DNA of 64,000 bases from contig JAYELL010000101.1 of the NCBI GenBank assembly GCA_034717495.1, positions 10,622-74,621 of the forward strand. The letters run 5' to 3'. A model generated the notes under the pieces. The model was not told the origin of the DNA, did no database searches, and was given only the letters and a program-made list of their open reading frames with translations. This DNA comes from Chloroflexota bacterium (lineage in GTDB: Bacteria; Chloroflexota; Anaerolineae; JAAEKA01). How positions within the stretch are numbered: position 1 is the first letter of the stretch; the number at the start of each line of letters is the position of its first letter. The translations under genes were made by a program, and so were the position numbers. Of this stretch, positions 1 to 64,000 are shown in pieces.

Positions 1-336
1 AACAAGGGTCACCTGGACGACGCAGATATCTCTTACCACGACCACAATCCTTTCTGTGGTGACGAGATCACCCTCGAACTGAAGATCGAGGATGATAAGG
101 TCGTGCAGGTGGCATTCGATGGACGCGGCTGTGCCATCAGTCAGGCTGCAGCGTCCATGATGACCGAGGAAATCCTGGGGAAATCCCTGGATGAACTGCG
201 CGAATGGAACAAGGATGATATCCTGGACCTGCTCGGTATCGAGATTGGCCCGGTGCGCATGAAGTGCGCACTCTTGCCCCTCAAGGCACTCAAAGCCGGA
301 GTCTGGGGCATCGAAGGCTGGCCGAGCGACGAATAA
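1..336 (+). CDS. sufU: Fe-S cluster assembly scaffold SufU/IscU-like (5' truncated by window edge)
   Basis: Frame-1 translation from position 1 reads ...HNPFCGDEITLELKIEDDKVVQVAFDGRGCAISQAAASMMTE..., which carries the conserved Cys ligands of SufU/NifU-type scaffolds. Stop codon at 334-336. Confidence 0.75.
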   Translation, partial: NKGHLDDADISYHDHNPFCGDEITLELKIEDDKVVQVAFDGRGCAISQAAASMMTEEILGKSLDELREWNKDDILDLLGIEIGPVRMKCALLPLKALKAGVWGIEGWPSDE

Positions 337-375
337 GGGCAGTCGAATAAGCTTGTTTGAGAAAGAAAAAGACAT

Positions 376-696
376 ATGACAATATACGTCCGTGTCGCTG
401 CCGTGGGTGAGGTGCCTGCAGGCGGCAGAAAGAGGGTGGAAGTCGATGGAATCGAGGTTGCGGTCTTCAACGTCGATAATTCATCGTACTACGCTGTTGA
501 GGATATCTGTACCCACGACGGTGGACCGTTGGCCGATGGTGAGGTGATCAGTACCTACGAGATCGAGTGCCCGCGTCACGGTGCCCGTTTTGACATGCGC
601 TCAGGTGAAGCTCTCAGCATGCCGGCTTTCGAGCCCATTGAGACCTTCGAGGTGGTTGTCAGAGATGGGGAGATCCTCCTCGCGGTAGACTGGTAA
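376..696 (+). CDS. Rieske [2Fe-2S] ferredoxin domain protein
   Basis: CTHDGGPL...CPRHGARF are the two Rieske CxH motifs. 106 aa. Lies in the suf-like cluster. Confidence 0.8.
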   Translation: MTIYVRVAAVGEVPAGGRKRVEVDGIEVAVFNVDNSSYYAVEDICTHDGGPLADGEVISTYEIECPRHGARFDMRSGEALSMPAFEPIETFEVVVRDGEILLAVDW

Positions 697-715
697 GTGA
701 GTTGGAGGCATAACA

Positions 716-1024
716 ATGGCAGTTAACCCTGAAGATATTCGTGAGAAAATCCGAGAGGGCGTGATCGATCCGGAGATCGGTCTCAATATCGTCGATATCG
801 GTTTGATCTATGACGTTGAAGTCGAGGAAAATATCGCCGAGATCGACATGACTCTGACCAGCCCTGGGTGTCCCTTGGGCCCCCAGATAATCCGCGAGGT
901 CAAGGTGGCTGTGACGAGCAATTTTCCTGAGTTGGAGGCAGTCAACGTCAACATCGTGTGGCAGCCATTTTGGTCGCCCGAGATGATGAGTGATTGGGCC
1001 AAGGATGAGTTGGGTATCTTTTGA
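716..1024 (+). CDS. DUF59/MIP18-family Fe-S assembly protein (SufT-like)
   Basis: MAVNPEDIREKI...PEIGLNIVDIGLIYDV...TSPGCP is the typical PF01883 signature. Confidence 0.75.
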   Translation: MAVNPEDIREKIREGVIDPEIGLNIVDIGLIYDVEVEENIAEIDMTLTSPGCPLGPQIIREVKVAVTSNFPELEAVNVNIVWQPFWSPEMMSDWAKDELGIF

Positions 1025-1104
1025 CCAGATTTGACGGGTTTGAAACAGCAGACGGACCGAACCTGAACCAGGGCGGTCCGTTTTTTCAGGAAGGGCAAGG
1101 ATCC

Positions 1105-2316
1105 ATGGCTGAGATGTGGGATGCAGTCGTTGCCGGACATATCTGTGTTGACGTGATCCCTGATCTGGCCAACATTCCGCCCGACGAGTTTCAAAGCATG
1201 TTTCAACCCGGGCGCCTGTTGGAAGCAGGCCCGGTGGCATTTTCCACAGGCGGCGCTGTATCGAACACCGGGCTCGTTCTTCACAAGCTGGGCATTCAAA
1301 CCCAGTTGATGGGGAAAATCGGGGACGATCTCTTCGGCGAGGCAATCAGAAAGATTATCAGCGGCTTTGATGCCAGTCTTGTGGATGGCATGGTTGTCGA
1401 CTCCGCCGCGCAGACTTCCTATAGCGTGGTGATCAACCCGCCGCAGGTAGACCGAATCTTTCTGCATTATCCAGGGGCCAATGACAGCTTTTTCGCCGAC
1501 GATGTTCGCTATGATCTGGTGGCGCAGAGCCGGCTTTTCCATTTTGGATACCCGCCGATCATGAAATCGATGTATCAAAATGGGGGATCGGAGCTGATAG
1601 ATATCTACCAGCGATCCAAGGCTGCCGGCGTTACGACCTCGCTGGATCTATCCCTGCCTGATCCAACATCCCCCAGTGGACGGGCACCCTGGCAGCGCAT
1701 TCTTGAGGACACCTTGCCGTCAGTGGACATATTCCTGCCCAGCGCTGAGGAGATCTTGTTCATGCTGCGGCGAGGCACCTTTGACGATCTGCAGCAGAAC
1801 GCGGGGGGAATCGATATCCTGCCTCTGGTTACGCCCCAGTTGCTAAACGATTTGAGTAGCCAGCTTCTGGAAATGGGCACCAAAATCGTTGGCATCAAAC
1901 TGGGAGACCGGGGAATCTATCTGCGTACAGGCGGGGAAGCGGAGTTAGCGGCGATTGGCCGCGCTAAACCCTCGAACCCTGGCGCATGGGCCAACAGAGA
2001 ACTGTGGGCACCGGCATTTCAGGTCGGGGAAGTTGGCACCACGGGCGCCGGCGACTCCACCATCGCGGGATTTCTCAGCGCCTTGCTTCGGGACCTGTCT
2101 CCTGAAAAGGCGCTGGTCATGGCGACAGCGGTCGGCGCCTGCAATGTAGAAGCTGCCGATAGCCTTAGCGGGATACGTTCATGGCAGGCCACGCTGGATC
2201 GCGTCGCTGCAGGCTGGGCAAAGCGGCACCTGGCAATCGATGCAGCGGGTTGGCACTTCGACGAAGCTAATGCACTGTGGGCCAAAGAGAGCTCGACAGG
2301 GCAACGGCGGACTTGA
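1105..2316 (+). CDS. PfkB-family carbohydrate kinase (ribokinase-like)
   Basis: C-terminal GAGDSTIAGFL motif (PfkB signature 2) and overall ribokinase fold features. ATG at 1105 is preferred over the TTG at 1021 reported by the ORF track. Confidence 0.7.
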   Translation: MAEMWDAVVAGHICVDVIPDLANIPPDEFQSMFQPGRLLEAGPVAFSTGGAVSNTGLVLHKLGIQTQLMGKIGDDLFGEAIRKIISGFDASLVDGMVVDSAAQTSYSVVINPPQVDRIFLHYPGANDSFFADDVRYDLVAQSRLFHFGYPPIMKSMYQNGGSELIDIYQRSKAAGVTTSLDLSLPDPTSPSGRAPWQRILEDTLPSVDIFLPSAEEILFMLRRGTFDDLQQNAGGIDILPLVTPQLLNDLSSQLLEMGTKIVGIKLGDRGIYLRTGGEAELAAIGRAKPSNPGAWANRELWAPAFQVGEVGTTGAGDSTIAGFLSALLRDLSPEKALVMATAVGACNVEAADSLSGIRSWQATLDRVAAGWAKRHLAIDAAGWHFDEANALWAKESSTGQRRT

Positions 2317-2390
2317 AGGTCGAGCACCGTTCAACCGAAAAACACAGTGTAGGGGTGTGTCAGGTCAGGAGAAAAGGCCTGGCATTCTTG

Positions 2391-3911
2391 TTATGAGCGG
2401 TGCGGCTGTGCCAGGGCGATCAATATGCTGCGCAGTCCGCGGGCTGTGACTGCCAGCAGGAATGGGTGGCCTTCGGGGGATCGATCGAGGCTCCAGGCTG
2501 TCGCGGCTGCCAGGTCGGCTGTTGTCTGTTCGCCCGCCAGTGCGAGCCACTCGCTCATTTTGTTCAGACTGGTCTTCACTAGTGCCTGTTGGGCGCTTTG
2601 ATCCGCGAACTCAGTGCGAGTAAGCTGCTCAACCCCTCTCTCGAACTGCTCGGGTGTTATTTCCTTGCCAGTCTCCAACATTGCTTCCGCGGCTTCAAAA
2701 ACCCGTTCGGACAGAAGTACCCAACCCGCCATTGCAACCTGATCCAACAGAATGAGGGTTTCCTCCGGGGCAACCGGCTGGGGTTCAGCACTGGTTGGCC
2801 GAGGTTGGGGCGGCGACCAACGCCAGAGCGCAACATTATGGAATCTGTAAGCCAGCGACGGCGTGGTCCGGTGAAGCCAATTGGTTGATAAGCCATCCAG
2901 GACCCGCCGCCGTCCATAGTCAAAAGGCGCTTCAAGCCAGGTGAGTCCCGGTAAGGACTTGTCGGCAGCATGGAGCGTGCCTTTCGACATGGCTGGTGGA
3001 AGGGTTTCATTGGGCACCGAAAGATTGCCCAGCGCATCGACGATTCCAGCCTGTCCCGTGATCTGCAGTTGCAGCACGGCACAGGTCTCTTCATCTTCAT
3101 TTGGTACACAAAACCACAGGAGCTGACGGCCCATGATATCAATAGGGCTGGCGAGACAACGGCTGGCAGCCGGAGGTGGGGCTGGGGGCGTCACAGCTAT
3201 GCCCTGCAGACGCAGCTTCTGCAGCGCGCGTCGGGCTTCGGGCTTCCGGTCCGGCGGAAGCGTAGGAATCAGTTCCTGAAGGGCTTTGCTTGCCTCACGG
3301 TTGATGGTGGAACCAAGGATTCCCAGGGCCTCGCTGGCTGCGGGGGTGTGCGGATCCTGAGCGAACAGCCGCAAAAGCTCGACTCTCTCCCCTTCGGAAA
3401 GTCGGCGCGTACTCTGGACCATCGTCATGAGAACATCGAGTGGCTCAAAGCTGAGTTGTCCCAGATAATCGAGCAGAATCGATGGGTTTGCCGGTACCTC
3501 CGCAAGCACTTGCTGTAGGGACTGGAGAGCCAATTTCTCAGGGGAGGCCATGTTGGCATACATACTTTCATCAGGTTCCACACCCAGATAGCGCTGCAGA
3601 ATCATGATGGCGCTCATGCGAGCCTGATCAGGCTCACTGCGGTCGCGAGCCACCGCACTCAGCGCGGTGATGGTTCTGTCCTGATCGAAAAATGTGGACA
3701 GGTATCCCAACCCGCCCCGAAGCTGAGGGTTGGAGGTATTCAGGGCTGCCAGCATCGCCGGAATCGCCTGCTCACCGTGTTGTTCAGCAATGCCCTGGGC
3801 CTTCTCATAGAGTTCCTGGTCGTCGCTGGTATCGGCAAACGAGCGGATGGCGTTTTCCAGCGCCAACCGATTCTGGAAGGAGGTAATGATCTTCGAATGG
3901 CGGTCGCTCAT
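2391..3911 (-). CDS. hypothetical protein, alpha-helical (HEAT/ARM-like N-terminus)
   Basis: Long ORF with codon-usage-consistent reading frame and no recognisable catalytic motif. Start taken at MSDRHSK. Confidence 0.5.
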   Translation of the reverse strand: MSDRHSKIITSFQNRLALENAIRSFADTSDDQELYEKAQGIAEQHGEQAIPAMLAALNTSNPQLRGGLGYLSTFFDQDRTITALSAVARDRSEPDQARMSAIMILQRYLGVEPDESMYANMASPEKLALQSLQQVLAEVPANPSILLDYLGQLSFEPLDVLMTMVQSTRRLSEGERVELLRLFAQDPHTPAASEALGILGSTINREASKALQELIPTLPPDRKPEARRALQKLRLQGIAVTPPAPPPAASRCLASPIDIMGRQLLWFCVPNEDEETCAVLQLQITGQAGIVDALGNLSVPNETLPPAMSKGTLHAADKSLPGLTWLEAPFDYGRRRVLDGLSTNWLHRTTPSLAYRFHNVALWRWSPPQPRPTSAEPQPVAPEETLILLDQVAMAGWVLLSERVFEAAEAMLETGKEITPEQFERGVEQLTRTEFADQSAQQALVKTSLNKMSEWLALAGEQTTADLAAATAWSLDRSPEGHPFLLAVTARGLRSILIALAQPHRS

Positions 3912-4045
3912 GGCGAGGATTATACAGTAACTGACATGTAAGAACAACAAAACCATTTGCCAGAAGTCTGCTGGGATGTTACACTAGAGGCTGCTTTAGA
4001 ACGGGCGATCGAGTCTGTTTCCCGGCGGAATCTGGAGACCAAATC

Positions 4046-5737
4046 ATGGCAACTCAGGTGCTTTACCGCAAATGGCGTTCCCAAACATTTGAAGAGGTCA
4101 TTGGGCAGGAACATGTGACTCGCACGTTGCGAAACGCTATACGTGATGGGCGGATCGCTCATGCCTATCTGTTTACGGGCCCCCGGGGAACGGGAAAGAC
4201 CAGCACGGCGCGTTTGTTGGCCAAGGCGGTGAATTGTCTTGAAGAGGATCCTGGCGATCGGCCAGACAACACCTGTGAAATCTGTCAGGCGATCACCGAG
4301 GGTTCCCTGCTGGACCTGATCGAGATCGACGCTGCCTCAAATCGAGGGATCGACGAGATCCGCGATCTTCGAGACAGGGTTCATTATTCCCCTGGCCTGG
4401 CTCGCTACAAGGTCTATGTCATCGATGAAGTGCATATGTTGACGACCGAGGCCTTCAATGCCTTGTTGAAAACCCTGGAGGAACCTCCGGCTCACGTTAT
4501 CTTTGTGTTGGCTACCACCGAACCTCACAAGATCCCCGACACTGTTCTGTCTCGCTGCCAGCGCTTTGACTTTCGCCGTATTCCCAGCCATCTGATTGTC
4601 GAACGACTGGCCTACATTTTGGAACAAGAAGAGCGTGCTGCAGAGCCGGTTGCGTTGGAGATGATTGCTCGCAGCTCCGAAGGATGTATGCGGGATGCCA
4701 TCAGTCTCATCGACCAACTGCTATCTTACGGCGGGGAGGTAATTACTGAAGCTCAGGTGCAGGCAGTCCGGGGAACCATCTCGGGGCAAGCCATCGCCGA
4801 GATCGTGGACTATATGGTCGCCAGGGATGCCGGCGGCGGCCTTGCCCTGGTCAATCAGATGGCCAACGAGGGAATCGATCTTCGCCAACTGGCCCTGCAG
4901 TTGGTGGCCCACCTGCGTTCCGTGTTATTGGTCAGGGTTGGTGGTGAAGGTGCCAGGGATATCTTGTCTGACCTCTCGGAACAACAGCTGGCGGTGGTAC
5001 AGACCCAGGCAGACGAACTGGAGGCCGGGACTGTTTCCCGGGCCATTCGCGCGATAAACCAGGCAAGCCGGGAAATGCGGGACTCTCCCTATCCCCAGCT
5101 GGTGCTTGAATTGGCCTGGCTTGAGGTGGTTGAGCCGTCGATGGGTGCCGCTCTGGCTCCGACAGGTTCGTTGTCCGTGGCGGCCCCACCGCCGATTTCC
5201 CGAGCGGCCGCCACGGAACGGGTTTCGGTCCCAAAAACCTTTGGCAGGGAGCAGAGTCCGTCGGAACGCCGCGAGGCAAGCGCTGGGCCACCGTTGCCCA
5301 AAGCGGACGCACCGGTTCCGGAAGAGGATATTGTGGAGACTCTGCGCGCCAACTGGACCCCATTGCTCTTCGCAGCGGAGGAGAAAAGCGGTGCTTCTCT
5401 GCGAGGTGCATTGCGCACATTGCGCAATGTGGTGGCCCAGGGGGATGATGTTTACTTTGCCTTCGAACATGAGTTTGCCAAGACCGTGGTTGAACGGCCA
5501 GCTAACAAGGCGTTTCTCCAGGAGATGCTTGGACAGATACTCGGCAAGATGGTTCGCTTGCATTGTCAGGTCGGTACCCAGGTTACAGGTGTCAGCGAAC
5601 CGGTACACCGTCCGGCGCCAACACCCGCCGTGCCGCAGGGGCCTGAAGAGCAAGACTTGAGCGATGATCCGGTTGCCGAGCACGCGCGTGAAAACCTGGG
5701 TGCCGTGACCAGCAAGATTGGTCCCACCGGATCTTGA
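4046..5737 (+). CDS. dnaX: DNA polymerase III subunit gamma/tau
   Basis: N-terminus YRKWRSQTFEEVIGQEHV...HAYLFTGPRGTGKTSTARLLAKAVNC is the canonical DnaX clamp-loader Walker A. Zn-finger CxxC at CEIC. Confidence 0.95.
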   Translation: MATQVLYRKWRSQTFEEVIGQEHVTRTLRNAIRDGRIAHAYLFTGPRGTGKTSTARLLAKAVNCLEEDPGDRPDNTCEICQAITEGSLLDLIEIDAASNRGIDEIRDLRDRVHYSPGLARYKVYVIDEVHMLTTEAFNALLKTLEEPPAHVIFVLATTEPHKIPDTVLSRCQRFDFRRIPSHLIVERLAYILEQEERAAEPVALEMIARSSEGCMRDAISLIDQLLSYGGEVITEAQVQAVRGTISGQAIAEIVDYMVARDAGGGLALVNQMANEGIDLRQLALQLVAHLRSVLLVRVGGEGARDILSDLSEQQLAVVQTQADELEAGTVSRAIRAINQASREMRDSPYPQLVLELAWLEVVEPSMGAALAPTGSLSVAAPPPISRAAATERVSVPKTFGREQSPSERREASAGPPLPKADAPVPEEDIVETLRANWTPLLFAAEEKSGASLRGALRTLRNVVAQGDDVYFAFEHEFAKTVVERPANKAFLQEMLGQILGKMVRLHCQVGTQVTGVSEPVHRPAPTPAVPQGPEEQDLSDDPVAEHARENLGAVTSKIGPTGS

Positions 5738-5785
5738 CGGAATCCTGACTGGATTGAAAACTTTCATGGTGATGGAGGATTAACT

Positions 5786-6151
5786 GTGGCGAAAAAGAAG
5801 ATCAAACGATCCCGGCCTCAAGGGGGTAAAAAATCACTGCCTGGCGGCGGTGGCATGCTGGATCAGATTCGCCAACTTCAGGAAGAGATGGCGCGAACTC
5901 AGGAAACTCTGAGCGATGAGACAGTGGAGGTCTCTGTAGGGGGCGGCGTGGTCACAATGGTGATAACAGGCAACCAGCGTCTTGAGTCTGTAACCATCGA
6001 GCCGGAATTGCTGGACCCGGATGATGTTGAAATGTTGCAGGATTTGATCCTGGCTGCTGTCAACGAGGCCATCGAACAGTCGCAGAGTCTGGCATCTGAT
6101 CGCATGGGTGCCCTTACGGGCGGATTGGATATTCCAGGTCTTCTTGGATAA
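5786..6151 (+). CDS. ybaB: nucleoid-associated protein YbaB/EbfC
   Basis: MLDQIRQLQEEMARTQETL...VTMVITGNQ is the YbaB family pattern. Canonical position between dnaX and recR. GTG start with GGAGG RBS. Confidence 0.85.
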   Translation: MAKKKIKRSRPQGGKKSLPGGGGMLDQIRQLQEEMARTQETLSDETVEVSVGGGVVTMVITGNQRLESVTIEPELLDPDDVEMLQDLILAAVNEAIEQSQSLASDRMGALTGGLDIPGLLG

Positions 6152-6170
6152 TATCGGTTGAGGATCAGAG

Positions 6171-6770
6171 ATGCAGAAGGTAGCCACGCCAATAGCCAAT
6201 GTCATCGACGCGCTATCTCGGTTGCCCGGGATTGGGCCCAAGACGGCGGCACGGTTGGCCTATTATATGTTGCGAGCACCCGAGGAAGAGGTGTTTGTGC
6301 TGGCCGATGCCCTGCGCGAGCTTCGGGAGCGTACGGTGTTCTGTGAGCGGTGCCATAACATTGCCGAGACGAGTCCATGCGCTATCTGCACCAGTGAGGA
6401 ACGGGATCGCTCGGTGATCTGTGTGGTCGAGGAACCGTCTGATGTTCTGGCGATTGAGCGAACCCGGGCCTATCGTGGCGTATATCATGTATTGCATGGT
6501 GCCATATCGCCTGTGGATGGGGTGGGGCCAGAACAGTTGCGGGTTGCCGAATTATTGGCCCGGCTGCAGGTGGAGCCGGTAGATGAAGTGCTGTTGGCGA
6601 CCAACCCCAACCTTGAGGGGGAGGCAACGGCCATGTACCTGGCCCATTTGATTGGACCTTTAGGGATACGGGTAACACGGTTGGCTCACGGCCTGCCGGT
6701 CGGGGGCGATCTGGAATATGCAGATGAAATGACCCTGAGCCGGGCGCTGGAAGGCCGGCGTGAGATGTAA
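6171..6770 (+). CDS. recR: recombination protein RecR
   Basis: [17 protein letters not shown] helix-hairpin-helix plus C4 zinc finger CERCHNI...CAIC, followed by a Toprim domain. Confidence 0.95.
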
Positions 6771-6932
6771 AGAACGATTCTGGTCTGTTTGGCGCAGGCT
6801 GGCGGGCAAGATGTTGTGGCACCACCTGTTTCCTGTACAACATCTGGGGCCAGGTGATTTTGAACCATTGTTTGCGATGGTCGGAAAAGAAATCGAAGGT
6901 AGAAATCGGGCCTGATCTATTGACTTGAGATT

Positions 6933-6961
6933 TTGACAGGGGAAAACCTGTGTGGTAGAAT
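6933..6961 (+). promoter_or_regulatory. rRNA operon promoter P1 (TTGACA-N17-TGgTAGAAT)
   Basis: Consensus -35 TTGACA at 6933-6938, 17-nt spacer, extended -10 tgg TAGAAT at 6956-6961. Confidence 0.6.
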
Positions 6962-7085
6962 TTCCTGTAGTGATGAGGCATATGCCTCAGTAGCTGCAGG
7001 ATATGACATCTGGACCTGAGTGAACAGGTCTTCTGGATTGTCGACCGCGGCCTTGGCTGCCGGTTTTTTTGTCCGGAAGTGGGAT

Positions 7086-7114
7086 TTGACAATCAGGTTT
7101 GGATGTGGTAACAT
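7086..7114 (+). promoter_or_regulatory. rRNA operon promoter P2 (TTGACA-N17-TAACAT)
   Basis: TTGACA at 7086-7091, 17-nt spacer ending in tgtgg, -10 TAACAT. Same architecture as P1 and P3. Confidence 0.5.
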
Positions 7115-7228
7115 TCTTTCTTGCGCAGGCGGTAAGCCTGGGCAGGAAGTTAACAGCGGATAATCGGAAGCGCTGTGGGTAGTCACCGCGGCTGGCACGA
7201 CAGGCGCCGGTTTCGTTGAGATCGGGGC

Positions 7229-7257
7229 TTGACAAGTGTTCGGAGATGTGGTAGACT
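7229..7257 (+). promoter_or_regulatory. rRNA operon promoter P3 (TTGACA-N17-TAGACT)
   Basis: TTGACA at 7229-7234, 17-nt spacer ending in tgtgg, -10 TAGACT at 7252-7257, about 95 nt upstream of the 16S 5' end. Confidence 0.55.
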
Positions 7258-7351
7258 GCTTTCTCGTGTGGATAGCACATTAACAACTGAAAAGTGACAG
7301 GAAGGAACCAGTGTTTTGGGCTTCTGACCTATATGGTCAAGTCAATCTTTT

Positions 7352-8851
<1,500 letters not shown>

Positions 8852-8992
8852 CTAGGGAGTTATGGCCTGCCGAAGTCGGGTTAAGCCGACTGTCGGGTGG
8901 CATACTCCTAGGTCAATTGCTCGGCCTTGAGTCGAGTAACTTCCAAAACACCCTTGCTGTCACTTTTTAGTTGTTAATGATGTCTTCCGAGA

Positions 8993-9067
<75 letters not shown>

Positions 9068-9337
9068 TGACTGAAGCGCCGGTAGAGCACTGGTAGAAGA
9101 TTAAAACAAAGATATGAGCTTCAATCGCCAAGACAAGGCATAGATCATCAGTTTAAGCACGCGACGATCGTCAGACGACCCGGCGTTGTGCCGGGTCGTT
9201 TTTGCGTCTTGGGGAGTTGGTTTCTGAAGTTTGGGCTCAAGGTGTTTGAGGGCAAACTTCAGCAACCAAATGCTGAGATGTAGTTGTTACCTTAACAACC
9301 GAATAGAATGCGTACGCTTCAATTTCTTCCATCTCAT

Positions 9338-12328
<2,991 letters not shown>

Positions 12329-12408
12329 ATGAGGTGGTAGAGATTGAAAGCTGCATTCTATTCGGTTGTTAGGGTAACAACTCATATTAACTCGATAAAT
12401 AAGCTCCA

Positions 12409-12523
12409 TTGGTGACTCTAGCGGAGGTGGTACACCCAGTCCCATCCCGAACCTGGCAGTTAAGACCTCCAGCGCCGATGGTAGTTGGGACGTAGGTCCC
12501 TGCAAGAGTAGGTCGTTGCCAAC
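12409..12523 (+). rRNA. rrf: 5S ribosomal RNA
   Basis: TGGTGACTCTAGCGGAGGTGGTACACCCAGTCCCATCCCGAACCTGG...GTAGGTCGTTGCCAA matches the 5S consensus. T-run immediately downstream. Confidence 0.9.
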
Positions 12524-12550
12524 GGAGCTTGTTTTTTTTCCAACAAACCT

Positions 12551-12608
12551 CAGCTGTTTGCCTATTGCGCCTGACTATGTTAGAATGGCTGCACTGCAAA
12601 CAGCTTTT
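12551..12608 (+). terminator. candidate rho-independent terminator after rRNA operon
   Basis: A 10-bp stem (cagctgtttgc / gcaaacagct) with a long loop, followed by TTTTTT. Confidence 0.4.
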
Positions 12609-12694
12609 TTCTTTATTGAGAATGTGTGAGGAACTATCGGCCGATCCGGCCGACGACAATTATAATCCAAGACGTCTTTCGTTCAGCTCATCAG

Positions 12695-12746
12695 ACGCCG
12701 GTTAGCTCAGTACCATGGTACTGGGTTGTCTGGCGTTTTTTGTTTC
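12695..12746 (+). terminator. candidate rho-independent terminator (second)
   Basis: Imperfect hairpin centred on the perfect 16-nt palindrome cagtaccatggtactg, closed by acgcc/ggcgt, followed by TTTTTT. Confidence 0.45.
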
Positions 12747-12816
12747 CCTGGTTTGAATCGTGGGGATCGATAATCGACCTTCACGCTCAACGTAGCAATA
12801 ATCGGAGAATATTGGC

Positions 12817-14169
12817 GTGACTTCCCAAATCGACGTCGTAATCCTGGCTGCGGGTGAAAGCACCAGGATGCGTTCAAATACGCCCAAGGTCCTGCACTCC
12901 CTGGCGGGACGTCCTATGATCGACTACTCTGTCCGGCTGGCGGAGGCTCTTTCTGATCAGCTTCCCCTGGTTGTTGTCGGGCGCGGCGCCGATGAAGTGA
13001 AGGCCTTTTTAGGCGACAGAGTTGTCTATGTCGAACAGCGCGAACGACTTGGCACAGGCCATGCGGTGCTCCAGGCTCGATCGGTCCTTGCCGAAAGGCC
13101 CAATACAACCCTCGTCTTTTACGGAGATATGCCGCTACTCACGGTGGAGACCATGGCGGGACTCCTGGCGTTGCACGAGCAGTCAGGTGGAAAACTCTCC
13201 ATGTTGACCTTCGAGAGTGATACACCCAGGGGATTTGGGCGAATCGTTCGAGGTCAGAATGGCGATGTCCAGGCAATCGTCGAGGAGGTTGACTGCACGC
13301 CCGGGCAATTTCTGATTACGGAACTCAATCCTGGTCTTTACTGCTACGATGGCGATTGGCTCTGGCAGAGCCTTGAAGCGATACCTATCGGTTCCAAAGG
13401 CGAATATTTCCTGACCGATCTGGTAGAGATCGCAGTCAATCAGGGCCACAGGGTGGCTGCCCACATCGTAGACGATGCGAGCGAAATGTTGGGCATAAAT
13501 AATCGGATTCATCTGGCTGAAGCGGAACAGGTCATACGCCAGCGGATCAATCGGTACTGGATGGAGTCGGGCGTTACCATGATCGATCCCGCTTCAACTT
13601 ACATAGACGATACCGTCATGATTGGTCCGGATACCAGGATCTTGCCCTCGACGCATCTGAAGGGTAGCACCCGGATCGGCGGGGGATGTGAAATCGGCCC
13701 CGGAAGCTTCGTTGCAGATACGCTGGTCGGCGATCGTTGTGTCGTACGCTTTTCGATGTTGGAGCAGGCAACCCTGGAAGATCAGGTCAATGTCGGGCCC
13801 TTCTCTCATCTCAGGCCCGGCGCACATCTCGCCCAAGGTGTCCACATGGGCAACTTTGGTGAGGTTAAGAACTCTTATCTTGGTCCCGGCGTGAAGATGG
13901 GGCATTTCAGTTATCTTGGCGATGCGACGGTCGGTCGCAATGTAAATATCGGAGCGGGGACTATTACCTGCAATTACGATGGCAAGAAGAAGCAGGCCAC
14001 GGTCATTGAGGATGATGTTTTCATCGGCAGTGACACCATGTTGGTGGCACCAGTCACTTTAGGAGAAGGCGCGCAAACCGGCGCAGGGTCTGTCGTTACC
14101 AAAGATGTTCCACCTGGACAACTTGTCCTGGGCGTTCCTGCGCGGCCGCGCTCAGAAAACGAAGGATAG
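12817..14169 (+). CDS. glmU: bifunctional UDP-GlcNAc pyrophosphorylase / GlcN-1-P N-acetyltransferase
   Basis: VVILAAGESTRMRSNTPKVLH...L(x)GRPMI N-terminal nucleotidyltransferase motif. C-terminal left-handed beta-helix hexapeptide repeats. GTG start with GGAGAA RBS. Confidence 0.93.
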   Translation: MTSQIDVVILAAGESTRMRSNTPKVLHSLAGRPMIDYSVRLAEALSDQLPLVVVGRGADEVKAFLGDRVVYVEQRERLGTGHAVLQARSVLAERPNTTLVFYGDMPLLTVETMAGLLALHEQSGGKLSMLTFESDTPRGFGRIVRGQNGDVQAIVEEVDCTPGQFLITELNPGLYCYDGDWLWQSLEAIPIGSKGEYFLTDLVEIAVNQGHRVAAHIVDDASEMLGINNRIHLAEAEQVIRQRINRYWMESGVTMIDPASTYIDDTVMIGPDTRILPSTHLKGSTRIGGGCEIGPGSFVADTLVGDRCVVRFSMLEQATLEDQVNVGPFSHLRPGAHLAQGVHMGNFGEVKNSYLGPGVKMGHFSYLGDATVGRNVNIGAGTITCNYDGKKKQATVIEDDVFIGSDTMLVAPVTLGEGAQTGAGSVVTKDVPPGQLVLGVPARPRSENEG

Positions 14170-14228
14170 AACTTGAGGTCAATCAACGACTCTGTTAGAC
14201 ATTGTGCCTGAGATTGGGAGAATTACAG

Positions 14229-15554
14229 TTGGATTCGGCTAGTATCGTAGTTGGGGTGAGTATTGCGGCGGCAGCTCTGGTGATAGCCTTTGCAGCCGCG
14301 GCAGAGGTGTCCATTGGGGTTCTTAGCAAATTTCACGCCCGCCATTTGCTCGACGAAGGGGTGAACAGGGCACAGGCAGTCCAGAGTCTGCTGGAGGATC
14401 CTGCAAGGTTGGTCACGACCTTAATGGTACTCAAGGCTGGCGCCAACATTGTGGCAGCCGGGGGCGTAACCTGGTTCATCATGCGAGATGGCACACCCGA
14501 GTGGTATGTCGTGCCGCTGGCGCTGCTGGTGACCTGGTTTGCCATGTTGTGTGTTCAGATAGTTGGCCGGGCAATTGCAGTGCGGTCAACTGAGACAGCG
14601 GCCCTGCGCTTGAGTACACCGGTGCGGCTGACCAGCGTGCTATTAACACCGATCACGGCAGCACTGAGGGGATTGGGCAATCTGGCCATGGGCCCAACGA
14701 GTGAAATCAACCGGGATGCACTCTTCCTCAGCGAGGATGGCTTGCGATTCTTGATCAATGGCGGTGATGAACCGGGTCTCATCGAGGATGATGAGAAGGA
14801 GATGATTGCAGGGATTTTTGAACTTGGCCACACCTTGGTGCGTGAGGTCATGGTACCGCGCATCGATATCGCGGCAATTGGCGAGGACACTACCCTCCGG
14901 GATGCGTTGGATGTGTTCATCAACGCGGGACACTCGCGAATACCTGTCTACCGGGATAACATCGACAATGTGTTGGGGGTCCTATATGCCAAGGACCTGT
15001 TACCGTCATATCGAGATGGCCAACATGATGTTCCGATCGTGCAACTCATGCGACCAGCGTACTTTGTGCCTGAGTCGAAGAAAGTGGACGATTTTCTGAA
15101 CGAGTTGCAGCAGCGCAAGGTTCATATGGCACTTGTTGTGGACGAGTATGGCGGCATTGCCGGTGTTGTGACGATTGAGGACCTCATCGAGGAGATTGTG
15201 GGCGAGATTCAGGATGAATACGACACCGAAGTGCCTATGGTTGTGCAGGAGGGTGAGAATGAATACCTGTTCGAGGCACGCGTTGACCTGGATGATGCGA
15301 GTAAGGTGTTGGGCATCGAATTGCCGACTGATGAAAGTGACACACTCGGCGGGTTCATCTACAGCCAATTGGGCAGCATGCCAATAGTAGGTAGCCAGGT
15401 GGACTACGGGAATTATCGCTTTGTGGTCCGAACGGTCAGTGGCCGCCGCATTCATCAGGTCAAGGCAACACGGTTGGCGCCGGCGGAGGAAGATGCGTCC
15501 TCTGAGGCTGCATCGAAGAACTCCTCTCTGTCAACCTACGCCTCCCTTTTCTAG
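14229..15554 (+). CDS. HlyC/CorC (CNNM) family transporter: DUF21 membrane domain, CBS pair, CorC_HlyC domain
   Basis: N-terminal TM helices, tandem CBS region (...HTLVREVMVPRIDI...IPVYRDNIDNVLGVLYAKDLL...) and C-terminal CorC transporter-associated domain. The start codon is uncertain: TTG at 14229 preceded by GGGAG, whereas the ORF track starts at 14202. Confidence 0.8.
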   Translation: MDSASIVVGVSIAAAALVIAFAAAAEVSIGVLSKFHARHLLDEGVNRAQAVQSLLEDPARLVTTLMVLKAGANIVAAGGVTWFIMRDGTPEWYVVPLALLVTWFAMLCVQIVGRAIAVRSTETAALRLSTPVRLTSVLLTPITAALRGLGNLAMGPTSEINRDALFLSEDGLRFLINGGDEPGLIEDDEKEMIAGIFELGHTLVREVMVPRIDIAAIGEDTTLRDALDVFINAGHSRIPVYRDNIDNVLGVLYAKDLLPSYRDGQHDVPIVQLMRPAYFVPESKKVDDFLNELQQRKVHMALVVDEYGGIAGVVTIEDLIEEIVGEIQDEYDTEVPMVVQEGENEYLFEARVDLDDASKVLGIELPTDESDTLGGFIYSQLGSMPIVGSQVDYGNYRFVVRTVSGRRIHQVKATRLAPAEEDASSEAASKNSSLSTYASLF

Positions 15555-15570
15555 AATTGACGTAAGAACC

Positions 15571-15978
15571 ATGTTAAACAACGCCCTTGTCCATGAACTT
15601 GTGAAACGGGCAGTCGAAGCCCGGTTGAGTGCCTATGCGCCCTATTCGCAATTTGCCGTCGGTGCCGCTATTCAGACCAGTGCAGGCCGAATCTACACCG
15701 GATGCAATGTCGAGAATGTATCCTATGGCCTTTCGGTGTGCGCGGAGCGCGTAGCGATCTGGAAGGCGGTTGCCGGCGGCGAGACCGAGTTCGAGGCAAT
15801 TGCGGTCGTTACAGACAACGGTGGCAGTCCCTGTGGCGCCTGCCGGCAAGTGATGGCGGAGTTCGCCCCAACCATGCCGGTGATTATCGCTGATCTGCAA
15901 GGCAATTCTCGAATCCTGATGGTCAACGAGTTGCTGCTGGAAGCATTTCTGCCCGAGGACCTTCCCGAAAAAGGCTGA
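15571..15978 (+). CDS. cdd: cytidine deaminase
   Basis: CAERVAI (zinc-binding HxE/CAE) and PCGACRQ motifs, about 135 aa. ATG at 15571 inside the longer track ORF. Confidence 0.9.
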   Translation: MLNNALVHELVKRAVEARLSAYAPYSQFAVGAAIQTSAGRIYTGCNVENVSYGLSVCAERVAIWKAVAGGETEFEAIAVVTDNGGSPCGACRQVMAEFAPTMPVIIADLQGNSRILMVNELLLEAFLPEDLPEKG

Positions 15979-15996
15979 GCCTGTTGAGATCTGGCG

Positions 15997-16788
15997 ATGA
16001 GTGACCCAAGCGCACGCCGACAGCGCCTTTACCGAACTGAAGCGATCGTGCTGAAGCGGCGTGATTATGGTGAGGCCGACCGCATTTTGACCTTATTCAC
16101 GCCGGAATATGGCAAACTGGTGGTGCTTGGCAAGGGCATTCGCAAGACCAAGAGCCGCAAGGCAGGTCATCTGGAGTCCCTTATCCACAGCAATCTATTG
16201 ATCGCCCGCGGCCGGACCTGGGATTTGGTGACGCAGGCAGATACGATTGAGTCGTTTTCCGCGTTGCGCAATGACCTGCTGCGTACCAGCTACGCCTTCT
16301 ATGTGGCAGAGTTATTGGACGCTTTCACTCAGGAACAGGATGCGCATCCATCCCTTTTTGAACTCCTGCGACGGACTCTCGGCCGTCTTGCCGCAGGAAC
16401 CGTGGACCAGTTGCCGTTGGCCGCCCGCTTTTACGAGCTACATCTGCTGGCTTTGGCGGGTTATCAACCTCAACTGTTCTACTGCGCAACATGCCAGGAG
16501 CGACTCGAGCCAATTACCAACTTCTTCAGCAGTGCTGCAGGGGGCGTACTTTGCCCGCAGCATGGCGAGGGACAAGCCGGCGCTGAACCTCTCTCTTTGC
16601 CGGTTTTCAAGGCGCTGCGGTTTCTGCAGACCCGGGATTGGGAGACGGTGGCCCGGTTGAAGTTGAGCCAGAGTGGACGGAACGACATCGAACGGCTGCT
16701 GCAGAGTTACATTGTGTATCAGTTGGAACGGAATTTGCGTTCCGTTGGTTTCATGCGTATCCTGCGGGACCACTTGAACATTCATTAG
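15997..16788 (+). CDS. recO: DNA repair protein RecO
   Basis: N-terminal OB-fold region EAIVLKRRDYGEADRILTLFT and C-terminal zinc motif CATCQE...CPQHG. Confidence 0.9.
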   Translation: MSDPSARRQRLYRTEAIVLKRRDYGEADRILTLFTPEYGKLVVLGKGIRKTKSRKAGHLESLIHSNLLIARGRTWDLVTQADTIESFSALRNDLLRTSYAFYVAELLDAFTQEQDAHPSLFELLRRTLGRLAAGTVDQLPLAARFYELHLLALAGYQPQLFYCATCQERLEPITNFFSSAAGGVLCPQHGEGQAGAEPLSLPVFKALRFLQTRDWETVARLKLSQSGRNDIERLLQSYIVYQLERNLRSVGFMRILRDHLNIH

Positions 16789-16824
16789 CTGGTGAGTGAA
16801 CAGGAGTGGAGGAGCTGGACTCGG

Positions 16825-17346
16825 ATGAGTTTAATGAGGAATCTTACAGTTTTTTTAGTTTTAGCTCTTTTTGTTGCTGCCTGCGGGACCCCGGGCATAT
16901 CCCAGGAGAGTGGCAGACCAATCATTGCACCGCAACCCGATTCTGTGCCGCCATATGTCCTTGATGGCCCGCTGACCGTGCAGGCCTTCGATAAGGATCG
17001 CGAGGTTTTGCCCGATACAGACGAGAATTTTGAGTTTCTGGTGGTCAATCACACCGAGTCCGACCTGCCTGTGGTCATGGTTCTGGAGCACGAGCAGGGT
17101 GTTCGTTGGCCTACGTCGCTGTGTGTGGACAAGCAGTGCCTATTGGGCGATGGGTCCGAAGCATCAACCACCGATCCAGTCGTAATTCCACCCTATCTGG
17201 AGTTACCATTTCAGGCGCACATCTTCGTGGGTAGCGAGGCAAAATCGGGGCAACGGGAGACTCTTTCCCTGCGGATTGAACCACAACGAGATGGCGTCGA
17301 AGCTCGCAGTCTTACCTTGAGCGCCGTAGTCGTTGGTGCCAAATAA
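16825..17346 (+). CDS. hypothetical lipoprotein
   Basis: Signal peptide with lipobox LFVAAC|G (MSLMRNLTVFLVLALFVAACG). No conserved domain recognised. Confidence 0.55.
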   Translation: MSLMRNLTVFLVLALFVAACGTPGISQESGRPIIAPQPDSVPPYVLDGPLTVQAFDKDREVLPDTDENFEFLVVNHTESDLPVVMVLEHEQGVRWPTSLCVDKQCLLGDGSEASTTDPVVIPPYLELPFQAHIFVGSEAKSGQRETLSLRIEPQRDGVEARSLTLSAVVVGAK

Positions 17347-17410
17347 TCCGAGGTTTTCTGGCTTGCCAACCGGCCTGAACCAGGGCCGTTTTTTTATTCG
17401 AGGTACCTAA

Positions 17411-20400
17411 ATGTCAAATGCAAAACCCCTTTCCTTTCAGGATATCATCATGCGGTTGGAACGCTATTGGGCCGACCAGGGCTGCCTGATTTGGCAACCC
17501 CACAGCGAGAAGGTTGGCGCGGGCACCATGAACCCGGCAACCGTATTGCGTGTTCTCGGCCCCGAGCCATGGCATGTTGCCTATCTGGAGCCCAGTTGGC
17601 GGGCTGATGACGGACGCTACGGCGAAAATCCCAATCGGATGCAGATGCATACACAATACCAGGTGATCCTGAAGCCCGATCCCGGCAATCCACAGGAGCT
17701 TTACCTGGGAAGCCTCGATGCTATCGGCATCGATCGACGCAAGCACGACATTCGCTTTGTGGAAGACAATTGGGCCAGCCCCGTTCTGGGTGCCTGGGGC
17801 CTGGGTTGGGAAGTCTGGTTGGACGGCCTGGAGATAACCCAGTTTACCTATTTCCAGCAGGCAGGAGGAATGGTTCTGGAACCGGTCAGTGTCGAGTTGA
17901 CCTATGGGCTGGAACGAATCGCCATGTTTTTGCAGGGCGTGGCTGAGGTCTGGCAGATTGACTGGGATGGACAGCGAACCTACGGCGATATCTATCTGCA
18001 GCAGGAAATCGAGCACTGCACCTATAACTTCGAAGTGGCGAATGTCGAGCGTCTCAAGCAGATGTACGATCTGTATGAAGCGGAAGCACGGGACGCCCTG
18101 GCTGCCAATCTGGTCATTCCTGCCCATGATTACGTGCTTCGTTGTTCTCAAACCTTTAACCTGCTGGATTCCCGGGGAGCTGTCGGCGTCACAGAACGAG
18201 CCAGCTACTTCGCGCGCATGCGCCATCTGGCGCGAGGGGTCAGCGAACTCTACGCTCAGCAGCGTAAGCGCATGGAATATCCTTTCCTCGATGATAACAA
18301 CGAGGAGCCTTGGAGTCCCAACTATGCTGGCGCGACCGATGATGAGGCGCCAGTGGTGGATCGTGCCGATCTCCTCTTTGAAGTCGGGTGTGAGGAGCTG
18401 CCAGTCGGTGATCTGACATCGGGCATTGAGCAGCTTCGCATAGTTTCTGCCGATCTGTTGAGCGAGGCGCGGTTGGGCTACGATACACTTGAAGTAACGG
18501 GCACGCCTCGCCGGTTGGTCCTTTTCGTCAGGGGTCTCTCCGGTCGCCAGGCTGATGAAGAGCAGGTCTTCAGAGGGCCGCCGGCCGATCGAGCATTTGA
18601 TGACCGTGGTCAGCCCACGAAAGCCGCAATGGGTTTCGCTCGAAGCAAAGGGGTCTCGGTGAAGGATCTGGAAGTACGCCAGGCGGACGGTGGTTCCTAT
18701 GTCTACGCTGTGCAGCGACTGGAAGGAAAACCAGCCCAGGAGGTACTTGCGGAACTGTTGGGCAACATGGTTGCCAGTCTGCGCTTCGAGAAGTCGATGC
18801 GCTGGGATTCAGCAGGGCTCGCTTTTAGCCGTCCCATTCGTTGGTTCGTCGCCCTGTTTGGCCATCAGGTTATTCCCGTTAGCTACGCGAAGGCGGTCAG
18901 CGGACGCACCAGTCGGGGCTTGAGGCCCGAGGGATCACCACGTATCGAGGTGCCTGACGCCGCTGCATACGCTCTCCAAATGGCACAACACGGCATCGTA
19001 GTGGAGCGTCAGGCCAGGCAGGAACAGATCGTTGAACAGATTACGGCGCTGGCTGCCGGTGTGGGTGGATATGTCCCGGAAGATCAGGCATTGTTGGACG
19101 AGGTTACCGATCTGGTGGAACAACCAGCAGCCATTTTGGGACAGTTCGAGCAACAATATCTCGATTTACCTGTCGACGTGTTGACCACGGTTATGAAAAA
19201 ACATCAGCGCTACTTCCCGGTGATGAAGGACGGCAAGATGTTGCCCTATTTCATTACCGTGGCCAATGGACAACCTCTTGATCCGGCCATTGTGCGTGCA
19301 GGCAACGAGAATGTGATCCGTGCCCGCTATGCCGATGCAGCCTTTTTTGTCGAACAGGATCGCAAGCAACCGTTGGAAGCCTTTTCTGCCAGGCTCGACA
19401 CGCTGACCTTCCAGGAGAACCTGGGTTCCATGTTGGACAAGGTTCAGCGGGTAGGGCGTCTGGTGCCCTGGCTTTCGCAACAGCTGGAACTATCTGAAGC
19501 GGACAGGGTAACCGCGGCCCGGGCAGCTTCTCTCTGCAAGAATGATCTGGCAACATCCATGGTGATCGAGATGACCTCCTTGCAGGGAATCGTGGGTCGC
19601 GAATATGCGCTCGATAGCGGCGAATCTCAGGCCGTGGCTGAGGCCATTTATGAGCATTATCTTCCTCGCTTCAGCGGCGACCGTCAGCCCCTGTCCCTGC
19701 CTGGCCTTGCGGTGGGGCTGGCCAACCGCTTGGATAGCATTGCGGGGCTTTTTGCCGTCGGTATGGAGCCAACTGGTTCCAGCGATCCCTACCAGTTGCG
19801 GCGCGAAGCTCTGGGTATCGTGCAGAATCTTGTTGGCTCCCAGCTAAGCTTTTCCGTTGCCGAGGGTCTCGACAGAGCTGCGAAACCCCTTCCCGTCGAG
19901 GCCAGTGAAGAGTCTCAGGATAGGGCACTGACCTTCGTGGTGGGTCGCCTGGAGAACTGGCTGCGGGATCAAGGCAATCCGCACGACGTAGTCCAGGCGG
20001 TGCTGGCAGAGCAGGGAGACGATCCCTATCTGTCCCGGGAAGCGGTGATTGCTCTTGCCGATGTGGCAAGCAGGCCTGAGTGGTCTGATGTGTTGACGGC
20101 GTATGCTCGCTGCAAGCGCATCGTTCGCAGCCTCGATGAAGACTATCCGTTGGCGCCGGGGCGTTACGAAGAAGAGGCGACCCGCGGGTTGCACGCAGCC
20201 TACGAGGCAGTGGCGCCTTCAATTCGAGACGCGGCGGACATAGCGACCCTTTATGGCGCGTTGACCGTTCTGGTAGATCCCATCGATAATTTCTTCGATC
20301 AGGTGCTGGTCATGGCCAAGGACGACGATCTTCGCGAGGCGCGTTTGGCTCTTGTGCAGGCGATTGCTGCCCTACCTGATGGCATTGCAGACATTTCGAA

Positions 20401-20416
20401 GATGCAGGGGTTCTAG
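17411..20416 (+). CDS. glyQS: glycine--tRNA ligase, fused alpha-beta subunits (GlyQ-GlyS)
   Basis: N-terminal ~290 aa is GlyQ (RYWADQGC...[16 protein letters not shown]...YQVILKP). The remainder is GlyS-like. Single 1001-aa ORF with no internal stop. Confidence 0.92.
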
Positions 20417-20454
20417 CACATCAACCTGTTGCACCATCCAAATTTCTACCAGGA

Positions 20455-20482
20455 TTGTCCGGGGTCTGTGTTGTGGTATAAT
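20455..20482 (+). promoter_or_regulatory. candidate secA promoter (TTGTCC-N16-TGtggTATAAT)
   Basis: Extended -10 TGn + TATAAT at 20477-20482 with a -35-like TTGTCC 16 nt upstream, leaving a ~125-nt leader before secA. Confidence 0.5.
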
Positions 20483-20606
20483 AGCTGAGCCCGTGGGAGT
20501 TAATTTTCTCATGGGCATTGAGGGTGCCAGAGAAACAACTGTTTCAGTATTCCTCTGTTTTGGCTCATCTGTTGTTACGAGACTAATGGAATTGGATCGA
20601 TAAGCG

Positions 20607-23600
20607 ATGTTTAAGAACCTTCTGAAAAAAACCTTCGGTGACAGCAGTAGCAAGGCGATCAAGGGGATCCAGCGCTATGTCGATGAGATCAACGATCTCG
20701 AATCGACCATGATGGCATTGCCTGACGACGAATTCGCTCGCCGCACCAGCGGCTTCATGACCCGTCTGACGGAGGCAACCCTGGAGTCGAAAGCTCATCT
20801 GGCAGAGTTGCGCCAGGCCTGGGAGCGGGAACCTGACATGACGACCCGGGCTCAGATGAACCTGGAGATTCTCAGTCAGGAGAAGGTTGTTCGAGGCATC
20901 GAAGAGAACATCCTGGATGAGATTCTGCCCGAGGCTTTTGCGTTGGTCCGGGAGGCAAACCGGCGGACTGTTGGAATGCGCCTCTACGATGTGCAGCTCA
21001 TCGGGGGTGTTGTTTTGCATCGCGGGCAGATTGCTGAGATGAAGACCGGTGAGGGCAAGACCCTGGTGGCCACACTGCCACTCTTTCTAAATGCCTTGAC
21101 CGGCCGCGGTGTGCATTTGGTTACGCCCAACGATTATCTTTCAAAAGTGGGCGTGCAGTGGATGGGGCCAGCTTATCATATTCTGGGACTGACAGCTGCG
21201 GTCATTCAGTCCTCTGCCGGCGATCCCAATCGGGGGTCTTATGTCTACGATCCGGAATTCCAGTCGGCCGACGATCGCTTTCAATACCTTCGACCCATCA
21301 CCCGACGTGAAGCATATGCTTCCGATATTACCTATGGCACCAACAATGAGTTCGGGTTCGACTACCTGCGCGACAATATGGTTACTGATCTTGGACAGAG
21401 ATCGCAACGGGAACTCTTTTTTGCCATCATCGACGAGGTTGACAATATCCTTGTCGACGAGGCACGAACCCCGCTTATCATCTCAGGCTCGGCCCAGGAA
21501 TCCAGCAATTGGTATGGGCGATTTGCCGAACTGATGCCGGGCTTGCGGCCTTCCAAGGACAAGGAGACGGCAGATGGCGACTACGTGCTTGATGAAAAAG
21601 ACAAGGTCGTTACACTGACCGAGGTGGGCATCGAGAAGATCCAGGGGTGGTTGGGTATCGAGAATCTTTATTCACCAGAGCATTTTGAGTTGACACCCTA
21701 TTTGGACAATGCTCTGCGAGCCCACGTTCTCTATAAGCTCGACCGTGATTATATCGTGCGCAATGGCGAGGTTGTCATTGTTGACGAATTCACCGGCCGC
21801 TTGATGGAAGGCCGTCGCTACTCCGAGGGCCTCCACCAGGCCATCGAGGCCAAGCAAGGTGTCAAGGTTCAGCGAGAGTCCTTGACGCTGGCGACGATTA
21901 CCTTTCAGAACTACTTTCGGATGTACGACAAGCTGGCCGGAATGACGGGTACCGCCGAGACCGAGAAGGAGGAGTTCTACAAGATTTATGGCCTCGACGT
22001 AGTGATGATTCCCACCAACCTGCCAGTGATCAGGGCAGATCATTCGGACTCCGTATATCGAAGTGAGCGGATCAAATACAATGCTGTTTTGGATGAGATC
22101 CAGGCATGCCATGAACGCAAGCAACCGGTGCTGGTCGGTACGGTTGCGATCGAGACCAGTGAATTCCTGGCCCGGTTGCTGAAACGGCGCGGTATTCCCC
22201 ACAACGTTCTTAACGCCAAGAATCACGAACGGGAAGCGGTGATCATCGCGCAGGCAGGAAAACCGGGCGCCGTAACCATCGCAACCAACATGGCGGGACG
22301 TGGCGTTGATATTTTACTGGGTGGAAACCCTGAAGGTATCTCCCGCGACAGATTACGAAAGGCTGGATACGATCTGACCGATCTGCCTGAGGAGGTCTGG
22401 CTGGAAGCCTCGACAGAGGCGGAGACTCAGTGCGAGTTGGACAAACAGATCGTATTGGAAGCAGGTGGTCTGCATGTGATCGGTACCGAACGCCACGAGG
22501 CGCGCCGGATCGACAATCAGCTTCGAGGTCGCTCGGGACGACAGGGTGACCATGGTTCCAGTCGCTTTTTTGTGGCGCTGGATGACGATCTGATGCGTCG
22601 TTTCGGTGGCGATAGAGTGGCAGGCTTGATGGATCGGCTTGGAGTCGAAGATGACATGCCTCTCGAGCATGGCATGGTTTCCAAGTCCATCGAGAATGCC
22701 CAGACGCGCGTGGAAGGCCACAACTTTGATATTCGAAAGCATGTACTGGAATATGACGACGTTGTAAACAAGCAGCGAGAGGTTATCTACGAACAGCGCC
22801 GGCGGATCTTGACTGAGCCCAGCTTGCAGCCAACCATTTTGGACATGGTTGACGGTCAGATCCAGCGATTGGTACAGACCTTCGCTGCTTCTGAGGATCC
22901 CGACGAACGAGATTTGCCAGGCTTGCATGCGGCAGTTTCAGCAATCTTGCCATTGCCTGCTGAAATGACGGCCGAAACGTGGCAAGATCTGCCTGCGGCC
23001 GAAATTGCTGATCAAATCGTCGATCATGCCGAGACCTATTACGACGTCCGTGCCCAGGTCAATGCCCAGGAAATCCTTCGTCAATTCATGGGAGAAGGTG
23101 TTACACTGGGCGCCTTGCAGGAGCGAAGCGATCCATTTGCCGTTACGGTTTACGCTCGCATCGTGAATCAGTTGCCGGAACCGCTGAGTGAAGACCTGGG
23201 CCGTTTGCCTCTTTCCCAACTGCCTCCTGAGATCAGGGCAGGATTGCTGGCAGGACTTGTCGAAGGCGCTGCGCTCTATCGAGATCGTATGGTCATGGTT
23301 CGGGCTGTCGACGAGCGCTGGGTCCGTCACCTCACCGATCTGGATTCGCTTCGAGAGGGCATCGGTCTGCGAGCCTTCGCCCAGGTCCAACCACTGACGG
23401 CCTACAAAAAAGAAGCGCATGAGATGTATGTGGCCCTGCTGGAGGACATCGAGAGCGACATCGTACACGCGATCTACAAGGTAGACGTAGTCCAGCAGCA
23501 ACGGCCTGCCCGTCGGGTTATGCGTACCAACCGGGAGGGAAATGGCGCCAGCCGTCAACCTGAGCGCAGTACCAAGGCAACCCTCGGGCGAAATGATCCG

Positions 23601-23765
23601 TGCTGGTGTGGAAGTGGCAAGAAATACAAACATTGTCACATGCGCAGCGACGCAAAGGGCGAGACCAGCGGTGGTTCCGGGAAGGCATCCGCTGGTGGCA
23701 ATGGAGAGTCAAGTCCGACCAAACGTTCGGGCAAAAAACGCCGGCGTTCCCGTTCCAAGCGCTGA
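20607..23765 (+). CDS. secA: preprotein translocase ATPase SecA
   Basis: DEAD motor motifs (MKTGEGKT, DEVD), a preprotein cross-linking domain, and the C-terminal zinc-binding tail CWCGSGKKYKHCH. Confidence 0.97.
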   Translation: MFKNLLKKTFGDSSSKAIKGIQRYVDEINDLESTMMALPDDEFARRTSGFMTRLTEATLESKAHLAELRQAWEREPDMTTRAQMNLEILSQEKVVRGIEENILDEILPEAFALVREANRRTVGMRLYDVQLIGGVVLHRGQIAEMKTGEGKTLVATLPLFLNALTGRGVHLVTPNDYLSKVGVQWMGPAYHILGLTAAVIQSSAGDPNRGSYVYDPEFQSADDRFQYLRPITRREAYASDITYGTNNEFGFDYLRDNMVTDLGQRSQRELFFAIIDEVDNILVDEARTPLIISGSAQESSNWYGRFAELMPGLRPSKDKETADGDYVLDEKDKVVTLTEVGIEKIQGWLGIENLYSPEHFELTPYLDNALRAHVLYKLDRDYIVRNGEVVIVDEFTGRLMEGRRYSEGLHQAIEAKQGVKVQRESLTLATITFQNYFRMYDKLAGMTGTAETEKEEFYKIYGLDVVMIPTNLPVIRADHSDSVYRSERIKYNAVLDEIQACHERKQPVLVGTVAIETSEFLARLLKRRGIPHNVLNAKNHEREAVIIAQAGKPGAVTIATNMAGRGVDILLGGNPEGISRDRLRKAGYDLTDLPEEVWLEASTEAETQCELDKQIVLEAGGLHVIGTERHEARRIDNQLRGRSGRQGDHGSSRFFVALDDDLMRRFGGDRVAGLMDRLGVEDDMPLEHGMVSKSIENAQTRVEGHNFDIRKHVLEYDDVVNKQREVIYEQRRRILTEPSLQPTILDMVDGQIQRLVQTFAASEDPDERDLPGLHAAVSAILPLPAEMTAETWQDLPAAEIADQIVDHAETYYDVRAQVNAQEILRQFMGEGVTLGALQERSDPFAVTVYARIVNQLPEPLSEDLGRLPLSQLPPEIRAGLLAGLVEGAALYRDRMVMVRAVDERWVRHLTDLDSLREGIGLRAFAQVQPLTAYKKEAHEMYVALLEDIESDIVHAIYKVDVVQQQRPARRVMRTNREGNGASRQPERSTKATLGRNDPCWCGSGKKYKHCHMRSDAKGETSGGSGKASAGGNGESSPTKRSGKKRRRSRSKR

Positions 23766-23823
23766 GTTCGCCGTAGATTTTCATAAGGTCGGCGAATTGG
23801 CTGGACTGCCGGCTTTATCAATA

Positions 23824-23848
23824 CGCCGCACGGAAATCCCGTGCGGCG
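23824..23848 (+). terminator. perfect 10-bp stem-loop downstream of secA (no U-tract)
   Basis: cgccgcacgg-aaatc-ccgtgcggcg. Lies between the secA stop and the histidine kinase start. Confidence 0.3.
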
Positions 23849-23884
23849 TCATCACATCTCTGACCAGGCAAGGTAGGACGTGAT

Positions 23885-26800
23885 ATGCAGAATCCAGAAG
23901 AGTTTCCAGTGTCCGATCTGCCAGGGGAACAGCTTTCTGACGGATATCCTCTGCGGGATATCGAGGCTTTTTCGAGACGTCTCAATAGCTCCCTCGATTT
24001 GGACACAGTGCTGAATTTACTGGCGGATGCTCTCCGGGCGCTGCTTGGAGCCGATCGCTGTGCGATTTTTCTTTACGATTCCAGTACCGAGAGCACTGAA
24101 TGCGTACTGGCGCGCGGGCTTTCCAGGCTCTATACCGATGCCATAAGCGCCACATTTCGAGACCTTCCGGGAGGAGATCTGATTACACAGCGCTTCCAGG
24201 TTGTGGAAGATGCCCTCGCTGATCCCCGCATGATACGCGTGCGGGAAATAATCGATCAAGAGGGATTCAGGTCGATACTCCTGGTATCACTCAGGTTTCA
24301 GGATGTGGCGTTGGGAGCGTTTGCCGCTTATTGGGATGACGTTCGACAGTTTGACGAAACTGTCGTCGCGGTTGCCCAAACCCTGGCCAACCAGGCGGCA
24401 GTGGCGTTGAAAAACGCCCAATCTTATATGGCTGCCCAGGAACGATTGGAGGAACTGGAAAAGCTGCACTGCTCGGCAGTCGAAATCAGTAGAGAGCATG
24501 ATTTGCCGGCTACTTTGGCTGTCATTGTCAGCCAGGCGGCCGATGTTTTGGAGGTGCATGAGACCAGGCTGTATCTGAATGATCCGGACCGGTCGCTTCT
24601 GGAGCTGCGGGCAGGGCACAATATTGCCAGGGATGAGATTGGCCAGACTCTCGAAGTGGATGAGGATTGGGGTCAGGAGCCGCAGACATGGCAGGATCAA
24701 CGGGGATCGATGTTGCAGACGACCTTGCGTCATGGCGACCGGGTCCTGGCGGTGTTGGTCTTTGCAGATCCTTCAGGGGAACGTATCTTTGGCGAAGCCG
24801 ATTTACGAATGGCCAGCCACTTTTCATATCAGACGTCGGGCGCCCTGACCAGCGCGTTGCTATCGGAGGAGTGCAGCAAACGGGCTGATTACCTCATGGC
24901 GCTTCAGCGGGTTGGAACCGCGGTGACAGCCACCCTGGAATTCGGGGACGTGTTGCAGGCTGTGGTAGAAGAGCTTAGAAACACCTTCGAGTATTCGCTC
25001 ACCAGCATTCATCGACTGCAGGATGATACGCTGGTATTGCAGGCAGCAGCATTTCAATTCCCCCAGGAGAAGAAAGCGGCCTCCGGGTTGAACGAGGGAA
25101 TCATCGGGCGCGTGGCTCGCCTGGCCCGAGCGGAATGCGTCACCGATGTTGCTCAGGATCAGGATTATCTTGAGATTGTAGCGGATACCGTAACTGAAGC
25201 TGCGGTCCCCATTTTCCTGGAGGGACGTGTTTGGGGAGTGTTGAACGTTGAGGCTTCCGACCGGACAACGCTGGATCCGTCGGTGTTGCCGCTGCTGGAG
25301 ATGTTGGGTTACCAGATTGGCGTTGCGATTCGCAATGCCGAGTCATTTGCGGAGAGTCGGCAGCGCGTGGCTGAGTTAGAGGCGTTGAGACAGTCGAGTC
25401 TTCAGCAGGCATCTTCGCTGGATACCCGGGCCATGATCGAAACGATCGTGCAAAGCGCTATGGCTTTGGTCCGACCAAAGGTGGTTCATCTCTATCTGTA
25501 CGATGCCAGGCGGGAAGAATTTACCTTGAGTAGGGCGCTGTCGGATACCGGAGAAAGAAATCCGGCCGTTCCGAAGCCTCGCAAGGATGGCATTGTTGCA
25601 ACGACAGTAGATCTTGGTGCTCCGTTGATCATCAATGATGCTATCCAACATCCCCTGTTTGGCGAAAATCCCGATCCCTCAGTTCGCGAGTGGGGTGTCA
25701 CGGCGATTGGCGCTTTTCCACTGGTGCGTCCCAACGGCATATTGGGTGTTCTGACCATTAGCTTCACCCGACGTTTCGAATTCACCGAATCGGTCACGCA
25801 TGTGTTATCTCTTCTGGCAGATCAGGCAGCCGTAGCACTGGAGAATGCCCGGCTTTTCGAGCTGGAGGCAGAACGCCGTCAATTGGCTGATACGCTAAGG
25901 CATATGGCTGCGGCTGTTAGTTCTGCGCCTGGTTTTACTACAGCGGCCGAGACCATTCTGGACTACCTGGGAAAGGTGATTTCGTACGATACGGCAGCCA
26001 TCGTGGTTCTGGAAGGAGATCGCTTCGATCTGGGCGCATTTGCAGGTGAGTTCGCTCCGCCACCCATGGTAGTTGCGGGAATGCATCGTACTGAACTTCC
26101 CGCTTGTGACCATGTGGTCTTGACCGGGCAGCCGCTGGTGATTCAGAATACGGAGAAGAGCGAGAGGTGGCGAAAGCTTCCCGGTGGACAACTGGAGGTC
26201 CGTTCCTGGTTGGGTGTCCCGTTGCGTCACCAGGGGGAGGTTTTCGGCACCCTGAATGTGGATAGCGGGCAATACAACGCGTTCTCACAGGAAGACGTAC
26301 AGATCGTTCAATCTTTTGCCGATCAGGTGGCCACAGGCCTTATCAACGCGCGACTTCACGAGACGGTTCGGTGGCGTGCTGAAGAGGCAGAGCGTCTGCG
26401 CGACTTCAACGACAGCATTCTGCGTGGCGTGGAGGCGGGTATTCTGTTGGAGGATGACCGGGATCGCATCGAGTATGTCAATCCCCGGCTTTGCCAGATG
26501 GTTGGTTATTGCGCTGATGAGTTGCTTGGTCGCCAATCGGGAATCCTGTTGACGCCCGAAATGGATAAGTTTGTGTCTCAGCAGTCTTCGGGGCGCCCGG
26601 CAGGGATAAAGGGACGGTATGAGGCATCATTGCTTCACAAGGAGGGCCACGAGATTCCAGTCCTGGTAAATGCAACGCCCACCTTCCGGAGTGGTGTTTT
26701 TCAAGGCACCTTGACCGCCTTCACCGATATTACCCTGCGCAAGCATACGGAAGAGAACCTACTTGCTCTCAATAAAGCTGCGACTGCCGTGCGCAGGGCT

Positions 26801-28516
26801 ACCGAACCCAGGGACGTCTATGATACGATCTCGGAGGAGTTGCAGCGGCTTGGTCTTTCATCAGTGATCATGCAGGTTGACGAGAAGATGGAATTCGGCA
26901 GTCTGATCCACATGGCGCTTTCCTACGAGTTCTCTGATGAGAAGCGGCGAGGCTTCTTCCAAACCCTGGACCATCGACAGTACAGGATAAGCGGAATCGA
27001 TGCCTTGGAACGCGTCCTGATGGATGGCCAGGCGGAGTACGTCGAGGGTTTGACGGAAATCCTGCCTCGATGGCTGCGTCCTGAGGAGGTTATCGACGAC
27101 TCTCTCTGGGATTTCGTAGCGTCGTTGCGGGCAGTGATCGCGCCTCTTGTAAGCCGGGACCGGCGAATAGGAATCCTTGCGGTCATGGGAGACCATCTTC
27201 AGCAGGCGGATGTTCCTTCGGTAGAAGCGTTCGCCAACCAAATGTCGGTCGCCCTGGACAATGCGCGTCTGTTGGCGGCGGAACGGCGGGAGCGGGAGCG
27301 GGCCGAGGCGTTGGGAGAAGTTGCCCGCATCTTGAGTTCGACCCAGCACCTGGTCGATGCACTCGGGCAGGTGCTGAAACAATTGAGACGGCTCGTTGAT
27401 TTCGACAGCAGTTCTCTCCTGTTGTATGAGGAGGGTGCCTTCATTTGCGCGGCTGCGGAGGGCTTTGACAACCCGGAAGCTGTCGTGGGATCGGAGTTTG
27501 ATCCCGGCGAGATCAGCCTGTTAGCTGAGATGCTTCGCTCACCTCAGGTTGAATTGATTGCCAACACGTTGCAGGATGAACGCTGGAAGGATCTGCCGGG
27601 ATCGGAAGGCGTCACCTCCTGGATGGCGGCACCACTTACGGCTGATGGCCGGTTGGTAGGCGTATTAACAGCAAACAAGACCGAGCCCGATTTTTACGGC
27701 GAGCCCGATTTGCAGGTCCTGGCTGCTTTTGCCGACCAGATCTCGGTTGCCATCGACCGGGCGCGTCTGCACCGGGATACCCTGGCGGCGTACCATGAAT
27801 TGCGTCAGCTGGACCGGATGAAAGATGAGTTTGTGCAGAATGTCTCTCACGAACTGAGAACGCCCCTTACCTTCGTTCGGGGTTATGTGGAGTATCTGCT
27901 CGAGGGATACGCAGGGGACCTCAATCCGGAGCAGAAGGAAGCCCTGGAGATTGTCCTGGACCGCGGCAATGCCATCATCGATCTGGTCAACGGTATTATT
28001 TCCCTGAAACAGGCCGAAATGCAGGCGGTCAATCTCAGACCGATTTCCTTGCAGAAGGTTGCCTTGGCCTGCGTACAGGGAGCTCTGGTTTCCGCAGGGA
28101 AGGCTGGTGTTGAGTTGCGGCAGGCATATGACCCGCAGCTTCCTCAGGTCTACGGCGATTCGAAACAACTGGGACAGGTTTTTGACAACCTTGTCGGAAA
28201 TGCCATCAAGTTCAGCCCCGATGGCGGGGTTGTTACAGTTCGGTTAACGGCTCTGAGTGACGTTATTCATGCCCAGGTCAGCGACACGGGTATTGGTATT
28301 CCAGCGGATCGGCAGGAAAAGATATGGGATCGTTTCTACCAGGTTGATGGCGCATCCACTCGTCGTTTCGGCGGGACGGGTCTCGGTCTCGCTATCGTCA
28401 GACGAATCATCGATGACCATAACGGAAAACTCTGGGTTGAGAGCGAGGTGGAGAAAGGCAGTACTTTCCACTTCACGATTCCCACCTGTTCATCTCTGGA
28501 GTCAGGACTGGATTGA
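23885..28516 (+). CDS. multi-GAF / PAS sensor histidine kinase (1543 aa)
   Basis: A series of GAF-like units (recurring pattern ...VALENARLFE.../...ALDNARL...), a PAS segment (GILLEDDRDRIEYVNPRLCQMVGY), a HisKA H-box SHELRTPLT and a HATPase_c domain (N, G1 DTGIGI, G2 GGTGLGL). No receiver domain. Confidence 0.9.
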   Translation: MQNPEEFPVSDLPGEQLSDGYPLRDIEAFSRRLNSSLDLDTVLNLLADALRALLGADRCAIFLYDSSTESTECVLARGLSRLYTDAISATFRDLPGGDLITQRFQVVEDALADPRMIRVREIIDQEGFRSILLVSLRFQDVALGAFAAYWDDVRQFDETVVAVAQTLANQAAVALKNAQSYMAAQERLEELEKLHCSAVEISREHDLPATLAVIVSQAADVLEVHETRLYLNDPDRSLLELRAGHNIARDEIGQTLEVDEDWGQEPQTWQDQRGSMLQTTLRHGDRVLAVLVFADPSGERIFGEADLRMASHFSYQTSGALTSALLSEECSKRADYLMALQRVGTAVTATLEFGDVLQAVVEELRNTFEYSLTSIHRLQDDTLVLQAAAFQFPQEKKAASGLNEGIIGRVARLARAECVTDVAQDQDYLEIVADTVTEAAVPIFLEGRVWGVLNVEASDRTTLDPSVLPLLEMLGYQIGVAIRNAESFAESRQRVAELEALRQSSLQQASSLDTRAMIETIVQSAMALVRPKVVHLYLYDARREEFTLSRALSDTGERNPAVPKPRKDGIVATTVDLGAPLIINDAIQHPLFGENPDPSVREWGVTAIGAFPLVRPNGILGVLTISFTRRFEFTESVTHVLSLLADQAAVALENARLFELEAERRQLADTLRHMAAAVSSAPGFTTAAETILDYLGKVISYDTAAIVVLEGDRFDLGAFAGEFAPPPMVVAGMHRTELPACDHVVLTGQPLVIQNTEKSERWRKLPGGQLEVRSWLGVPLRHQGEVFGTLNVDSGQYNAFSQEDVQIVQSFADQVATGLINARLHETVRWRAEEAERLRDFNDSILRGVEAGILLEDDRDRIEYVNPRLCQMVGYCADELLGRQSGILLTPEMDKFVSQQSSGRPAGIKGRYEASLLHKEGHEIPVLVNATPTFRSGVFQGTLTAFTDITLRKHTEENLLALNKAATAVRRATEPRDVYDTISEELQRLGLSSVIMQVDEKMEFGSLIHMALSYEFSDEKRRGFFQTLDHRQYRISGIDALERVLMDGQAEYVEGLTEILPRWLRPEEVIDDSLWDFVASLRAVIAPLVSRDRRIGILAVMGDHLQQADVPSVEAFANQMSVALDNARLLAAERRERERAEALGEVARILSSTQHLVDALGQVLKQLRRLVDFDSSSLLLYEEGAFICAAAEGFDNPEAVVGSEFDPGEISLLAEMLRSPQVELIANTLQDERWKDLPGSEGVTSWMAAPLTADGRLVGVLTANKTEPDFYGEPDLQVLAAFADQISVAIDRARLHRDTLAAYHELRQLDRMKDEFVQNVSHELRTPLTFVRGYVEYLLEGYAGDLNPEQKEALEIVLDRGNAIIDLVNGIISLKQAEMQAVNLRPISLQKVALACVQGALVSAGKAGVELRQAYDPQLPQVYGDSKQLGQVFDNLVGNAIKFSPDGGVVTVRLTALSDVIHAQVSDTGIGIPADRQEKIWDRFYQVDGASTRRFGGTGLGLAIVRRIIDDHNGKLWVESEVEKGSTFHFTIPTCSSLESGLD

Positions 28517-28620
28517 AGCAATGCTCCTCTGAAACCAGGGGTCTATGAGATGCTGGCACAGCGTGGATGACTGCTGAAAAGCCCATGGTTTCAATCGGGA
28601 ATCACTTTTGAAAGGGTTGC

Positions 28621-30003
28621 GTGAAAATGCCAGATGATTTGCTGCTAGCCGATGGCTGCCATATGCGTGTGGCTGATGCCGCCTACGTTTTTGAATGCAT
28701 CCAGGACGCTGTGTGCTGCTCGGTGGTTGCTGTCAGCAACATGGGCAAGTCGGCACTGCTGCGCTTGATCGCTGATCCGGCGGTCCAGGCCTCCTATTTA
28801 GGCGACCTGGCATCTTCGTATACCTTTGTGCTTGTCGACTGCAATCGAATGCTTGAGCTGTCTGAGCAGGGGTTCTATGAGCTGGTGGTTCGCTGTCTGA
28901 TGGATCGCCTTGTTGGCGACAATACCTACGACGATATTTGTGGCGAACTTCAGGCGACCTACGATCTGCTTATCCATCCAGCCAGCTCATTCGATATTCC
29001 ATTGAGCTTCAATCGCGCGATGACTCTGGTCAACGAAAGCACTGAACGCAATCTGGTATTGCTCTTCGACGAGGTTGATCAGGCTGTTGCAGGTATTCAA
29101 AGCCGGGTCTTTCTCAATCTGCGGGCGTTGAAGGATCAGTACAAAGGTCGGCTGGTTTATGTGACCGCGACCGATCAAACCCTGCGCGAGATCCGGCAGG
29201 GCACCGACATCGATGAATTCAACGAACTTTTCACCCATCATACCTATCACCTGCCGCCGCTATCGGAGCAAGATACCGAACACTTCGCGCGGCGATTTGC
29301 GAAGCAGGAAGGGGTATCCTTTGATGAGGCTGACCAGCGCTTCATCTATCACTGGGCCGGCGGGCATCCGGGCCTCCTGGAGGCCACCTGCCAGGCACTG
29401 GGTCGCGTGACTGGCGCCCACGAACGCGATGAGATTCAGGACTGGGTAATTCACCGGGAGGTCGCCAGCTGGCTTTCTGATGAATTAAGTGTACGAGTAG
29501 AGTGTCGCAAGATTTGGGAGGACCTTAGCCAGCAGGAGCAGCAAAGTCTCATGGGCGTTGACCGGCGGGATCGAGAGCTTTCTGAGGAGATCGTCGCTGT
29601 TCTTCGCAAAAAACATATTCTCGTTCAGTCTGGGGAGGAAACCGATGCGTTTTCACGTCTCTTTGGCGAGTTTATCAACCGTTTAAGAGCTACCCGGAGT
29701 CCCGCTTCGCTGGGGGTACGTGTCGATGTGGAGTCTGGCGAAGTGATGGTGGATGGCAAGGTTACCGACACACTCACAAACCTCGAATACCGCCTGCTGC
29801 TCTTGCTCTATGGACGGCTTGGGCAGATAGTCGGGAAATATGACGTGGTCGAGGCAGTGTGGGGTGAGGACTACATCGACGATGTTGACGATGCCCGTAT
29901 CGAGAAACTCGTCAGCCGTCTTCGCAACAAGATTGAGCCCGAACCTCGAAACCCGCGCTATCTCGTTACAGTGCGCGGCCGCGGCTATCGGCTTGAGACC
30001 TGA
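28621..30003 (+). CDS. transcriptional regulator: N-terminal P-loop ATPase domain + C-terminal OmpR/PhoB-type winged helix (no receiver domain)
   Basis: Walker A-like VSNMGKSALL and Walker B VLLFDEVD. The C-terminus LEYRLLLLLYGRLGQIVGKYDVVEAVWG...ARIEKLVSRLRNKIEP...VRGRGYRL matches trans_reg_C. Confidence 0.7.
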   Translation: MKMPDDLLLADGCHMRVADAAYVFECIQDAVCCSVVAVSNMGKSALLRLIADPAVQASYLGDLASSYTFVLVDCNRMLELSEQGFYELVVRCLMDRLVGDNTYDDICGELQATYDLLIHPASSFDIPLSFNRAMTLVNESTERNLVLLFDEVDQAVAGIQSRVFLNLRALKDQYKGRLVYVTATDQTLREIRQGTDIDEFNELFTHHTYHLPPLSEQDTEHFARRFAKQEGVSFDEADQRFIYHWAGGHPGLLEATCQALGRVTGAHERDEIQDWVIHREVASWLSDELSVRVECRKIWEDLSQQEQQSLMGVDRRDRELSEEIVAVLRKKHILVQSGEETDAFSRLFGEFINRLRATRSPASLGVRVDVESGEVMVDGKVTDTLTNLEYRLLLLLYGRLGQIVGKYDVVEAVWGEDYIDDVDDARIEKLVSRLRNKIEPEPRNPRYLVTVRGRGYRLET

Positions 30004-30063
30004 TCGGCCACGTGTGTCCTGCCCTGTTACACCCGAAGGTCAGGTGGTGGTCGGTCTGAAGTC

Positions 30064-30092
30064 TGGTCACCCATGATGTGACGTGGTATTAT
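30064..30092 (+). promoter_or_regulatory. candidate pspA promoter (TGGTCA-N17-TGgTATTAT)
   Basis: Extended -10 at 30084-30092 with a -35-like hexamer 17 nt upstream. AAGGAGG RBS 8 nt before the pspA ATG. Confidence 0.4.
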
Positions 30093-30184
30093 GATACTGG
30101 CCCGCGACACTATCGGCCAAAGGTGGTTTTCGCTGCTCTGATCACTACCGGGCGTCGAAAAGCCCTGTCAAGGAGGCCTCAACA

Positions 30185-30859
30185 ATGGTTTCCCTCTTAG
30201 AGAAAGTAAATGCGCTGATAAAGGCGAATCTGCATCTTCTTGTGGTTCAGGCGCTCCAGTCGAGTTCGATGGGTGTCATTAACCAATACATGCGCGAGGT
30301 CGAGGATCATCTCGATGATTTGCAGGATGCATCCAATACTGTCGGTGAGCAAGTCAAAACGGTACGTCGCAAACGGGAAACATATCAGGTCCGGTCGGAG
30401 CGGTTGGACCGCGATATCGATCTCTTTTTATTGGAGGGCCAGGAGGCTTTGGCCATTGGTGGACAGGGCAAGCTCAATGCGACGAACCGGGTCATGGATG
30501 CATATGGCCAGCAATTGCTTGTTTTTTCCCAGGAACATGGAGAACTCAAGGATGCCCATCTCAAGTTGCAGGCCAAACTGACAGCTATTCGGCAGGAAAA
30601 GGAAGAGCTGCAAGGGCTGCTTGATCTGGCGGAGGCCAAGGATGTCGGCCTGGCGACTATCAGTAGTCTCGATGACCTGGCGGGTACCGGCGACCATGAT
30701 GTGGATCGGATTGTCGAAAACATCCGAAACCGGCTTGACCGGGTCTCGGCGCAGGACATAGACCGGCAGATGCGTGATATCCTGGAGCGAGATGAGATCG
30801 AGGCCCAGTTGCTGGCGCGCAAACGCCGGCTGGGGATAGTCAACGGCGTAGCGGCCTGA
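30185..30859 (+). CDS. pspA: PspA/IM30 family protein (phage-shock protein A / Vipp1-like)
   Basis: N-terminus MVSLLEKVNALIKANLHLL plus continuous coiled-coil heptads typical of PspA/IM30. 224 aa. Confidence 0.8.
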   Translation: MVSLLEKVNALIKANLHLLVVQALQSSSMGVINQYMREVEDHLDDLQDASNTVGEQVKTVRRKRETYQVRSERLDRDIDLFLLEGQEALAIGGQGKLNATNRVMDAYGQQLLVFSQEHGELKDAHLKLQAKLTAIRQEKEELQGLLDLAEAKDVGLATISSLDDLAGTGDHDVDRIVENIRNRLDRVSAQDIDRQMRDILERDEIEAQLLARKRRLGIVNGVAA

Positions 30860-30893
30860 GAGAATCCGCTCAGGCCGTCTTTTGACAGGTACC

Positions 30894-31733
30894 ATGACCA
30901 ACGAGTCGACTTACGCGGAGATCAAACGCCAGGCCAACAAACGAATCCTCGCAGGCGCGATTTTTCGCATCGAAAATGCCGTTATCATTCTGGGATCGTT
31001 GTTTTTTGCCATCCTGCTGCCCAATCCCTATCCCGAGGTGTTGCCCTGGTGGGATTGGTGGACATGGCTGCTTCTTGGCGCCCTTGCCATGCTAATGCTC
31101 TTTATTCCCGCCGTTGCAGATGCGAACGAGAAAAAAAAATCTATTGAGCGGCTTTTTCAAAGGCAAAACGATATCGGCAGTTTGAAGGATGCATCCCTGC
31201 GAGCAGACATGACCCGGGTGGCTGATCAGGTCGAGGAGATTGGGGAGGCTGCAGGTCGTCGACCTGATGATGGGTTCGCCATGTCGAACCTGGACCGACT
31301 CTGTGACCTGGAGGGCAATCTGGCAGGGCTGGCTCATCGCCTCGATGCCTATCGCGTCGATCCTGTCATCAACGCAGACCGGGAGGAATTGCCGGCTAGC
31401 ATTTCCCGGCTTGAAGACTGGTTGGTGAGCCCCGGTGACACTGCTGAACGGAATCAGGTTGAGGCCATGTTGACGGAGAAACGGCGCTTGCGAGACACCA
31501 TCTCTGAGCTGGACGATCGCATGAATCAGGCTGTGCTTCAACTGGAAGGCTGCGTTTCGTTTGTTGAAGAAATGTATGACAGGTTGGTCATAAACGAGGG
31601 CGTTGCCGGGAGCAACACCCTTGAGGATCTGCCTTCCGAGGTTGAGGGGCAGATTGATGCCTTGCAGGATCGGAACCGTTCGATTGATGCACTCTATGAC
31701 TACCGTGTTCTGGGATTGCCGCAGCAAGGATAA
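30894..31733 (+). CDS. membrane protein with C-terminal coiled-coil (PspA-associated?)
   Basis: Two predicted TM helices (IILGSLFFAILLP... / WWTWLLLGALAMLMLFIP) followed by a ~180-aa acidic coiled-coil region. Sits 35 nt after pspA. Confidence 0.5.
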   Translation: MTNESTYAEIKRQANKRILAGAIFRIENAVIILGSLFFAILLPNPYPEVLPWWDWWTWLLLGALAMLMLFIPAVADANEKKKSIERLFQRQNDIGSLKDASLRADMTRVADQVEEIGEAAGRRPDDGFAMSNLDRLCDLEGNLAGLAHRLDAYRVDPVINADREELPASISRLEDWLVSPGDTAERNQVEAMLTEKRRLRDTISELDDRMNQAVLQLEGCVSFVEEMYDRLVINEGVAGSNTLEDLPSEVEGQIDALQDRNRSIDALYDYRVLGLPQQG

Positions 31734-31786
31734 CCCGGGGACACGATCCATCGGTTCACCCATTTTTCATCAGGTTTCACATTCAT

Positions 31787-32167
31787 ATGCGCTTGAGCAC
31801 GTACGACAAAGTTAATCTCATTGCCGCCTATCACTTTCTCGTTGGTGGATTTTTCCTTCTGATGGCGATTGGCGTAGTAGTCTTTCCGGTCGCAGCTGTG
31901 GTGGTAGAGGCGAGCGACTTCCTGGCACGGTTGCCAGGCTGGTTTCTGGGGCTCAGTCTGCTTGGAATCGCCGCCATCCTTGGCATAGTCGCTCTGATCA
32001 ATCTTGTGTTGGGGTGGGGGCTGTGGCAGCTGAAGGCATGGGGGCGCCTCGGCGCGATGATTGCGGCCATTTTTCGAATACCTTTTGTGCCCTTCGGAAC
32101 CATCGCCGGGGGTATTATCCTCTATCTGCTGCTGCAGGATGAAACGCGCGAGTTGTTTTTGACTTAA
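31787..32167 (+). CDS. small integral membrane protein (4 TM), function unknown
   Basis: Hydrophobic segments throughout. 126 aa. Confidence 0.45.
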   Translation: MRLSTYDKVNLIAAYHFLVGGFFLLMAIGVVVFPVAAVVVEASDFLARLPGWFLGLSLLGIAAILGIVALINLVLGWGLWQLKAWGRLGAMIAAIFRIPFVPFGTIAGGIILYLLLQDETRELFLT

Positions 32168-32222
32168 TCATGCGGTTAGCATTACTTTCCGATCTGATGC
32201 TCAGGGAACTTCGGCCTCTCTC

Positions 32223-32918
32223 ATGGGAGTTGCAATCAAAGTGAGCCTATTCGACCGGGCACGAGACTGGGTGACGACGTTGCTGCCGGTGGGTAGCCTT
32301 CGAAAGATTGACAGCACCGAGCGGGATACCCTGGTGGAGCTCCTGGAGCATGGCCGGCCGGCCGACCGGTGGCTGGCCGCGGAGGCGTTGGGCAATGGGG
32401 ACCCCGGCGCTATAGGGGCAGCCGCTTTGTCGAAGGCTCTGGCGGACCCCGACCCAATGCTCAGCTGGGAAGCAGGCCAGGCATTGGTGCGCATCAATAG
32501 CCTCATAGCATATCGGATGCTTATGGAAGCATTGAAGGGGGATAACGTGGCGGCTCAGTCGACGGCTGCAGCGGTTGCCGGAACCATGGGCCCGATGCCC
32601 GAGTTGAAGCAGGCTTTGCTGGCGGCGCTGGACAGCCCTCATGCCGCTGTGCGTCAGGGTGCCGCAGCATCTCTGGTTGTTCAGCCAAACCCCGATGCGT
32701 TTCCTGTTTTGTTGCGCGCCCTGTGGTCGGATCCGGATCCCTTGGCGAGAGAGGCGATGGCGCGGGCCCTGGGTGGTTTTGGCGATCCAGCGGCATATAA
32801 TGCCCTGGCTGCACGGGCGCGGGACCAGGGGGAGAATCCCCTTGTTCGCCAGACGGCTGCCACTGCATTGGGCCGTCTGGCGCAGCCAAACATGTCCGGG
32901 ACGCCCGCGACAGACTGA
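32223..32918 (+). CDS. HEAT-repeat (PBS lyase-like) protein
   Basis: Recurrent ...R(x)AAEALGxxGDPxA... HEAT-like PBS repeats (ADRWLAAEALGNGDPGA; AVRQGAAASL; LAREAMARALGGFGDPAA; VRQTAATALGRL). Confidence 0.7.
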   Translation: MGVAIKVSLFDRARDWVTTLLPVGSLRKIDSTERDTLVELLEHGRPADRWLAAEALGNGDPGAIGAAALSKALADPDPMLSWEAGQALVRINSLIAYRMLMEALKGDNVAAQSTAAAVAGTMGPMPELKQALLAALDSPHAAVRQGAAASLVVQPNPDAFPVLLRALWSDPDPLAREAMARALGGFGDPAAYNALAARARDQGENPLVRQTAATALGRLAQPNMSGTPATD

Positions 32919-32950
32919 AGTGAGCGGAGGCCGGGCAGGTGGTGCGGCGG

Positions 32951-34627
32951 TTATTCTGTGGCAGCGGACTCGTTGTTCCTTGACATCATGGGGATCTGAA
33001 TGTGGTTTTCCCGGGCGAAGGCAATCGCCTCGGGATAGCCCGCATCTACATGTCGAACGACCCCCATGCCGGGATCGGTGGTAAGTACACGCCACAGGCG
33101 ACGGGCGGCTGCCTCAGTGCCATCGGCAACGATGACCTGGCCCGCGTGTTGGCTGTAGCCAATGCCCACTCCGCCACCGTGGTGGAAACTGACCCATGTC
33201 GCACCACCAACAGCGTTGATCAATGCGTTGAGGATAGGCCAGTCGCTAATGGCATCGGAGCCGTCCAGCATACTTTCCGTTTCCCGGTTAGGGCTTGCAA
33301 CGGAGCCTGAGTCCAGATGGTCACGACCGATGACTATGGGCGCCTTGACCCGCCCATCGGCAACGGCCTGGTTGAAGGCAAGGCCAGCTCGAGCACGTTC
33401 GCCATACTTTAACCAGCAAATGCGAGCTGGCAAACCCTGCCAGGCGACTCGTTCCCTGGCCATCTTCAACCACCGCAATAGATGCTTGTTTTCTGGAAAC
33501 AGCTCCATGATGATCTGATCGGTGGCGTAAATGTCCTCAGGGTCTCCGCTGAGCGCGACCCAACGGAAAGGACCGGAGCCTTCGTAGAACAGTGGGCGAA
33601 CGTAGGCCGGCACAAAGCCGGGATAGTCGAAAGCGTTCTTAACGCCATAGTCGAAAGCTCGCTGGCGCAGGTTGTTGCCATAGTCGAAAACAATGCTACC
33701 CATTTGTTGGAATGCCAGCATAGCTTCGACATGGGCGGCCATGCTGGCATTTGTTCGCTCCAGATAGAGATCCAAATCCCTCTCTCTCAGTTCGGCTGCC
33801 ATCTCAGGCGTCATGCCCGCCGGGATGTATCCCAGAACGGGATCGTGAGCACTTGTTTGATCTGTAACGACGTCGGGAACGATGCCTCGGATTACCAGTT
33901 CCGGCAACACATCGGCTGCATTACCCAGCAGGCCAATGGATTTCGGCTCTCCTGCTGCCTTGGCTTCGGCCACCCAGGTCATTGCCTCTTCAAGACTCTC
34001 GGTGGCAACATCCAGGTACTTATGTTCGAGGCGTCGTTCGATTCGCCATGGGTCCACTTCAACAACCAGGGCCACCCCTTCGTTCATGGTGACAGCAAGT
34101 GGTTGCGCCCCACCCATCTCGCCCAGGCCTGCGGTTAGCACAAATTTGCCCCGGAGCGAGGGCCAGCCATGCTGTCGGGCCAGGCTGGCAAGGGTCTCGT
34201 AGGTGCCCTGAAGGATGCCCTGCGTGCCAATATAGATCCAGGAACCGGCGGTCATCTGGCCGAACATGATCAGCCCTTCCCTCTCCCAGCGATCGAAGTT
34301 CTTCTGGGTCGCCCAGGCAGGTACGATATTGCTGTTGGCGATCAGGACCCGGGGGGCATCTTCGTGGGTACGAAAAACGGCAACCGGTTTGCCACTTTGG
34401 ACGAGCAGGGTTTCATCGGGCTCAAGAGACCGCAAGGACTCCAGAATGGCCTCGAATGCCTGCCAGTTGCGCGCCACCTTGCCTCGTCCCCCGTATACAA
34501 TCAGGTTTTCAGGATCGGCTGCAACTTCCGGGTCAAGGTTGTTCTGAATCATCCGGTATGCCGCTTCGATCAGCCAATTCCGACAGGTCAGTTTGGTGCC
34601 TCGCGGGGCACGAATAACACGCGACAT
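32951..34627 (-). CDS. hutU: urocanate hydratase
   Basis: N-terminus [54 protein letters not shown] is highly characteristic of urocanase. 558 aa. NAD-binding GxGxxG region. Confidence 0.92.
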
Positions 34628-34938
34628 TCGACGAGCCTCCTTTTTCGAAATCGTTCACTATGGGGTGTGACCAACCGGACAAGAATGTCAGGGTCGTGCC
34701 CCTGGTTCAATGGGAAAAGGTGAGAGAGAAATCATCGCTTTCATTCTAATGCACGGCGGGGAATTGGGCAAGGGAACGCTTTGACACACCTTTGTAAGCG
34801 TGATATACTCGCGCATCTTTGAACTAAATGGCGACGGCCGCCAGTTGATGAAGAAAGAACCGGCCGTGGGCCGGCTTCTTGGATTTTGGGAGCATCGCGC
34901 ATTATTGCGGAATATTGAGTTATTAAGGAGAGCTTGAT

Positions 34939-36825
34939 ATGGCAGAACCTGGTAAACCGGTTCAAATAAAGGTAGTCGACGATGTTGTCATCAGGTTTGC
35001 TGGCGATTCTGGCGACGGTATGCAGTTGACCGGCACCCAGTTTACCAATACGGCAGCCATCATTGGCAACGATATAAGTACCTTGCCCGATTATCCCGCT
35101 GAGATTCGGGCACCCGCTGGTACTCTGGCCGGGGTGAGCGGCTTTCAGGTGCACCTGGCAAGTGCGGATATCCACACTCCAGGCGATGAACCTCATGTTT
35201 TGATTGCCATGAATCCGGCCGCGCTGAAAGCGAGCCTGCGCAATCTGGCCCCTGGTGGCACGATCATCGTGAACACCGATGAATTCACCCGTGGCAATCT
35301 TCGCAAGGCCGAGTACGAAAGCAATCCCCTGGAAGATGACTCCTTGCAGAACTACATGGTGCATACAGTTCCGATCACCACGCTGAATCGCAATGCCGTC
35401 GAGGATATTGAGGGCTTGTTCGCCAAGGGGATCAATCGTTCACGTAACTTCTTCGCTCTTGGTCTCACCTTCTGGATGTACGACCGTTCGCTGGACAACA
35501 CCATTGCCTGGATCGAAAAAAAGTTTCAGAAACGTCCAGAGATAGTGGAAGCGAACCGCCGGGCTTTGCAGGCCGGCTACAACTATGGCAATACTACCCG
35601 AACCTTTCAGATACGTTATCGGGTCAAGCCAGCTCACCTGCCGCCGGGCATTTACCGAAAGATCACCGGCAGCGAGGCGATTGCCCTGGGTATGGTGACG
35701 GCTTCTGAACTGGCAGACAAACCTTTGGTTTACTGTAGCTATCCGATTACACCTGCCAGCGATATCCTGCACAATCTGGCATCGCTAAAACATTTCGACG
35801 TCCGAACCTTCCAGGCCGAGGATGAAATTGCCGCCATGGGAGCCGCTATCGGTGCAGCCTTTGGTGGTGCCTTTGCCGCCACAGGGACCAGTGGACCGGG
35901 CGTCGCGCTAAAAAGCGAGGCGATCAACCTGGCTGTAGCATTGGAACTGCCAGTGGTGATTGTCGATGTGCAGCGCGGTGGACCCAGTACTGGACTGCCG
36001 ACCAAGGTTGAGCAGTCTGACTTGTTGCAGGTCATGTATGGCCGTAACGGTGAGAGTCCCGTTGTGGTTTTGGCACCGTCGACTCCATCAGACTGTTTCG
36101 ACATAACTATTGAAGCCTTTCGGCTAGCGGTAAGAGGCATGAGTCCCGTGTTTGTGTTGGCGGACGGCTATCTGGCCAATAGCGCCGAACCCTGGGCTTT
36201 GCCTGACCCAGAAAGCATGGAGCCTATTGCTGTAAAACATCCAAAACCTGAAGATTTCCAGAATGGCAGCAAGTTTCTTCCCTATGGGCGCGATCCGGAG
36301 ACCATGGGCCGCCCATGGGCCATTCCAGGAACCCCTCAACTCGAACACCGCGTGGGCGGTCTGGGAAAGCAACCTGGCACGGGAAACGTCTCTCATATGC
36401 CCGAGGATCATCAGCAAATGGTCGCTGAGCGAGCTGCCAAGGTCGCATCCCTCGTCGATGTGATCCCCGACCTGAAAGTGATCGGGGAGGATACCGGTGA
36501 CTTGCTCGTCATCGGGTGGGGAAGCACATATGGTGCCATTCTTCAGGCTGTTCAGAGGGCGCAACGAGATGGCAAGCGCGTTTCTGCTGCACACCTGCGG
36601 TATCTCAACCCATTTCCTGGCAACCTGGGCGATGTGATGGCACGCTTCGATAGAATCCTGGTGCCCGAGATGAACATGGGGCAATTGGCAATGTTGTTGC
36701 AGGCGCGATATCTTCAAGAGATCAATTCTTTGCCCAAGGTTCAGGGCCAGCCGTTCAAGATCAGCGAGATTAGAAACAAGATCGACGAGATCCTGTCCCA
36801 GGGGCTCGGCACTGTTGGCGACTGA
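34939..36825 (+). CDS. korA: 2-oxoacid:ferredoxin oxidoreductase subunit alpha (KorA, fused gamma-alpha type)
   Basis: N-terminal gamma-like domain ([13 protein letters not shown]) fused to an alpha domain. 628 aa. Immediately followed by the TPP-binding beta subunit. Confidence 0.85.
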
Positions 36826-36838
36826 TGGAGAATCAAGA

Positions 36839-37903
36839 ATGAGTGACACAATCAAGCTAAACCGCAAAGACTTTCGGTCGGATCAGACGGTGCGTTGGTG
36901 TCCAGGCTGTGGTGACTACGCGATCCTGGCACAGGTACAGAAGGTATTGCCTGATATCGGTGTGCCCAAGGAGAACATCGTCTTCATCTCAGGGATTGGC
37001 TGCTCCAGTCGTTTTCCCTATTACATGAATACCTACGGCATTCACAGCATCCATGGTCGTGCCCCCACGCTGGCGGCTGGTCTCAAGCTGGCCAATCCGG
37101 ATCTGACGGTGTTCGTGATCACCGGTGACGGCGACGGCCTATCGATCGGCGGAAATCACCTGCTGCACGCCTGCCGGCGCAATGTCGATATCAACATCCT
37201 TCTCTTCAATAATCGTATCTACGGGTTGACCAAGGGGCAATACTCGCCAACATCATTGCCGGGAACCCGCACCAAGACCTCTCCCATGGGGTCCCTGGAG
37301 CAAGCCTTCAACCCGATTAGCGTGGCGCTTGCGGCGGAGGCTACCTTTGTTGCTCGGACCATCGATCGGGAACAACGCCACATGGGCGAGATTCTGAGGC
37401 GGGCAGCGGCCCATCGCGGCACCTCTTTTGTCGAGATCCTCACGAATTGCCTGATCTTCAACGACGGCACCTTTTCCGATGTCACAGATCGGGAGATTCG
37501 GGATGACAACCGGCTGCGCCTGGAACAGGGCCAGCCGATGATCTTCGGTCAGGATAACGACAAAGGTATTCGCATGAGCGGGTGCTTCGAGCCAGAAGTG
37601 GTCTCGCTGGACGATGTCGACGCAGAGGATATACTTGTGCATAACGACAAACTGGAGGGTTCCCAACTGGCGTACATGTTGAGTCGCATGACCAGGCCAG
37701 ATTTCCCTGTTCCCTTCGGTGTTTTTCGGGATGTCGACCATCTGACCTACGAGGAGGGTGTGTTCCAACAAGTGGAGCGGGCTCAGGCTGCCAGGGGTGT
37801 TGGAGAGCTGAAGGATCTCTACGTCGCTTCCGATACCTGGATGGTAGATGATGACAGGAACGGCCACAATGGCCACAAAGGCGCCATTCACGACGAAGAC
37901 TGA
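36839..37903 (+). CDS. korB: 2-oxoacid:ferredoxin oxidoreductase subunit beta (KorB, TPP-binding)
   Basis: WCPGCGDY...GIGCSSR...GDGDGLSIGGNH is the TPP-binding motif of OFOR beta subunits. ATG at 36839. Confidence 0.88.
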   Translation: MSDTIKLNRKDFRSDQTVRWCPGCGDYAILAQVQKVLPDIGVPKENIVFISGIGCSSRFPYYMNTYGIHSIHGRAPTLAAGLKLANPDLTVFVITGDGDGLSIGGNHLLHACRRNVDINILLFNNRIYGLTKGQYSPTSLPGTRTKTSPMGSLEQAFNPISVALAAEATFVARTIDREQRHMGEILRRAAAHRGTSFVEILTNCLIFNDGTFSDVTDREIRDDNRLRLEQGQPMIFGQDNDKGIRMSGCFEPEVVSLDDVDAEDILVHNDKLEGSQLAYMLSRMTRPDFPVPFGVFRDVDHLTYEEGVFQQVERAQAARGVGELKDLYVASDTWMVDDDRNGHNGHKGAIHDED

Positions 37904-38021
37904 TAGCCTTCCTGCCAAAATTCTGGCATCAGATAAAAATCACAAAATCATAAACGGTGCCCCGTCCATGATCGAAAGTCAGGCGGACAGGGCACTGTTG
38001 ATTCCGAGGAAAATCGTTTCC

Positions 38022-39830
38022 TCACTCGACTTGTGTGAGTTGGCCTACGATATAGATCGGGCGCCCTGAACGCTCCCGAAAGATAACTTCTTCCATCAAC
38101 CTCAAACCCCTCTCGCTGGCCAATTGTTCCAATGCCTCGCGCCGCTCCAGAAAGATGGTGTCTTCTGCCGTGTGGAACAGATAGCGGCGATCGGAGTCTT
38201 CGAGAAACGGCGCTAACCTGGCCGCGAATCCTGCGTCGGGCGTATCCAACCGTTCATAACTGAAGAGCTCCAGTGGTCGCACCCGGTTTTCTGTCAGGTA
38301 TCTGACAGGAGCATCGAAACCCCAATCAAGGGCCAGGGGTTGGGCGACGGCGTTTTCATCCAGCCAGGCCCCCAATCGATTGGTGGCGTCGGAGTGAGTG
38401 GCATGTCCCCCTGTCTGGGCGAGTGCCTGATGATAGCGTAGGTCGGTGATGATATCGGCAAAGGACCAGGCCAGCAGGCTGGCGACAACCAGAAAGCCCA
38501 CAAAAGACCATAGCCTCTGTGCAGCGCCGGGTGGTATCCTGTGGGCATCACCTGCGACCTGCTGCTCTCTGTCATCAGGCTGAGTGGTTTTTGTTTCCGT
38601 ACCTTCTTTGTCGGCCAGCCGGCGCCGGCGGGCGACAACCGATAGGATTGTGTCCGCTGACAGCGCAACCGCGGTAAGCAGAAAGGGTTGCAGGATGGCA
38701 TAATGAGTGACAAAGAGATCAGACACGGTGAAATTGGATTGCAGCACCAGCAGTGTGTTGAACAGAAGGACGATCAGCAAGACCATCAAAGCCCTGCGAT
38801 ATCGCATCCACCAGGTTAACAGCAGGGCACTTACGAGCAGCAGGACCGCCAGCCACTGAGCCAATTGATTGGCAAAGGACCCTCCAAGATACCAGAAGTG
38901 ATCCCCTTTCAGCAGCGTTCCCAGTTGGCGCACCCGGATGGTGAGGTTGTTGAGGAAATTTCTGTTTTCCACACCGTAATAGCTTTCTCCCAGGTTGGAG
39001 AAAATCGACGTAAGGGTGCCCGCAGTCTGTAGGTTAAACAGGATGAGCGGCGACAGGGCAAGAAAAAATAGGCCCAGCGCGACAAACCATTGCCACCAAC
39101 GGGTCTCCTGGTTTTCGCTGGAACGATCCGACGGTTTCGACTGAACAGGAAATGTGTACCACCGGCTGATCAGCCATATGAAAACCGCTGTGACTGCCAG
39201 CGCTCCAAGAACCCACACGAACAGCAGCTTGGTCCACAGCCCGAGTCCAGCCAGAACTGCCAGCAGGCAGAGATAGCGGACACGACCTGTTTGCCACCAG
39301 CGCAGGGCCACCAGGACCAGTGCTACTGCCAGGGTGACCACACTATTGGTTACGAAAATGCCCTGGCGGCTCCAGAAGACGAAACTGGGACTCAGGGCGA
39401 GTAACAGGGCAGCGATGCCGCCAGCAAGGGGTTTGGCCCCTCCAGCGAGGCGCGAAAGCTCGTTGCCCAGGCGCCAGGTGAGCAGGATGGTAATCAGTCC
39501 GTAGCCGATCGATAGGAGGCGAAGACCGGTAACCGTTACACCGAAAATGGAGAGGAGGGGCAGGGCCAGGAATACATTCAACGCACCGATGTAATCCTGA
39601 ACCATAAGTGGGAGGAAAAGGTCACCCAGTTGCACGCCTGCGGAACGGAAGGCGTGGACGTTCTGGCGAAGCAGCATCTCCATTGCGTTGACGCCTGCTT
39701 CTTTGGCCTCATCGTAGTGGAGTCCAGGCAGGTGCAGTTGGGGCAAGGTCAGTGCCAGATAAATAAGAACGGCGCCCAAAGGCGCCAGCCGGGCAAACCA
39801 GGTTGCGAGTTTCTGTTGTTTTCCACTCAT
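38022..39830 (-). CDS. glycosyltransferase family 39 (ArnT/PMT-like) integral membrane protein
   Basis: N-terminal loop LPGLHYDEAKEAG (the DE motif of GT-C ArnT/PMT enzymes), more than 10 TM helices and a large C-terminal periplasmic domain. Confidence 0.7.
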   Translation of the reverse strand: MSGKQQKLATWFARLAPLGAVLIYLALTLPQLHLPGLHYDEAKEAGVNAMEMLLRQNVHAFRSAGVQLGDLFLPLMVQDYIGALNVFLALPLLSIFGVTVTGLRLLSIGYGLITILLTWRLGNELSRLAGGAKPLAGGIAALLLALSPSFVFWSRQGIFVTNSVVTLAVALVLVALRWWQTGRVRYLCLLAVLAGLGLWTKLLFVWVLGALAVTAVFIWLISRWYTFPVQSKPSDRSSENQETRWWQWFVALGLFFLALSPLILFNLQTAGTLTSIFSNLGESYYGVENRNFLNNLTIRVRQLGTLLKGDHFWYLGGSFANQLAQWLAVLLLVSALLLTWWMRYRRALMVLLIVLLFNTLLVLQSNFTVSDLFVTHYAILQPFLLTAVALSADTILSVVARRRRLADKEGTETKTTQPDDREQQVAGDAHRIPPGAAQRLWSFVGFLVVASLLAWSFADIITDLRYHQALAQTGGHATHSDATNRLGAWLDENAVAQPLALDWGFDAPVRYLTENRVRPLELFSYERLDTPDAGFAARLAPFLEDSDRRYLFHTAEDTIFLERREALEQLASERGLRLMEEVIFRERSGRPIYIVGQLTQVE

Positions 39831-39855
39831 TGTGGCATCCAACGGCAATCGAGTC

Positions 39856-41082
39856 TCACCGGGCCATCAAACGCACTTCCGAAGCCATGCTATCGTAGTT
39901 GTGCCCGGAAGCATAGATCTTGACGTAGTTAATAACGGCAGGAGGTGGTAAGCCTTGCTCTGGAAGTTGTTCGATAAGGTTGCCACTCTCGAACGGGAAC
40001 CAGACATTCGATGGGATTTTTTCACCACCGGTCACGACCCACTGATCCGGGGGATCGCGATAGTAGAAGCCCTGGATCCAGAACTGGTGATTCCCGTAGA
40101 TGTCCTCGTAGTCCAATCGGATCATCAATGGAAACTCAGAGCTGAGTTCGCCGGCGCCAGGCAGGCTCTGCCAGCGCAACATGACGTCCAACTGAAGGTT
40201 CAACACCTCGTAGTCGCTGACGTTGTGATCGAGAACCTGGGTGATTCCCACCTCGCTGTGCGTGGGTGGCTGGTTAATCCGCCAGAAGCGAACAGACTGC
40301 CGGTTGTTGTCCGCGCGCACCTCGGCTTGCCCTGCCGAAGGGTCTTCCTCCGGATAGGTGTTGATCAGCCAGGTGGGTGGTCCTAACGGTTCCTGAAAAT
40401 CGCCGTTGGAGATTAGATTGTCGGCGGCCTCGTGTGGGGAAGAAGGCGGCTGACCGATGGCCACCTGGGTTCCGTGGCCGGTTTCCACCAGTATCGATTT
40501 GCCTTCGGCTGTAACCACGGCGTTGCCAAACCGTGTCGAAACTTGAGTCAGATCATCGGACACGTCGACAGCATAGCTTCCTGGATCCAGGCGAATCTGC
40601 GCCTGGGGTGTGGAAACGTCGAAGAGCAGCCCTCGCGGTTCGAGTTCAGCCCTGTTGACTCGAACGCGGCCTCGTCCAACATCGATTTCGATGTGATCCG
40701 CATCTTTGCTGGGTGAAAAGCGAGGTCGGGTAGTGCTCACCAGGGTCATTTGCCCATTGGGGTAAATGTGCACCGTTGCCAGTTCGACACTGTCCTCTCC
40801 TTCGCCCGATGGGAAAACCAGCGAAGCTTGAGACGTCTGGTCTGTTTGGATCAGGGTGCCCTCCGGCACTTCCCGACGGTCAACTACAGCAATGGGTTCA
40901 TCCGCATCGTCGGTCGCCAGGAGAACAGTTCCGGATGAAACCTGGAGCAGGGCCGTTCGGGGCGCTCGGGCATGCACCAGGTAGTAGCGAATACCAAGCG
41001 GGATGGTGGTAGCCAGCAGGCAAAAAACGCTGAAAGCGATGGTCAGAATGACCCAAGCTGTGCGGGATGGATTTTTGCGCAT
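39856..41082 (-). CDS. membrane-anchored hypothetical protein (possible FecR-like domain)
   Basis: Single N-terminal TM (AWVILTIAFSVFCLLATTIPL) followed by ~380 aa of extracytoplasmic sequence. Operonic with the GT39 gene (25-nt gap). Confidence 0.45.
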   Translation of the reverse strand: MRKNPSRTAWVILTIAFSVFCLLATTIPLGIRYYLVHARAPRTALLQVSSGTVLLATDDADEPIAVVDRREVPEGTLIQTDQTSQASLVFPSGEGEDSVELATVHIYPNGQMTLVSTTRPRFSPSKDADHIEIDVGRGRVRVNRAELEPRGLLFDVSTPQAQIRLDPGSYAVDVSDDLTQVSTRFGNAVVTAEGKSILVETGHGTQVAIGQPPSSPHEAADNLISNGDFQEPLGPPTWLINTYPEEDPSAGQAEVRADNNRQSVRFWRINQPPTHSEVGITQVLDHNVSDYEVLNLQLDVMLRWQSLPGAGELSSEFPLMIRLDYEDIYGNHQFWIQGFYYRDPPDQWVVTGGEKIPSNVWFPFESGNLIEQLPEQGLPPPAVINYVKIYASGHNYDSMASEVRLMAR

Positions 41083-41149
41083 CTTAAGGATTCTACGCCT
41101 GTGGCTCGGGTTGGTCAACTCGCAACTAGTGAAGCATCCAGCGCGCGGA

Positions 41150-42067
41150 TCATCGCTGATCCAGCCGGTGCAGGCCGGCTGTCCGTACCTGTTTTACGGA
41201 TTGCCGGTATTCGTTGCGCGTTGTTGGACGATTGAGCTTCGGATATCGGTTGGCGCAATAGGCAGGTCGATACTGATCCATCACATTGATATATGTGTTC
41301 CCGGAGATTTCCTTTGCCAGAAAGTGGGCAATCTCGGCGGTACCTGCCAATTGATTGGGCAATACCAGGTGCCGTACCAACAAGCCCTGTCGGGCGATCC
41401 CTCGTTCGTCCAAAACCAGGTCGCTAACCTGGCGGTGCATCTCCCGCACCGCGGCCTGATTGACAGCGGGATAATCAGAAATCTTGGAATATCGAAGTGC
41501 CATGTCGGGGTCGGCGTACTTCATATCAGGCATGTAGATGTCAATTATGCCGTCAAGCAGGCGCAAGGTATGCATTGAATCGTAGCCGCCGGTGTTGTAT
41601 ACCAGCGGTAATCTCAGACCAGCCTCGGCAGCAAGAAGCAGTGCGATCAAAATCTGGGGAACGACGTGACTTGGAGACACAAAATTGATGTTGTGACAGC
41701 CTTGTTGCTGCAGGTTCAACATCATTGTCGCCAGGGTTTCAGGTGCTACCTCCTGGCCCTCACCCAACTGGCTTACGTCGTAGTTCTGGCAGAACTGGCA
41801 ACGCAGGTTGCAGTGGGCAAAAAAGATCGTGCCACTTCCGGCAAACCCTCGCAGGCAATCCTCCTCGCCGAAATGGGGGAAACAACTGGACACCTTGGCC
41901 CTACGCCCGTTGCCACAGATACCTGTGGCATCTTCAAGGCGGTTGACATGACACAGCCACGCGCAGCCACGGCATTGCTCCAGATTGCTCCAGGCCTTTT
42001 CCGCTCGCGCCCGAAGCTCACCTGTTTGGTGGAGTCGAAGATAGCCGGGTGTAAGCGTGTCAGTCAT
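41150..42067 (-). CDS. radical SAM protein (PflA-like / AmmeMemoRadiSam-type fold)
   Basis: CNLRCQFCQNYD CxxxCxxC cluster preceded by GSGTIFF. Extra N-terminal Cys cluster CRGCAWLCHV. Start ATG at 42067 overlaps the stop of the upstream TPR gene (ATGACTGA). Confidence 0.75.
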   Translation of the reverse strand: MTDTLTPGYLRLHQTGELRARAEKAWSNLEQCRGCAWLCHVNRLEDATGICGNGRRAKVSSCFPHFGEEDCLRGFAGSGTIFFAHCNLRCQFCQNYDVSQLGEGQEVAPETLATMMLNLQQQGCHNINFVSPSHVVPQILIALLLAAEAGLRLPLVYNTGGYDSMHTLRLLDGIIDIYMPDMKYADPDMALRYSKISDYPAVNQAAVREMHRQVSDLVLDERGIARQGLLVRHLVLPNQLAGTAEIAHFLAKEISGNTYINVMDQYRPAYCANRYPKLNRPTTRNEYRQSVKQVRTAGLHRLDQR

Positions 42068-42719
42068 AATCCTCACGGTCCTGATCAGAAAGGGTTGATT
42101 CGTTTTTTCCTGATCGCCGCTCCTGCTGCTCATAGTCATCCAGTTTGCCTAGCCAATACTGAGCGTCGTTGTCGTTCGGGTAGACCTCCAGGGCATTGAG
42201 AAAGGCACTGCGCGCCGATTCCCATTCTTTCTGATCCTTGTATACCAGGCCCAGATTGTAGTGAACATTGGGGGTTCTTGGGTTGATTTCCAGGGCGCGT
42301 TCGTAGGCTTCGATCGCCTTTTTTTGCTGCTTTGGCCCGGAAATCTCCAGTCGACCCAGATAGGCTGCCGCCAGATTGGACCATAGCATGGCATCATCGG
42401 GAGCCAGTTTACTGGCTTTTTCCAGCAGGGGCACAGCTTTACTGTAGCGCTTTTGAAGCACATAGGTGCCTCCGAGATTGATGGCCACCTCTGCACTGTC
42501 CGGAAGATATTCGGCGGCACGCTCCAGCTTTTCTGCAGCCTCTCCCGGGCGTCTTTGACTCAGAAGGCGAGCGCCTTCCTGCAACAGGGCATATCCCAGC
42601 CGGCGCCGCTCCTCGGCGATCTGTTGCTCCACCGCTGCCCCATCGCCGGAAATGGTGTCAGGGGATTCGAGAGGCGCTTCACCAGGTTGCGATTGTTGTT
42701 TTTCTTTCTTCTTGCTCAC
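42060..42719 (-). CDS. TPR-repeat protein
   Basis: Several 34-aa TPR units (AINLGGTYVLQKRYSKAVPLLEKASKLAPDD; MLWSNLAAAYLG...; NVHYNLGLVYKDQKEWESARSAFLNALEVYPND) with charged N- and C-terminal tails. Confidence 0.8.
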   Translation of the reverse strand: MSKKKEKQQSQPGEAPLESPDTISGDGAAVEQQIAEERRRLGYALLQEGARLLSQRRPGEAAEKLERAAEYLPDSAEVAINLGGTYVLQKRYSKAVPLLEKASKLAPDDAMLWSNLAAAYLGRLEISGPKQQKKAIEAYERALEINPRTPNVHYNLGLVYKDQKEWESARSAFLNALEVYPNDNDAQYWLGKLDDYEQQERRSGKNESTLSDQDREDYD

Positions 42720-42722
42720 TTT

Positions 42723-43631
42723 TTACCTCAACAGTGTGATTACGATTGTCAAAGTGATGGTACTCGCAAGAGTCGTGACCAATACGGTGCCAGCAGTGAA
42801 CTCCGGCTCCGCGTCATATTCGGTGGCAAGTACGGTTGCCATTACCGCCGTCGGCATCGACGCCTCAAGGATGGACACCTGGCGATTGATGCCTGTGAGG
42901 CCAAGGAGGCCTGCAAAGAGGAATCCCAACAAGGGACCGCCGATAAGCCGCACCGCGCTTGCCAGCGAAATGCGGCTGATGTCATCTCGCAACCGAACCC
43001 TGGCAAGTTGTACACCCAGGAGCAAGACCATGACGGGAATAGAACCCTGGGCGGCCAATGATGTTGCCCTCTCGATGGGCACCGGTACCTTCAGGCCGGT
43101 AGCCCAAACAAATAGCCCGGCCAGGGCAGCATAGGTAAGGGGGACTTTCAGTAAATTACGAAAGGCGTCCCGGCTGCTGCGCCGGCCCAGTGCTGCCAGG
43201 TAGACGCCAACTGTTGCCAGAATCAGGGCGTTAATTGTGAAATAGACGATGGCTGGTTCCAGGGACGCCTCACCGAAGGCGAATCGATTGGCTGGAAGGC
43301 CATAATTGCCGGCGTTTCCGGCCATGGCCACAATGACAAGGGCACTGGTCTGGGCGGATCCATAACCCTTCGTTCGGCTGATGATCCAGGCAATGAGGGC
43401 AGTTCCTGCGATCGTCAGTACGGCAAACAATACCAGCTGTCCTAACTCACCAGCTGACAGGGTCGTGCCACTGAGTGTATCGAACAGCAGGCAGGGAGTG
43501 AAAACGTAGAAGGCAGCCTTTGAGAGGCCATGGGGACGCAGATTTAACTTGCGGGCCAGAAAATATCCCGCCCCTGCGACCAGGAAAATCGGCGCGATAA
43601 CTTGCCAAAAAACTTCAACTATGATGACCAT
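42723..43631 (-). CDS. AEC (auxin efflux carrier) family transporter
   Basis: About 10 TM helices with an N-terminus (VIAPIFLVAGAGYFLAR) typical of AEC/malate permease family proteins. Stop is 4 nt from the TPR gene start. Confidence 0.8.
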   Translation of the reverse strand: MVIIVEVFWQVIAPIFLVAGAGYFLARKLNLRPHGLSKAAFYVFTPCLLFDTLSGTTLSAGELGQLVLFAVLTIAGTALIAWIISRTKGYGSAQTSALVIVAMAGNAGNYGLPANRFAFGEASLEPAIVYFTINALILATVGVYLAALGRRSSRDAFRNLLKVPLTYAALAGLFVWATGLKVPVPIERATSLAAQGSIPVMVLLLGVQLARVRLRDDISRISLASAVRLIGGPLLGFLFAGLLGLTGINRQVSILEASMPTAVMATVLATEYDAEPEFTAGTVLVTTLASTITLTIVITLLR

Positions 43632-43672
43632 GGTGCCTAACCCTGCATGTGGTGTTAGCGATGGATCATCGG

Positions 43673-44041
43673 TCAGGCGCCATCCTCGTTGTCATGACCT
43701 ATGTTGTGGTAAAGGTTATAGGTGTCGAGATTTGGACTGAAAAACTCGACAGCGAAACTATCGGGCATGCCCATTGGCTGGCTTATTTCCGACAGCAGGG
43801 CTTCAATGAAGGCGCCGCGCTGATCATCAGTAAAAGTGGCGGTCACGGAATCCCAGATCAGGATTGTTCCAAAAACACCATTGTCGGTGAAATGCAGGTC
43901 CAACTTGCCGATGCTTGGCGGGTCACCGTTTTCCTGGTTCGCCCGGTTGCCGGCCGATGCGTCCAGATCAAACAGAGCATATTGTTCTGAGTATGGAGTT
44001 CTGATAAGGCGTCGTAATTTAAGATTCATTGCAGGCACCAA
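43673..44041 (-). CDS. hypothetical protein
   Basis: 122-aa ORF in operon orientation with no recognised motif. Confidence 0.35.
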   Translation of the reverse strand: MVPAMNLKLRRLIRTPYSEQYALFDLDASAGNRANQENGDPPSIGKLDLHFTDNGVFGTILIWDSVTATFTDDQRGAFIEALLSEISQPMGMPDSFAVEFFSPNLDTYNLYHNIGHDNEDGA

Positions 44042-44091
44042 AATGAGCTTCGATCAGGCATCGAATAAAGAAAGCAGGTGGCGAACCTTCA

Positions 44092-45021
44092 TTAATTGGA
44101 CAAAAACAGCAGTTCATCCAGGGCATCTTCGGCGATCTCGCGCAGGGCTTCATCTTCACTTTCTGCACAGGCCCGCAGCGCACGGAGGGCAGCTTTGCCA
44201 CCAATCCGCCCGAGTGCCCAGAGAGCTGCGTCCCGAATCTCGACATCCTCTTCATCAAGCATGTCTAGAAGATAGGGAATTGCTTCAGCAAGCTCCAATT
44301 CCCCGCTTGCCCGCGCCGCCTCGAAGCGAATCGCATCATCTGTGCTGGCGAGCTCGGCAAGCACGAAGGCCTGCCAGGTTGGGTCAGCGCTACGGCCCAT
44401 CGCGAAGAGGGCACTTGTGCGCATGTCGTCATCCTCGTCGTCGTATGAAGACAGGATCAAGTCACGAATGCGTTCATGGCTGGAGTAGGCCAGCGACTCG
44501 AGGATGCGGCGTCGCACAGTTACATGGAACTCCCGTTCATCAAAGGAGTGCATCAAGGCATTCTCGACTCGCCCGGCCGCTTGTTGATCGACCTTATTCA
44601 ATTCTCCCAGCAGGAGAAAACGTCCGAGAGAGAGGGCAGCAGCTGCTCTTACCTCGGGCGTATCATCGTACTGCATGAGATCAATCAGAGGGGGAATCAG
44701 GCGCACATCTTCCGACTCCCATAAGCCCTCGATGGACTGCATCCTCACCCAGGGATTCTCATCCTGGAGGAGGTTGGTGAAGATGGCATCGTAGCAGACA
44801 CCAACGTGATCTTCTGCCATTTCCACGAGGCTCGAAATCAGAGTTCTCTGGCGTTCGGCAGGCAATGCTCTCCATGTGGATTGAAAGAGTTCAAGGTCAG
44901 AGGTGTTCAGATCTGATAACCCATCCAGGGGAATATCGGTCAACGGTCGGCCCGTATCTGCCAGGGCCTGAAGGATCGAACTAAGGCCGGGCTGAGATTC
45001 CTGCCCGTTGCGTGAGGACAT
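44092..45021 (-). CDS. HEAT-repeat (PBS lyase-like) protein
   Basis: Repeats of ...VRxxAAxALGRxG... (EIRDAALWALGRIGGKAA; AIRFEAARASGEL; MRTSALFAMGRSADP). The ATG at 45021 avoids overlap with the upstream LysM gene. Confidence 0.65.
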   Translation of the reverse strand: MSSRNGQESQPGLSSILQALADTGRPLTDIPLDGLSDLNTSDLELFQSTWRALPAERQRTLISSLVEMAEDHVGVCYDAIFTNLLQDENPWVRMQSIEGLWESEDVRLIPPLIDLMQYDDTPEVRAAAALSLGRFLLLGELNKVDQQAAGRVENALMHSFDEREFHVTVRRRILESLAYSSHERIRDLILSSYDDEDDDMRTSALFAMGRSADPTWQAFVLAELASTDDAIRFEAARASGELELAEAIPYLLDMLDEEDVEIRDAALWALGRIGGKAALRALRACAESEDEALREIAEDALDELLFLSN

Positions 45022-45035
45022 CGGGGTACCTTTGG

Positions 45036-46391
45036 CTACCGCCAGTAATATGAGCGTGTCTCGCTGGCAGGACTCAGCACAATCATCTGCCCATCCGGTC
45101 CGCGGCGACGAACCTGTACCGACCATTGGCTGAGACGATCCGGCGGCATTGCCGATTCGAATACCCACATAGGTACCTTAAACGTCGTACCTGAAACCTC
45201 ACTTTCCGCGAAGCCCTGATCACCGTTGCGGAGCGTGAAGACAACTCGCACGTAGTAGTGATCCTCGGTGCCGAAGCCGTGTACCGGCTGCCATTCCAGC
45301 AGGGGCTGGGTACCCTCGGTAAAACCGTCGCCAACTATCGGGCTGACCAGAATAGGGGCGGGAAGTGGCGCCAGTGGGATCTCCGGGGGCACGGGTGTTG
45401 CCGTCGGGGGTTTCCGGGTAGGCGTGGAAACGGGAATGCTCGCCGATTCCTGGCGCGATGGAACCCTCAATCTGTCATTGGTCTGGAGAATGTCCGACGG
45501 GCTCAGGTTGTTGTAGGTTGCCAGGGCACCCATGGAAACACCATATTGCTGTGCAACACTGAACCAATTATCCCCAGGTTGAACCACATGCACGAGGCCC
45601 CCACCCCCTGTGGCGGCCACAGCTGCTACTCTCGTCGGCGTCGGTGGTATCGATGTAGGTGTGAGGGTCGCTGTCGGTGGCACTGACGTTGCAGTCGGCG
45701 GCACAGCTGTGTTGGTTGGCGTTGGATTTGGCGTGTCGGTGGCTGTAGGGATAGGGGTTGATGTCGCTGGAATATCACTTGGCGTAGCGGTTGCCTGCTC
45801 TGTTGGTGTGGGCGGCACTGGCGTAGCTGTGTCGGTGTTCCTGACCTGCGCGACCGGGAGAGCCGCTGGTGGCTCGCCCGGTTCGGGCGAAAGTTTGGCT
45901 CTGTCGCCGGGATCGGGCAATGCAGCAATGGCCTGAGTGGACGCACCTGTCAGTTGTGTGCTGGAATCCTGTTCGAGGTTGGAACGAACGATTACCTGGG
46001 TCGGCGTTGGCGATTCCAGAGGGACGGCGTTTGCCGCCAGCGACGAAGCCGTGTCAAGTACCTTGCCGCCGAGATCACTTACCGTTTCCTGAATCGCAGC
46101 CAATCCCTCCTGGCCTCGAGCCAGCGTGAAATCCGAATCGTTGGAGGCGATTCCGGCATACGCCGCCAGGCCAAGAGCTACGATTACGGCCAAGGTTGGC
46201 AAAAGCCACGTGGGCAGACGGCGCGCGCGTAGGCGTTGACCACAGCCAGGACAGATGGAAAACCCTGAAGGCGCGCGAAAACTACAGTTGGCGCAATTGA
46301 CATGAGAAGTACGCCGTAACTGACGCGCACCACAATGGGGACATATCTGAAGCCCATCATGCATGTGGGCTCCACAGCGTTTACAGTTCAT
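45036..46391 (-). CDS. double zinc-ribbon / single-TM / Pro-Thr-rich linker / LysM domain protein
   Basis: N-terminus CKRCGAHM...CPHCG and CANCSF...CPGCG (two zinc ribbons), TM (WLLPTLAVIVALGLAAYAGI), a long PT-rich low-complexity linker and a LysM motif (VHVVQPGDNWFSVAQQYGVSMGALATYNNL). Confidence 0.75.
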   Translation of the reverse strand: MNCKRCGAHMHDGLQICPHCGARQLRRTSHVNCANCSFRAPSGFSICPGCGQRLRARRLPTWLLPTLAVIVALGLAAYAGIASNDSDFTLARGQEGLAAIQETVSDLGGKVLDTASSLAANAVPLESPTPTQVIVRSNLEQDSSTQLTGASTQAIAALPDPGDRAKLSPEPGEPPAALPVAQVRNTDTATPVPPTPTEQATATPSDIPATSTPIPTATDTPNPTPTNTAVPPTATSVPPTATLTPTSIPPTPTRVAAVAATGGGGLVHVVQPGDNWFSVAQQYGVSMGALATYNNLSPSDILQTNDRLRVPSRQESASIPVSTPTRKPPTATPVPPEIPLAPLPAPILVSPIVGDGFTEGTQPLLEWQPVHGFGTEDHYYVRVVFTLRNGDQGFAESEVSGTTFKVPMWVFESAMPPDRLSQWSVQVRRRGPDGQMIVLSPASETRSYYWR

Positions 46392-46543
46392 GGATGATTC
46401 TCTTGGGCAGAAACCTTATCGGCAACGGTGGGGGCGACATAAACCCCTTCCCGTTACTTCAGGATCTGGTCACAGCTTGAGCAGCTTCTGTTTGCAGTGA
46501 CCGGCTGAGCGAAATGATCTACCTGCTACAAGACACCATTTGG

Positions 46544-47851
46544 TTACGGTCCCAAAGGCGCGAGCCAATCTGGAAGCGGAACCGGCGATGCAAAGTCCTG
46601 ATAGGTAATGAACACCATGAGACCAAGAAGCAAGACCATACCAGCCAGGTGGATGGCACCTTCCCAATTTGGGTCGACGCGGCGGCCGCGGATTTTTTCG
46701 ATGAAAATGAACAACAATCGACCACCATCCAAGGCTGGGAGCGGAAGCAGGTTTGTGATCGCCAGTGCTGCGCTGAGAATACCCATTAACTGGAGAACAG
46801 GGAACCACCAGCCCGAGACGATGGTGGCTGAAATAGCTCCACTGGTCAAATCATAGATGGCTTTGGGCCCGACCGGGCGAGCCTCTGCCGGCGTGATGGT
46901 ACCACGAATTATCATCGATGGCACCGAGAGCGTGAACTGAGTGAAGCGCACCGTATCCTCGACTCCCCGTTTCAAGGACTCGAGAACACCGAAGCGTTTG
47001 ATTTCGGTTACAGGATAAATTGCTACGCCGATGGCGCCCTCGCCGGGCGGAGGATTGACACGCGGAACCAGGGTAACTTCCAGCATTGCCTCATCGCGTT
47101 GCACCAGCAATACTACCGGTTCTCCCGCGTGGGCATGGATGTACTGGCCCATGTCACCAGCGTGGCGCACAACCTCATCATCGATCTGGAAGATTCGATC
47201 ATTGATCTGCAGTCCCGCCATTTGCGCAGGTGAACCAGGAGCGATCTCTTCGATTCGACCACCGGGTACAGGTTCCGGCCTGCCCAAAAAAAAGGAGAGG
47301 GCAAAGATAAAAACCGCAAGCAGAAGATTCATCGCCGGTCCGGCCAATAACGTCGCGGACCTGGCGCCGGCGGAGGCGTTGGCGAAGCTGCCAGGCCCTG
47401 CTGGCCCATCCTCGCCGCGCATGCGAACGAAACCGCCGAACGGAATAAAGTTCAAACTGAACAGGGTACCTGGATCGACCATCTCCACCCGACCGGCGCC
47501 CAGACTGGCGGCATGTTCAGGTTCTACGACCTGAACACTGGTAAGTAGTGCCTGGCCCTTTTTGTCCATCTCGTATTGAACTGTGACGAACGAATCGACC
47601 GTTATGTCCTGGGGAAGTTCGAAGCCACGGGGCACAACCAGGTTTTTTTTATCTACGACGAGCAGACCTTTGCCACGAAAGAGTTCCAGTGCTCGGGGTG
47701 GATATCCAAAGCCAAACTCCTCAGTTACAATCTTGTTGCGGCGAGCAACTAAAAAGTGACCGAGCTCATGGATAAAGACCAGGATGCTAAAAATTAATAC
47801 AAACCCAACTATATTGACTATCGACATTTTCTCCTCATGGAACTGCGACAC
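46544..47851 (-). CDS. rseP: RIP metalloprotease RseP (site-2 protease, M50 with PDZ)
   Basis: HELGHFLVAR HExxH motif in TM1, a PDZ region (PGSPAQMAGLQINDRIFQIDDEVV), and the C-terminal LDGG motif (NLLPLPALDGGRLLF). Confidence 0.9.
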   Translation of the reverse strand: MSQFHEEKMSIVNIVGFVLIFSILVFIHELGHFLVARRNKIVTEEFGFGYPPRALELFRGKGLLVVDKKNLVVPRGFELPQDITVDSFVTVQYEMDKKGQALLTSVQVVEPEHAASLGAGRVEMVDPGTLFSLNFIPFGGFVRMRGEDGPAGPGSFANASAGARSATLLAGPAMNLLLAVFIFALSFFLGRPEPVPGGRIEEIAPGSPAQMAGLQINDRIFQIDDEVVRHAGDMGQYIHAHAGEPVVLLVQRDEAMLEVTLVPRVNPPPGEGAIGVAIYPVTEIKRFGVLESLKRGVEDTVRFTQFTLSVPSMIIRGTITPAEARPVGPKAIYDLTSGAISATIVSGWWFPVLQLMGILSAALAITNLLPLPALDGGRLLFIFIEKIRGRRVDPNWEGAIHLAGMVLLLGLMVFITYQDFASPVPLPDWLAPLGP

Positions 47852-47956
47852 GAGGTCGCAATCGCGGGGATATTATAGTCGGAAGGGGCAAAACGCGCAA
47901 GGTTATTAATAGTTTGTAATAATTGGTCCCAACGATGTATGAAGGGATGACTTGGG

Positions 47957-48802
47957 TCAGGAGCGAATGAGTGTGCCTCCTGATCCCTCTTCTGCAAGCA
48001 GTGCGGCTCTCACGGCGCCCGGTCGCAAGCCAGACACCAGACGTACTTCAAGGCCGGGATGATCGGACACGAGGTGGCACATCTCCTCCACTTTGCTCAA
48101 CATGCCTCCGGTTACATCCACACCGTGGGAGCCACCCAGGTGAGTACGCAATCTGGGTAGCGATGCCGGGTTGATCTCCGCCCACTGTCTGGCGTTGGCA
48201 TCCAGGATTGGGTCGCTGGAGAAAACCCCGTCGACCGTGCCTGCCAGAACAATGCGTTCAGGGCGCAACCGAGGCACCAGCCAGGCAAACACCTCTTCCG
48301 TGGACGCAATGGTGCCGCCTCTGATTTTGTCTAACACTGTATCGCCATACACCAGAGGAATCAATCCCCTTTCCAACGCCATAGAGAGTACATGGGTCGG
48401 CCAGGCGACGATCTGTCCATCGTCGCACCAGGCTCCGGCTGATGGCTGCACAGACCACACGGGCAGGTTGGCCTGAAGAAATCGCTCGACCACAAGCCGA
48501 TTGAGCCGGGCCGCGGCATCTGCTACCTCTGCAAAGCCCAACCACCCGACCTCGTCGCGCACACTATTTCGGGTACCGTAACGCCGGGCTGCAACATGAC
48601 CAAAGGAACCGCTACCATGGCCCAATACCAGACTCAGATCGGGCGCCGCGTCCATCGCAGCGTGAATCTCATGGGCCAGCCGGCGGAGAACATCGGCGCG
48701 CGCGGTTTCAGGCCGGGTCTTATCTGTAATCAGTGAACCACCCAGTTTGAGGAAAACCAGGGTTGACCCGTCGTGGCTGGTTGCCTCGACATCAGTGCTC
48801 AT
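47957..48802 (-). CDS. amino-acid-kinase-family protein, probable isopentenyl phosphate kinase
   Basis: LVFLKLGGSLITDK and LVLGHGSGSFGH resemble the IPK signatures (ILKLGGS / LVHGGGAFGH). Length 281 aa. Confidence 0.6.
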   Translation of the reverse strand: MSTDVEATSHDGSTLVFLKLGGSLITDKTRPETARADVLRRLAHEIHAAMDAAPDLSLVLGHGSGSFGHVAARRYGTRNSVRDEVGWLGFAEVADAAARLNRLVVERFLQANLPVWSVQPSAGAWCDDGQIVAWPTHVLSMALERGLIPLVYGDTVLDKIRGGTIASTEEVFAWLVPRLRPERIVLAGTVDGVFSSDPILDANARQWAEINPASLPRLRTHLGGSHGVDVTGGMLSKVEEMCHLVSDHPGLEVRLVSGLRPGAVRAALLAEEGSGGTLIRS

Positions 48803-48836
48803 GGATGATCTCTGGATTGTTGTTCATGGGCAAAAA

Positions 48837-49241
48837 TCAGGCGGCAGGGCGGATCTCTATGTTGCTGTCGTCGACCAGCACCCAGTCGCCATTTTGAATC
48901 AGGGTAATCGCCACCTGATCTACCATGGGAATATCGGCAATCAAGGCGCCCACGGCAACGATAGCTTCGCTTTCGGCGTTTATCATTGCCACCGGTGCAA
49001 CACCGTTGCGTGCCAATCGCAGGATAGTATAGGACCCCACCGTGCTTCCCTTGCCCGTGGGGAAGACCAGCACACGGTTTGCTACCGATTGTCCATGGAG
49101 CGGGTGATTTGCCTCAACCACGATTCCAGTTTCGGGGTCGATTCCGCCAAGGAAACCAATCGGTTCTGTGGAGACAAGCGCCTCCCCCTCAGCTCGACCA
49201 CCCCGGATTACACGGCCGCTGGTTCGAGTTACATTGGTCAT
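48837..49241 (-). CDS. DUF126/UPF0107 'aconitase X swivel domain' protein (possible phosphomevalonate dehydratase small subunit)
   Basis: 134 aa. ...VLVFPTGKGSTVGSYTILRLARNGVAPVAMIN...IVAVGALIADIPMV fits my recollection of the DUF126 pattern. Overlaps the selA stop by 4 nt. Confidence 0.45.
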   Translation of the reverse strand: MTNVTRTSGRVIRGGRAEGEALVSTEPIGFLGGIDPETGIVVEANHPLHGQSVANRVLVFPTGKGSTVGSYTILRLARNGVAPVAMINAESEAIVAVGALIADIPMVDQVAITLIQNGDWVLVDDSNIEIRPAA

Positions 49242-50634
49242 GGTGATGCTCCGGCCAAGTTGCTTGTACCGGCTGCAATTCTCAGCGTTTCTACTACGGT
49301 CTTATCTTGTTCGGGCAGGACAGTTCGCGGGTCCAGACAAAGGGTATCTTGCATGATGCGTGCCACGATCGGTGGATTTGCTGCCCGTAGCCGGGCGGCA
49401 AGGCGATCGGCGGGCAGGTCGGGCAGGGCCAGCAGGTGGGTGGGCAGCGTTTCCCCGGGCAACGAGCCTCCTCCAACCGTTGATTCGCCTGGCCAGACCG
49501 TGGCGGAAACACCTGCATCCTGTAACTGGGCAGCCCAGCTACCAGATCGACGGGCAATCTCACCGGCATCCATGGCAATCATTCGCCAGACGGGGATCTT
49601 CTCTGCCGCCTGGCCGCGCAGGTAGTGGGTGAGGGTAACCGAAAGCGCTGCCAGGGTCGTCTTGTCGACTCTGAGGGCGCGTGTCAGGGGATAGTGGCGA
49701 AGCTGGGCGATGGCATCTCGCTTGCCCACGATCAGGCCGGCCTGCGGGCCGCCCAACAGCTTGTCGCCGCTGAAAGTAACCAGGGTAGCGCCGGCTTCCA
49801 GGCTGTCCTGCACCCGCGGTTCGTAGGCAAGACCGAAGACTATGGTATCCAGCAGTGTTCCGCTGCCCAGATCATCTATCACGGGTATGTCTGTTTGGTG
49901 GCCCAGTTCGACGAGATCTTCCAGGCTCACCTCAGCCGTAAAGCCTATCTGCCGGAAGTTGGAGCTATGAACTCGCAACAGCACTGCCGTGTCTGGACCG
50001 ATGGCTGCCTGGAAGTCGCGCAGATGGGTACGATTGGTGGTTCCCACCTCGATCAGGCGTGCCCCGCTGGTATTCAGAACGTCAGGGATACGGAACCCAC
50101 CCCCGATCTCGACCAATTGACCCCGCGAGATAATCACTTCTTTTGCGCGGGCTAAAGCCATCAGACAGAGCAACACAGCCGAAGCGTTGTTGTTGATGAC
50201 CAGCGCGTCCTCGGCGCCCGTCAGCTGGCATAAAAGATCGACAGCGTGAACGTATCTCGAGCCTCGCTGGCCTGTCCCCAGATCATATTCCAGATTGCTG
50301 TAGCCCGCCGCGACCATCTCCATTGCTGTTCTGGCTTCGTCGCTTAAAGGCGCGCGCCCCAGGTTGGTGTGGATGATGACCCCGGTGGCGTTGATTGCCG
50401 GTCGCAGGGTCGGCTCGGTGGTGGCGTGCAGGCGGGTCAGCAGGGTCTTGCCGAGCGTTGTCAGATCGGGACAAGCCTGACTCGTTTCGATCAATGTCTG
50501 ACGGGTATCGTCCAGCAATTGCCGGGCCGTGCTTACGAGCAGGGCGTGGCCGAAGTCTTCCTCTGCTATTGCCATCTCTGGCAGCTGGAGGAGGCGGTCG
50601 ATACTGGGCAGCTTGCGCAATTCCTTATGAGACA
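49238..50634 (-). CDS. selA: L-seryl-tRNA(Sec) selenium transferase (SelA family)
   Basis: N-terminus LRKLPSIDRLL and NNNASAVLL (E. coli SelA VNNNAAAVLL). PLP lysine in FSGDKLLGGPQAG. Start reassigned to GTG at 50634 (GAGGA RBS), because the longer track ORF runs through a tRNA gene. Confidence 0.8.
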
Positions 50635-50699
50635 CGGTATCCTCAAGAAATAGAAAAGCCCCCGGCCGATGCCGACCGACGGCCATCCATTTAGACTGG

Positions 50700-50773
50700 T
50701 GGGCGAAACAGGACTCGAACCTGTGGCCTCTTCCTTGTAAGGGAAGCGCTCTAGCCAACTGAGCTATTCGCCC
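50700..50773 (-). tRNA. tRNA-Val (anticodon TAC)
   Basis: The reverse complement is GGGCGAATAGCTCAGTTGGCTAGAGCGCTTCCCTTACAAGGAAGAGGCCACAGGTTCGAGTCCTGTTTCGCCCA. Clean cloverleaf with anticodon loop CTTACAA and T-loop GGTTCGAGTCC. CCA is not encoded. Confidence 0.9.
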
Positions 50774-50916
50774 ATAGGTGCCCTGATTATACGCCGGTGG
50801 TGTGGGCCGTGTCAAATGATCGGGGATGCGGTTGAATTGCGAAACGCACTCCTCCACGGTATACTTAGAACATCAGTGCGACGAGCGAGGATGAAGAATT
50901 GTGACGGAGGTGATCG

Positions 50917-51594
50917 ATGTGTGGACGATTTTCTATCTTTGCCGATCCCGACCGACTGGCCGAATGGTTTGATGCAGCGTTACCGGAGGAGGGATTGCGG
51001 CCCAGATATAATGCGGCCCCAACCCAGAAACTGCCGGTCATCACGAACGATGATAGCCAGGTTATTCAGCTATTTCGCTGGGGCCTCGTGCCTTTCTGGG
51101 CAAAGGGTCCAGGCATTGGGAATCGTTTGATCAATGCCCGATCGGAGACGGTAGCTGAGAAACCGGCCTATCGGGCCGCCTTCAAGCACCGCCGGTGCCT
51201 GGTGCTGGCGGATGGTTTCTACGAATGGCAGAAAACCTCCGGGGGCAAGGTTCCCATGCGGATTGTCCTGAAATCCGGGGACCCCTTCGCTTTTGCCGGA
51301 CTATGGGAGACCTGGACACCGCCCGAGGGCGATCCACTTCGCACATTCACCATTATTACTACCACACCCAACGAACTGCTTGCGCCGATTCACAATCGGA
51401 TGCCGGTGATTCTACAGAAAGAGCATGAGGCAATCTGGCTTGACGACGCGGCTGAACCGACAATCTGGCTTGATATGCTGCGTGCCTACCCGGCCGGTGA
51501 AATGACAGCCTATCCTGTGTCCACGCTGGTAAACCGGCCCGTCAACGATGATCCATCTGTGGTCGCGCGGGTCGAACGGGGGAGGTTGTTCTGA
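50917..51594 (+). CDS. SOS-response-associated peptidase (SRAP/YedK/HMCES, abasic-site processing protein)
   Basis: N-terminal MCGRFS (catalytic Cys2) followed by ...RYNAAPTQ..., and EWQK... motifs typical of DUF159. Confidence 0.88.
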   Translation: MCGRFSIFADPDRLAEWFDAALPEEGLRPRYNAAPTQKLPVITNDDSQVIQLFRWGLVPFWAKGPGIGNRLINARSETVAEKPAYRAAFKHRRCLVLADGFYEWQKTSGGKVPMRIVLKSGDPFAFAGLWETWTPPEGDPLRTFTIITTTPNELLAPIHNRMPVILQKEHEAIWLDDAAEPTIWLDMLRAYPAGEMTAYPVSTLVNRPVNDDPSVVARVERGRLF

Positions 51595-51753
51595 TCGGCT
51601 GCCCAAACAATTGTGGAAGGTGCCGACCGAGCAAGACCGGCTGAAGCCTCGACTCCTTTTGCTCGGTCGGTGTTTTTTCTCCTGCTCAGGCCGGTCTGTG
51701 CGAAGCCTCCCGCAGCGCCAGCGGAGTGGGCCTGACCGAGCCTGACGTGACAT

Positions 51754-52920
51754 TCAGCTCGCGTTGACAACCGTCAGGGGGATTGGGGTAAACACCAGGA
51801 AAAATACCAGGAGCGTGAAAATAGCGATCAGGCGCTCCGGAGTGGAAAGTTGGGTGATTTCGTCCAGGGGGGCGATCCGTACCCGGCCAAAGACCAGGAT
51901 CAGCAGCAACCAGAGCAGCCAGCCGATCCAGAAGAACGCCAGGATTGCCATGGCTGCGATCACGATCCAGTAGACGTAGCCGGCAATGCGTTCTCCTGTC
52001 AGCGCCAGCAGGATGTGGCCACCATCCAGTTGACCGGCAGGGATCAGGTTGAGGCCGGTGACCAGTAAACCAGCCCATGCGGCAAATGCCACCTGGTGAA
52101 TAAAGACATCCTCACCGCCGGCAGGCAGCAGGCGGCCAAAGACCAGGAACTTGAGGGCTGCATAGAGGATCGAGTTACCCTCCATCATGTAGTCGACGCC
52201 AATGGGTAGTGGCTCGATGCTACTGAGGCGAAGGCCCGCGATCAACAGGGGCACTGCAAGCACCAGGCCGGCAAGAGGACCTGCGACAGCAATGGCCAGA
52301 AGGTGGCGCCGATTACGCGGTGGCGCAGTCATGTTAATCACCGCACCCAGCGTTCCAAAGGGGCCAAGGGGCATGGGGATGAAATAGGGCAGGCTGACAG
52401 GGGTGCCCAGCCGGCGGGCAACCAGATAATGGCCGAATTCGTGGGCCGCCAGGATCGCCAGCAGGGCAGCTGCAAAAGGAATGCCATCGAGAAGATTGAG
52501 GTTTGTGCCGGTCAGGCCATCGACCATTTGAGCGCCGGCAAAGAGACAGGATAACAGGGTGAAAAAAAAGAGGGCAGCGGCTACGCCAATACGCTGGTTT
52601 GCTTTTTTAAGCTGACCAGGAATTGCAAGCACAACCTCGCCCTGCTTGTCCTCGTCCTCGCGCAACAGGGGCGTAAAGCCAAGGGCATGAAAGCGATCAA
52701 ACAGATAGGAAAAGGCTGCTTCCGATGGCAATAACAGGTGACCGCGAAACCGGATGACATGCCGCTGAAGTTCGTCTTCTCTCCGGTTGACGCGCAACAA
52801 GGGGTTTGCGATGGTCTCGACGTCCTCGGTGACGTCGTCAATGGCCATCACATCGTCGACAGTCGCGCGCAGGGCGCGAACCTGGAGAACTGTGGGTTCA
52901 GTCTGTGATTCCATGCTCAT
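51754..52920 (-). CDS. site-2 protease family (M50) membrane metalloprotease
   Basis: HEFGHYLVARRLG HExxH in a TM helix, multiple TM segments and an LDGGH motif (AGQLDGGHIL). Confidence 0.8.
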   Translation of the reverse strand: MSMESQTEPTVLQVRALRATVDDVMAIDDVTEDVETIANPLLRVNRREDELQRHVIRFRGHLLLPSEAAFSYLFDRFHALGFTPLLREDEDKQGEVVLAIPGQLKKANQRIGVAAALFFFTLLSCLFAGAQMVDGLTGTNLNLLDGIPFAAALLAILAAHEFGHYLVARRLGTPVSLPYFIPMPLGPFGTLGAVINMTAPPRNRRHLLAIAVAGPLAGLVLAVPLLIAGLRLSSIEPLPIGVDYMMEGNSILYAALKFLVFGRLLPAGGEDVFIHQVAFAAWAGLLVTGLNLIPAGQLDGGHILLALTGERIAGYVYWIVIAAMAILAFFWIGWLLWLLLILVFGRVRIAPLDEITQLSTPERLIAIFTLLVFFLVFTPIPLTVVNAS

Positions 52921-53335
52921 GTAAGCAGATCAGGCAATGGCACCGGATCAACGGCTGACTTGCGCACGGCAGATATCAAGCCGTATAATGTCATCCACCG
53001 ACCGCTGTCGGAAGACCGCTGACCGCCGACCGCGGCTCGATTCTTGCTGAAAAACAACTGCCAGTTTTTTTCCTGACACATTGTACGGCAGTTTCAGGTG
53101 CAGCGCAATTTGATACACCGCCGCGCTGAATGAACCGCCGACGTGTCCCGAGCGTGTCGAGGGGCGCAGCCGAAGGGAAAACGCTGATCGATCCAAATAG
53201 AATCAGCGAGAATCTGCGCCGGAGGTGTGCGTGAATCAGCGGTGAAAAGAAAAGAGCATGACCGCAGATGACGCTGATATACGCTGATAAACGCAGATCA
53301 GGCCTCAGAAAAGATCAGAGAAGATCGGCGACCTC

Positions 53336-53365
53336 TGCGCCGAAGGTCTGCGTAATCAGCGTTCC
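53336..53365 (+). repeat. left arm of 30-bp perfect inverted repeat (tctgcgccgaaggtctgcgtaatcagcgttcc), copy B of a ~44-bp repeat element
   Basis: Exact reverse complement of 55601-55630. A diverged direct copy (copy A) lies at ~53205-53245. Confidence 0.85.
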
Positions 53366-53392
53366 TCGTGGCTTGTCCAGGTTAGGAGAGGG

Positions 53393-55642
53393 ATGCTGTT
53401 GACGATCAGACGCTCTCGTACAAATGGGTTCCGTTGGTTCATATGGATGACTATAGCCGCTTTTCTAGTCGGTATCCTGCTTGCAATTCGCGTTGAAGCG
53501 GCCCATTCGCCAGTTGATCCCACTCCTGCCGGCGGTCTGGCGTTTCCGGCGCTGGAGTGGTATACCGAATGCGCCGATTGTCCGAGAAACATGTTTCAGG
53601 TGGGGGATCGCAGCCTTCGGCTGGACTCGCAGGGCCATCCCCATATCGCGTATGTTGGCGATCACGTGTACTATGCGTATTACAATGGGACGACATGGCA
53701 TCGGGAGATAATTGCAGGTGCCCCTGGCAGCATCTATGAATGGTACCAGGCGCCGGCATCGCTGGCTTTGGACAACGCCGACAGTGCCCATATTGCCTAC
53801 TTGGACTCGACCAGCAGTGCCCTCATGTATACCAAAAAGGTGGGTGACTCATGGCAAACCCAGACTGTGAGGGTAGCGGCACCGGGGGAAAAGATCTATT
53901 ACGACACGACTCTGGAACTTGATAGCGGTGGCAAGCCCCATATTGCCTATAGCAATCATGGGATCCTGGAGTATGCGTCATGGACCGGCACGCATTGGCA
54001 GATCCAGGTCGTGGACCGAAGCGGGTGGTCGGAGATGTTCATTTCCCTGGCATTGGATCACACCGACCGGCCTCATATGAGTTACTACATGGTCAACCAC
54101 CTTGGCTCGCACATGAAATATGCCACCTGGTGGGTTGATCGTTGGTTGCACTTTACCGTTGATCGCGCCGAATACCTGGGGGAATTCAACTCCATCGCGG
54201 TGGATAGCGGGGGACTCCCTCACATCAGTTATCTCGATACCACCGGCGAACGCCTGAAACACGCCTGGTGGATCGGTGGTGGATGGCACATTGAGGTGGT
54301 GGACGAGGCAGAATGGTGGGGCGGTTTCGCCTCGGTCGCCATCGACAGCCAGGATCGACCCCATATCAGCTATGCGACCCGGCAGAATGAAGGAAGGATC
54401 GCATCCTGGGATGGCAGTGGATGGCAGATCGATACGTTCGAGCAATCGATCTGGTACTCGTCCCTGGCCCTTGATAGCAATGATGAGCCCCACATTATGT
54501 ATTTTGGCTGGCAGGATTCGCAGCTGCGTTATTCCCGGAGGATCGAAGGGCAGTGGGAACGACAATCGTTGGACAGCGTTGGCAAAGCTGGCCGGTATCC
54601 CTCCCTGGAATTGGATAATGCAAATGGCCCAAGCCTGGCTTACATCGATTTTGGGTCAGATAGCCTCAAATTCACCCAGCGCGACAACGGCCACTGGCAG
54701 GTCGAGACCGTCGCACCGATCGGCAGTGGTGGTGGGCACTCTGACCTGGCGTTGAAGCTGTCTGGTGTGCCATTCATCAGTTACTACGACAGCAGCAACG
54801 GTGACCTGATGCTGGCCCGCCGTGAAAACGACCATTGGCTATCGGAGATCGTGGATTCCGGGGGAACCGGCGGCAATGTTGGCACTTACAGTTCTCTGGC
54901 CCTTGACCTCCTCGGTGATCCCCACATCAGCTACTATGACGAAATCGGGGGTGTTTTGAGATATGCTCGTCGTGCGGCTGGTGCCTGGCAGATCGAGATC
55001 GTTGATAACAATGGCGACGCCGGTCTATACACTTCGTTGGCTTTGAACGGTGCCGGACAGCCTCATATTGCCTATTACGATCAAAGAAACGGTGACTTGA
55101 AATTAGCGGTCCAGGCCGCGGGTGTCTGGTCGATAGAGGTGGTGGATGGCCAAGGGGACGTTGGTTCCTTCAGTTCCCTGGCGCTCGACAGTTCGGGTGA
55201 GCCTCGAATCAGCTACTACGACGCTGGTGCCGGCGGTCTGAAATATGCGCGGCGCGATGGCGGCGCCTGGTATACGGAGACCGTCGATTCTGTCGGTCTC
55301 GCGGGGCAGTACACCTCGCTGGCGCTGGATGTGGAGGACCGGCCCCATATCAGCTATCACCAGGGGTCGTTTGGCGGCGCGCGATATGCCCGACTTACAG
55401 AGAGTGGCTGGCAGATTCAGGAGATTGCCAACGGTTGGCGGATGGGAGAAGGAACCTCCCTTGCTCTGGACAGTGCAGGATACCCCTGTATCGCTTTTCA
55501 TGATGGAGAGAACCAGGACTTGCTGGTGACTGCCGGGCAGCCCGTTCGTGCCTTCCTCCCGTTGGTCTCTTTTTCAGGTTCCCAACCGGGACAAGCCAGA
55601 GGAACGCTGATTACGCAGACCTTCGGCGCAGATTCACGCTGA
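53393..55642 (+). CDS. secreted/membrane-anchored tandem-repeat protein (~14 x ~47-aa repeats, propeller-like), function unknown
   Basis: N-terminal signal anchor (FRWFIWMTIAAFLVGILLAI). About 14 copies of the consensus [S]LALDsxGxPHI[SA]YyDxxxgxLkYAxrxxgxWxxExVDxxGxxGxYxS. GGAGAGGG RBS. Confidence 0.7.
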   Translation: MLLTIRRSRTNGFRWFIWMTIAAFLVGILLAIRVEAAHSPVDPTPAGGLAFPALEWYTECADCPRNMFQVGDRSLRLDSQGHPHIAYVGDHVYYAYYNGTTWHREIIAGAPGSIYEWYQAPASLALDNADSAHIAYLDSTSSALMYTKKVGDSWQTQTVRVAAPGEKIYYDTTLELDSGGKPHIAYSNHGILEYASWTGTHWQIQVVDRSGWSEMFISLALDHTDRPHMSYYMVNHLGSHMKYATWWVDRWLHFTVDRAEYLGEFNSIAVDSGGLPHISYLDTTGERLKHAWWIGGGWHIEVVDEAEWWGGFASVAIDSQDRPHISYATRQNEGRIASWDGSGWQIDTFEQSIWYSSLALDSNDEPHIMYFGWQDSQLRYSRRIEGQWERQSLDSVGKAGRYPSLELDNANGPSLAYIDFGSDSLKFTQRDNGHWQVETVAPIGSGGGHSDLALKLSGVPFISYYDSSNGDLMLARRENDHWLSEIVDSGGTGGNVGTYSSLALDLLGDPHISYYDEIGGVLRYARRAAGAWQIEIVDNNGDAGLYTSLALNGAGQPHIAYYDQRNGDLKLAVQAAGVWSIEVVDGQGDVGSFSSLALDSSGEPRISYYDAGAGGLKYARRDGGAWYTETVDSVGLAGQYTSLALDVEDRPHISYHQGSFGGARYARLTESGWQIQEIANGWRMGEGTSLALDSAGYPCIAFHDGENQDLLVTAGQPVRAFLPLVSFSGSQPGQARGTLITQTFGADSR

Positions 55643-55645
55643 TCT
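55601..55645 (+). repeat. right arm of inverted repeat / inverted copy of the 44-bp repeat element, overlapping the last 14 codons and stop of the repeat-protein gene
   Basis: The reverse complement, gatcagcgtgaatctgcgccgaaggtctgcgtaatcagcgttcc, is a chimera-like match to upstream copies A and B. Confidence 0.85.
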
Positions 55646-55726
55646 TTTTTGTGATTGATCTGCGATCATACTTCGGCTTCGCTCAGCACAAGTCTGCGTT
55701 GATCCTTCGGCTACGCTCACCGTCAC

Positions 55727-55818
55727 GCTACGTCAGCACGTCAGCACGTCAGCAGACGATGCGTGAGCTAGACGATGCGTGAGCTAGACGATGCGTGAGC
55801 TAGACGATGCGTGAGCCA
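55727..55818 (+). repeat. tandem repeats: acgtcagc x3 followed by 16-bp (gacgatgcgtgagcta) x4
   Basis: Direct reading of 55727-55818, in the convergent intergenic region between the repeat-protein gene and the helicase gene. Confidence 0.85.
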
Positions 55819-55999
55819 GGTAGCGAGCGCTCCGTGAGGTGGTGCCCCGGCGCAGTGAGCGGCTGTTGTCGACGGGAGGATCAACGTGCTGAACAGGGTT
55901 TGTGCGTTTCCGCCAGGACCTGAGTTCAGTTCGTTCGAGCGGCAATGGTGATTTTTCTCGAATGGGGGCAGAAAAAGGGAGGCTCTGGAAAATACGGAA

Positions 56000-58396
56000 T
56001 CAACGCCTGGATGGAAGAAGCATTTCCAGGATCAACTGGGCTGCTGCCTTATCCAGCGGCTCATTGTTGCTGCCGCACTTGGGACTCTGGATGCAGCTTG
56101 GGCAGCCATCATGGCAGGGACAGCGGGCGATGACCTCCCAGGTTGCCCGCCAGAGATCAGGCAACTGTTTGAAGCCTTGCTCGGCGATTCCCACGCCGCC
56201 GGGAAAGCCGTCATAGATGAACACCTGGGGCGCATCGGTATCCGGATGGCGCGGCGTGCTCAGTCCACCGATGTCCCACCGATCACACATCGCGAAAAGA
56301 GGTAAAATTCCGATGGCAGCGTGTTCGGCGGCATGGATGCCTCCCAGAAAGTCAAGCCTGCGGCGAGCACAGGCCCTGATCATTTCCGGTGACAGGTCCC
56401 ACCAGAGGGCCGCTGTCTCGAATGTGGTTGCGGGAAGTTCCAGCATTTCCTCACCGAGAACCTCCTCGGTGTAGTGGCGCAGTCGCCGGTAGCCGATGAC
56501 CTGGGATGTTGTGCGCACTTGCCCAAAGTAAGCGTTTCCCCCGGGGATGGCGCGGTGGGCCAGTGAGCGAAGTATCCGTACGTCACTCCATTCCCTTGGC
56601 TGGGTGTAGTAATCAACCTCGACAGGTCGCACAATGGCAAAACCCTGGTCCGCGTCGAAGCGGGTGACCAGGTAGCTCTCTCCCTGGTGCAGGTAGATGG
56701 CGCCGGGATGAACCCGTTGCGTTGCGCTGCTGGCTTCAATCTCTTCCAGTGTTCTGTGGTTGTTGGCCTCGTTGAGGATAGCAAAACGGGATCCGCCGAT
56801 GGATCGAAGGTTTACCTTTTCGGCCGGATAATCGTTGCCATTGTAGGCCCATCGATCCCCCTGGAAACTGAGCCTTCTCGTTTGCTCCAACTCAACCATG
56901 GCAGGCACGAATCCGGGACCAAAGAGGGCTTCATCGTCGAAATGCCCCGGCGAGGCAACATTGGTCAACGGTACCTCATGGGCCGCGCAGGGCAAGTGAC
57001 GAGCGAGGACATAGACGTTGTCCGGGTCGATCAGGGCATGTTCGTGGGGCCGGCCGAATAGCTCCTCCGGGTGACGCATGAAATACTGGTCAAGCGGGTT
57101 ATCAAGCGCGATCAGAATGGCCAGCGAGGGTTCATTCCCTCGTCCAGCCCGTCCAGCCTGCTGCCAGAGGCTGGCAATGGTGCCTGGATAACCCACAAGC
57201 ACAGCAGCATCCAGGCCACCGACATCGATACCCAGTTCCAGCGCGTTGGTTGCCGTGACCCCCAGTAGCTCGCCCGAAAAGAGGTCTCGCTCGATTTTTC
57301 GTCGTTGTTCGGGGGTGTAGCCTGCCCGGTAGGCCGCGATCCGGCTTGACAGGCTTTCATCGCCTTTAGCGGACCTGCGCCGGATTCCCCTGGTCTTGCC
57401 TTCCGGATTCTGGCCTTTCTTCAGCTCCTCCCGGGCGTAACGAAGGATCAACTCGGCAACCTTGCGCGCCCGTGTGAAGACAATGGTTCTGGTCTGGTTG
57501 CGTACCAGGGCTGAGAACAGATTGGTGGCCTCGCTGTTAGCACTGCGACGGGCTGTCCTGGCTTTGTCAATAAGGGGTGCATTCCAGAGTGCGAAACTGC
57601 GCGGACCCTGGGGGCTGCCATCGTCATCGACCACAACGCCCTCGACCCCGGTGAGCCCCAAAAAGTGTTGTGCCGGGTTGGCGATGGTTGCGCTGGTAGC
57701 GATGAATTGGGGTTCGCTGCCATATACGGCACAGACTCGACGCAACCGGCGCAGCACACAGGCTACCTGCGAACCAAAGACTCCCCGGTAGGTATGAGCC
57801 TCGTCCACCACAACGTATCGCAGATTGCGCAAGAAACTTCCCCACAGGGGATGATTGGGTAAAATCCCGAGATGGAGCATGTCGGGATTGGTGAGGATGA
57901 TCTGGCCCGACTTGCGCAGCCGTCCCCGGCGACTCTGGGGTGTGTCGCCGTCGTAGGTGCCGACCGTGACAGGCAAGGAGGTGGTCCCTCGACCTCGCTG
58001 ACCTTCGATGGCGCAGCCTAACTCTCGCAGTGCCCTTAATTGATCCTGGGCCAATGCCTTGGTGGGATAGAGATAAAGGGCTCGGGCGGTAGGCCGTTCC
58101 AGAATGGCTTCCAGCACGGGCAGGTTGTAGCCCAGGGTCTTGCCGCTGGCAGTTGCGGTGACGAGAATCAAATGCTGGCCCGACTGGGCGGCGTTTATCG
58201 CCTGTGCCTGGTGGGTAAAAAGGCGAGTGATTCCCTGGGCTTCCAACTGCCGCTTAAGGACTGGATGCAGCGGAATGGTCAGCTTTCCGTATTTTGCCCC
58301 CCGTCGCGCAACCTGTTCCAGGTGAACAATCTGGCTCTGGTAGAAGGACTGGCGACGCAGGTCCCTGAGAAAGCTGTTGACGTTCACGTTACTCAA
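56000..58396 (-). CDS. DEAD/DEAH-box helicase with C-terminal DUF1998 zinc-ribbon domain (YprA/MrfA-like)
   Basis: Motif I ATASGKTLGY, motif II VVVDEAH, helicase C motifs (QQAGRAGR), and a C-terminal 4-Cys DUF1998 (CPCHDGCPSC...C). Confidence 0.85.
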   Translation of the reverse strand: MSNVNVNSFLRDLRRQSFYQSQIVHLEQVARRGAKYGKLTIPLHPVLKRQLEAQGITRLFTHQAQAINAAQSGQHLILVTATASGKTLGYNLPVLEAILERPTARALYLYPTKALAQDQLRALRELGCAIEGQRGRGTTSLPVTVGTYDGDTPQSRRGRLRKSGQIILTNPDMLHLGILPNHPLWGSFLRNLRYVVVDEAHTYRGVFGSQVACVLRRLRRVCAVYGSEPQFIATSATIANPAQHFLGLTGVEGVVVDDDGSPQGPRSFALWNAPLIDKARTARRSANSEATNLFSALVRNQTRTIVFTRARKVAELILRYAREELKKGQNPEGKTRGIRRRSAKGDESLSSRIAAYRAGYTPEQRRKIERDLFSGELLGVTATNALELGIDVGGLDAAVLVGYPGTIASLWQQAGRAGRGNEPSLAILIALDNPLDQYFMRHPEELFGRPHEHALIDPDNVYVLARHLPCAAHEVPLTNVASPGHFDDEALFGPGFVPAMVELEQTRRLSFQGDRWAYNGNDYPAEKVNLRSIGGSRFAILNEANNHRTLEEIEASSATQRVHPGAIYLHQGESYLVTRFDADQGFAIVRPVEVDYYTQPREWSDVRILRSLAHRAIPGGNAYFGQVRTTSQVIGYRRLRHYTEEVLGEEMLELPATTFETAALWWDLSPEMIRACARRRLDFLGGIHAAEHAAIGILPLFAMCDRWDIGGLSTPRHPDTDAPQVFIYDGFPGGVGIAEQGFKQLPDLWRATWEVIARCPCHDGCPSCIQSPKCGSNNEPLDKAAAQLILEMLLPSRR

Positions 58397-59987
58397 ACAG
58401 GTATCGCAGCATGATGCTGTGGATGATCTGCTCGATGGGGGCCCTGTCGTCGGTCAGGACCGGACCATCGGTGTTGGCAGGTCTGGCTGTGGTGGCGGAG
58501 CGACGAATCATCTCTGCCAGAAGAGGCTGTGCTGATGGATCGATGGCGGCCGCGTTGGCCTGGAAGTCGGACAGCGTTGTTGGCTGTACCGTTGCTACCA
58601 ACAACGAGTTGCCCAGGGCAAAGCCCTCGGTCGACTCGTCAATCACATACACCGAAGGGAATACCTGGCCCATAGTCGATGCCAGCGCATTGACCAGCCT
58701 GTAGTCGTCCTGGCTGCGAGCGGCATTTACTGCGATGACACCGTCCTCTTCCAGGTGTTCCCGCGCTAACCTGAAGAATTCCACCGTAGCCAGCTGGAAG
58801 GGGATGTATGGGGGGCGATACGCGTCCACTGCGATGACCGAATAGCGTTTGTCGGGCGGCTGGGCCATGAGCCATGTTCTTCCATCTGCGGCAACAGCAT
58901 CAATGTTTGGGTAGTCGCCCAGGTGAAAGTAGTCGTAGGCGGCCTGGACGATGTCAGGATCCAACTCAACACCGTCGATGGGGATCGGTCCATACACTTT
59001 GCTATACAGCTGAGCCGCGGTGCCACCTGCCAGTCCAACCAGGTACATACTTGTCACCGAAGCTGTGTCAGCGGGTTGCGGATTTGCCTCGCGTTGAGCA
59101 AACAGGGGTGCCACGAGAAAATAATCCCAGATACCATTGCTCAGAGCCGATTGGGGGTGGTAGACAGAGTGAAGGCCGATTCCTTCATTCAGCTTGAGCC
59201 AGGTTTCCGATCCCTTCTGCAGAACCTGATAATAGTTGTACAGGGACTCCCCTTCGTGCACCAGGCCCTTCGATGGTTTGACTGCGCCCTGGCTACTTAA
59301 CCATGTCAACAGGATCAGAAGCGGCAGGGCCAGAAAGAAGGGTGCAGCGCGGCGTCCTTTTTCCAGAAACAGCCCGATCAAGGCGACCGCTGCCAGGAGT
59401 CCTGCCAAAAGAATAAAGGTCAGCCGGGTACCGATGGACGGGATCAACACCAGGACGGGCAAAAAAGTGCCGGTCAAGCTACCCACGGAACTGAGTGCAT
59501 AGAGACGCCCCACTGTCTGTCCGCTGGTCTCCACATCGGATACCGCCAGGCGGGCAGCGAAGGGAGAGACGATACCCAGCAACAGGGTTGGAAAGCTGAA
59601 GAGCAGGAAGATCGATACCGCTGCTGCCAGGAGCAAGCCTGCGCTCACGTTCTCCAGGTTCAGGCTGCTGAGGGCTGCTCGCTGCAGGATGGGGCGGGAT
59701 GCCACTGGCACCAATGCTACCAGGAGGGCAGCAACCAGACAGATGGTGTACAGCAGCGTGGCACTGGGGCGCCGGTCGGCCAGTTTGCCTCCAATCCAAT
59801 ACCCGACGCTGAGACTGGCCAGTATCAGGCCTATCAGCGCAGTCCAAACGAGGATCGAATTGCCAAACCAGGGATCCAGTAACCGGGCCGCGGTGAGTTC
59901 CAGTCCCAATGTCACCAGGCCGGCCACGAAGACCAGCAGGTTCAGATAGCCTGGATGGCGAATGGAGATCGAGGACACAGAGGACAT
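58389..59987 (-). CDS. fused polytopic membrane domain / spermidine synthase-like (class I SAM-binding) protein
   Basis: N-terminal ~220 aa with 6-7 TM helices. C-terminal PABS-like fold (GGGTAAQLY...VDGVELDPDIV...VIAVDAYRPPYIPFQL). Its stop overlaps the helicase start by 8 nt. Confidence 0.7.
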   Translation of the reverse strand: MSSVSSISIRHPGYLNLLVFVAGLVTLGLELTAARLLDPWFGNSILVWTALIGLILASLSVGYWIGGKLADRRPSATLLYTICLVAALLVALVPVASRPILQRAALSSLNLENVSAGLLLAAAVSIFLLFSFPTLLLGIVSPFAARLAVSDVETSGQTVGRLYALSSVGSLTGTFLPVLVLIPSIGTRLTFILLAGLLAAVALIGLFLEKGRRAAPFFLALPLLILLTWLSSQGAVKPSKGLVHEGESLYNYYQVLQKGSETWLKLNEGIGLHSVYHPQSALSNGIWDYFLVAPLFAQREANPQPADTASVTSMYLVGLAGGTAAQLYSKVYGPIPIDGVELDPDIVQAAYDYFHLGDYPNIDAVAADGRTWLMAQPPDKRYSVIAVDAYRPPYIPFQLATVEFFRLAREHLEEDGVIAVNAARSQDDYRLVNALASTMGQVFPSVYVIDESTEGFALGNSLLVATVQPTTLSDFQANAAAIDPSAQPLLAEMIRRSATTARPANTDGPVLTDDRAPIEQIIHSIMLRYLFE

Positions 59988-60192
59988 GGCGTTGAATAGA
60001 ACGATGGGCTTCGGGTTGAAACGGTGGGTCCTGCGCGAAGTTTAGCACACATGATCGGGTGCGTCAAAGCTGGTTGCTTTCCGCTGGCGATTGACTTTCA
60101 CGCCATGCGAGAGTAGAATAGGCTGCTTGCCTCTGCGTTTAACGCCAGGCAAGTTGCTGTGATAATGGGGTGGAAATCCAATATCGAGGTGT

Positions 60193-63100
60193 TTGTACAT
60201 GTTCAAACGCGTAGTGTTAATCCTTATCGTTCTGGGCTTGCTGCTCTCTGAATCGATGACCGGTGCAAGCCGTGTCGCTGCAAATACGTTCAAGGGTGAT
60301 CCCTCTTCAGCGCTTATCTCGAATGGCACTGATCCCCTTCGATTATACCATGATTCCAACGGTATTACCCTGGAATTGAGACTGCCCGACTATCACATTA
60401 CCGAGATCCAAAGAGAAGGCGAAACCTTCCATCAGATCGTCGTGGCCAGCGAGGATTGGGTCCAGTCAAACACGCCAGGCGCTCCGCAGATTCCAGAACG
60501 CAATCTCCTTCTGGCGGTACCTGCCACGGGCAATATCGCGCTGGAGGTGCTCGATGCACAATGGCAGGAGGTGGCGGGTACCTTTCACCTGCAATCAGCC
60601 GCACAATATGGCCTTGACGCTGCAGGTGACCAGGAAGAGCAATCTCTGAAAGCTACCTGGGACCTGGACCCGGCCATCTACAACCAGTCGAGGTGGACGC
60701 CACAAAAGAGCGCCGAGATAACACGGGAAGGCCACTGGCGTGGTTTTCGTTATGCAGGTTTGGCCCTGCGGCCCTTTCAATTCAATCCCGTTGAGGGGAA
60801 GGTGCGGGCTTTGTCGACGCTCACGGTTCGGCTTTCATTCTCGATGCCTCAGCCATTCGAGATTGACGAGCCCGCGGCGGATCCCCTGTTCGATCCGATT
60901 CTCGCAGCCACATTTGCCAACTTTGATCAAGCCTTGCAATGGCGAAGCCAGACTGTATCTCCGATTTCGGTGCCGGGAATCCATCGAGGCTCCGGCGCCG
61001 GTGGGCCATGGGTGAAAATCATGGTGGACAGCGATGGTTTGTACCGCGTCACCTATGGAGACCTCGTAGATGCGGGCATATCCAACTTGACACTCGACTC
61101 GCTGAACCCGCAGACATTTCGGCTGTATGATGATAGCCTCGAGCAGGATATCAGCGTGCTGGGGCAAGGTGATGCCAGCTTTGACCCTGTTGACGAAATC
61201 CTATTCTACGGAGGGCGCAACAGGGAAAAGCTGAGTAGCGATGACAACGTCTATTGGCTCACGTGGGACGGGCAAGCTGGCCATCGAATGCTCGAGGTCT
61301 CTGGCACCCCACAATCGGCCGCGCCAGCCAATACGCTCTTGACAACCCTGCACGTCGAGGATAACACACTCTACAAACAGCAGCGGCCCTTCATCGGCTG
61401 GCTGGAGCCCATGGTGTACGACCATTGGTATTGGCAGCACGTTGAGATAAGCAAAACTATCTCGATGGATAACCTGGCTGTAGACACCAGTTCCCCGTTG
61501 AGTGCCACCCTGTCCGTATGGATGGCAGGGGACAGGAGAGACGCGGGCAATTACATAGTCGATTTCGAGGTCAATGGCCAGGATGCGGGAAGCATGGCAT
61601 GGAGTAGCACAAAAGTGCTCACCGGCACCCATGCCATTCCGGTCGGATCACTGACCGACGGCAGCAACGATCTCTGGCTGGCTCCTCGTATTCTCGGTTT
61701 CCCGGCCTGGGAATATACCGTTTGGCTGGATTGGGTCAAACTGACCTATCCCTACGATGGGCGTTATCTGCCAGGAAGCCCTTTCGGCAATCCGACTCCT
61801 GGTACCTGGCTCTATCAACTGACGGACGTTCCGGAGTCCGCCCCATGGATTCTCAACCTTGCATCGGCAGACCAGCCACAGAAGATACTGGGAGCCCAGG
61901 CTGTTCCTGCAGACAGCGGTTTCACACTGAGTTGGCAGGTGACATCGGCGGCCGAGGATCGTTTCCTGGTGGTGCCGCCGGCGGAAATCCGTTCACCTGG
62001 CGACATCCAGGTATACAGCGATGCCGGGCTATTGAATCCTGATCAACAGGTTGATTATCTGATGATTTCCCATGGTGATTTGATTGGCTCTGCCCAACCG
62101 CTGGCGGATCAACATTCGGCATCAGGGCTTTCAGTGGCCTTGATCGATGTACAGGCTATCTACGATATCTTCAGCGATGGCTCGGTGTCTGCCGAAGCGA
62201 TTCGGGATTTTCTGGGCTATGCCTACGACAACTATCAATGGCCGCCCCCGGCCGCAGCTCTGCTGATCGGCGATGGCACTGTCGATTTTCGCGGGTATCA
62301 GTTTGCCAGCTATGGGCACGCCAATCTCATTCCGCCGTACATGGGTGGTTTCGACTTCTGGGGTGGGGCAACACCTTCGGACAATGCCTATGTCTGGTTG
62401 GAGGGGGATGACGTGCTCGGTGAGATGCTGATTAGCCGTTTGCCTGTCAATAACCCTGCGCAAGCCAACGTGGTCGTCGACAAGATCCTCAACTATCCCT
62501 CGAGTTTTCCTGCCGGTCGGGCGTTGAGCACCTTCTGGGTGGCCGACAACCCTGATAGCGAAAACCCGCTTCATGGCACACAGTTCCATCTGGCGAGCGA
62601 GGAAACCCTGGCCGAGCTTGCCCCGGAGTTCCAGGTTGATCGCGCTTACTTCTGCGATCCCGCTGTGAATACCTGCACGGGTGATTCCTGGATCTACACC
62701 GACGTTCCCACCATTCGCACGGCCATCCAGGAAGGCATTAGCGAGGGACATGCATTCCTGCATTTTTCTGGGCACGGTAGTATTGGTACCTGGGCCGTTG
62801 AAGCGATATTCCGCAAAGGCTATGTCAGCCAGTTGAGCAACGGTGACGCATTGCCGTTCATGCTGATTTCCTCCTGCACCAACGGTTACTTCGCCGATGC
62901 GCGCTGGGACGGCCTGGACGAAACGATGTTACGCACCGAGGATAAAGGCACCGTGGGTGGTTTCGCGGGCACAACCTTTGATACTTTGACTCCTCAGACA
63001 GCGGTTTCGAAATATTTCCTCCGGGCTGTGATGAACGATGGTATCACTCAACCGGGACCCGCGTCGGCTGTGGCGAGGGCCAAAACATACGTCCAATTTC

Positions 63101-63489
63101 CAGGCAATGAAGGAGAATTCACGGCAGTAGGGCACAATCTATCCGGCGATCCCTTGCTCTATTTGATCAGCCCCGAGAGCTGCATCGAGGGAGATCTGGA
63201 TTGCGATGGCGATATCGATATCGTCGACGTGCAAAGGGTAGCCGCAGTTTGGAACAGCACCGCATGGCAACCTGGATTCAATCCCCGAGCCGATCTGGTG
63301 AGGGATGGCCGGATCACTGTGGAGGATATGGCTGCCATCAGTGCTCTCTGGCAGACGACTTTCAGAAGACCGCAGACGACTTTCAGAAGACCGCAGACGA
63401 CTTTCAGAAGACCGCAGACGACTTTCAGAAGACCGCAGACGACGGACGGCAGACCGCTTCCAGAGGACGGCGACACGGTGACACGGTGA
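60193..63489 (+). CDS. secreted peptidase C25 (gingipain-like) family protein with C-terminal dockerin-like segment and TTFRRPQ x4 repeats
   Basis: Signal peptide MFKRVVLILIVLGLLLS. Catalytic-region motifs HFSGHGSIGTW and ISSCTNGYF (His/Cys dyad pattern of C25). Ca-binding-like DLDCDGDIDIVD. Four 21-bp tandem repeats encode TTFRRPQ. Confidence 0.7.
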   Translation: MYMFKRVVLILIVLGLLLSESMTGASRVAANTFKGDPSSALISNGTDPLRLYHDSNGITLELRLPDYHITEIQREGETFHQIVVASEDWVQSNTPGAPQIPERNLLLAVPATGNIALEVLDAQWQEVAGTFHLQSAAQYGLDAAGDQEEQSLKATWDLDPAIYNQSRWTPQKSAEITREGHWRGFRYAGLALRPFQFNPVEGKVRALSTLTVRLSFSMPQPFEIDEPAADPLFDPILAATFANFDQALQWRSQTVSPISVPGIHRGSGAGGPWVKIMVDSDGLYRVTYGDLVDAGISNLTLDSLNPQTFRLYDDSLEQDISVLGQGDASFDPVDEILFYGGRNREKLSSDDNVYWLTWDGQAGHRMLEVSGTPQSAAPANTLLTTLHVEDNTLYKQQRPFIGWLEPMVYDHWYWQHVEISKTISMDNLAVDTSSPLSATLSVWMAGDRRDAGNYIVDFEVNGQDAGSMAWSSTKVLTGTHAIPVGSLTDGSNDLWLAPRILGFPAWEYTVWLDWVKLTYPYDGRYLPGSPFGNPTPGTWLYQLTDVPESAPWILNLASADQPQKILGAQAVPADSGFTLSWQVTSAAEDRFLVVPPAEIRSPGDIQVYSDAGLLNPDQQVDYLMISHGDLIGSAQPLADQHSASGLSVALIDVQAIYDIFSDGSVSAEAIRDFLGYAYDNYQWPPPAAALLIGDGTVDFRGYQFASYGHANLIPPYMGGFDFWGGATPSDNAYVWLEGDDVLGEMLISRLPVNNPAQANVVVDKILNYPSSFPAGRALSTFWVADNPDSENPLHGTQFHLASEETLAELAPEFQVDRAYFCDPAVNTCTGDSWIYTDVPTIRTAIQEGISEGHAFLHFSGHGSIGTWAVEAIFRKGYVSQLSNGDALPFMLISSCTNGYFADARWDGLDETMLRTEDKGTVGGFAGTTFDTLTPQTAVSKYFLRAVMNDGITQPGPASAVARAKTYVQFPGNEGEFTAVGHNLSGDPLLYLISPESCIEGDLDCDGDIDIVDVQRVAAVWNSTAWQPGFNPRADLVRDGRITVEDMAAISALWQTTFRRPQTTFRRPQTTFRRPQTTFRRPQTTDGRPLPEDGDTVTR

Positions 63490-63607
63490 CACGGCGACAC
63501 GGGGACACGGAGACACGGCGACACGGTGACACGGCGACACGGCGACACGGCGACACGGAGACACGGAGACACGGTGACACGGCGACACGGTGACACGGTG
63601 ACACGGC
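63472..63607 (+). repeat. octanucleotide tandem array (GACACGGN) x17 that starts 15 nt before the C25 peptidase stop codon (63487-63489) and spans it
   Basis: Direct count of 17 units with period 8 and a variable 8th base. Flanked by ~47-bp direct repeats (63426-63472 and 63617-63664). Confidence 0.9.
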
Positions 63608-63679
63608 GGTCAGATTCCAGAAGACCGCAGACGACGGACGGCAGACCGCTTCCAGAGGACGGCGGTCAGAGGGAATAAG

Positions 63680-64000
63680 GTGAAGGTTGCAATTCTCGGC
63701 AGGTACCCGGTAAACGGCCGTCGCGTAGCTGGTGGACCAGACGCTGTGGTGTCACAGCTGGCCAGTGGACTACAACAAATGGCGGACGTGGAAGTCCATG
63801 TCGTTACGCTTTCCAGCCAGGTGCCGGAAGATGCGTTTTTTGAGCGGGATGGCATATGGGTCCATTCGATCCGGCCACGCCGGCTACCTCGCTGGACCAT
63901 GCTTCGGCTAAATGCCCGCGCGCTGGAGCAGGCGCTGAAGGCTATTGCCCCTGATGTCGTTCATGCTCACGATGCAGGGACATATGCCGATGCGGCCCTC
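63680..64000 (+). CDS. glycosyltransferase family 4 (N-terminal domain), 3' truncated by window edge
   Basis: GTG start. MKVAILGRYPVNGRRVAGGPDAVVSQLASGL...VHAHDAGTYA is the typical GT4 N-terminal (Glyco_trans_4) pattern. Confidence 0.65.
   Translation, partial: MKVAILGRYPVNGRRVAGGPDAVVSQLASGLQQMADVEVHVVTLSSQVPEDAFFERDGIWVHSIRPRRLPRWTMLRLNARALEQALKAIAPDVVHAHDAGTYADAAL

Follow-up and report, generated by a model that had tools for sequence, protein, structure and literature searches.

Local DNA duplication as the best reading of a perfect inverted repeat that brackets a beta-propeller gene in Chloroflexota

Background

In a 64-kb window of a Chloroflexota genome (by the window, we mean the whole stretch of DNA that was analysed), a gene for a tandem-repeat protein lies between the two arms of a long inverted repeat. 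Does this arrangement mark a mobile element, an invertible segment, a pair of operator sites, or an mRNA whose two ends are selected to pair, or is it a product of locally duplicated spacer DNA? Mobile insertion cassettes and MITEs, for example, are non-autonomous elements with terminal inverted repeats, and the inverted repeats of the phage Mu G segment are 34 bp long. We therefore evaluated the repeat, the gene that it encloses, and the corresponding locus of related genomes against each of these explanations.

Results

The perfect inverted repeat is real, and its arms are 34 nt long (TCTGCGCCGAAGGTCTGCGTAATCAGCGTTCCTC and its exact reverse complement, Table 1) instead of the 30 nt of the original prediction, whose coordinates were about 2 nt off. 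With up to three mismatches allowed, the 34-nt core matched the 64 kb only twice, at the two arms, while 0 of 100 dinucleotide-shuffled controls gave any match. Towards the gene, the arms continue for another 20 nt with 17 matches, two mismatches, and one single-base bulge, for a full inverted repeat of ~54 nt with this imperfect extension; similarity in the outward direction is weaker. The gene had been described as bracketed exactly, which is accurate: 5 nt separate the ATG from the left arm, which ends within the Shine-Dalgarno sequence, and the right arm runs from codon 730, where homologues end. The right-hand copy had also been described as covering the end of the gene. This holds for the last codons, while the TGA (55640-55642) lies 8 nt outside the perfect arm and inside the extended copy, as the 44-mer proposed at the time implies. 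The only other long gene-bracketing inverted repeats found in the window are the 23S rRNA processing stems (9282-9346 and 12320-12382). An assembly artefact was considered and rejected, given that assembly errors may invert a segment between repeats, yet would hardly create an internal inverted repeat of 34-54 nt with diverged flanks.

Table 1. Coordinates of the features at the locus, numbered within the 64-kb window
Feature	Position	Strand	Remarks
M50 peptidase gene, conserved left neighbour	51754-52920	-	boundary of variable slot
Unit A	53165-53246	+	diverged upstream copy, direct relative to B, without inner 25 nt
Terminator-like module in unit A	53195-53221	-	hairpin 53221 to 53204, then ATTCTATTTG
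Four ACGCWGAT motifs	53263-53299	-	9-10-nt spacing
Unit B	53276-53387	+	upstream copy holding left arm
Terminator-like module in unit B	53306-53343	-	hairpin 53343 to 53325, then T-rich run
Left arm, perfect 34-nt core	53334-53367	+	5' leader, -59 to -26 from ATG
Left inner extension	53368-53387	+	G53368 bulge, 2 mismatches; final 4 nt AGGA open the Shine-Dalgarno sequence
Shine-Dalgarno sequence AGGAGAGG	53384-53391	+	first 4 nt AGGA are the end of the left arm
ORF, 749 aa	53393-55642	+	membrane-anchored tandem beta-propeller protein
Unit C	55580-55690	-	downstream inverted copy holding right arm
C-terminal tail SQPGQARGTLITQTFGADSR and TGA, repeat-encoded	55580-55642	+	missing from homologues
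Right inner extension	55580-55598	-	begins at codon 730 of the ORF
Right arm, perfect 34-nt core	55599-55632	-	within final codons of the ORF
Weak terminator-like hairpin (6 bp) and T-run TCTTTTTTG	55623-55651	+	around and after stop codon
Right-flank tandem repeats	55730-55816	+	ACGTCAGC x3, then AGACGATGCGTGAGCT x4
MrfA-type DEAD/DEAH helicase gene, conserved right neighbour	56000-58396	-	boundary of variable slot
Native junction at arm			...AATCAGCGTTCCTC / GTGGCTTGTCCAGGTTAGGAGAGGGATG
Junction expected in inverted state			...AATCAGCGTTCCTC / TGGCTTGTCCCGGTTGGGAACCTGAAAAAGAGACC

The arms belong to a longer repeat unit with three copies. The predicted small family, with two direct copies upstream of the gene and one inverted copy downstream, was found as described, though its unit is ~100 nt and not ~44 bp. 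Unit C is a mosaic: its outer part is nearer to A than to B, while its core and inner part are identical or nearly identical to B. B and C agree at all 34 core positions, while their flanks have 41 matches and 21 differences (Fisher p = 4e-5). Heptamers of the form ATCWGCG are clustered at the locus, with about 18 across both flanks, partly phased at 9-10 bp. The density of the CGCWGA motif is 27.5 per kb in the left flank, compared to 1.5 per kb for coding sequence and 0-5 per kb for the remaining spacers. Other local tandem duplications are present in both flanks.

The 34-nt core is made of direct TCTGCG/ATCAGCG motifs with no dyad, and is not a hairpin. The unit as a whole is neither a fold-back nor a bearer of its own terminal inverted repeats; unit folds had z = -0.6 to -1.1, and a 17-bp interrupted stem in unit B arises only with a separate upstream motif block. 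As RNA, 53281-53299 could pair locally with 53345-53362 (17 bp), which would rival the long-range pairing of the arms. A simple scan for intrinsic terminators (hairpin and U-run) matched all three units, with stems of 5-6 bp and a non-significant local fold. Rfam covariance models gave no relevant match at E <= 5 in 52800-56100, nor in the whole window at the gathering threshold. A promoter within the arm, by which the right copy would drive antisense transcription, was also considered and rejected, since no sigma-70-like hexamers were observed in the arm or in the minus strand of the right flank.

The protein encoded between the arms has a transmembrane helix at residues 12-33, about 15 repeats of ~47 aa spanning residues 54-717, and an FLPLV motif at residues 721-725, with 24 residues left after the motif. 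An LPLV-type motif was found within the last 40 residues of 68 of 120 homologues, and 54 of these 68 end 2-5 residues past it. Here, the final 20 residues and the stop codon are encoded by the right arm copy and start exactly at the arm, so that the suggestion that the present C-terminus was created by this copy is well founded. Both of these, as well as the weak terminator-like hairpin, derive from the repeat. The tail is predicted to be disordered, with pLDDT below 50 at residues 734-749, while the mean pLDDT of the whole model is 89. A second ORF of the window, a C25 peptidase gene, likewise reads into spacer tandem repeats, and extension of ORFs by local repeats therefore appears to be a habit of this genome. 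The GC3 and codon usage of the beta-propeller gene are the most typical of the whole window and thus native, which counters a recent horizontal transfer.

The gene occupies a variable slot between two conserved neighbours, the helicase and M50 peptidase genes. The helicase protein is 100% identical to NCBI MEA3337808.1; a further NCBI accession from the source genome is MEA3337805.1. Among relatives, the slot is empty in the genome L024, and elsewhere it holds PMT_2, a 368-aa gene, or a C11 peptidase gene together with other genes. The ~100-nt unit is not carried by any of the relatives' slot loci examined. Since the slot is either empty or filled with unrelated genes in relatives, the beta-propeller gene and its repeats are lineage-specific. 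The same comparison presents the helicase/M50 junction as a recurrent landing site for genes of surface and secreted proteins. The empty slot of L024 holds a doublet of a dispersed REP/REPIN-like hairpin family of related genomes. These hairpins have perfect 15-bp stems, and the hairpin is spread over 37 metagenome contigs, while its sequence is absent beyond chance from the 64-kb window. A split REPIN, in which the gene had been inserted into the spacer of a hairpin doublet such as that of L024, was rejected, as neither arm forms a hairpin and the window has no more matches to the relatives' hairpin than chance predicts.

Comparable bracketing by an inverted repeat was not observed around PMT_2 in L022, around the homologue in L026, or among 90 genes tested for complementarity between leader and 3' end. 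The statistic of this test was an ungapped complementarity score; RNAduplex energies were dropped because their background was very broad. The next-best complementarities of the 90 genes belong to two other slot genes in relatives (p about 0.012 each), which hints weakly at something recurrent.

Searches for further copies of the unit covered the source genome through the 64-kb window, where none was found outside the locus, and several large collections. No related copy was detected in 185,579 species genomes with a degenerate 20-mer core, which gave 21 matches versus about 9 expected by chance, 0 of them from relatives. Four of these matches come from a single Planctomycetota MAG, each on a separate contig, where they are part of a small repeat family particular to that MAG; we take them as a multi-copy motif matched by chance. 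JGI metagenomes lack the exact 27-mer and viral contigs the degenerate 20-mer core, and blastn of the ~119-nt unit C gave no match to plasmids and phages. The original prediction had proposed such a comparison with other genomes, which returned no related copy in genome, metagenome, viral, plasmid, or phage collections, and one of orthologous loci, in which the slot differs among relatives and the unit is absent. Its statement that there is no recombinase or transposase nearby was confirmed when every ORF of 150 aa or more in the 64-kb window was scanned against Pfam: none encodes a serine or tyrosine recombinase, a transposase, or a RAYT (Y1 transposase).

Discussion

The best reading of the inverted repeat is that it is the product of local DNA duplication and not a dispersed mobile element. 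We put the probability at roughly 45% that a locus-specific unit was duplicated locally, once in inverted orientation, and was recently homogenised by gene conversion. The lineage-specific beta-propeller gene lies in a gene-flux slot between the conserved helicase operon and the M50 peptidase gene. In the order of events that we infer, a ~100-nt ATCWGCG-rich flank unit would have been duplicated locally, giving the tandem pair A and B upstream and the inverted copy C at the 3' end. The inverted copy C would have displaced the original stop codon and trailer. The ORF now enters the repeat for 20 codons and ends at a repeat-supplied TGA, followed by the weak hairpin and U-run of the repeat, while the 5' leader up to the Shine-Dalgarno sequence would have been supplied by the upstream copy. 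Because 34 nt of perfect identity lie in diverged flanks and copy C is a mosaic, a recent gene-conversion tract between the inverted arms may be proposed, that is, an exchange at the DNA level and presumably not a selection for pairing. Should the arms share one transcript, a 5'-3' RNA duplex of at least 54 bp over the AGGA of the Shine-Dalgarno sequence would arise as a by-product, and it would probably cut translation or mRNA stability, selected or not.

Four observations speak against local duplication. The arms adjoin the Shine-Dalgarno sequence and the last family-typical codon more tidily than random duplication predicts. The cassette is orientation-symmetric, in that a simulated inversion closes the ORF within 10 codons, again with a hairpin and T-run. 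The gene codes for a surface-type protein, and such proteins are what phase variation usually acts on. Finally, the two slot genes of relatives with complementary leaders and 3' ends are a weak hint of recurrence.

The first alternative is an unlikely one, in which 53368-55598 is flipped by recombination between the 34-bp arms, through an unlinked site-specific invertase or, at low frequency, RecA. When flipped, the gene would be co-directional with the helicase operon, and expression by read-through would be conceivable, while in the present state it would depend on its own weak promoter. Consistent with this, a complete unit from Shine-Dalgarno sequence to ORF is enclosed by the perfect inverted repeat, a surface-type protein is encoded, and from the helicase stop to the gene the minus strand has no terminator-like site. 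In a simulated inversion, the Shine-Dalgarno sequence is retained and the ORF closes at ...TFGAEVADLL and a stop codon, then a hairpin and T-run, and the conversion-like mosaic suggests that the arms have exchanged DNA. Invertible regions without a nearby recombinase gene are also on record (PMC9881135). However, there is no recombinase in 64 kb, the core on inspection has no internal dyad symmetry of the kind typical of invertase or tyrosine-recombinase core sites, and one orientation was observed, from a single assembly. Whole-gene flips are also much rarer than promoter flips. Taken at its fullest, this alternative would make the locus an orientation-symmetric, invertible whole-gene cassette in Chloroflexota without a linked recombinase, or, as a variant, one whose arms are a 54-70-bp mRNA-circularising clamp, which we regard as doubtful. 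In such a cassette, the arms would equip the beta-propeller gene in both orientations with one leader, a terminator, and a closed ORF whose ending differs (7 or 10 residues). A flip would then change whether the gene is read from its own promoter or by read-through out of the helicase operon. Two readings that the original prediction had not raised fit the data at least as well as those that it named: local inverted duplication with gene conversion, and an RNA-level 5'-3' duplex akin to the 23S rRNA processing stem. For the invertible segment and the operator loop that it did name, the positive evidence is the repeat itself and the clustered heptamer motif with its phasing of roughly 10 bp.

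Such a duplex could itself be the selected feature, although we think this improbable. Leader and ORF end would pair into a duplex of 54-70 bp that masks the Shine-Dalgarno sequence, makes an RNase III site, or does both, and so couples the fate of the mRNA to its translation. The free energy of the arm duplex is -102 kcal/mol, and when a 2451-nt model mRNA was folded, the global minimum-energy structure paired 51 of the 54 bases of the left arm with the right arm, the Shine-Dalgarno AGGA among them. Every sigma-70-like promoter candidate is located upstream of the left arm, and the leader is significantly structured (z = -2.97), with a local competitor helix for the arm. That the 23S processing stems are the window's only other long inverted repeats around a gene also fits this alternative, for which precedents exist (PMC3868564, PMC5737220). 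Yet perfect DNA identity is unnecessary for RNA pairing, and the two mismatches of the inner part, A.G and A.C, are non-wobble. Furthermore, ribosomes translating the right arm would melt the duplex.

We consider a mobile origin quite improbable, whether as a 2.3-kb non-autonomous element with terminal inverted repeats and a passenger gene (MIC-like), or as a dispersed MITE/REP-like unit inserted on both sides. Terminal inverted repeats of 34-54 nt with a perfect 34-nt core are indeed present, the slot is empty in one relative and holds different genes in others, and related genomes carry a dispersed REP/REPIN-like hairpin family with a doublet in the empty slot. However, a target-site duplication is absent from the outer ends, with no direct repeat outside 53306 and 55651 (GGCCT / ... 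/ TGATTG), and the ORF traverses the right arm. The unit is confined to one locus in the 64-kb window with no second copy in any collection searched, its core is not a hairpin, and the unit neither folds back nor carries terminal inverted repeats itself. No transposase is encoded in the 64 kb, the gene has native codon usage, and the relatives' hairpin family is absent from the window. The MITE/REP-like mobile family that had been suggested for the repeat is unsupported by the tests run here.

It is most improbable that the ATCWGCG heptamer arrays are operator sites for a regulator that sits on either flank of the gene and perhaps draws it into a loop: the motif density (27.5 per kb in the left flank versus about 1.5 per kb elsewhere) and the four copies 9-10 nt apart at 53263-53299, with a matching cluster at 55605-55693, would suit such sites, but no regulator gene is adjacent, the heptamer is seen upstream of no other gene in the 64-kb window, a 10-nt tandem duplication alone could explain the phasing, and operators would need no 34-nt perfect inverted repeat.

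None of the tests run here shows mobility or a switch function of the repeat. Read as local duplication with gene conversion, the locus illustrates clearly how locally duplicated spacer DNA can remodel the end of a gene, which here gains a new stop codon, a tail of 20 residues, and a new trailer, and the conserved C-terminal LPLV-type motif is moved off the terminus. Such local duplication yields long inverted repeats that are able to mislead searches for invertons or MITEs. If the arms were to mediate inversion or mRNA clamping, the locus would provide a first case of control of this kind in Chloroflexota, a poorly studied group, with an unusual geometry in which the whole gene lies between the arms and no recombinase is linked.

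Comparison with known systems

Like programmed DNA inversions (PMC9881135), the locus has a kb-sized segment with a surface-type protein gene between perfect inverted repeats of ~30 bp. Unlike them, it has no recombinase within 64 kb and no dyad-symmetric core in the repeat, the arms enclose a whole gene and not a promoter or alternative gene ends, and one orientation is observed. With mobile insertion cassettes and MITEs it shares inverted terminal repeats around a passenger gene and no transposase inside, but differs from them in that no target-site duplication, other copy, or cognate insertion sequence was found in our searches, and in that the ORF reads through the right repeat. REP/REPIN elements are short intergenic repeats that occur as inverted pairs (Bertels & Rainey 2011, PMC3116915). 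The present arms are also short repeats in an inverted pair, and a true REPIN-like hairpin doublet lies in the orthologous empty slot of L024. In contrast to REP/REPIN elements, however, the arms are non-palindromic, 2.2 kb apart versus tens of nt, and seen at this locus only, with one arm inside an ORF.

Pairing between the 5' and 3' ends of an mRNA is known from the fold-back element of hok mRNA. It has also been described for icaR of S. aureus (PMC3868564) and hbs of B. subtilis (PMC5737220). As in icaR and hbs, a leader with part of the Shine-Dalgarno sequence is predicted here to pair with the 3' end of its own transcription unit. The duplex deduced here from the sequence would be much longer than theirs, with 34 perfect bp and up to 54-70 bp overall, and its 3' partner is coding sequence, not an untranslated region. 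In geometry, the arms match the 23S rRNA processing stems of the same window.

Results

The 30-bp perfect inverted repeat described in the original prediction is real, yet its perfect stretch covers 34 nt and its proposed limits were ~2 nt off. With up to 3 mismatches allowed, the two arms were the only matches in the 64-kb window, and a match appeared in 0 of 100 dinucleotide-preserving shuffles. The core is not palindromic. Aligning the left flank against the reverse complement of the right flank revealed a 20-nt gene-proximal extension (17 matches, 2 mismatches, and one bulged G), while the distal continuation is looser (24 matches, 8 mismatches, and 10 gap columns). The extended left arm ends at A53387, within the Shine-Dalgarno sequence AGGAGAGG and 5 nt ahead of the ATG at 53393, and the right arm starts at nt 55580, codon 730 of the 749-codon ORF. 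The right copy was thought to cover the TGA (55640-55642), which does lie inside the extended copy, but 8 nt past the perfect arm. The rest of the description was correct, including a family with two direct copies upstream and one inverted copy downstream, found here as units A, B, and C.

The building block of the units is the heptamer ATCWGCG and its complement, with four motif copies spaced 9-10 nt apart at 53263-53299. The left spacer has 27.5 copies per kb of its CGCWGA hexamer core, versus 1.5 in coding sequence and 0-5 in every other spacer of the window. At the gene-distal end of every unit, a weak 5-6 bp hairpin is followed by a T-run, a module that is terminator-like when read on the plus strand for C and on the minus strand for the two upstream units. 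The units folded no better than shuffled sequence.

Coordinates of features in the window and in the compared loci (L numbers, from other genomes or metagenomes); the slot is the helicase/M50 interval
Feature	Locus	Position	Strand	Description
Unit A	window	53165-53246	+	~100-nt unit
Unit B	window	53276-53387	+	~100-nt unit; holds left arm
Unit C	window	55580-55690	inverted	~100-nt unit; holds right arm
Left perfect arm	window	53334-53367	+	TCTGCGCCGAAGGTCTGCGTAATCAGCGTTCCTC
Right perfect arm	window	55599-55632	-	exact reverse complement of left arm
Gene-proximal extension	window	53368-53387 / 55580-55598		left / right
Repeat-protein ORF	window	53393-55642	+	749 aa
Tandem repeats, two spacers	window	55730-55816, 52998-53033		ACGTCAGC x3, AGACGATGCGTGAGCT x4, CCGACCGCTGACCG x2.6
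Inverted repeats flanking 23S rRNA gene	window	9282-9346, 12320-12382		30 nt (97% complementary), 29 nt (90%)
Slot	L024			empty; spacer 152 nt
Slot	L022			PMT_2 glycosyltransferase gene
Slot	JGI contig			368-aa gene
Slot	L027			C11 peptidase alone
Slot	L029			C11 peptidase and other genes
Complementary cargo-gene ends	L022	12458-12481 / 14050-14073
Complementary cargo gene	L029	12034-12993
Heptamer palindrome	L024	16645-16725
Heptamer palindrome	L022	18285-18353
Hairpin family	L024	12488-12582
Hairpin family	L022	14085-14117, 20230-20387
Hairpin family	L031-L067
(C)CTCTGCGCCGAAGGTCTGCGTA	L001	4954-4973
(C)CTCTGCGCCGAAGGTCTGCGTA	L002	1071-1090
(C)CTCTGCGCCGAAGGTCTGCGTA	L007	3782-3801
(C)CTCTGCGCCGAAGGTCTGCGTA	L016	6822-6841

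The bracketed gene encodes ~15 repeats of ~47 aa (SLALDSxGxPHISYYD). The protein had no significant Pfam or NCBIfam match, and its homologues, which number more than 1000 and never exceed 46% identity, match BNR_4 or DUF7253 weakly. An AlphaFold2 model built with 40 homologues was confident (mean pLDDT 89.4, pTM 0.80), with a predicted N-terminal transmembrane helix (residues 12-33) and an all-beta region (54-717) resembling double beta-propellers (DDB1, Elp2) and seven-bladed bacterial lectins. GC3 and codon usage of the gene are the most typical in the window, which argues against recent arrival from a compositionally different donor.

A [YF]LP[LVI][VI]-type motif was found within the last 40 residues of 68 of the 120 homologues examined (57%), and 54 of these 68 end 2-5 residues after it. 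In the window protein, 24 residues follow FLPLV (residues 721-725, nt 55553-55567). Of these, SFSG matches the short ending that is usual in the family. The right arm together with its outer flank encodes the remaining 20, SQPGQARGTLITQTFGADSR, as well as the stop codon, so the repeat has taken the place of the native stop codon and trailer. The present C-terminus is thus repeat-derived, as originally proposed. Residues 734-749 have pLDDT <50. The [YF]LP[LVI][VI]xx ending occurs in mostly Chloroflexota-type surface proteins, and may represent an undescribed signal for C-terminal sorting or processing.

The window is core chromosome, carrying dnaX, recR, an rRNA operon (7350-12524), glmU-like, recO, glyQS, secA, a GAF histidine kinase, hutU, POR subunits, selA, SRAP, two M50 peptidases, an MrfA-type helicase, and a C25 peptidase. 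As first noted, no recombinase or transposase lies nearby: none was matched among ORFs of at least 150 aa across the 64 kb. A tRNA-Val (50697-50773, minus strand) falls within the 5' portion of the longest ORF called for SelA (49238-50857), so the real selA start must be further downstream. The helicase and SRAP are 100% identical to MEA3337808.1 and MEA3337805.1, both from a Chloroflexota MAG; the two accessions between them (806, 807) fit the M50 peptidase and the repeat protein. Neither the search for homologues nor exact look-up with two start variants returned the repeat protein at 100% identity.

In the nearest other genomes (helicase ~78% identical), the order C25 / 526-aa gene / helicase ... 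M50 / SRAP is kept and the slot content varies, with the cargo of the relatives compared always on the strand opposite to the helicase. Because the slot is variable, the unit and motif cluster are absent from every compared slot locus in relatives, and relatives' slot spacers do not align with the window flanks, the gene and its repeat-rich flanks (~53060-55990) are lineage-specific. When 5'-leader/3'-end complementarity was scored for 90 genes, the next best after the window gene were two slot cargo genes in relatives (score 11, background p ~0.012; a weak, post hoc observation). In L024 and L022, palindromes with 32-40-nt arms of tandem heptamers (GATGAGC/GATGAGT) separate convergent HgmA and SRAP, and the L024 palindrome overlaps both ORF ends.

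The relatives' genomes also contain perfect hairpins of a dispersed REP/REPIN-like family, (A)GATTGGACCTTTCT-TCGG-AGAAAGGTCCAATCT, often in inverted doublets, with 45 copies on 37 metagenome contigs in unrelated flanks. One doublet occupies the empty slot of L024. This family is absent from the window.

Discussion

Between units B and C, the core is identical at 34/34 positions, whereas the two flanks together differ at 21 positions and match at 41 (Fisher p = 4e-5), and the outer part of C is closer to A (25/32 aligned columns) than to B (24/42). Uniform decay after a single old duplication does not produce such a pattern. It fits a tract of recent gene conversion between the inverted arms, and would also fit a very recent short duplication over older similarity. 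We read the perfect core as the probable trace of a DNA-level event, since RNA pairing needs no perfect identity and the two inner-part mismatches, A.G and A.C, are non-wobble.

Other local duplication includes the 121-nt A/B tandem, a 10-mer present ~3 times, an 8-mer x3, and a 16-mer x4. In region 63351-63680, the C25 peptidase ORF (60193-63489) continues into a 21-nt spacer tandem repeat, GCAGACGACTTTCAGAAGACC x4.4, which is followed by a (ACGGNGAC) x18 array with a ~47-nt direct repeat on its flanks. Reading into the repeat gives the peptidase a QTTFRRP x4 tail and makes it ~56-61 residues longer than in relatives (1037-1042 aa). As this is the second such case in the window, the rewriting of ORF ends by local repeats is characteristic of this genome. 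The leading explanation, to which we give a probability of about 45%, is that a locus-specific repeat was copied in inverted orientation and the copies were then recently homogenised; by-products would be the altered end of the protein and a possible 5'-3' RNA duplex.

That duplex could instead be a selected RNA clamp, which we consider unlikely. The computed arm duplex is -102 kcal/mol. When a 2451-nt model mRNA was folded to minimum energy, the right arm paired with 51 of the 54 bases of the left arm, among them the AGGA of the Shine-Dalgarno; the arms will pair if transcribed together. The only sigma-70-like promoter candidates (TATAAT at 52984, TAGAAT at 53198) map upstream of the arm. Structure in the leader is significant (z = -2.97), and a local 17-bp helix (53281-53299 with 53345-53362) competes for the arm. 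Against selection, the right arm is translated and conservation is not evident.

An inversion switch seems similarly improbable. A simulated flip keeps the leader and Shine-Dalgarno, closes the ORF as ...TFGAEVADLL*, and again places a hairpin and T-run after it; the flipped gene would sit downstream of the helicase operon, which itself has no minus-strand terminator-like site. However, the 64 kb hold no recombinase, the core lacks dyad symmetry, and a single orientation is documented. Recombinases are usually, not always, adjacent to invertible regions (PMC9881135).

A MITE/REP-like mobile family or cassette, also raised originally, is more doubtful still. Every test run was negative, leaving mobility unsupported within the 64-kb window and the collections searched. 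The window held no further copy of the unit. A degenerate 20-mer covering all three local copies gave 21 matches in 185,579 species (one genome per species; ~9 expected by chance), none in a relative; since they did not include the locus in the window itself, the source genome lies outside this collection. The 20-mer was absent from viral contigs, an exact 27-mer was absent from JGI metagenomes, blastn of unit C matched no plasmid or phage, and the outer ends of the inverted repeat have no direct repeat beside them. A 20-23-mer identical to the repeat core, (C)CTCTGCGCCGAAGGTCTGCGTA, occurs on four contigs of Planctomycetota MAG JAZDFB01. These copies belong to a small repeat, AATCTGCGTAG-[variable hairpin]-CTCTGCGCCGAAGGTCTGCGTACC; long ORFs border the short spacers that contain three of them, and the fourth (L001) is within a long ORF. 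A multi-copy motif has probably been matched here by chance. Operator arrays, the remaining proposal, are very improbable.

Compared with known systems, the unit differs from REP elements, whose defining feature is a hairpin in each copy, which the window's unit lacks. At the mRNA level, icaR and hbs are known precedents for 5'/3' pairing (PMC3868564, PMC5737220). Elsewhere in the window, the 23S rRNA gene alone is bracketed by long inverted repeats, which are its expected processing stems; they have the same bracketing geometry and show its RNA-level effect.

Follow-up and report, generated by a model that had tools for sequence, protein, structure and literature searches.

The PLL lectins are near-symmetric propellers whose sugar pockets lie between adjacent blades; these pockets are lined with Trp, have both polar and hydrophobic character, and bind fucose or O-methyl-sugar (PMC6943638). 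A second group of propellers, the GH145/PL42 enzymes, is included in the Pfam family BNR_4, and the related BNR/Asp-box motif reads SxDxGxTW (PMC8377490). We looked at a gene whose predicted product resembles both groups in fold. It lies in a stretch of 64,000 nucleotides, hereafter the window, from an uncultured Chloroflexota, Anaerolineae/Caldilineales-like bacterium. A preliminary description had seen in it an exported protein built of about 14 tandem repeats and the best candidate in the window for something undescribed.

Results

The window contains a single, complete propeller gene

The ORF (Table 1) is the only copy of the propeller repeat in the 64-kb window, and an AGGAG Shine-Dalgarno sequence (53384-53388) stands ahead of its ATG. 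When homolog loci were compared, no conserved operon context was found around the gene, meaning that its genomic context is not conserved; polysaccharide-synthesis genes adjoin the homolog in 2 of 7 loci. Neither assembly nor export partner genes were found near the ORF, and a genome scan with the window protein as single query returned only three distant loci.

Table 1. Coordinates of the propeller gene, of the predicted segments of its product and of the surrounding repeat element.
Feature	Position in window	Strand	Remarks	Basis
Complete ORF, 749 aa + stop	53393..55642	+	ATG start	
Shine-Dalgarno-like AGGAGAG	53384..53390	+	2 nt before ATG; first bases fall in the left inverted-repeat arm	sequence read
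Predicted signal peptide, aa 1-36	53393..53500	+	MLLTIRRSRTNGFR / WFIWMTIAAFLVGILLAI / RVEA/A, putative cleavage before the last A	hydropathy, model helix, homologs
Flexible Pro-rich linker, aa 37-53	53501..53551	+		residues 33-49 pLDDT <50
N-terminal strand EWYTECADCP, aa 54-64	53552..53584	+		strand E54-62 in full model; ortholog conservation
Modelled propeller 1, repeats 1-7, aa 74-403	53612..54601	+		motif, unit HMM, stand-alone model, Foldseek
Modelled propeller 2, repeats 8-14, aa 404-719	54602..55549	+		motif, unit HMM, model, half-versus-half BLASTP
Degenerate YLP-box AFLPLVSF, aa 720-727	55550..55573	+		ortholog conservation; homolog tail models
22-aa C-terminal extension SGSQPGQARGTLITQTFGADSR + stop	55574..55642	+	most of it encoded in the right inverted-repeat arm	missing in homologs
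Copy A of the element	53194..53246	+	third copy, with greater divergence; same orientation as copy B	
Left arm (element copy B)	53306..53387	+	perfect core 53334-53367	
Right arm (element copy C)	55580..55651	-	perfect core 55599-55632; overlaps last 20 codons and stop	

The N-terminus had been described as a signal anchor. The hydrophobic export signal is indeed there, but its sequence suggests a Sec signal peptide that is cleaved off rather than a permanent anchor: the n-region is basic, aa 14-34 are strongly hydrophobic (Kyte-Doolittle 2.3) as no other segment of the chain is, and there is a V-E-A/A site. The AF2 model has a helix at aa 12-31, and equivalent N-termini are present in homologs. 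We strongly infer that the protein is exported. Past the linker, the strand EWYTECADCP fits the fourth-strand motif W..E.VD of the repeats and has a CxxC pair. Residues W56, C60, C63 and P64 are invariant in close orthologs, the pattern W..EC.DCP recurs in 38 of 120 homologs, and in split homologs each run of seven blades opens with a strand of this type. This is probably the velcro strand that closes a blade.

The signal peptide is followed by 14 repeats of about 47 aa, the number and length originally proposed. The motif [STD][LIV][AER][LIV][DNK]x4[PA]x[ILM]x[YF] occurs 14 times, starting at aa 74, 123, 173, 218, 267, 314, 357, 404, 451, 501, 548, 595, 642 and 689, and a unit HMM found 14 of 14 units, with a mean pairwise identity of 33%. 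As a repeat test not trained on the repeats, we compared the N-terminal with the C-terminal half by BLASTP: the halves align in register with E=2e-46 (34% identity), and also when shifted by one or two blades (E=2e-42 and 2e-35, respectively). Within the ORF, Tandem Repeats Finder detected no tandem array of DNA, and the DNA copies of the unit are merely 60-75% alike, so the repetition exists at the protein level only. The second set of seven repeats is near the family consensus, except that repeat 14 has no W strand; the D-to-A loops of the first set carry subfamily-specific aromatics (LGEfN, WwGGF, W354).

The models show two seven-bladed propellers

The full-length AF2 model (pLDDT 90.5, pTM 0.82) has four strands per repeat, and propeller 1 modelled alone reached a pLDDT of 93.2 and a pTM of 0.90. 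With Foldseek, one half superposes on seven-bladed lectins at a TM of about 0.75. Among 122 homologs the commonest blade count is 14, and their blades group as 7, 14 or 14+7, with 7+7 splits. Taken together, the models, the superposition and the blade runs of the homologs show two consecutive seven-bladed beta-propellers, which is what the preliminary description had suspected. A single 14-bladed ring was rejected, since one half superposes on seven-bladed propellers and homologs split 7+7. Each repeat of about 47 aa makes up one blade, with the four strands SLALD, PHISYYD, LKYA and W..E.VD. The H, S, Y, D and W conserved in every blade may serve structure alone, like the tetrad of WD40 repeats.

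The protein belongs to a large, catalogued family

An exhaustive search recovered 23,052 cluster representatives related to the window protein (E<=1e-3). The longest members reach 6,384 aa and contain many propeller modules, and metagenomes of the Chloroflexota type are extremely rich in family members. The window protein itself gave no real family match against Pfam, NCBIfam or PDB sequences: the weak matches to DUF2914, HisB and KempTIM1 were noise, and searching PDB sequences with a profile brought up nothing but designed repeat TIM barrels, discarded as periodicity artefacts. None of the WD40, PQQ, Kelch, NHL, PD40 or YVTN models of Pfam and NCBIfam matched at E<=10, in agreement with the earlier view that the repeat is not of the WD40, PD40, Kelch, PQQ or NHL type.

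Two Pfam families are passed by homologs. DUF7253 (PF23911; gathering threshold 25.1 bits), which has neither a known function nor a literature and probably describes one or two blades of the window protein's repeat, was passed by 16 of 59 homologs (best E=1.6e-16) and gave no match in the window protein. BNR_4 (PF15892; gathering threshold 27.3 bits, applied to the whole-protein score) was passed by 36 of the 59, with scores that are sums of sub-threshold per-blade matches and include no individually significant stretch. The matching region corresponds to the last ~60 of the 272 profile positions (~204-270), meaning that one blade is repeated; no homolog matched along the whole 272-position profile, that is, over one complete propeller. 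The window protein had no BNR_4 match even at E<=10, and a regular-expression search of its 749 aa found no Asp-box, strict or relaxed. The preliminary description had stated that a confident BNR-type match over the repeats would speak against its proposal. Such a match exists in weak form, in the homologs that pass BNR_4 by adding up single blades. With 23,052 representative clusters, two Pfam families passed by homologs and, as seen below, a YLP-box tail modelled in NCBIfam, the idea of something undescribed is not supported. The family is catalogued yet functionally uncharacterised, and the window protein is one ordinary member. A link between the family and 'cluster 16' of a fibrillar-adhesin survey could not be confirmed from its text or supplement (PMC9210967).

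Structural neighbours point to glycan binding

At the domain level, Foldseek ranks 1-19 were all PLL/PHL seven-bladed lectins (TM 0.72-0.75, rmsd 3.4-4.5 A, 11-14% identity). The next matches were GH145/PL42 enzymes, sialidases, PL25 and the AAL/RSL fucose lectins, all of them carbohydrate-recognising. No sequence homology to PLL, PHL, PLL2 or PLL3 was detected among PDB sequences (phmmer at E<=10, profile hmmsearch at E<=1). Family-wide, the invariant residues are all W, Y and L of the repeat pattern, and no blade-specific conserved polar constellation was found across the family; such a pattern is easier to reconcile with a binding or structural surface that recurs from blade to blade than with one active site. 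With about even confidence, and reading the ligand from the fold neighbours only, we favour a Sec-exported, surface-associated, probably multivalent glycan-binding protein. Its signal peptide would be removed, leaving a short flexible linker ahead of a chain that would fold into the two propellers, one blade being completed by the N-terminal W..EC.DCP strand acting as velcro. The protein would be kept at, or released from, the cell surface and would most likely bind glycans there in a multivalent, lectin-like manner through repeated aromatic-rich loops and inter-blade grooves. Possible targets are glycans belonging to the cell's own envelope or exopolysaccharide, or to environmental polysaccharide.

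The propellers might instead pack protein against protein without binding sugar, as a structural component of the envelope such as an S-layer-like, sheath or matrix scaffold. Archaeal homologs with PEF-CTERM anchors, typical of surface-layer glycoproteins, are consistent with this role, as are the abundance of the family and the many propellers of its longest members, and at full length the fold is matched best by tandem-propeller scaffolds. These full-length matches are poor, however (TMq <=0.48, rmsd about 10 A), and the single copy in 64 kb, with no assembly or export partner close by, speaks against a scaffold. A structural role is also compatible with glycan binding. We consider a purely structural role unlikely.

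A carbohydrate-active enzyme, either a polysaccharide lyase or a glycosidase of the BNR_4 / GH145-PL42 / PL24-25 type with its catalytic centre on one propeller face, seems rather improbable. The homologs that score above the BNR_4 threshold do enter a family that holds GH145/PL42 enzymes (PMC8377490), and the seven-bladed fold is superposable on that of the GH145 structures 5mum, 5muk and 5mvh (E about 1e-10, TMq 0.61-0.66). Foldseek also gave TMq values of 0.61-0.66 to BT3686, BACINT_00347 and BACCELL_00856 and of 0.62-0.64 to PL25 and FoRham1, and one homolog, P0019, has a weak match to the NCBIfam model of the BT3686 rhamnosidase (E=0.0035). Yet the BNR_4 score of the homologs is that of one blade repeated, lectins superpose better than enzymes, and enzyme propellers normally have diverged, asymmetric blades. 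The lack of blade-specific conserved polar residues family-wide, and of both a BNR_4 match and an Asp-box in the window protein, argues in the same direction.

The C-terminal tail of the window copy is degenerate

Across the family, the propellers are joined to exchangeable ends that serve surface sorting or anchoring. A YLP-box tail ends 60 of 120 homologs, short and multi-domain proteins alike; the other ends are PEF-CTERM (P0036, P0053, P0083, P0099), T9SS/FlgD_ig tails and dockerin, and many homologs also have PKD, DUF11 or Ig stalk domains. Homolog tails pass NF050076 / NF053834, the NCBIfam models of the YLP-box as a putative sorting motif, with 18.7, 16.9 and 13.2 bits (model cutoffs 15 or 10 bits, for a motif at the very end of the chain). 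We found no paper on a YLP-box sorting machinery. Both the fold and the surface location of the protein are well supported.

In the window protein, the motif AFLPLVSF retains L722 and P723, which are invariant in orthologs, and is followed by the C-terminal extension, modelled with a pLDDT of 38-56. Scanned alone, this tail matched no family, NF050076 and NF053834 included. Since its YLP-box is degenerate and buried under 22 residues, the window copy may escape sorting and be released, or it may be decaying. Decay would mean that the repeat element landed on the 3' end and destroyed the sorting tail of a copy that is no longer functional. The motif scores against neither YLP-box model, whereas homolog tails do; 24 residues follow LPLV, compared with 2-5 in 47 of 60 homologs, and the extra ones are encoded by the repeat element. 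In addition, no form of the window protein is present in public protein collections, while neighbours from the same MAG are, among them the SRAP protein encoded two genes upstream (MEA3337805.1); this may reflect a pseudogene call. On the other hand, nothing interrupts the 749-codon frame, none of the 14 blades is missing and they are modelled at a pLDDT >90, the Shine-Dalgarno sequence, start codon and signal peptide are intact, and a few homologs likewise carry long tails past the YLP motif. We hold decay to be distinctly doubtful.

The flanking inverted repeat is real

The inverted repeat noted from the outset around the gene is genuine: its arms, 2.2 kb apart, match perfectly over 34 nt (core TCTGCGCCGAAGGTCTGCGTAATCAGCGTTCCTC), where zero such matches are expected by chance, and over about 62 nt when extended. 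The left arm ends inside the Shine-Dalgarno sequence and the right arm lies inside the last 20 codons, and a weak terminator-like hairpin with a T-run lies at 55623-55651. No copies beyond A, B and C were found in the window or in metagenome contigs; the arms may still belong to a repeat that is dispersed in the full genome. The repeat is not a family trait, as no homolog locus has gene-flanking inverted repeats. Nor do the results support a structured RNA or a strong terminator: copies of the element fold no better than shuffles, have no Rfam match and give only weak consensus terminator matches. As in an inverton (Hin/Gin/Cin-type or other), inverted repeats bracket a segment; Pfam scans of the major ORFs of the 64-kb window revealed no site-specific recombinase, nor any integrase or transposase. 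The locus itself was found neither in the metagenome contigs nor in the contig index. The arms are predicted to form a 5'-3' mRNA duplex of -124.7 kcal/mol (-41 for shuffles). It is very improbable that the ~62-nt inverted repeat is functional, whether as the ends of a 2.2-kb invertible cassette that would switch a lectin-like surface protein on and off by phase variation, with no recombinase in cis, or as an mRNA-end duplex that would occlude the ribosome-binding site until opened.

Discussion

As an individual gene, the propeller ORF is ordinary, and the weight lies with its family, which comprises at least 23,000 sequence clusters in bacteria and archaea and has no characterised member. This family offers a regular, confidently modelled double-propeller body together with interchangeable anchoring tails, one of which is the YLP-box of Chloroflexota. 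If its members are multivalent lectins or adhesins, they would represent a major unrecognised part of polysaccharide binding in Chloroflexota and other environmental microbes, could have roles in building sheaths or flocs or in surface attachment, and would open a way into the sorting pathway behind the YLP-box. Compact (about 690 aa when mature) and well modelled, the window protein is a representative that suits expression and glycan-array work.

Several described systems share one part or another of this protein. Half of the closest homologs end in the YLP-box (NF050076 sort_motif_YLP; NF053834 ultrashort_CTERM), with the form [IVF]YLP[LIVM][IVL]x[RK] followed by 0-5 residues; the window protein differs from them in that AFLPLVSF contains no basic residue, is followed by 22 more and does not score. 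Tandem double propellers (Aip1/UTP-type WD40 pairs, DDB1 and the periplasmic sensor BT4663) likewise have two seven-bladed propellers per chain and are the top full-length Foldseek matches; their inter-propeller geometry is different (rmsd about 10 A or more at the TMq given above) and their repeat families are unrelated. The GH145/PL42 rhamnosidase/lyase propellers of BNR_4 (BT3686, FoRham1) have a seven-bladed fold like that of the window protein, in which no catalytic constellation is evident. The likeness is greatest with the Photorhabdus PLL/PHL 'bangle' lectins (8q81, 6t96, 5mxg, 5c9l, 8q83), which are also seven-bladed, with near-identical four-stranded blades of ~47-50 aa. In both, the blades are rich in conserved Trp and Tyr, and both are secreted, extracellular proteins, by prediction in the case of the window protein. 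The repeat motif SLALD..G.PHISYYD...LKYA...W..E.VD differs from that of the PLLs, and whereas PLLs consist of one propeller and oligomerise, the window protein is modelled with two propellers in one chain.

The repeats and their age

The propeller ORF lies immediately downstream of an AGGAG Shine-Dalgarno sequence. A motif search of its product found 14 copies of the repeat motif, the first at aa 74, the last at aa 689 and successive copies about 47 aa apart, and an HMM of the unit recovered 14 of 14 units, whose mean pairwise identity was 33%. We also compared the N- and C-terminal halves by BLASTP, a test independent of the repeat model and not trained on it: the halves matched in register with E=2e-46, and when offset by one and by two blades with E=2e-42 and 2e-35, respectively. 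The ORF and its approximately 14 repeats, as put forward in the preliminary description, are thus borne out. At the DNA level, Tandem Repeats Finder detected no tandem array inside the ORF and the copies of the unit were 60–75% identical; the repetition is ancient and confined to the protein level.

No form of the propeller protein was found in public protein collections and, since it is missing there, it was apparently not released from the source record, whose annotation probably either did not call the gene or treated it as a pseudogene. SecA (MEA3337783.1) and SRAP (MEA3337805.1) of the same Chloroflexota MAG contig were present in the collections, each 100% identical to its counterpart in the window; the SRAP gene sits two genes upstream of the propeller gene, and the next-best SecA matches (70–80% identity) included ones named Anaerolineae and Caldilineales.

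Coordinates of the propeller gene and of other features in the window
Feature	Position	Strand	Details
Complete rRNA operon	7350-12524		16S, tRNA-Ile(GAT), 23S, 5S; tRNA-Ile is the sole spacer tRNA
Fused GlyQS	17411-20416		glycyl-tRNA synthetase alpha and beta subunit domains in one 1001-aa ORF
Sensor histidine kinase, then 460-aa protein	23885-28516		kinase of 1543 aa with five GAF and one PAS domain
Third element copy	53194-53246		diverged, direct orientation
Inverted repeat, extended	53306-53387 / 55580-55651		~62 aligned nt
Inverted repeat, perfect core	53334-53367 / 55599-55632		34 nt
Propeller ORF	53393-55642	+	ATG start, 749 aa
Conserved CxxC pair	53552-53584		aa 54-64, N-terminal velcro strand, W..EC.DCP
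Perfect short tandem arrays, intergenic	55730-55816		ACGTCAGC x3.1, then directly AGACGATGCGTGAGCT x3.9
C25-peptidase ORF	60193-63489		1098 aa; 3' end contains the start of the next arrays
Long intergenic-type tandem arrays	63351-63608		21-nt unit x4.4, then 8-nt ACGGCGAC x17.8

Two seven-bladed propellers

The AlphaFold2 model of the full-length protein, made from an input alignment of 59 sequences, was confident (mean pLDDT 90.5, pTM 0.82) and all-beta with four strands per repeat, and disorder was restricted to the signal peptide, a Pro-rich linker (aa 33–49) and the last ~25 residues. Full-length Foldseek matches were generic: tandem double propellers did not exceed a TMq of 0.48, and seven-bladed lectins matched half of the chain only. 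Blade counts in 122 homologs independently support two seven-bladed propellers, as the preliminary description had correctly suggested: the mode was 14 blades (66 proteins), many homologs showed two seven-blade runs with a PKD or Ig domain inserted between them, and one had 14+7 blades. A single 14-bladed ring was rejected in view of these runs.

In the split homologs, each run of seven opens with its own "W..E.VD" strand and closes without one, the signature of velcro closure, in which a terminal strand completes a blade. In the propeller protein this motif is borne by the N-terminal EWYTECADCP, which forms a strand in the full-length model, and repeat 14 has no W strand. The CxxC pair of the N-terminal strand, found in 38 of 120 homologs (27 of these 38 also having the YLP tail described below), may be a disulfide or metal site.

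Sorting ends and family

All homologs inspected have a signal-peptide-like start, and in 60 of the top 120 the C-terminus reads [IVF]YLP[LIVM][IVL]x[RK] followed by 0–5 residues, usually 2–5. This tail comes straight after the propellers or is separated from them by PKD, DUF11 or Ig domains spanning several hundred residues; isolated homolog tails exceeded the cutoffs of both NF050076 and NF053834, which NCBIfam names "YLP-box putative sorting motif". The YLP-box is without a transmembrane segment, and we found in the literature neither a published description nor a known sorting enzyme for it. In other homologs the C-terminus is a PEF-CTERM anchor, a T9SS/FlgD_ig tail or a dockerin. Because one propeller body joins interchangeable surface-sorting ends, these sequences argue strongly for an extracellular, surface-associated module. 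The tail of the window protein itself, AFLPLVSF, lacks a basic residue, is followed by 22 more residues and scored against neither YLP-box model. Fold and export of this protein are very likely as described.

Sequence searches of Pfam, NCBIfam and PDB with the window protein gave no family match. An indexed search returned more than 1,100 homologs, the best at 43–46% identity, and an exhaustive search of 1.84 billion representatives returned 23,052 matches at E<=1e-3, 16,449 at E<=1e-10 and 6,695 at E<=1e-30. Among the latter search's matches were giants of 2,000–6,384 aa in which as many as 12 stretches matched separately (homologs P0124–P0233), which would carry many propeller modules per chain. 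The Pfam model BNR_4 was passed by 36 of the 59 aligned homologs and DUF7253, on which we found no literature, by 16. The link to BNR_4, the family of GH145/PL42 propellers (PMC8377490), is one of remote similarity between blades among the sialidase-like propellers and falls short of membership: the homolog score was a sum of individually insignificant per-blade matches to the final ~60 positions of the 272-position profile, and no SxDxGxTW Asp-box occurs in the 749-aa window protein. A fibrillar-adhesin survey includes an uncharacterised cluster overlapping BNR_4 (PMC9210967), which may or may not correspond to this family. The earlier idea that the protein might be undescribed holds in that no member of the family has been characterised and curated models cover it poorly; it fails in that the family is enormous, is already partly captured by the BNR_4, DUF7253 and YLP-box models, and has a standard lectin/sialidase-type propeller fold.

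The inverted repeat and other features of the window

The flanking inverted repeat noticed previously is real. Three local copies of a ~50–80-nt element lie within 53194–53387 and 55580–55651, two of them forming the inverted repeat, which encloses both RBS and ORF; the left arm terminates within the Shine-Dalgarno sequence, and the right arm takes in the stop codon and the 20 codons before it, encoding most of the C-terminal extension. The element was absent elsewhere in the 64-kb window, at five homolog loci and in metagenome contigs, had no Rfam match and showed no intrinsic fold (z −1.1 to +0.7 vs shuffles). Most likely, these are local copies of a repeat specific to this genome, and one copy came to lie on the 3' end of the gene. 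A 5'-3' mRNA clamp and an invertible cassette are less likely readings. The predicted duplex of both arms on one transcript has −124.7 kcal/mol vs −41 for shuffles, and no recombinase or transposase was found among the major ORFs scanned in the window.

Perfect tandem arrays also lie downstream of the propeller gene. The second set of arrays starts inside the 3' end of the C25-peptidase ORF, whose C-terminus is therefore encoded by repeat DNA, a parallel to the repeat-encoded tail of the propeller gene. The window is a segment of bacterial chromosome, and its strong positive GC skew at 6–12 kb is due to the rRNA operon. The 460-aa protein following the histidine kinase has a C-terminal OmpR-type DNA-binding domain, without a recognised receiver domain.

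Function and comparison with known propellers

The propeller gene stands alone among divergent and convergent housekeeping genes (its neighbours encode SelA, SRAP, an M50 protease, an MrfA-type helicase and the C25 peptidase), and this neighbourhood gives no help on function. No neighbour gene was conserved across seven homolog loci. At two of the seven, polysaccharide-synthesis genes (glycosyltransferase/Wzy) adjoin the propeller gene: locus L004 (1–5994, upstream of homolog P0009) encodes Wzy_C, a methyltransferase, two GT2 proteins and a hexapeptide transferase, and locus L005 has an adjacent GT2 gene (9077–10213), a weak hint of an exopolysaccharide link.

Family-wide, the invariant residues are exclusively the Trp, Tyr and Leu of the repeat pattern, and in close orthologs blade-specific conservation is confined to aromatic D-to-A loops of propeller 1 (LGEfN, WwGGF, W354). 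When aa 50–390 were modelled separately (pLDDT 93.2, pTM 0.90), Foldseek ranks 1–19 were exclusively Photorhabdus PLL/PHL seven-bladed lectins. A multivalent lectin- or adhesin-like role is the best-supported mechanism, given that the blades are near-symmetric, that these closest folds are lectin-like and that no asymmetric polar constellation is present; glycan binding itself is possible but somewhat doubtful. A GH145/PL-like enzyme remains a rival, as does a purely structural envelope component.

Compared with known systems, the PLL/PHL lectins resemble propeller 1 with TM 0.72–0.75, rmsd 3.4–4.5 Å and 11–14% identity. The GH145/PL42 enzymes come next (TMq 0.61–0.66), and below them sialidases (~0.55), PL25 ulvan lyase and the fucose lectins AAL and RSL.

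Follow-up and report, generated by a model that had tools for sequence, protein, structure and literature searches.

A nested tandem-repeat locus between a C25 peptidase gene and a glycosyltransferase gene in a Chloroflexota genome, and the occurrence of its octanucleotide in other phyla

Background

Among the short tandem repeats of bacterial genomes, STRRs are heptamers (for example CCCCAGT) found in heterocystous cyanobacteria, where they are intergenic and present at many loci; their function is not known. These cyanobacterial heptanucleotide STRR sequences were reportedly described by Mazel et al. in 1990.

Long simple sequence repeats of prokaryotes, with units of 5–11 nt, have been attributed to polymerase slippage, as far as the work is quoted in a later article (Mrazek, Guo and Shah 2007, via PMC4679880). 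Direct repeats of TAACTGA are common to Beggiatoaceae, Cyanobacteria and other groups, and a regulatory role has been proposed for them but not demonstrated (PMC4679880). Contingency loci, in which simple sequence repeats are associated with phase variation, are described from Haemophilus, Neisseria and Campylobacter (PMC12721329, PMC7383803), and octanucleotide repeat sites of another sequence than the one considered here are described from Geobacter (PMC2700814).

In this article, we analyze a compound repeat locus near the end of a stretch of 64,000 nucleotides, referred to below as the window. The closest known category is the prokaryotic long simple sequence repeat with units of 5–11 nt, also termed VNTR or minisatellite. 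We consider it probable that the locus is a lineage-specific nested minisatellite combined with a long simple sequence repeat, which grew by slippage in the spacer of an operon containing a C25 peptidase gene and a family-4 glycosyltransferase (GT4) gene, and which does not gate the peptidase. 15-mers of the array sequence had no occurrence in the literature searched.

The peptidase gene and its relatives

The repeats cover the end of the first of the following genes and most of the space before the second:

60199..63489, + strand: gene for a C25 family cysteine peptidase (ORF list, Pfam, 15 homologues)
63680..64000, + strand: gene for a family-4 glycosyltransferase, with a GTG start preceded by GAGGGA, running off the window (Pfam, synteny)

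The C25 gene, for which an alternative TTG start exists at 60193, encodes a signal peptide, a C25 propeptide, the C25 catalytic domain, a dockerin-like domain and a repeat-encoded tail of 45 aa, in this order (Pfam: Propeptide_C25 7e-13, Peptidase_C25 6e-62, Dockerin_1 2.7e-4). The protein reads ...ISALWQT, then TFRRPQ x4, then TTDGRPLPEDGDTVTR*. A search of 5.8 billion proteins for homologues yielded 51% as the best identity; the 15 best matches share 45–51% identity and are 1034–1072 aa long, and one of them is named as coming from an Anaerolineae bacterium. All 15 (P0001–P0015) end 4–5 residues past the terminal Trp of the dockerin, mostly as LWxTPVP* and in one case (P0015) as GTRP*, so that the 45-aa tail begins where the homology ends. 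This point lies at ...ISALWQT (about 63360), and the repeat DNA starts right there. By comparison with these homologues, the 45-residue tail is a lineage-specific addition, an unconserved and probably disordered basic peptide. Look-ups of the exact products of the C25 gene and of the gene for the neighboring 532-aa protein returned no match, and scans with peptide patterns in genome and metagenome contigs returned no sequence from the same or a closely related species. For annotation the tail is a reason for caution, since 45 residues of the annotated 1,096-aa peptidase are a by-product of repeat DNA.

The neighborhood of the C25 gene matches Anaerolineae MAGs. The order of genes is the same in six homologue contigs, with C25 preceded by an MrfA-like helicase and a 533-aa gene and followed by GT4 genes, and the glycosyltransferase gene of the window (Pfam: Glyco_trans_4_4 and Glyco_transf_4) is thus the conserved downstream neighbor (L001–L003, L128–L130). 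The spacers between C25 and GT4 in these six loci measure -4, 8, 28, 88, 116 and 231 bp. Three of the junctions overlap or nearly abut, an arrangement typical of translationally coupled operon genes, and two of the longer spacers (L001 and L003) contain terminator-like hairpins. Tandem repeats are found at none of the six C25–GT4 junctions, all of them in syntenic Anaerolineae-type loci that are distant at about 50% protein identity; the repeats of the window are therefore absent from the orthologous positions compared, as would be expected of a VNTR.

Anatomy of the repeats

Five features make up the repeat region, and their order along the sequence is as follows:

63351..63443, + strand: 21-bp tandem repeat GCAGACGACTTTCAGAAGACC, 4.4 copies (TRF, repeat search, motif positions)
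63426..63472, + strand: first copy of a 47-nt direct repeat, CAGAAGACCGCAGACGACGGACGGCAGACCGCTTCCAGAGGACGGCG, translated as RRPQTTDGRPLPEDG (exact identity, boundaries checked)
63472..63607, + strand: octanucleotide array of 17 GACACGGN units (TRF, pattern search, unit-by-unit reading)
63603..63614, + strand: 12-nt junction ACGGCGGTCAGA at the 3' end of the array (repeat search)
63618..63664, + strand: second copy of the 47-nt repeat, at present untranslated, in the same frame as the first (sequence check)

An earlier note on this DNA, made from the sequence alone, had described the composite structure and assigned the gene to the C25 peptidases. TRF, pattern searches and Pfam bear out both the anatomy and the assignment, apart from small corrections to coordinates: the 47-nt repeats do flank the array, with the first copy at the positions given in the note and the two copies exactly identical, and the second copy starts at 63618 rather than at 63617.

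The 21-bp repeat (TRF: period 21, 4.4 copies, 100% matches, score 186) encodes TTFRRPQ x4 in the C25 frame, as the note had it, and a degenerate fifth copy extends it to 63455. Gain or loss of a unit merely adds or removes one TTFRRPQ. Each unit holds the half-repeat CAGAMGAC, whose spacing alternates between 11 and 10 bp, and the same word runs on through both 47-mers into the untranslated spacer. These observations bear on the possibility that the tail is a selected appendage of the peptidase, for example a basic linker or anchor for an envelope polysaccharide of the adjacent glycosyltransferases. Such a role would fit the 21-bp period, which preserves the frame, the richness of the tail in Arg and Thr and the glycosyltransferase genes that adjoin. 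We consider it highly improbable all the same, because the tail is missing in 15 of 15 homologues and has no family match in Pfam, because the perfect identity of the units at the nucleotide level indicates that they arose very recently and speaks against a peptide repeat kept over time, and because the DNA words that encode it continue where nothing is translated.

The identity of the two 47-nt copies extends to neither side, and their offset of 192 bp is divisible by both 3 and 8. The junction ACGGCGGTCAGA recurs at 63659–63670, at the end of the second 47-mer. As both the array and the second 47-mer end with it, the duplicated unit can be described as a segment of 56 bp whose first copy accommodates the octamer array between GGACGGCG and GTCAGA. 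No other copy of any part of the repeats is present within the 64-kb window, a 31-nt pattern written to fit either form of the 21-bp unit has no match in metagenome contigs, and neither inverted repeats nor an inverted partner array occur in 63000–64000.

In the octanucleotide array (TRF: 8 bp x 17.8, score 214), the heptamer GACACGG is invariant in 17 of 17 units, while the eighth base takes all four bases (T six times, C seven times, A three times and G once). Along the array it reads TTCGACTCCCAATCTTC. Overlapping matches to two consecutive units number 16, compared with 0.05 expected from shuffled sequences, and this is the only GACACGG array of the window. The variation is confined to position 8, and the other 119 positions of the array show no change; such a pattern is not what neutral decay after slippage predicts.

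Two roles for the variable base were considered and rejected for the window. A CsrA-like GGA function or a Shine-Dalgarno sponge is at odds with the presence of A or G at position 8 in only 4 of the 17 units. A coding role would have to be sought in frame 3, which reads RRHGDT[VEA]T for 14 units, and this frame is joined to no gene; it contains four NGA codons that preserve Arg, an outcome expected about once in 16 by chance.

Tandem repeats and exact duplicates of 47 nt are classic hazards of assembly, and no second copy of the locus was found in the collections searched, so the possibility has to be weighed that collapsed or mis-joined repeats account for the number of units, for the 192-bp duplication or for the variation at the eighth base. 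The same window contains a complete 16S-tRNA-23S-5S rRNA operon, which suggests an assembly of high quality and makes an artefact less likely; intact rRNA operons on contigs of 64 kb or more are usually the product of long reads or finishing. Moreover, the whole structure spans only about 320 bp, and many assemblies made independently, among them those of isolates and one complete chromosome, have comparable arrays. We therefore give the artefact very little credence.

Reading frames and the question of a contingency locus

The stop codons that matter for the C25 reading frame are the following:

63487..63489, + strand: TGA stop of the C25 ORF (sequence, ORF list)
63676..63678, + strand: TAA in the C25 frame, one base 5' of the GT4 start (simulated deletion, sequence)

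The TGA takes its T from the variable position of unit 2 and its GA from the beginning of unit 3. The array thus spans the stop codon, as had been noted, with the difference that the stop straddles units 2 and 3 and does not lie inside unit 3.

The period of 8, not a multiple of 3, had led the earlier note to propose an arrangement resembling a contingency locus, in which any change of unit number alters the C-terminal tail and the position of the stop. The period is as described. Each unit of the array was deleted in one simulation and duplicated in another; in 32 of these 34 changes (17 deletions, 17 duplications) the protein stays identical, because the stop sits at units 2/3. The claim about unit number is accordingly not supported. 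The two exceptions are the loss of unit 1 or of unit 2 (both GACACGGT), which extends the tail by 32 residues of RRHGDTxT to a stop at unit 15. Copy-number variation of the repeats would be nearly neutral for the C25 protein.

Successive units shift the frame by 2, so that each T-variant unit puts a TGA into one of the frames. When frames are assigned by hand from unit coordinates and translations, a stop closes frame 1 at unit 2 and frame 3 at unit 15, and frame 2 is closed four times, at units 1, 7, 13 and 16. Every forward frame is thus closed before the array ends, which puts any alternative ORF or fusion out of reach. In particular, a translational fusion of C25 and GT4 by frameshift, which we considered as a candidate, is impossible with a TGA in every frame of the array.

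Recombination between the 47-mers had been predicted to delete the array and to join the ORF to another 3' sequence. The deletion would indeed remove the array; the C25 ORF stays in frame because 192 is divisible by 3, and in the simulation it ends as ...PLPEDGGQRE* at the TAA at 63676–78, with the last five residues changed. The result is an abutment of stop and start with the GTG of GT4, like the tight junctions in three of the relatives.

A phase-variable contingency locus, in which octamer number or 47-mer recombination switches between C-terminal forms of the peptidase, is on this evidence very unlikely. The unit length of the array (8, as opposed to the 21-bp units, which are a multiple of 3) would suit such a locus, as would the high purity of the repeats, which probably makes them mutable, and the product, a secreted protease with a dockerin, is of a kind that is often phase-varied. 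The loss of unit 1 or 2 and the 192-bp deletion do supply variant ends, one longer by 32 aa and one restoring the abutment. The tract lies 3' of the last conserved residue, however, and not upstream of essential coding sequence, a promoter or a 5' UTR, and the relatives function without any tail; with nearly all single-unit changes silent and every frame closing in the array, no domain is gained or lost, and the alternative tails, which are short and of low complexity, have no match in Pfam. As the repeats start where homology ends and no catalytic or dockerin residue depends on them, a tract that gates expression is absent. The repeats are not a genetic on/off switch for the peptidase, and a tract that looks prone to frameshifts cannot, in this instance, switch the enzyme.

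Composition of the spacer and predicted RNA features

The sense strand of 63351–63670 is poor in T (8%; G108, C95, A91, T26), and the AT skew of the repeat region ranges from +0.45 to +0.74. With few T on this strand stop codons are rare, and the ORF therefore continues for 45 codons to the first in-frame GGTGAC. The first stop in the C25 frame is supplied by a T at the degenerate position of the octamer. Structure prediction gives the RNA of the repeat region less structure than its shuffled controls (fold z = +1.28). A simple consensus scan of the + strand returned no intrinsic terminator and no sigma-70-like promoter, with a consensus that may not suit the phylum; Rfam gave no relevant match at E <= 1 in 52500–64000. 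The inverted repeat and stable hairpin that characterize REP- or MITE-type palindromes and intrinsic terminators are likewise absent here. We infer co-transcription of C25 and GT4 from gene order and from the outcome of the simple terminator scan. On these predictions, the most economical reading of the repeat region would be that of an unstructured intercistronic spacer in the C25–GT4 transcript.

Recurrence of the octamer in other genomes

At least 120 stretches from other genomes (species-representative genomes) contain four successive units of GACACGGN. The matches listed come from Planctomycetota, Cyanobacteriota, Chloroflexota, Acidobacteriota, Actinomycetota, Verrucomicrobiota, Lentisphaerota, Gemmatimonadota and other phyla, and they include isolates and one complete chromosome. 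Some of the genomes among them hold the array at several loci (13 in Okeania SIO3B5, 5 in an Oscillochloris bin, 4 in Anaerolineae H33_435), and arrays of GACACGGN are also present among the matches listed from Nostoc, Anabaena, Okeania and Trichodesmium. The presence of the same heptamer, with a conserved GGNGA core, in at least 120 stretches hints at something beyond simple slippage.

The profile of deviations was taken from 478 further units, outside the four seed units, among the matches listed:

positions 1, 2, 6 and 7: 3–5% of units deviate from the consensus
positions 3, 4 and 5: 13–19% of units deviate
position 8: 23% of units deviate

These per-position rates point to a conserved GGNGA core. 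Confinement of the variation to position 8, as in the window, has a probability of roughly (1/8)^2 = 0.016 under neutral decay with three independent events; it is thus mildly improbable under neutral slippage decay, and it agrees with the cross-genome profile.

Co-directional flanking ORFs among the matches listed place the array in sense orientation 27 times and in antisense orientation 10 times (binomial p about 0.01, with paralogous copies included and with counts that depend on crude ORF calls). This bias may be a by-product of the G-richness of leading strands combined with gene-strand bias. Chloroflexota arrays among the matches listed often carry T at position 8 and start at or within the upstream stop codon; in T-variant arrays (for example L114, L025 and L117) the array itself provides the TGA of the upstream gene. 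The Chloroflexota arrays are often followed by inverted arrays, with inverted partners in L036, L070 and L086, or by unrelated arrays of 7- or 8-mers. In Oscillatoriales the arrays among the matches listed are parts of dispersed elements, which form two families, have conserved flanks and carry 4–16 units, and this range among paralogous cyanobacterial elements is indirect evidence that the number of GACACGGN units may change readily.

Recurrence across phyla hints at a sequence-specific constraint or generating mechanism, and the question arises whether the array of the window is a functional, sequence-constrained cis element of a cross-phylum GGNGA class, acting at the level of DNA or RNA. 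Putative roles would be a multivalent protein-binding array, an insulator or attenuator between C25 and GT4 prone to R-loops or two-tetrad G-quadruplexes, or a device that closes all frames. The occurrence in many phyla and at several loci of some genomes would be accounted for in this way, as would the low deviation at positions 1, 2, 6 and 7 and the high deviation at position 8 among the matches listed, the excess of sense orientation, the variation at position 8 alone in the window and the stop codons supplied by T-variant arrays. We nevertheless consider the cis element unlikely. With about 4,000 octamer classes in 596 Gb, about 100 matches would be expected by chance if each genome held about one octamer array, and unrelated arrays of period 7 and period 8 are abundant at the same loci and in the same genomes. 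In viral contigs the target octamer has 1 match compared with 0 and 3 for two scrambled octamers, although the numbers are too small to serve as a control and the collection is not the one of interest. The orientation bias could stem from leading-strand composition, with counts inflated by paralogues; the array has no predicted structure, no Rfam family and no record in the literature searched; and many arrays elsewhere are paired with an inverted array, whereas that of the window is not.

The more general proposition that GACACGGN arrays (G-A-y-r-y-G-G-N, with the GGNGA core) form a cross-phylum, sequence-constrained class and did not arise as separate accidents of slippage, being located on the sense strand directly after genes, multicopy in some genomes and having one free position per unit, appears to us quite doubtful. 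If it were true, it would mean that the arrays share a binding factor or a nucleic-acid structure, or that they are produced by a mechanism of their own, such as repeated copying from a 7-nt template with each round adding one untemplated base, and the array of the window, with all four bases at position 8 and no change elsewhere, would be unusually informative. Should the recurrence exceed chance, a constraint or mechanism not yet described would have to be sought behind this common and ignored type of bacterial non-coding DNA.

Proposed origin of the locus

The reading that we prefer, a nested minisatellite and long simple sequence repeat of this lineage, can be formulated as a series of steps. 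Growth would have taken place by replication slippage and unequal recombination in a short spacer between the co-transcribed C25 and GT4 genes. A purine-rich, T-poor segment of 56 bp would have been duplicated in the first step, and in the second the 5' part of the segment, which contains the CAGAMGAC half-repeats, would have expanded into the 21-bp units. In the third step, GACGGCG near the end of the first copy may have seeded an expansion into 17 units of GACACGGN; the octamer resembles the GACGGCG directly 5' of the array. We infer the order of events, the slippage mechanism and the instability of the repeats from the sequence.

The consequences of such growth would not go beyond an unconserved basic tail on the peptidase, an unstructured spacer of 190 nt ahead of the GT4 ribosome-binding site, and the disappearance of what relatives have at this junction, either tight stop-start coupling or a terminator hairpin. 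The locus would in this way illustrate how the expansion of repeats can break the tight coupling of neighboring operon genes. That the 21-bp units, and likewise the two 47-mers, are perfectly identical suggests turnover or homogenization that is recent or still going on, from which it follows that copy number probably differs between strains; for strain typing in this lineage the locus would be a convenient VNTR marker. Short arrays are also present in neighboring intergenic regions, namely 8 bp x 3.1 and 16 bp x 3.9 at 55730–55816 and further ones at 52998–53326, including several 10-mers at 53138–53326, which indicates that the genome is generally prone to such expansions.

Comparison with known repeat classes

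The locus resembles contingency loci in that a tract whose unit is not a multiple of three overlaps the ORF of a secreted or surface protein. It differs from them in that the tract follows all conserved domains and has the stop at units 2/3, that the units are not identical and that no frame yields an alternative product.

With the STRRs it shares tandem arrays of 7–8-nt units that are intergenic and present at many loci, and GACACGGN arrays occur in cyanobacteria as well. The repeat of the window, in contrast, is an octamer rather than a heptamer, belongs to an Anaerolineae-like Chloroflexota genome rather than a cyanobacterial one, and forms a single array in 64 kb rather than many loci. The TAACTGA repeats are likewise short tandem units that extend across distant phyla, lie between genes and are oriented relative to them, but they are AT-rich and located directly upstream of start codons, whereas GACACGGN is GC-rich and typically located directly after stops. 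The STRR heptamers and the TAACTGA repeats are analogues of GACACGGN and not members of the same family.

Compared with long simple sequence repeats and VNTRs in general, the locus is compound and nested (21-bp units, a 56-bp duplication and an 8-bp array), and its octamer combines seven invariant positions with one that is fully degenerate; copy-number polymorphism is the hallmark of VNTRs, and the locus is known from one assembly. It agrees with them in its short units, which are arranged head to tail without interruption over a length beyond chance (TRF scores of 186 and 214; 16 two-unit matches against 0.05), in its position in non-coding DNA and at the end of a gene, and in belonging to a type of repeat that is scattered among genomes and abundant in some of them.

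Octamer arrays in other genomes

Among the matches listed for the octamer array (at least 120), a dispersed element with conserved flanks is common to Oscillatoriales genomes, including Okeania, Trichodesmium and others. It reads ...ggcgttgctgaatactgggatgatt, then GACACGGN repeated 4-16 times, then gattatggtttctgctctctgacaaaatcatccc, and the flanks are complementary to each other (gggatgatt / aatcatccc). In a second family, ...ggcagggctgtttcattctcgata precedes the array and gatgaaggcttttaa follows it. The stretches carrying each are as follows.

First family: L021, L033, L034, L064, L078, L085, L102, L112
Second family: L018, L023, L026, L044, L051, L099, L101, L106

The Anaerolineae MAG H33_435 carries GACRCGGN arrays that are directly followed by long arrays of the complementary octamers (CCGCGTCA/CCGTGTCA), in minus-strand orientation, at three places.

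L036, ~1630-1760
L070, ~1050-1200
L086, 5-310

Such pairs would fold into imperfect hairpins of great length in the intergenic DNA; the octamer array of the window has no complementary partner array.

Other repeats in the window

Inverted repeats accompany two further loci, namely an ORF with no Pfam match and a complete rRNA operon.

53334-53367 and 55599-55632, perfect 34-nt inverted repeat bracketing the ORF
53393-55642, ORF of 749 aa
55730-55816, two neighbouring perfect tandem arrays, ACGTCAGC x3.1 and AGACGATGCGTGAGCT x3.9
7350-12524, rRNA operon: 16S 7350-8851, tRNA 8993-9066, 23S 9339-12329, 5S 12408-12524

The ORF contains five occurrences of a ~44-nt motif, the intergenic DNA flanking it is dense with short words (CGCTGAT, GCAGAT) and 10-mer tandems, and together with its bracketing repeat it may represent a mobile element or a cassette-like one. 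The tandem arrays occupy the intergenic DNA where this ORF and the MrfA-like helicase gene converge, and constitute a second compound short-repeat locus besides that at the junction of the C25 peptidase and GT4 genes. The 23S gene is flanked by 29-30-nt inverted repeats (9282-9346 and 12320-12382), most likely a processing stem.

The C25-GT4 gene pair and its periodic repeats

In three relatives, the C25 peptidase gene either overlaps the gene for the first GT4 glycosyltransferase by 4 bp or is separated from it by 8-28 bp.

L129, junction at 3496-3499
L130, junction at 3124-3133
L128, junction at 5471-5500

Because the genes are so close, and because the order helicase, 533-aa gene, C25, GT4 is conserved, gene arrangement suggests a previously unrecognised functional link between the secreted peptidase and the glycosyltransferase cluster in this Anaerolineae-like clade.

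Within the repeats at the junction of this pair in the window, copies of the word CAGAnGAC (63352-63461 and 63618-63653) follow one another at spacings alternating between 11 and 10 bp, with nine sites in succession and further sites in both 47-mer direct repeats. With this spacing, each turn of the helix carries one copy, and all copies face the same side of the DNA. It may be a mere trace of the origin of the 21-bp unit. The one-face arrangement of CAGAnGAC sites also has the same geometry as the direct-repeat binding sites of response regulators, here upstream of the GT4 genes.
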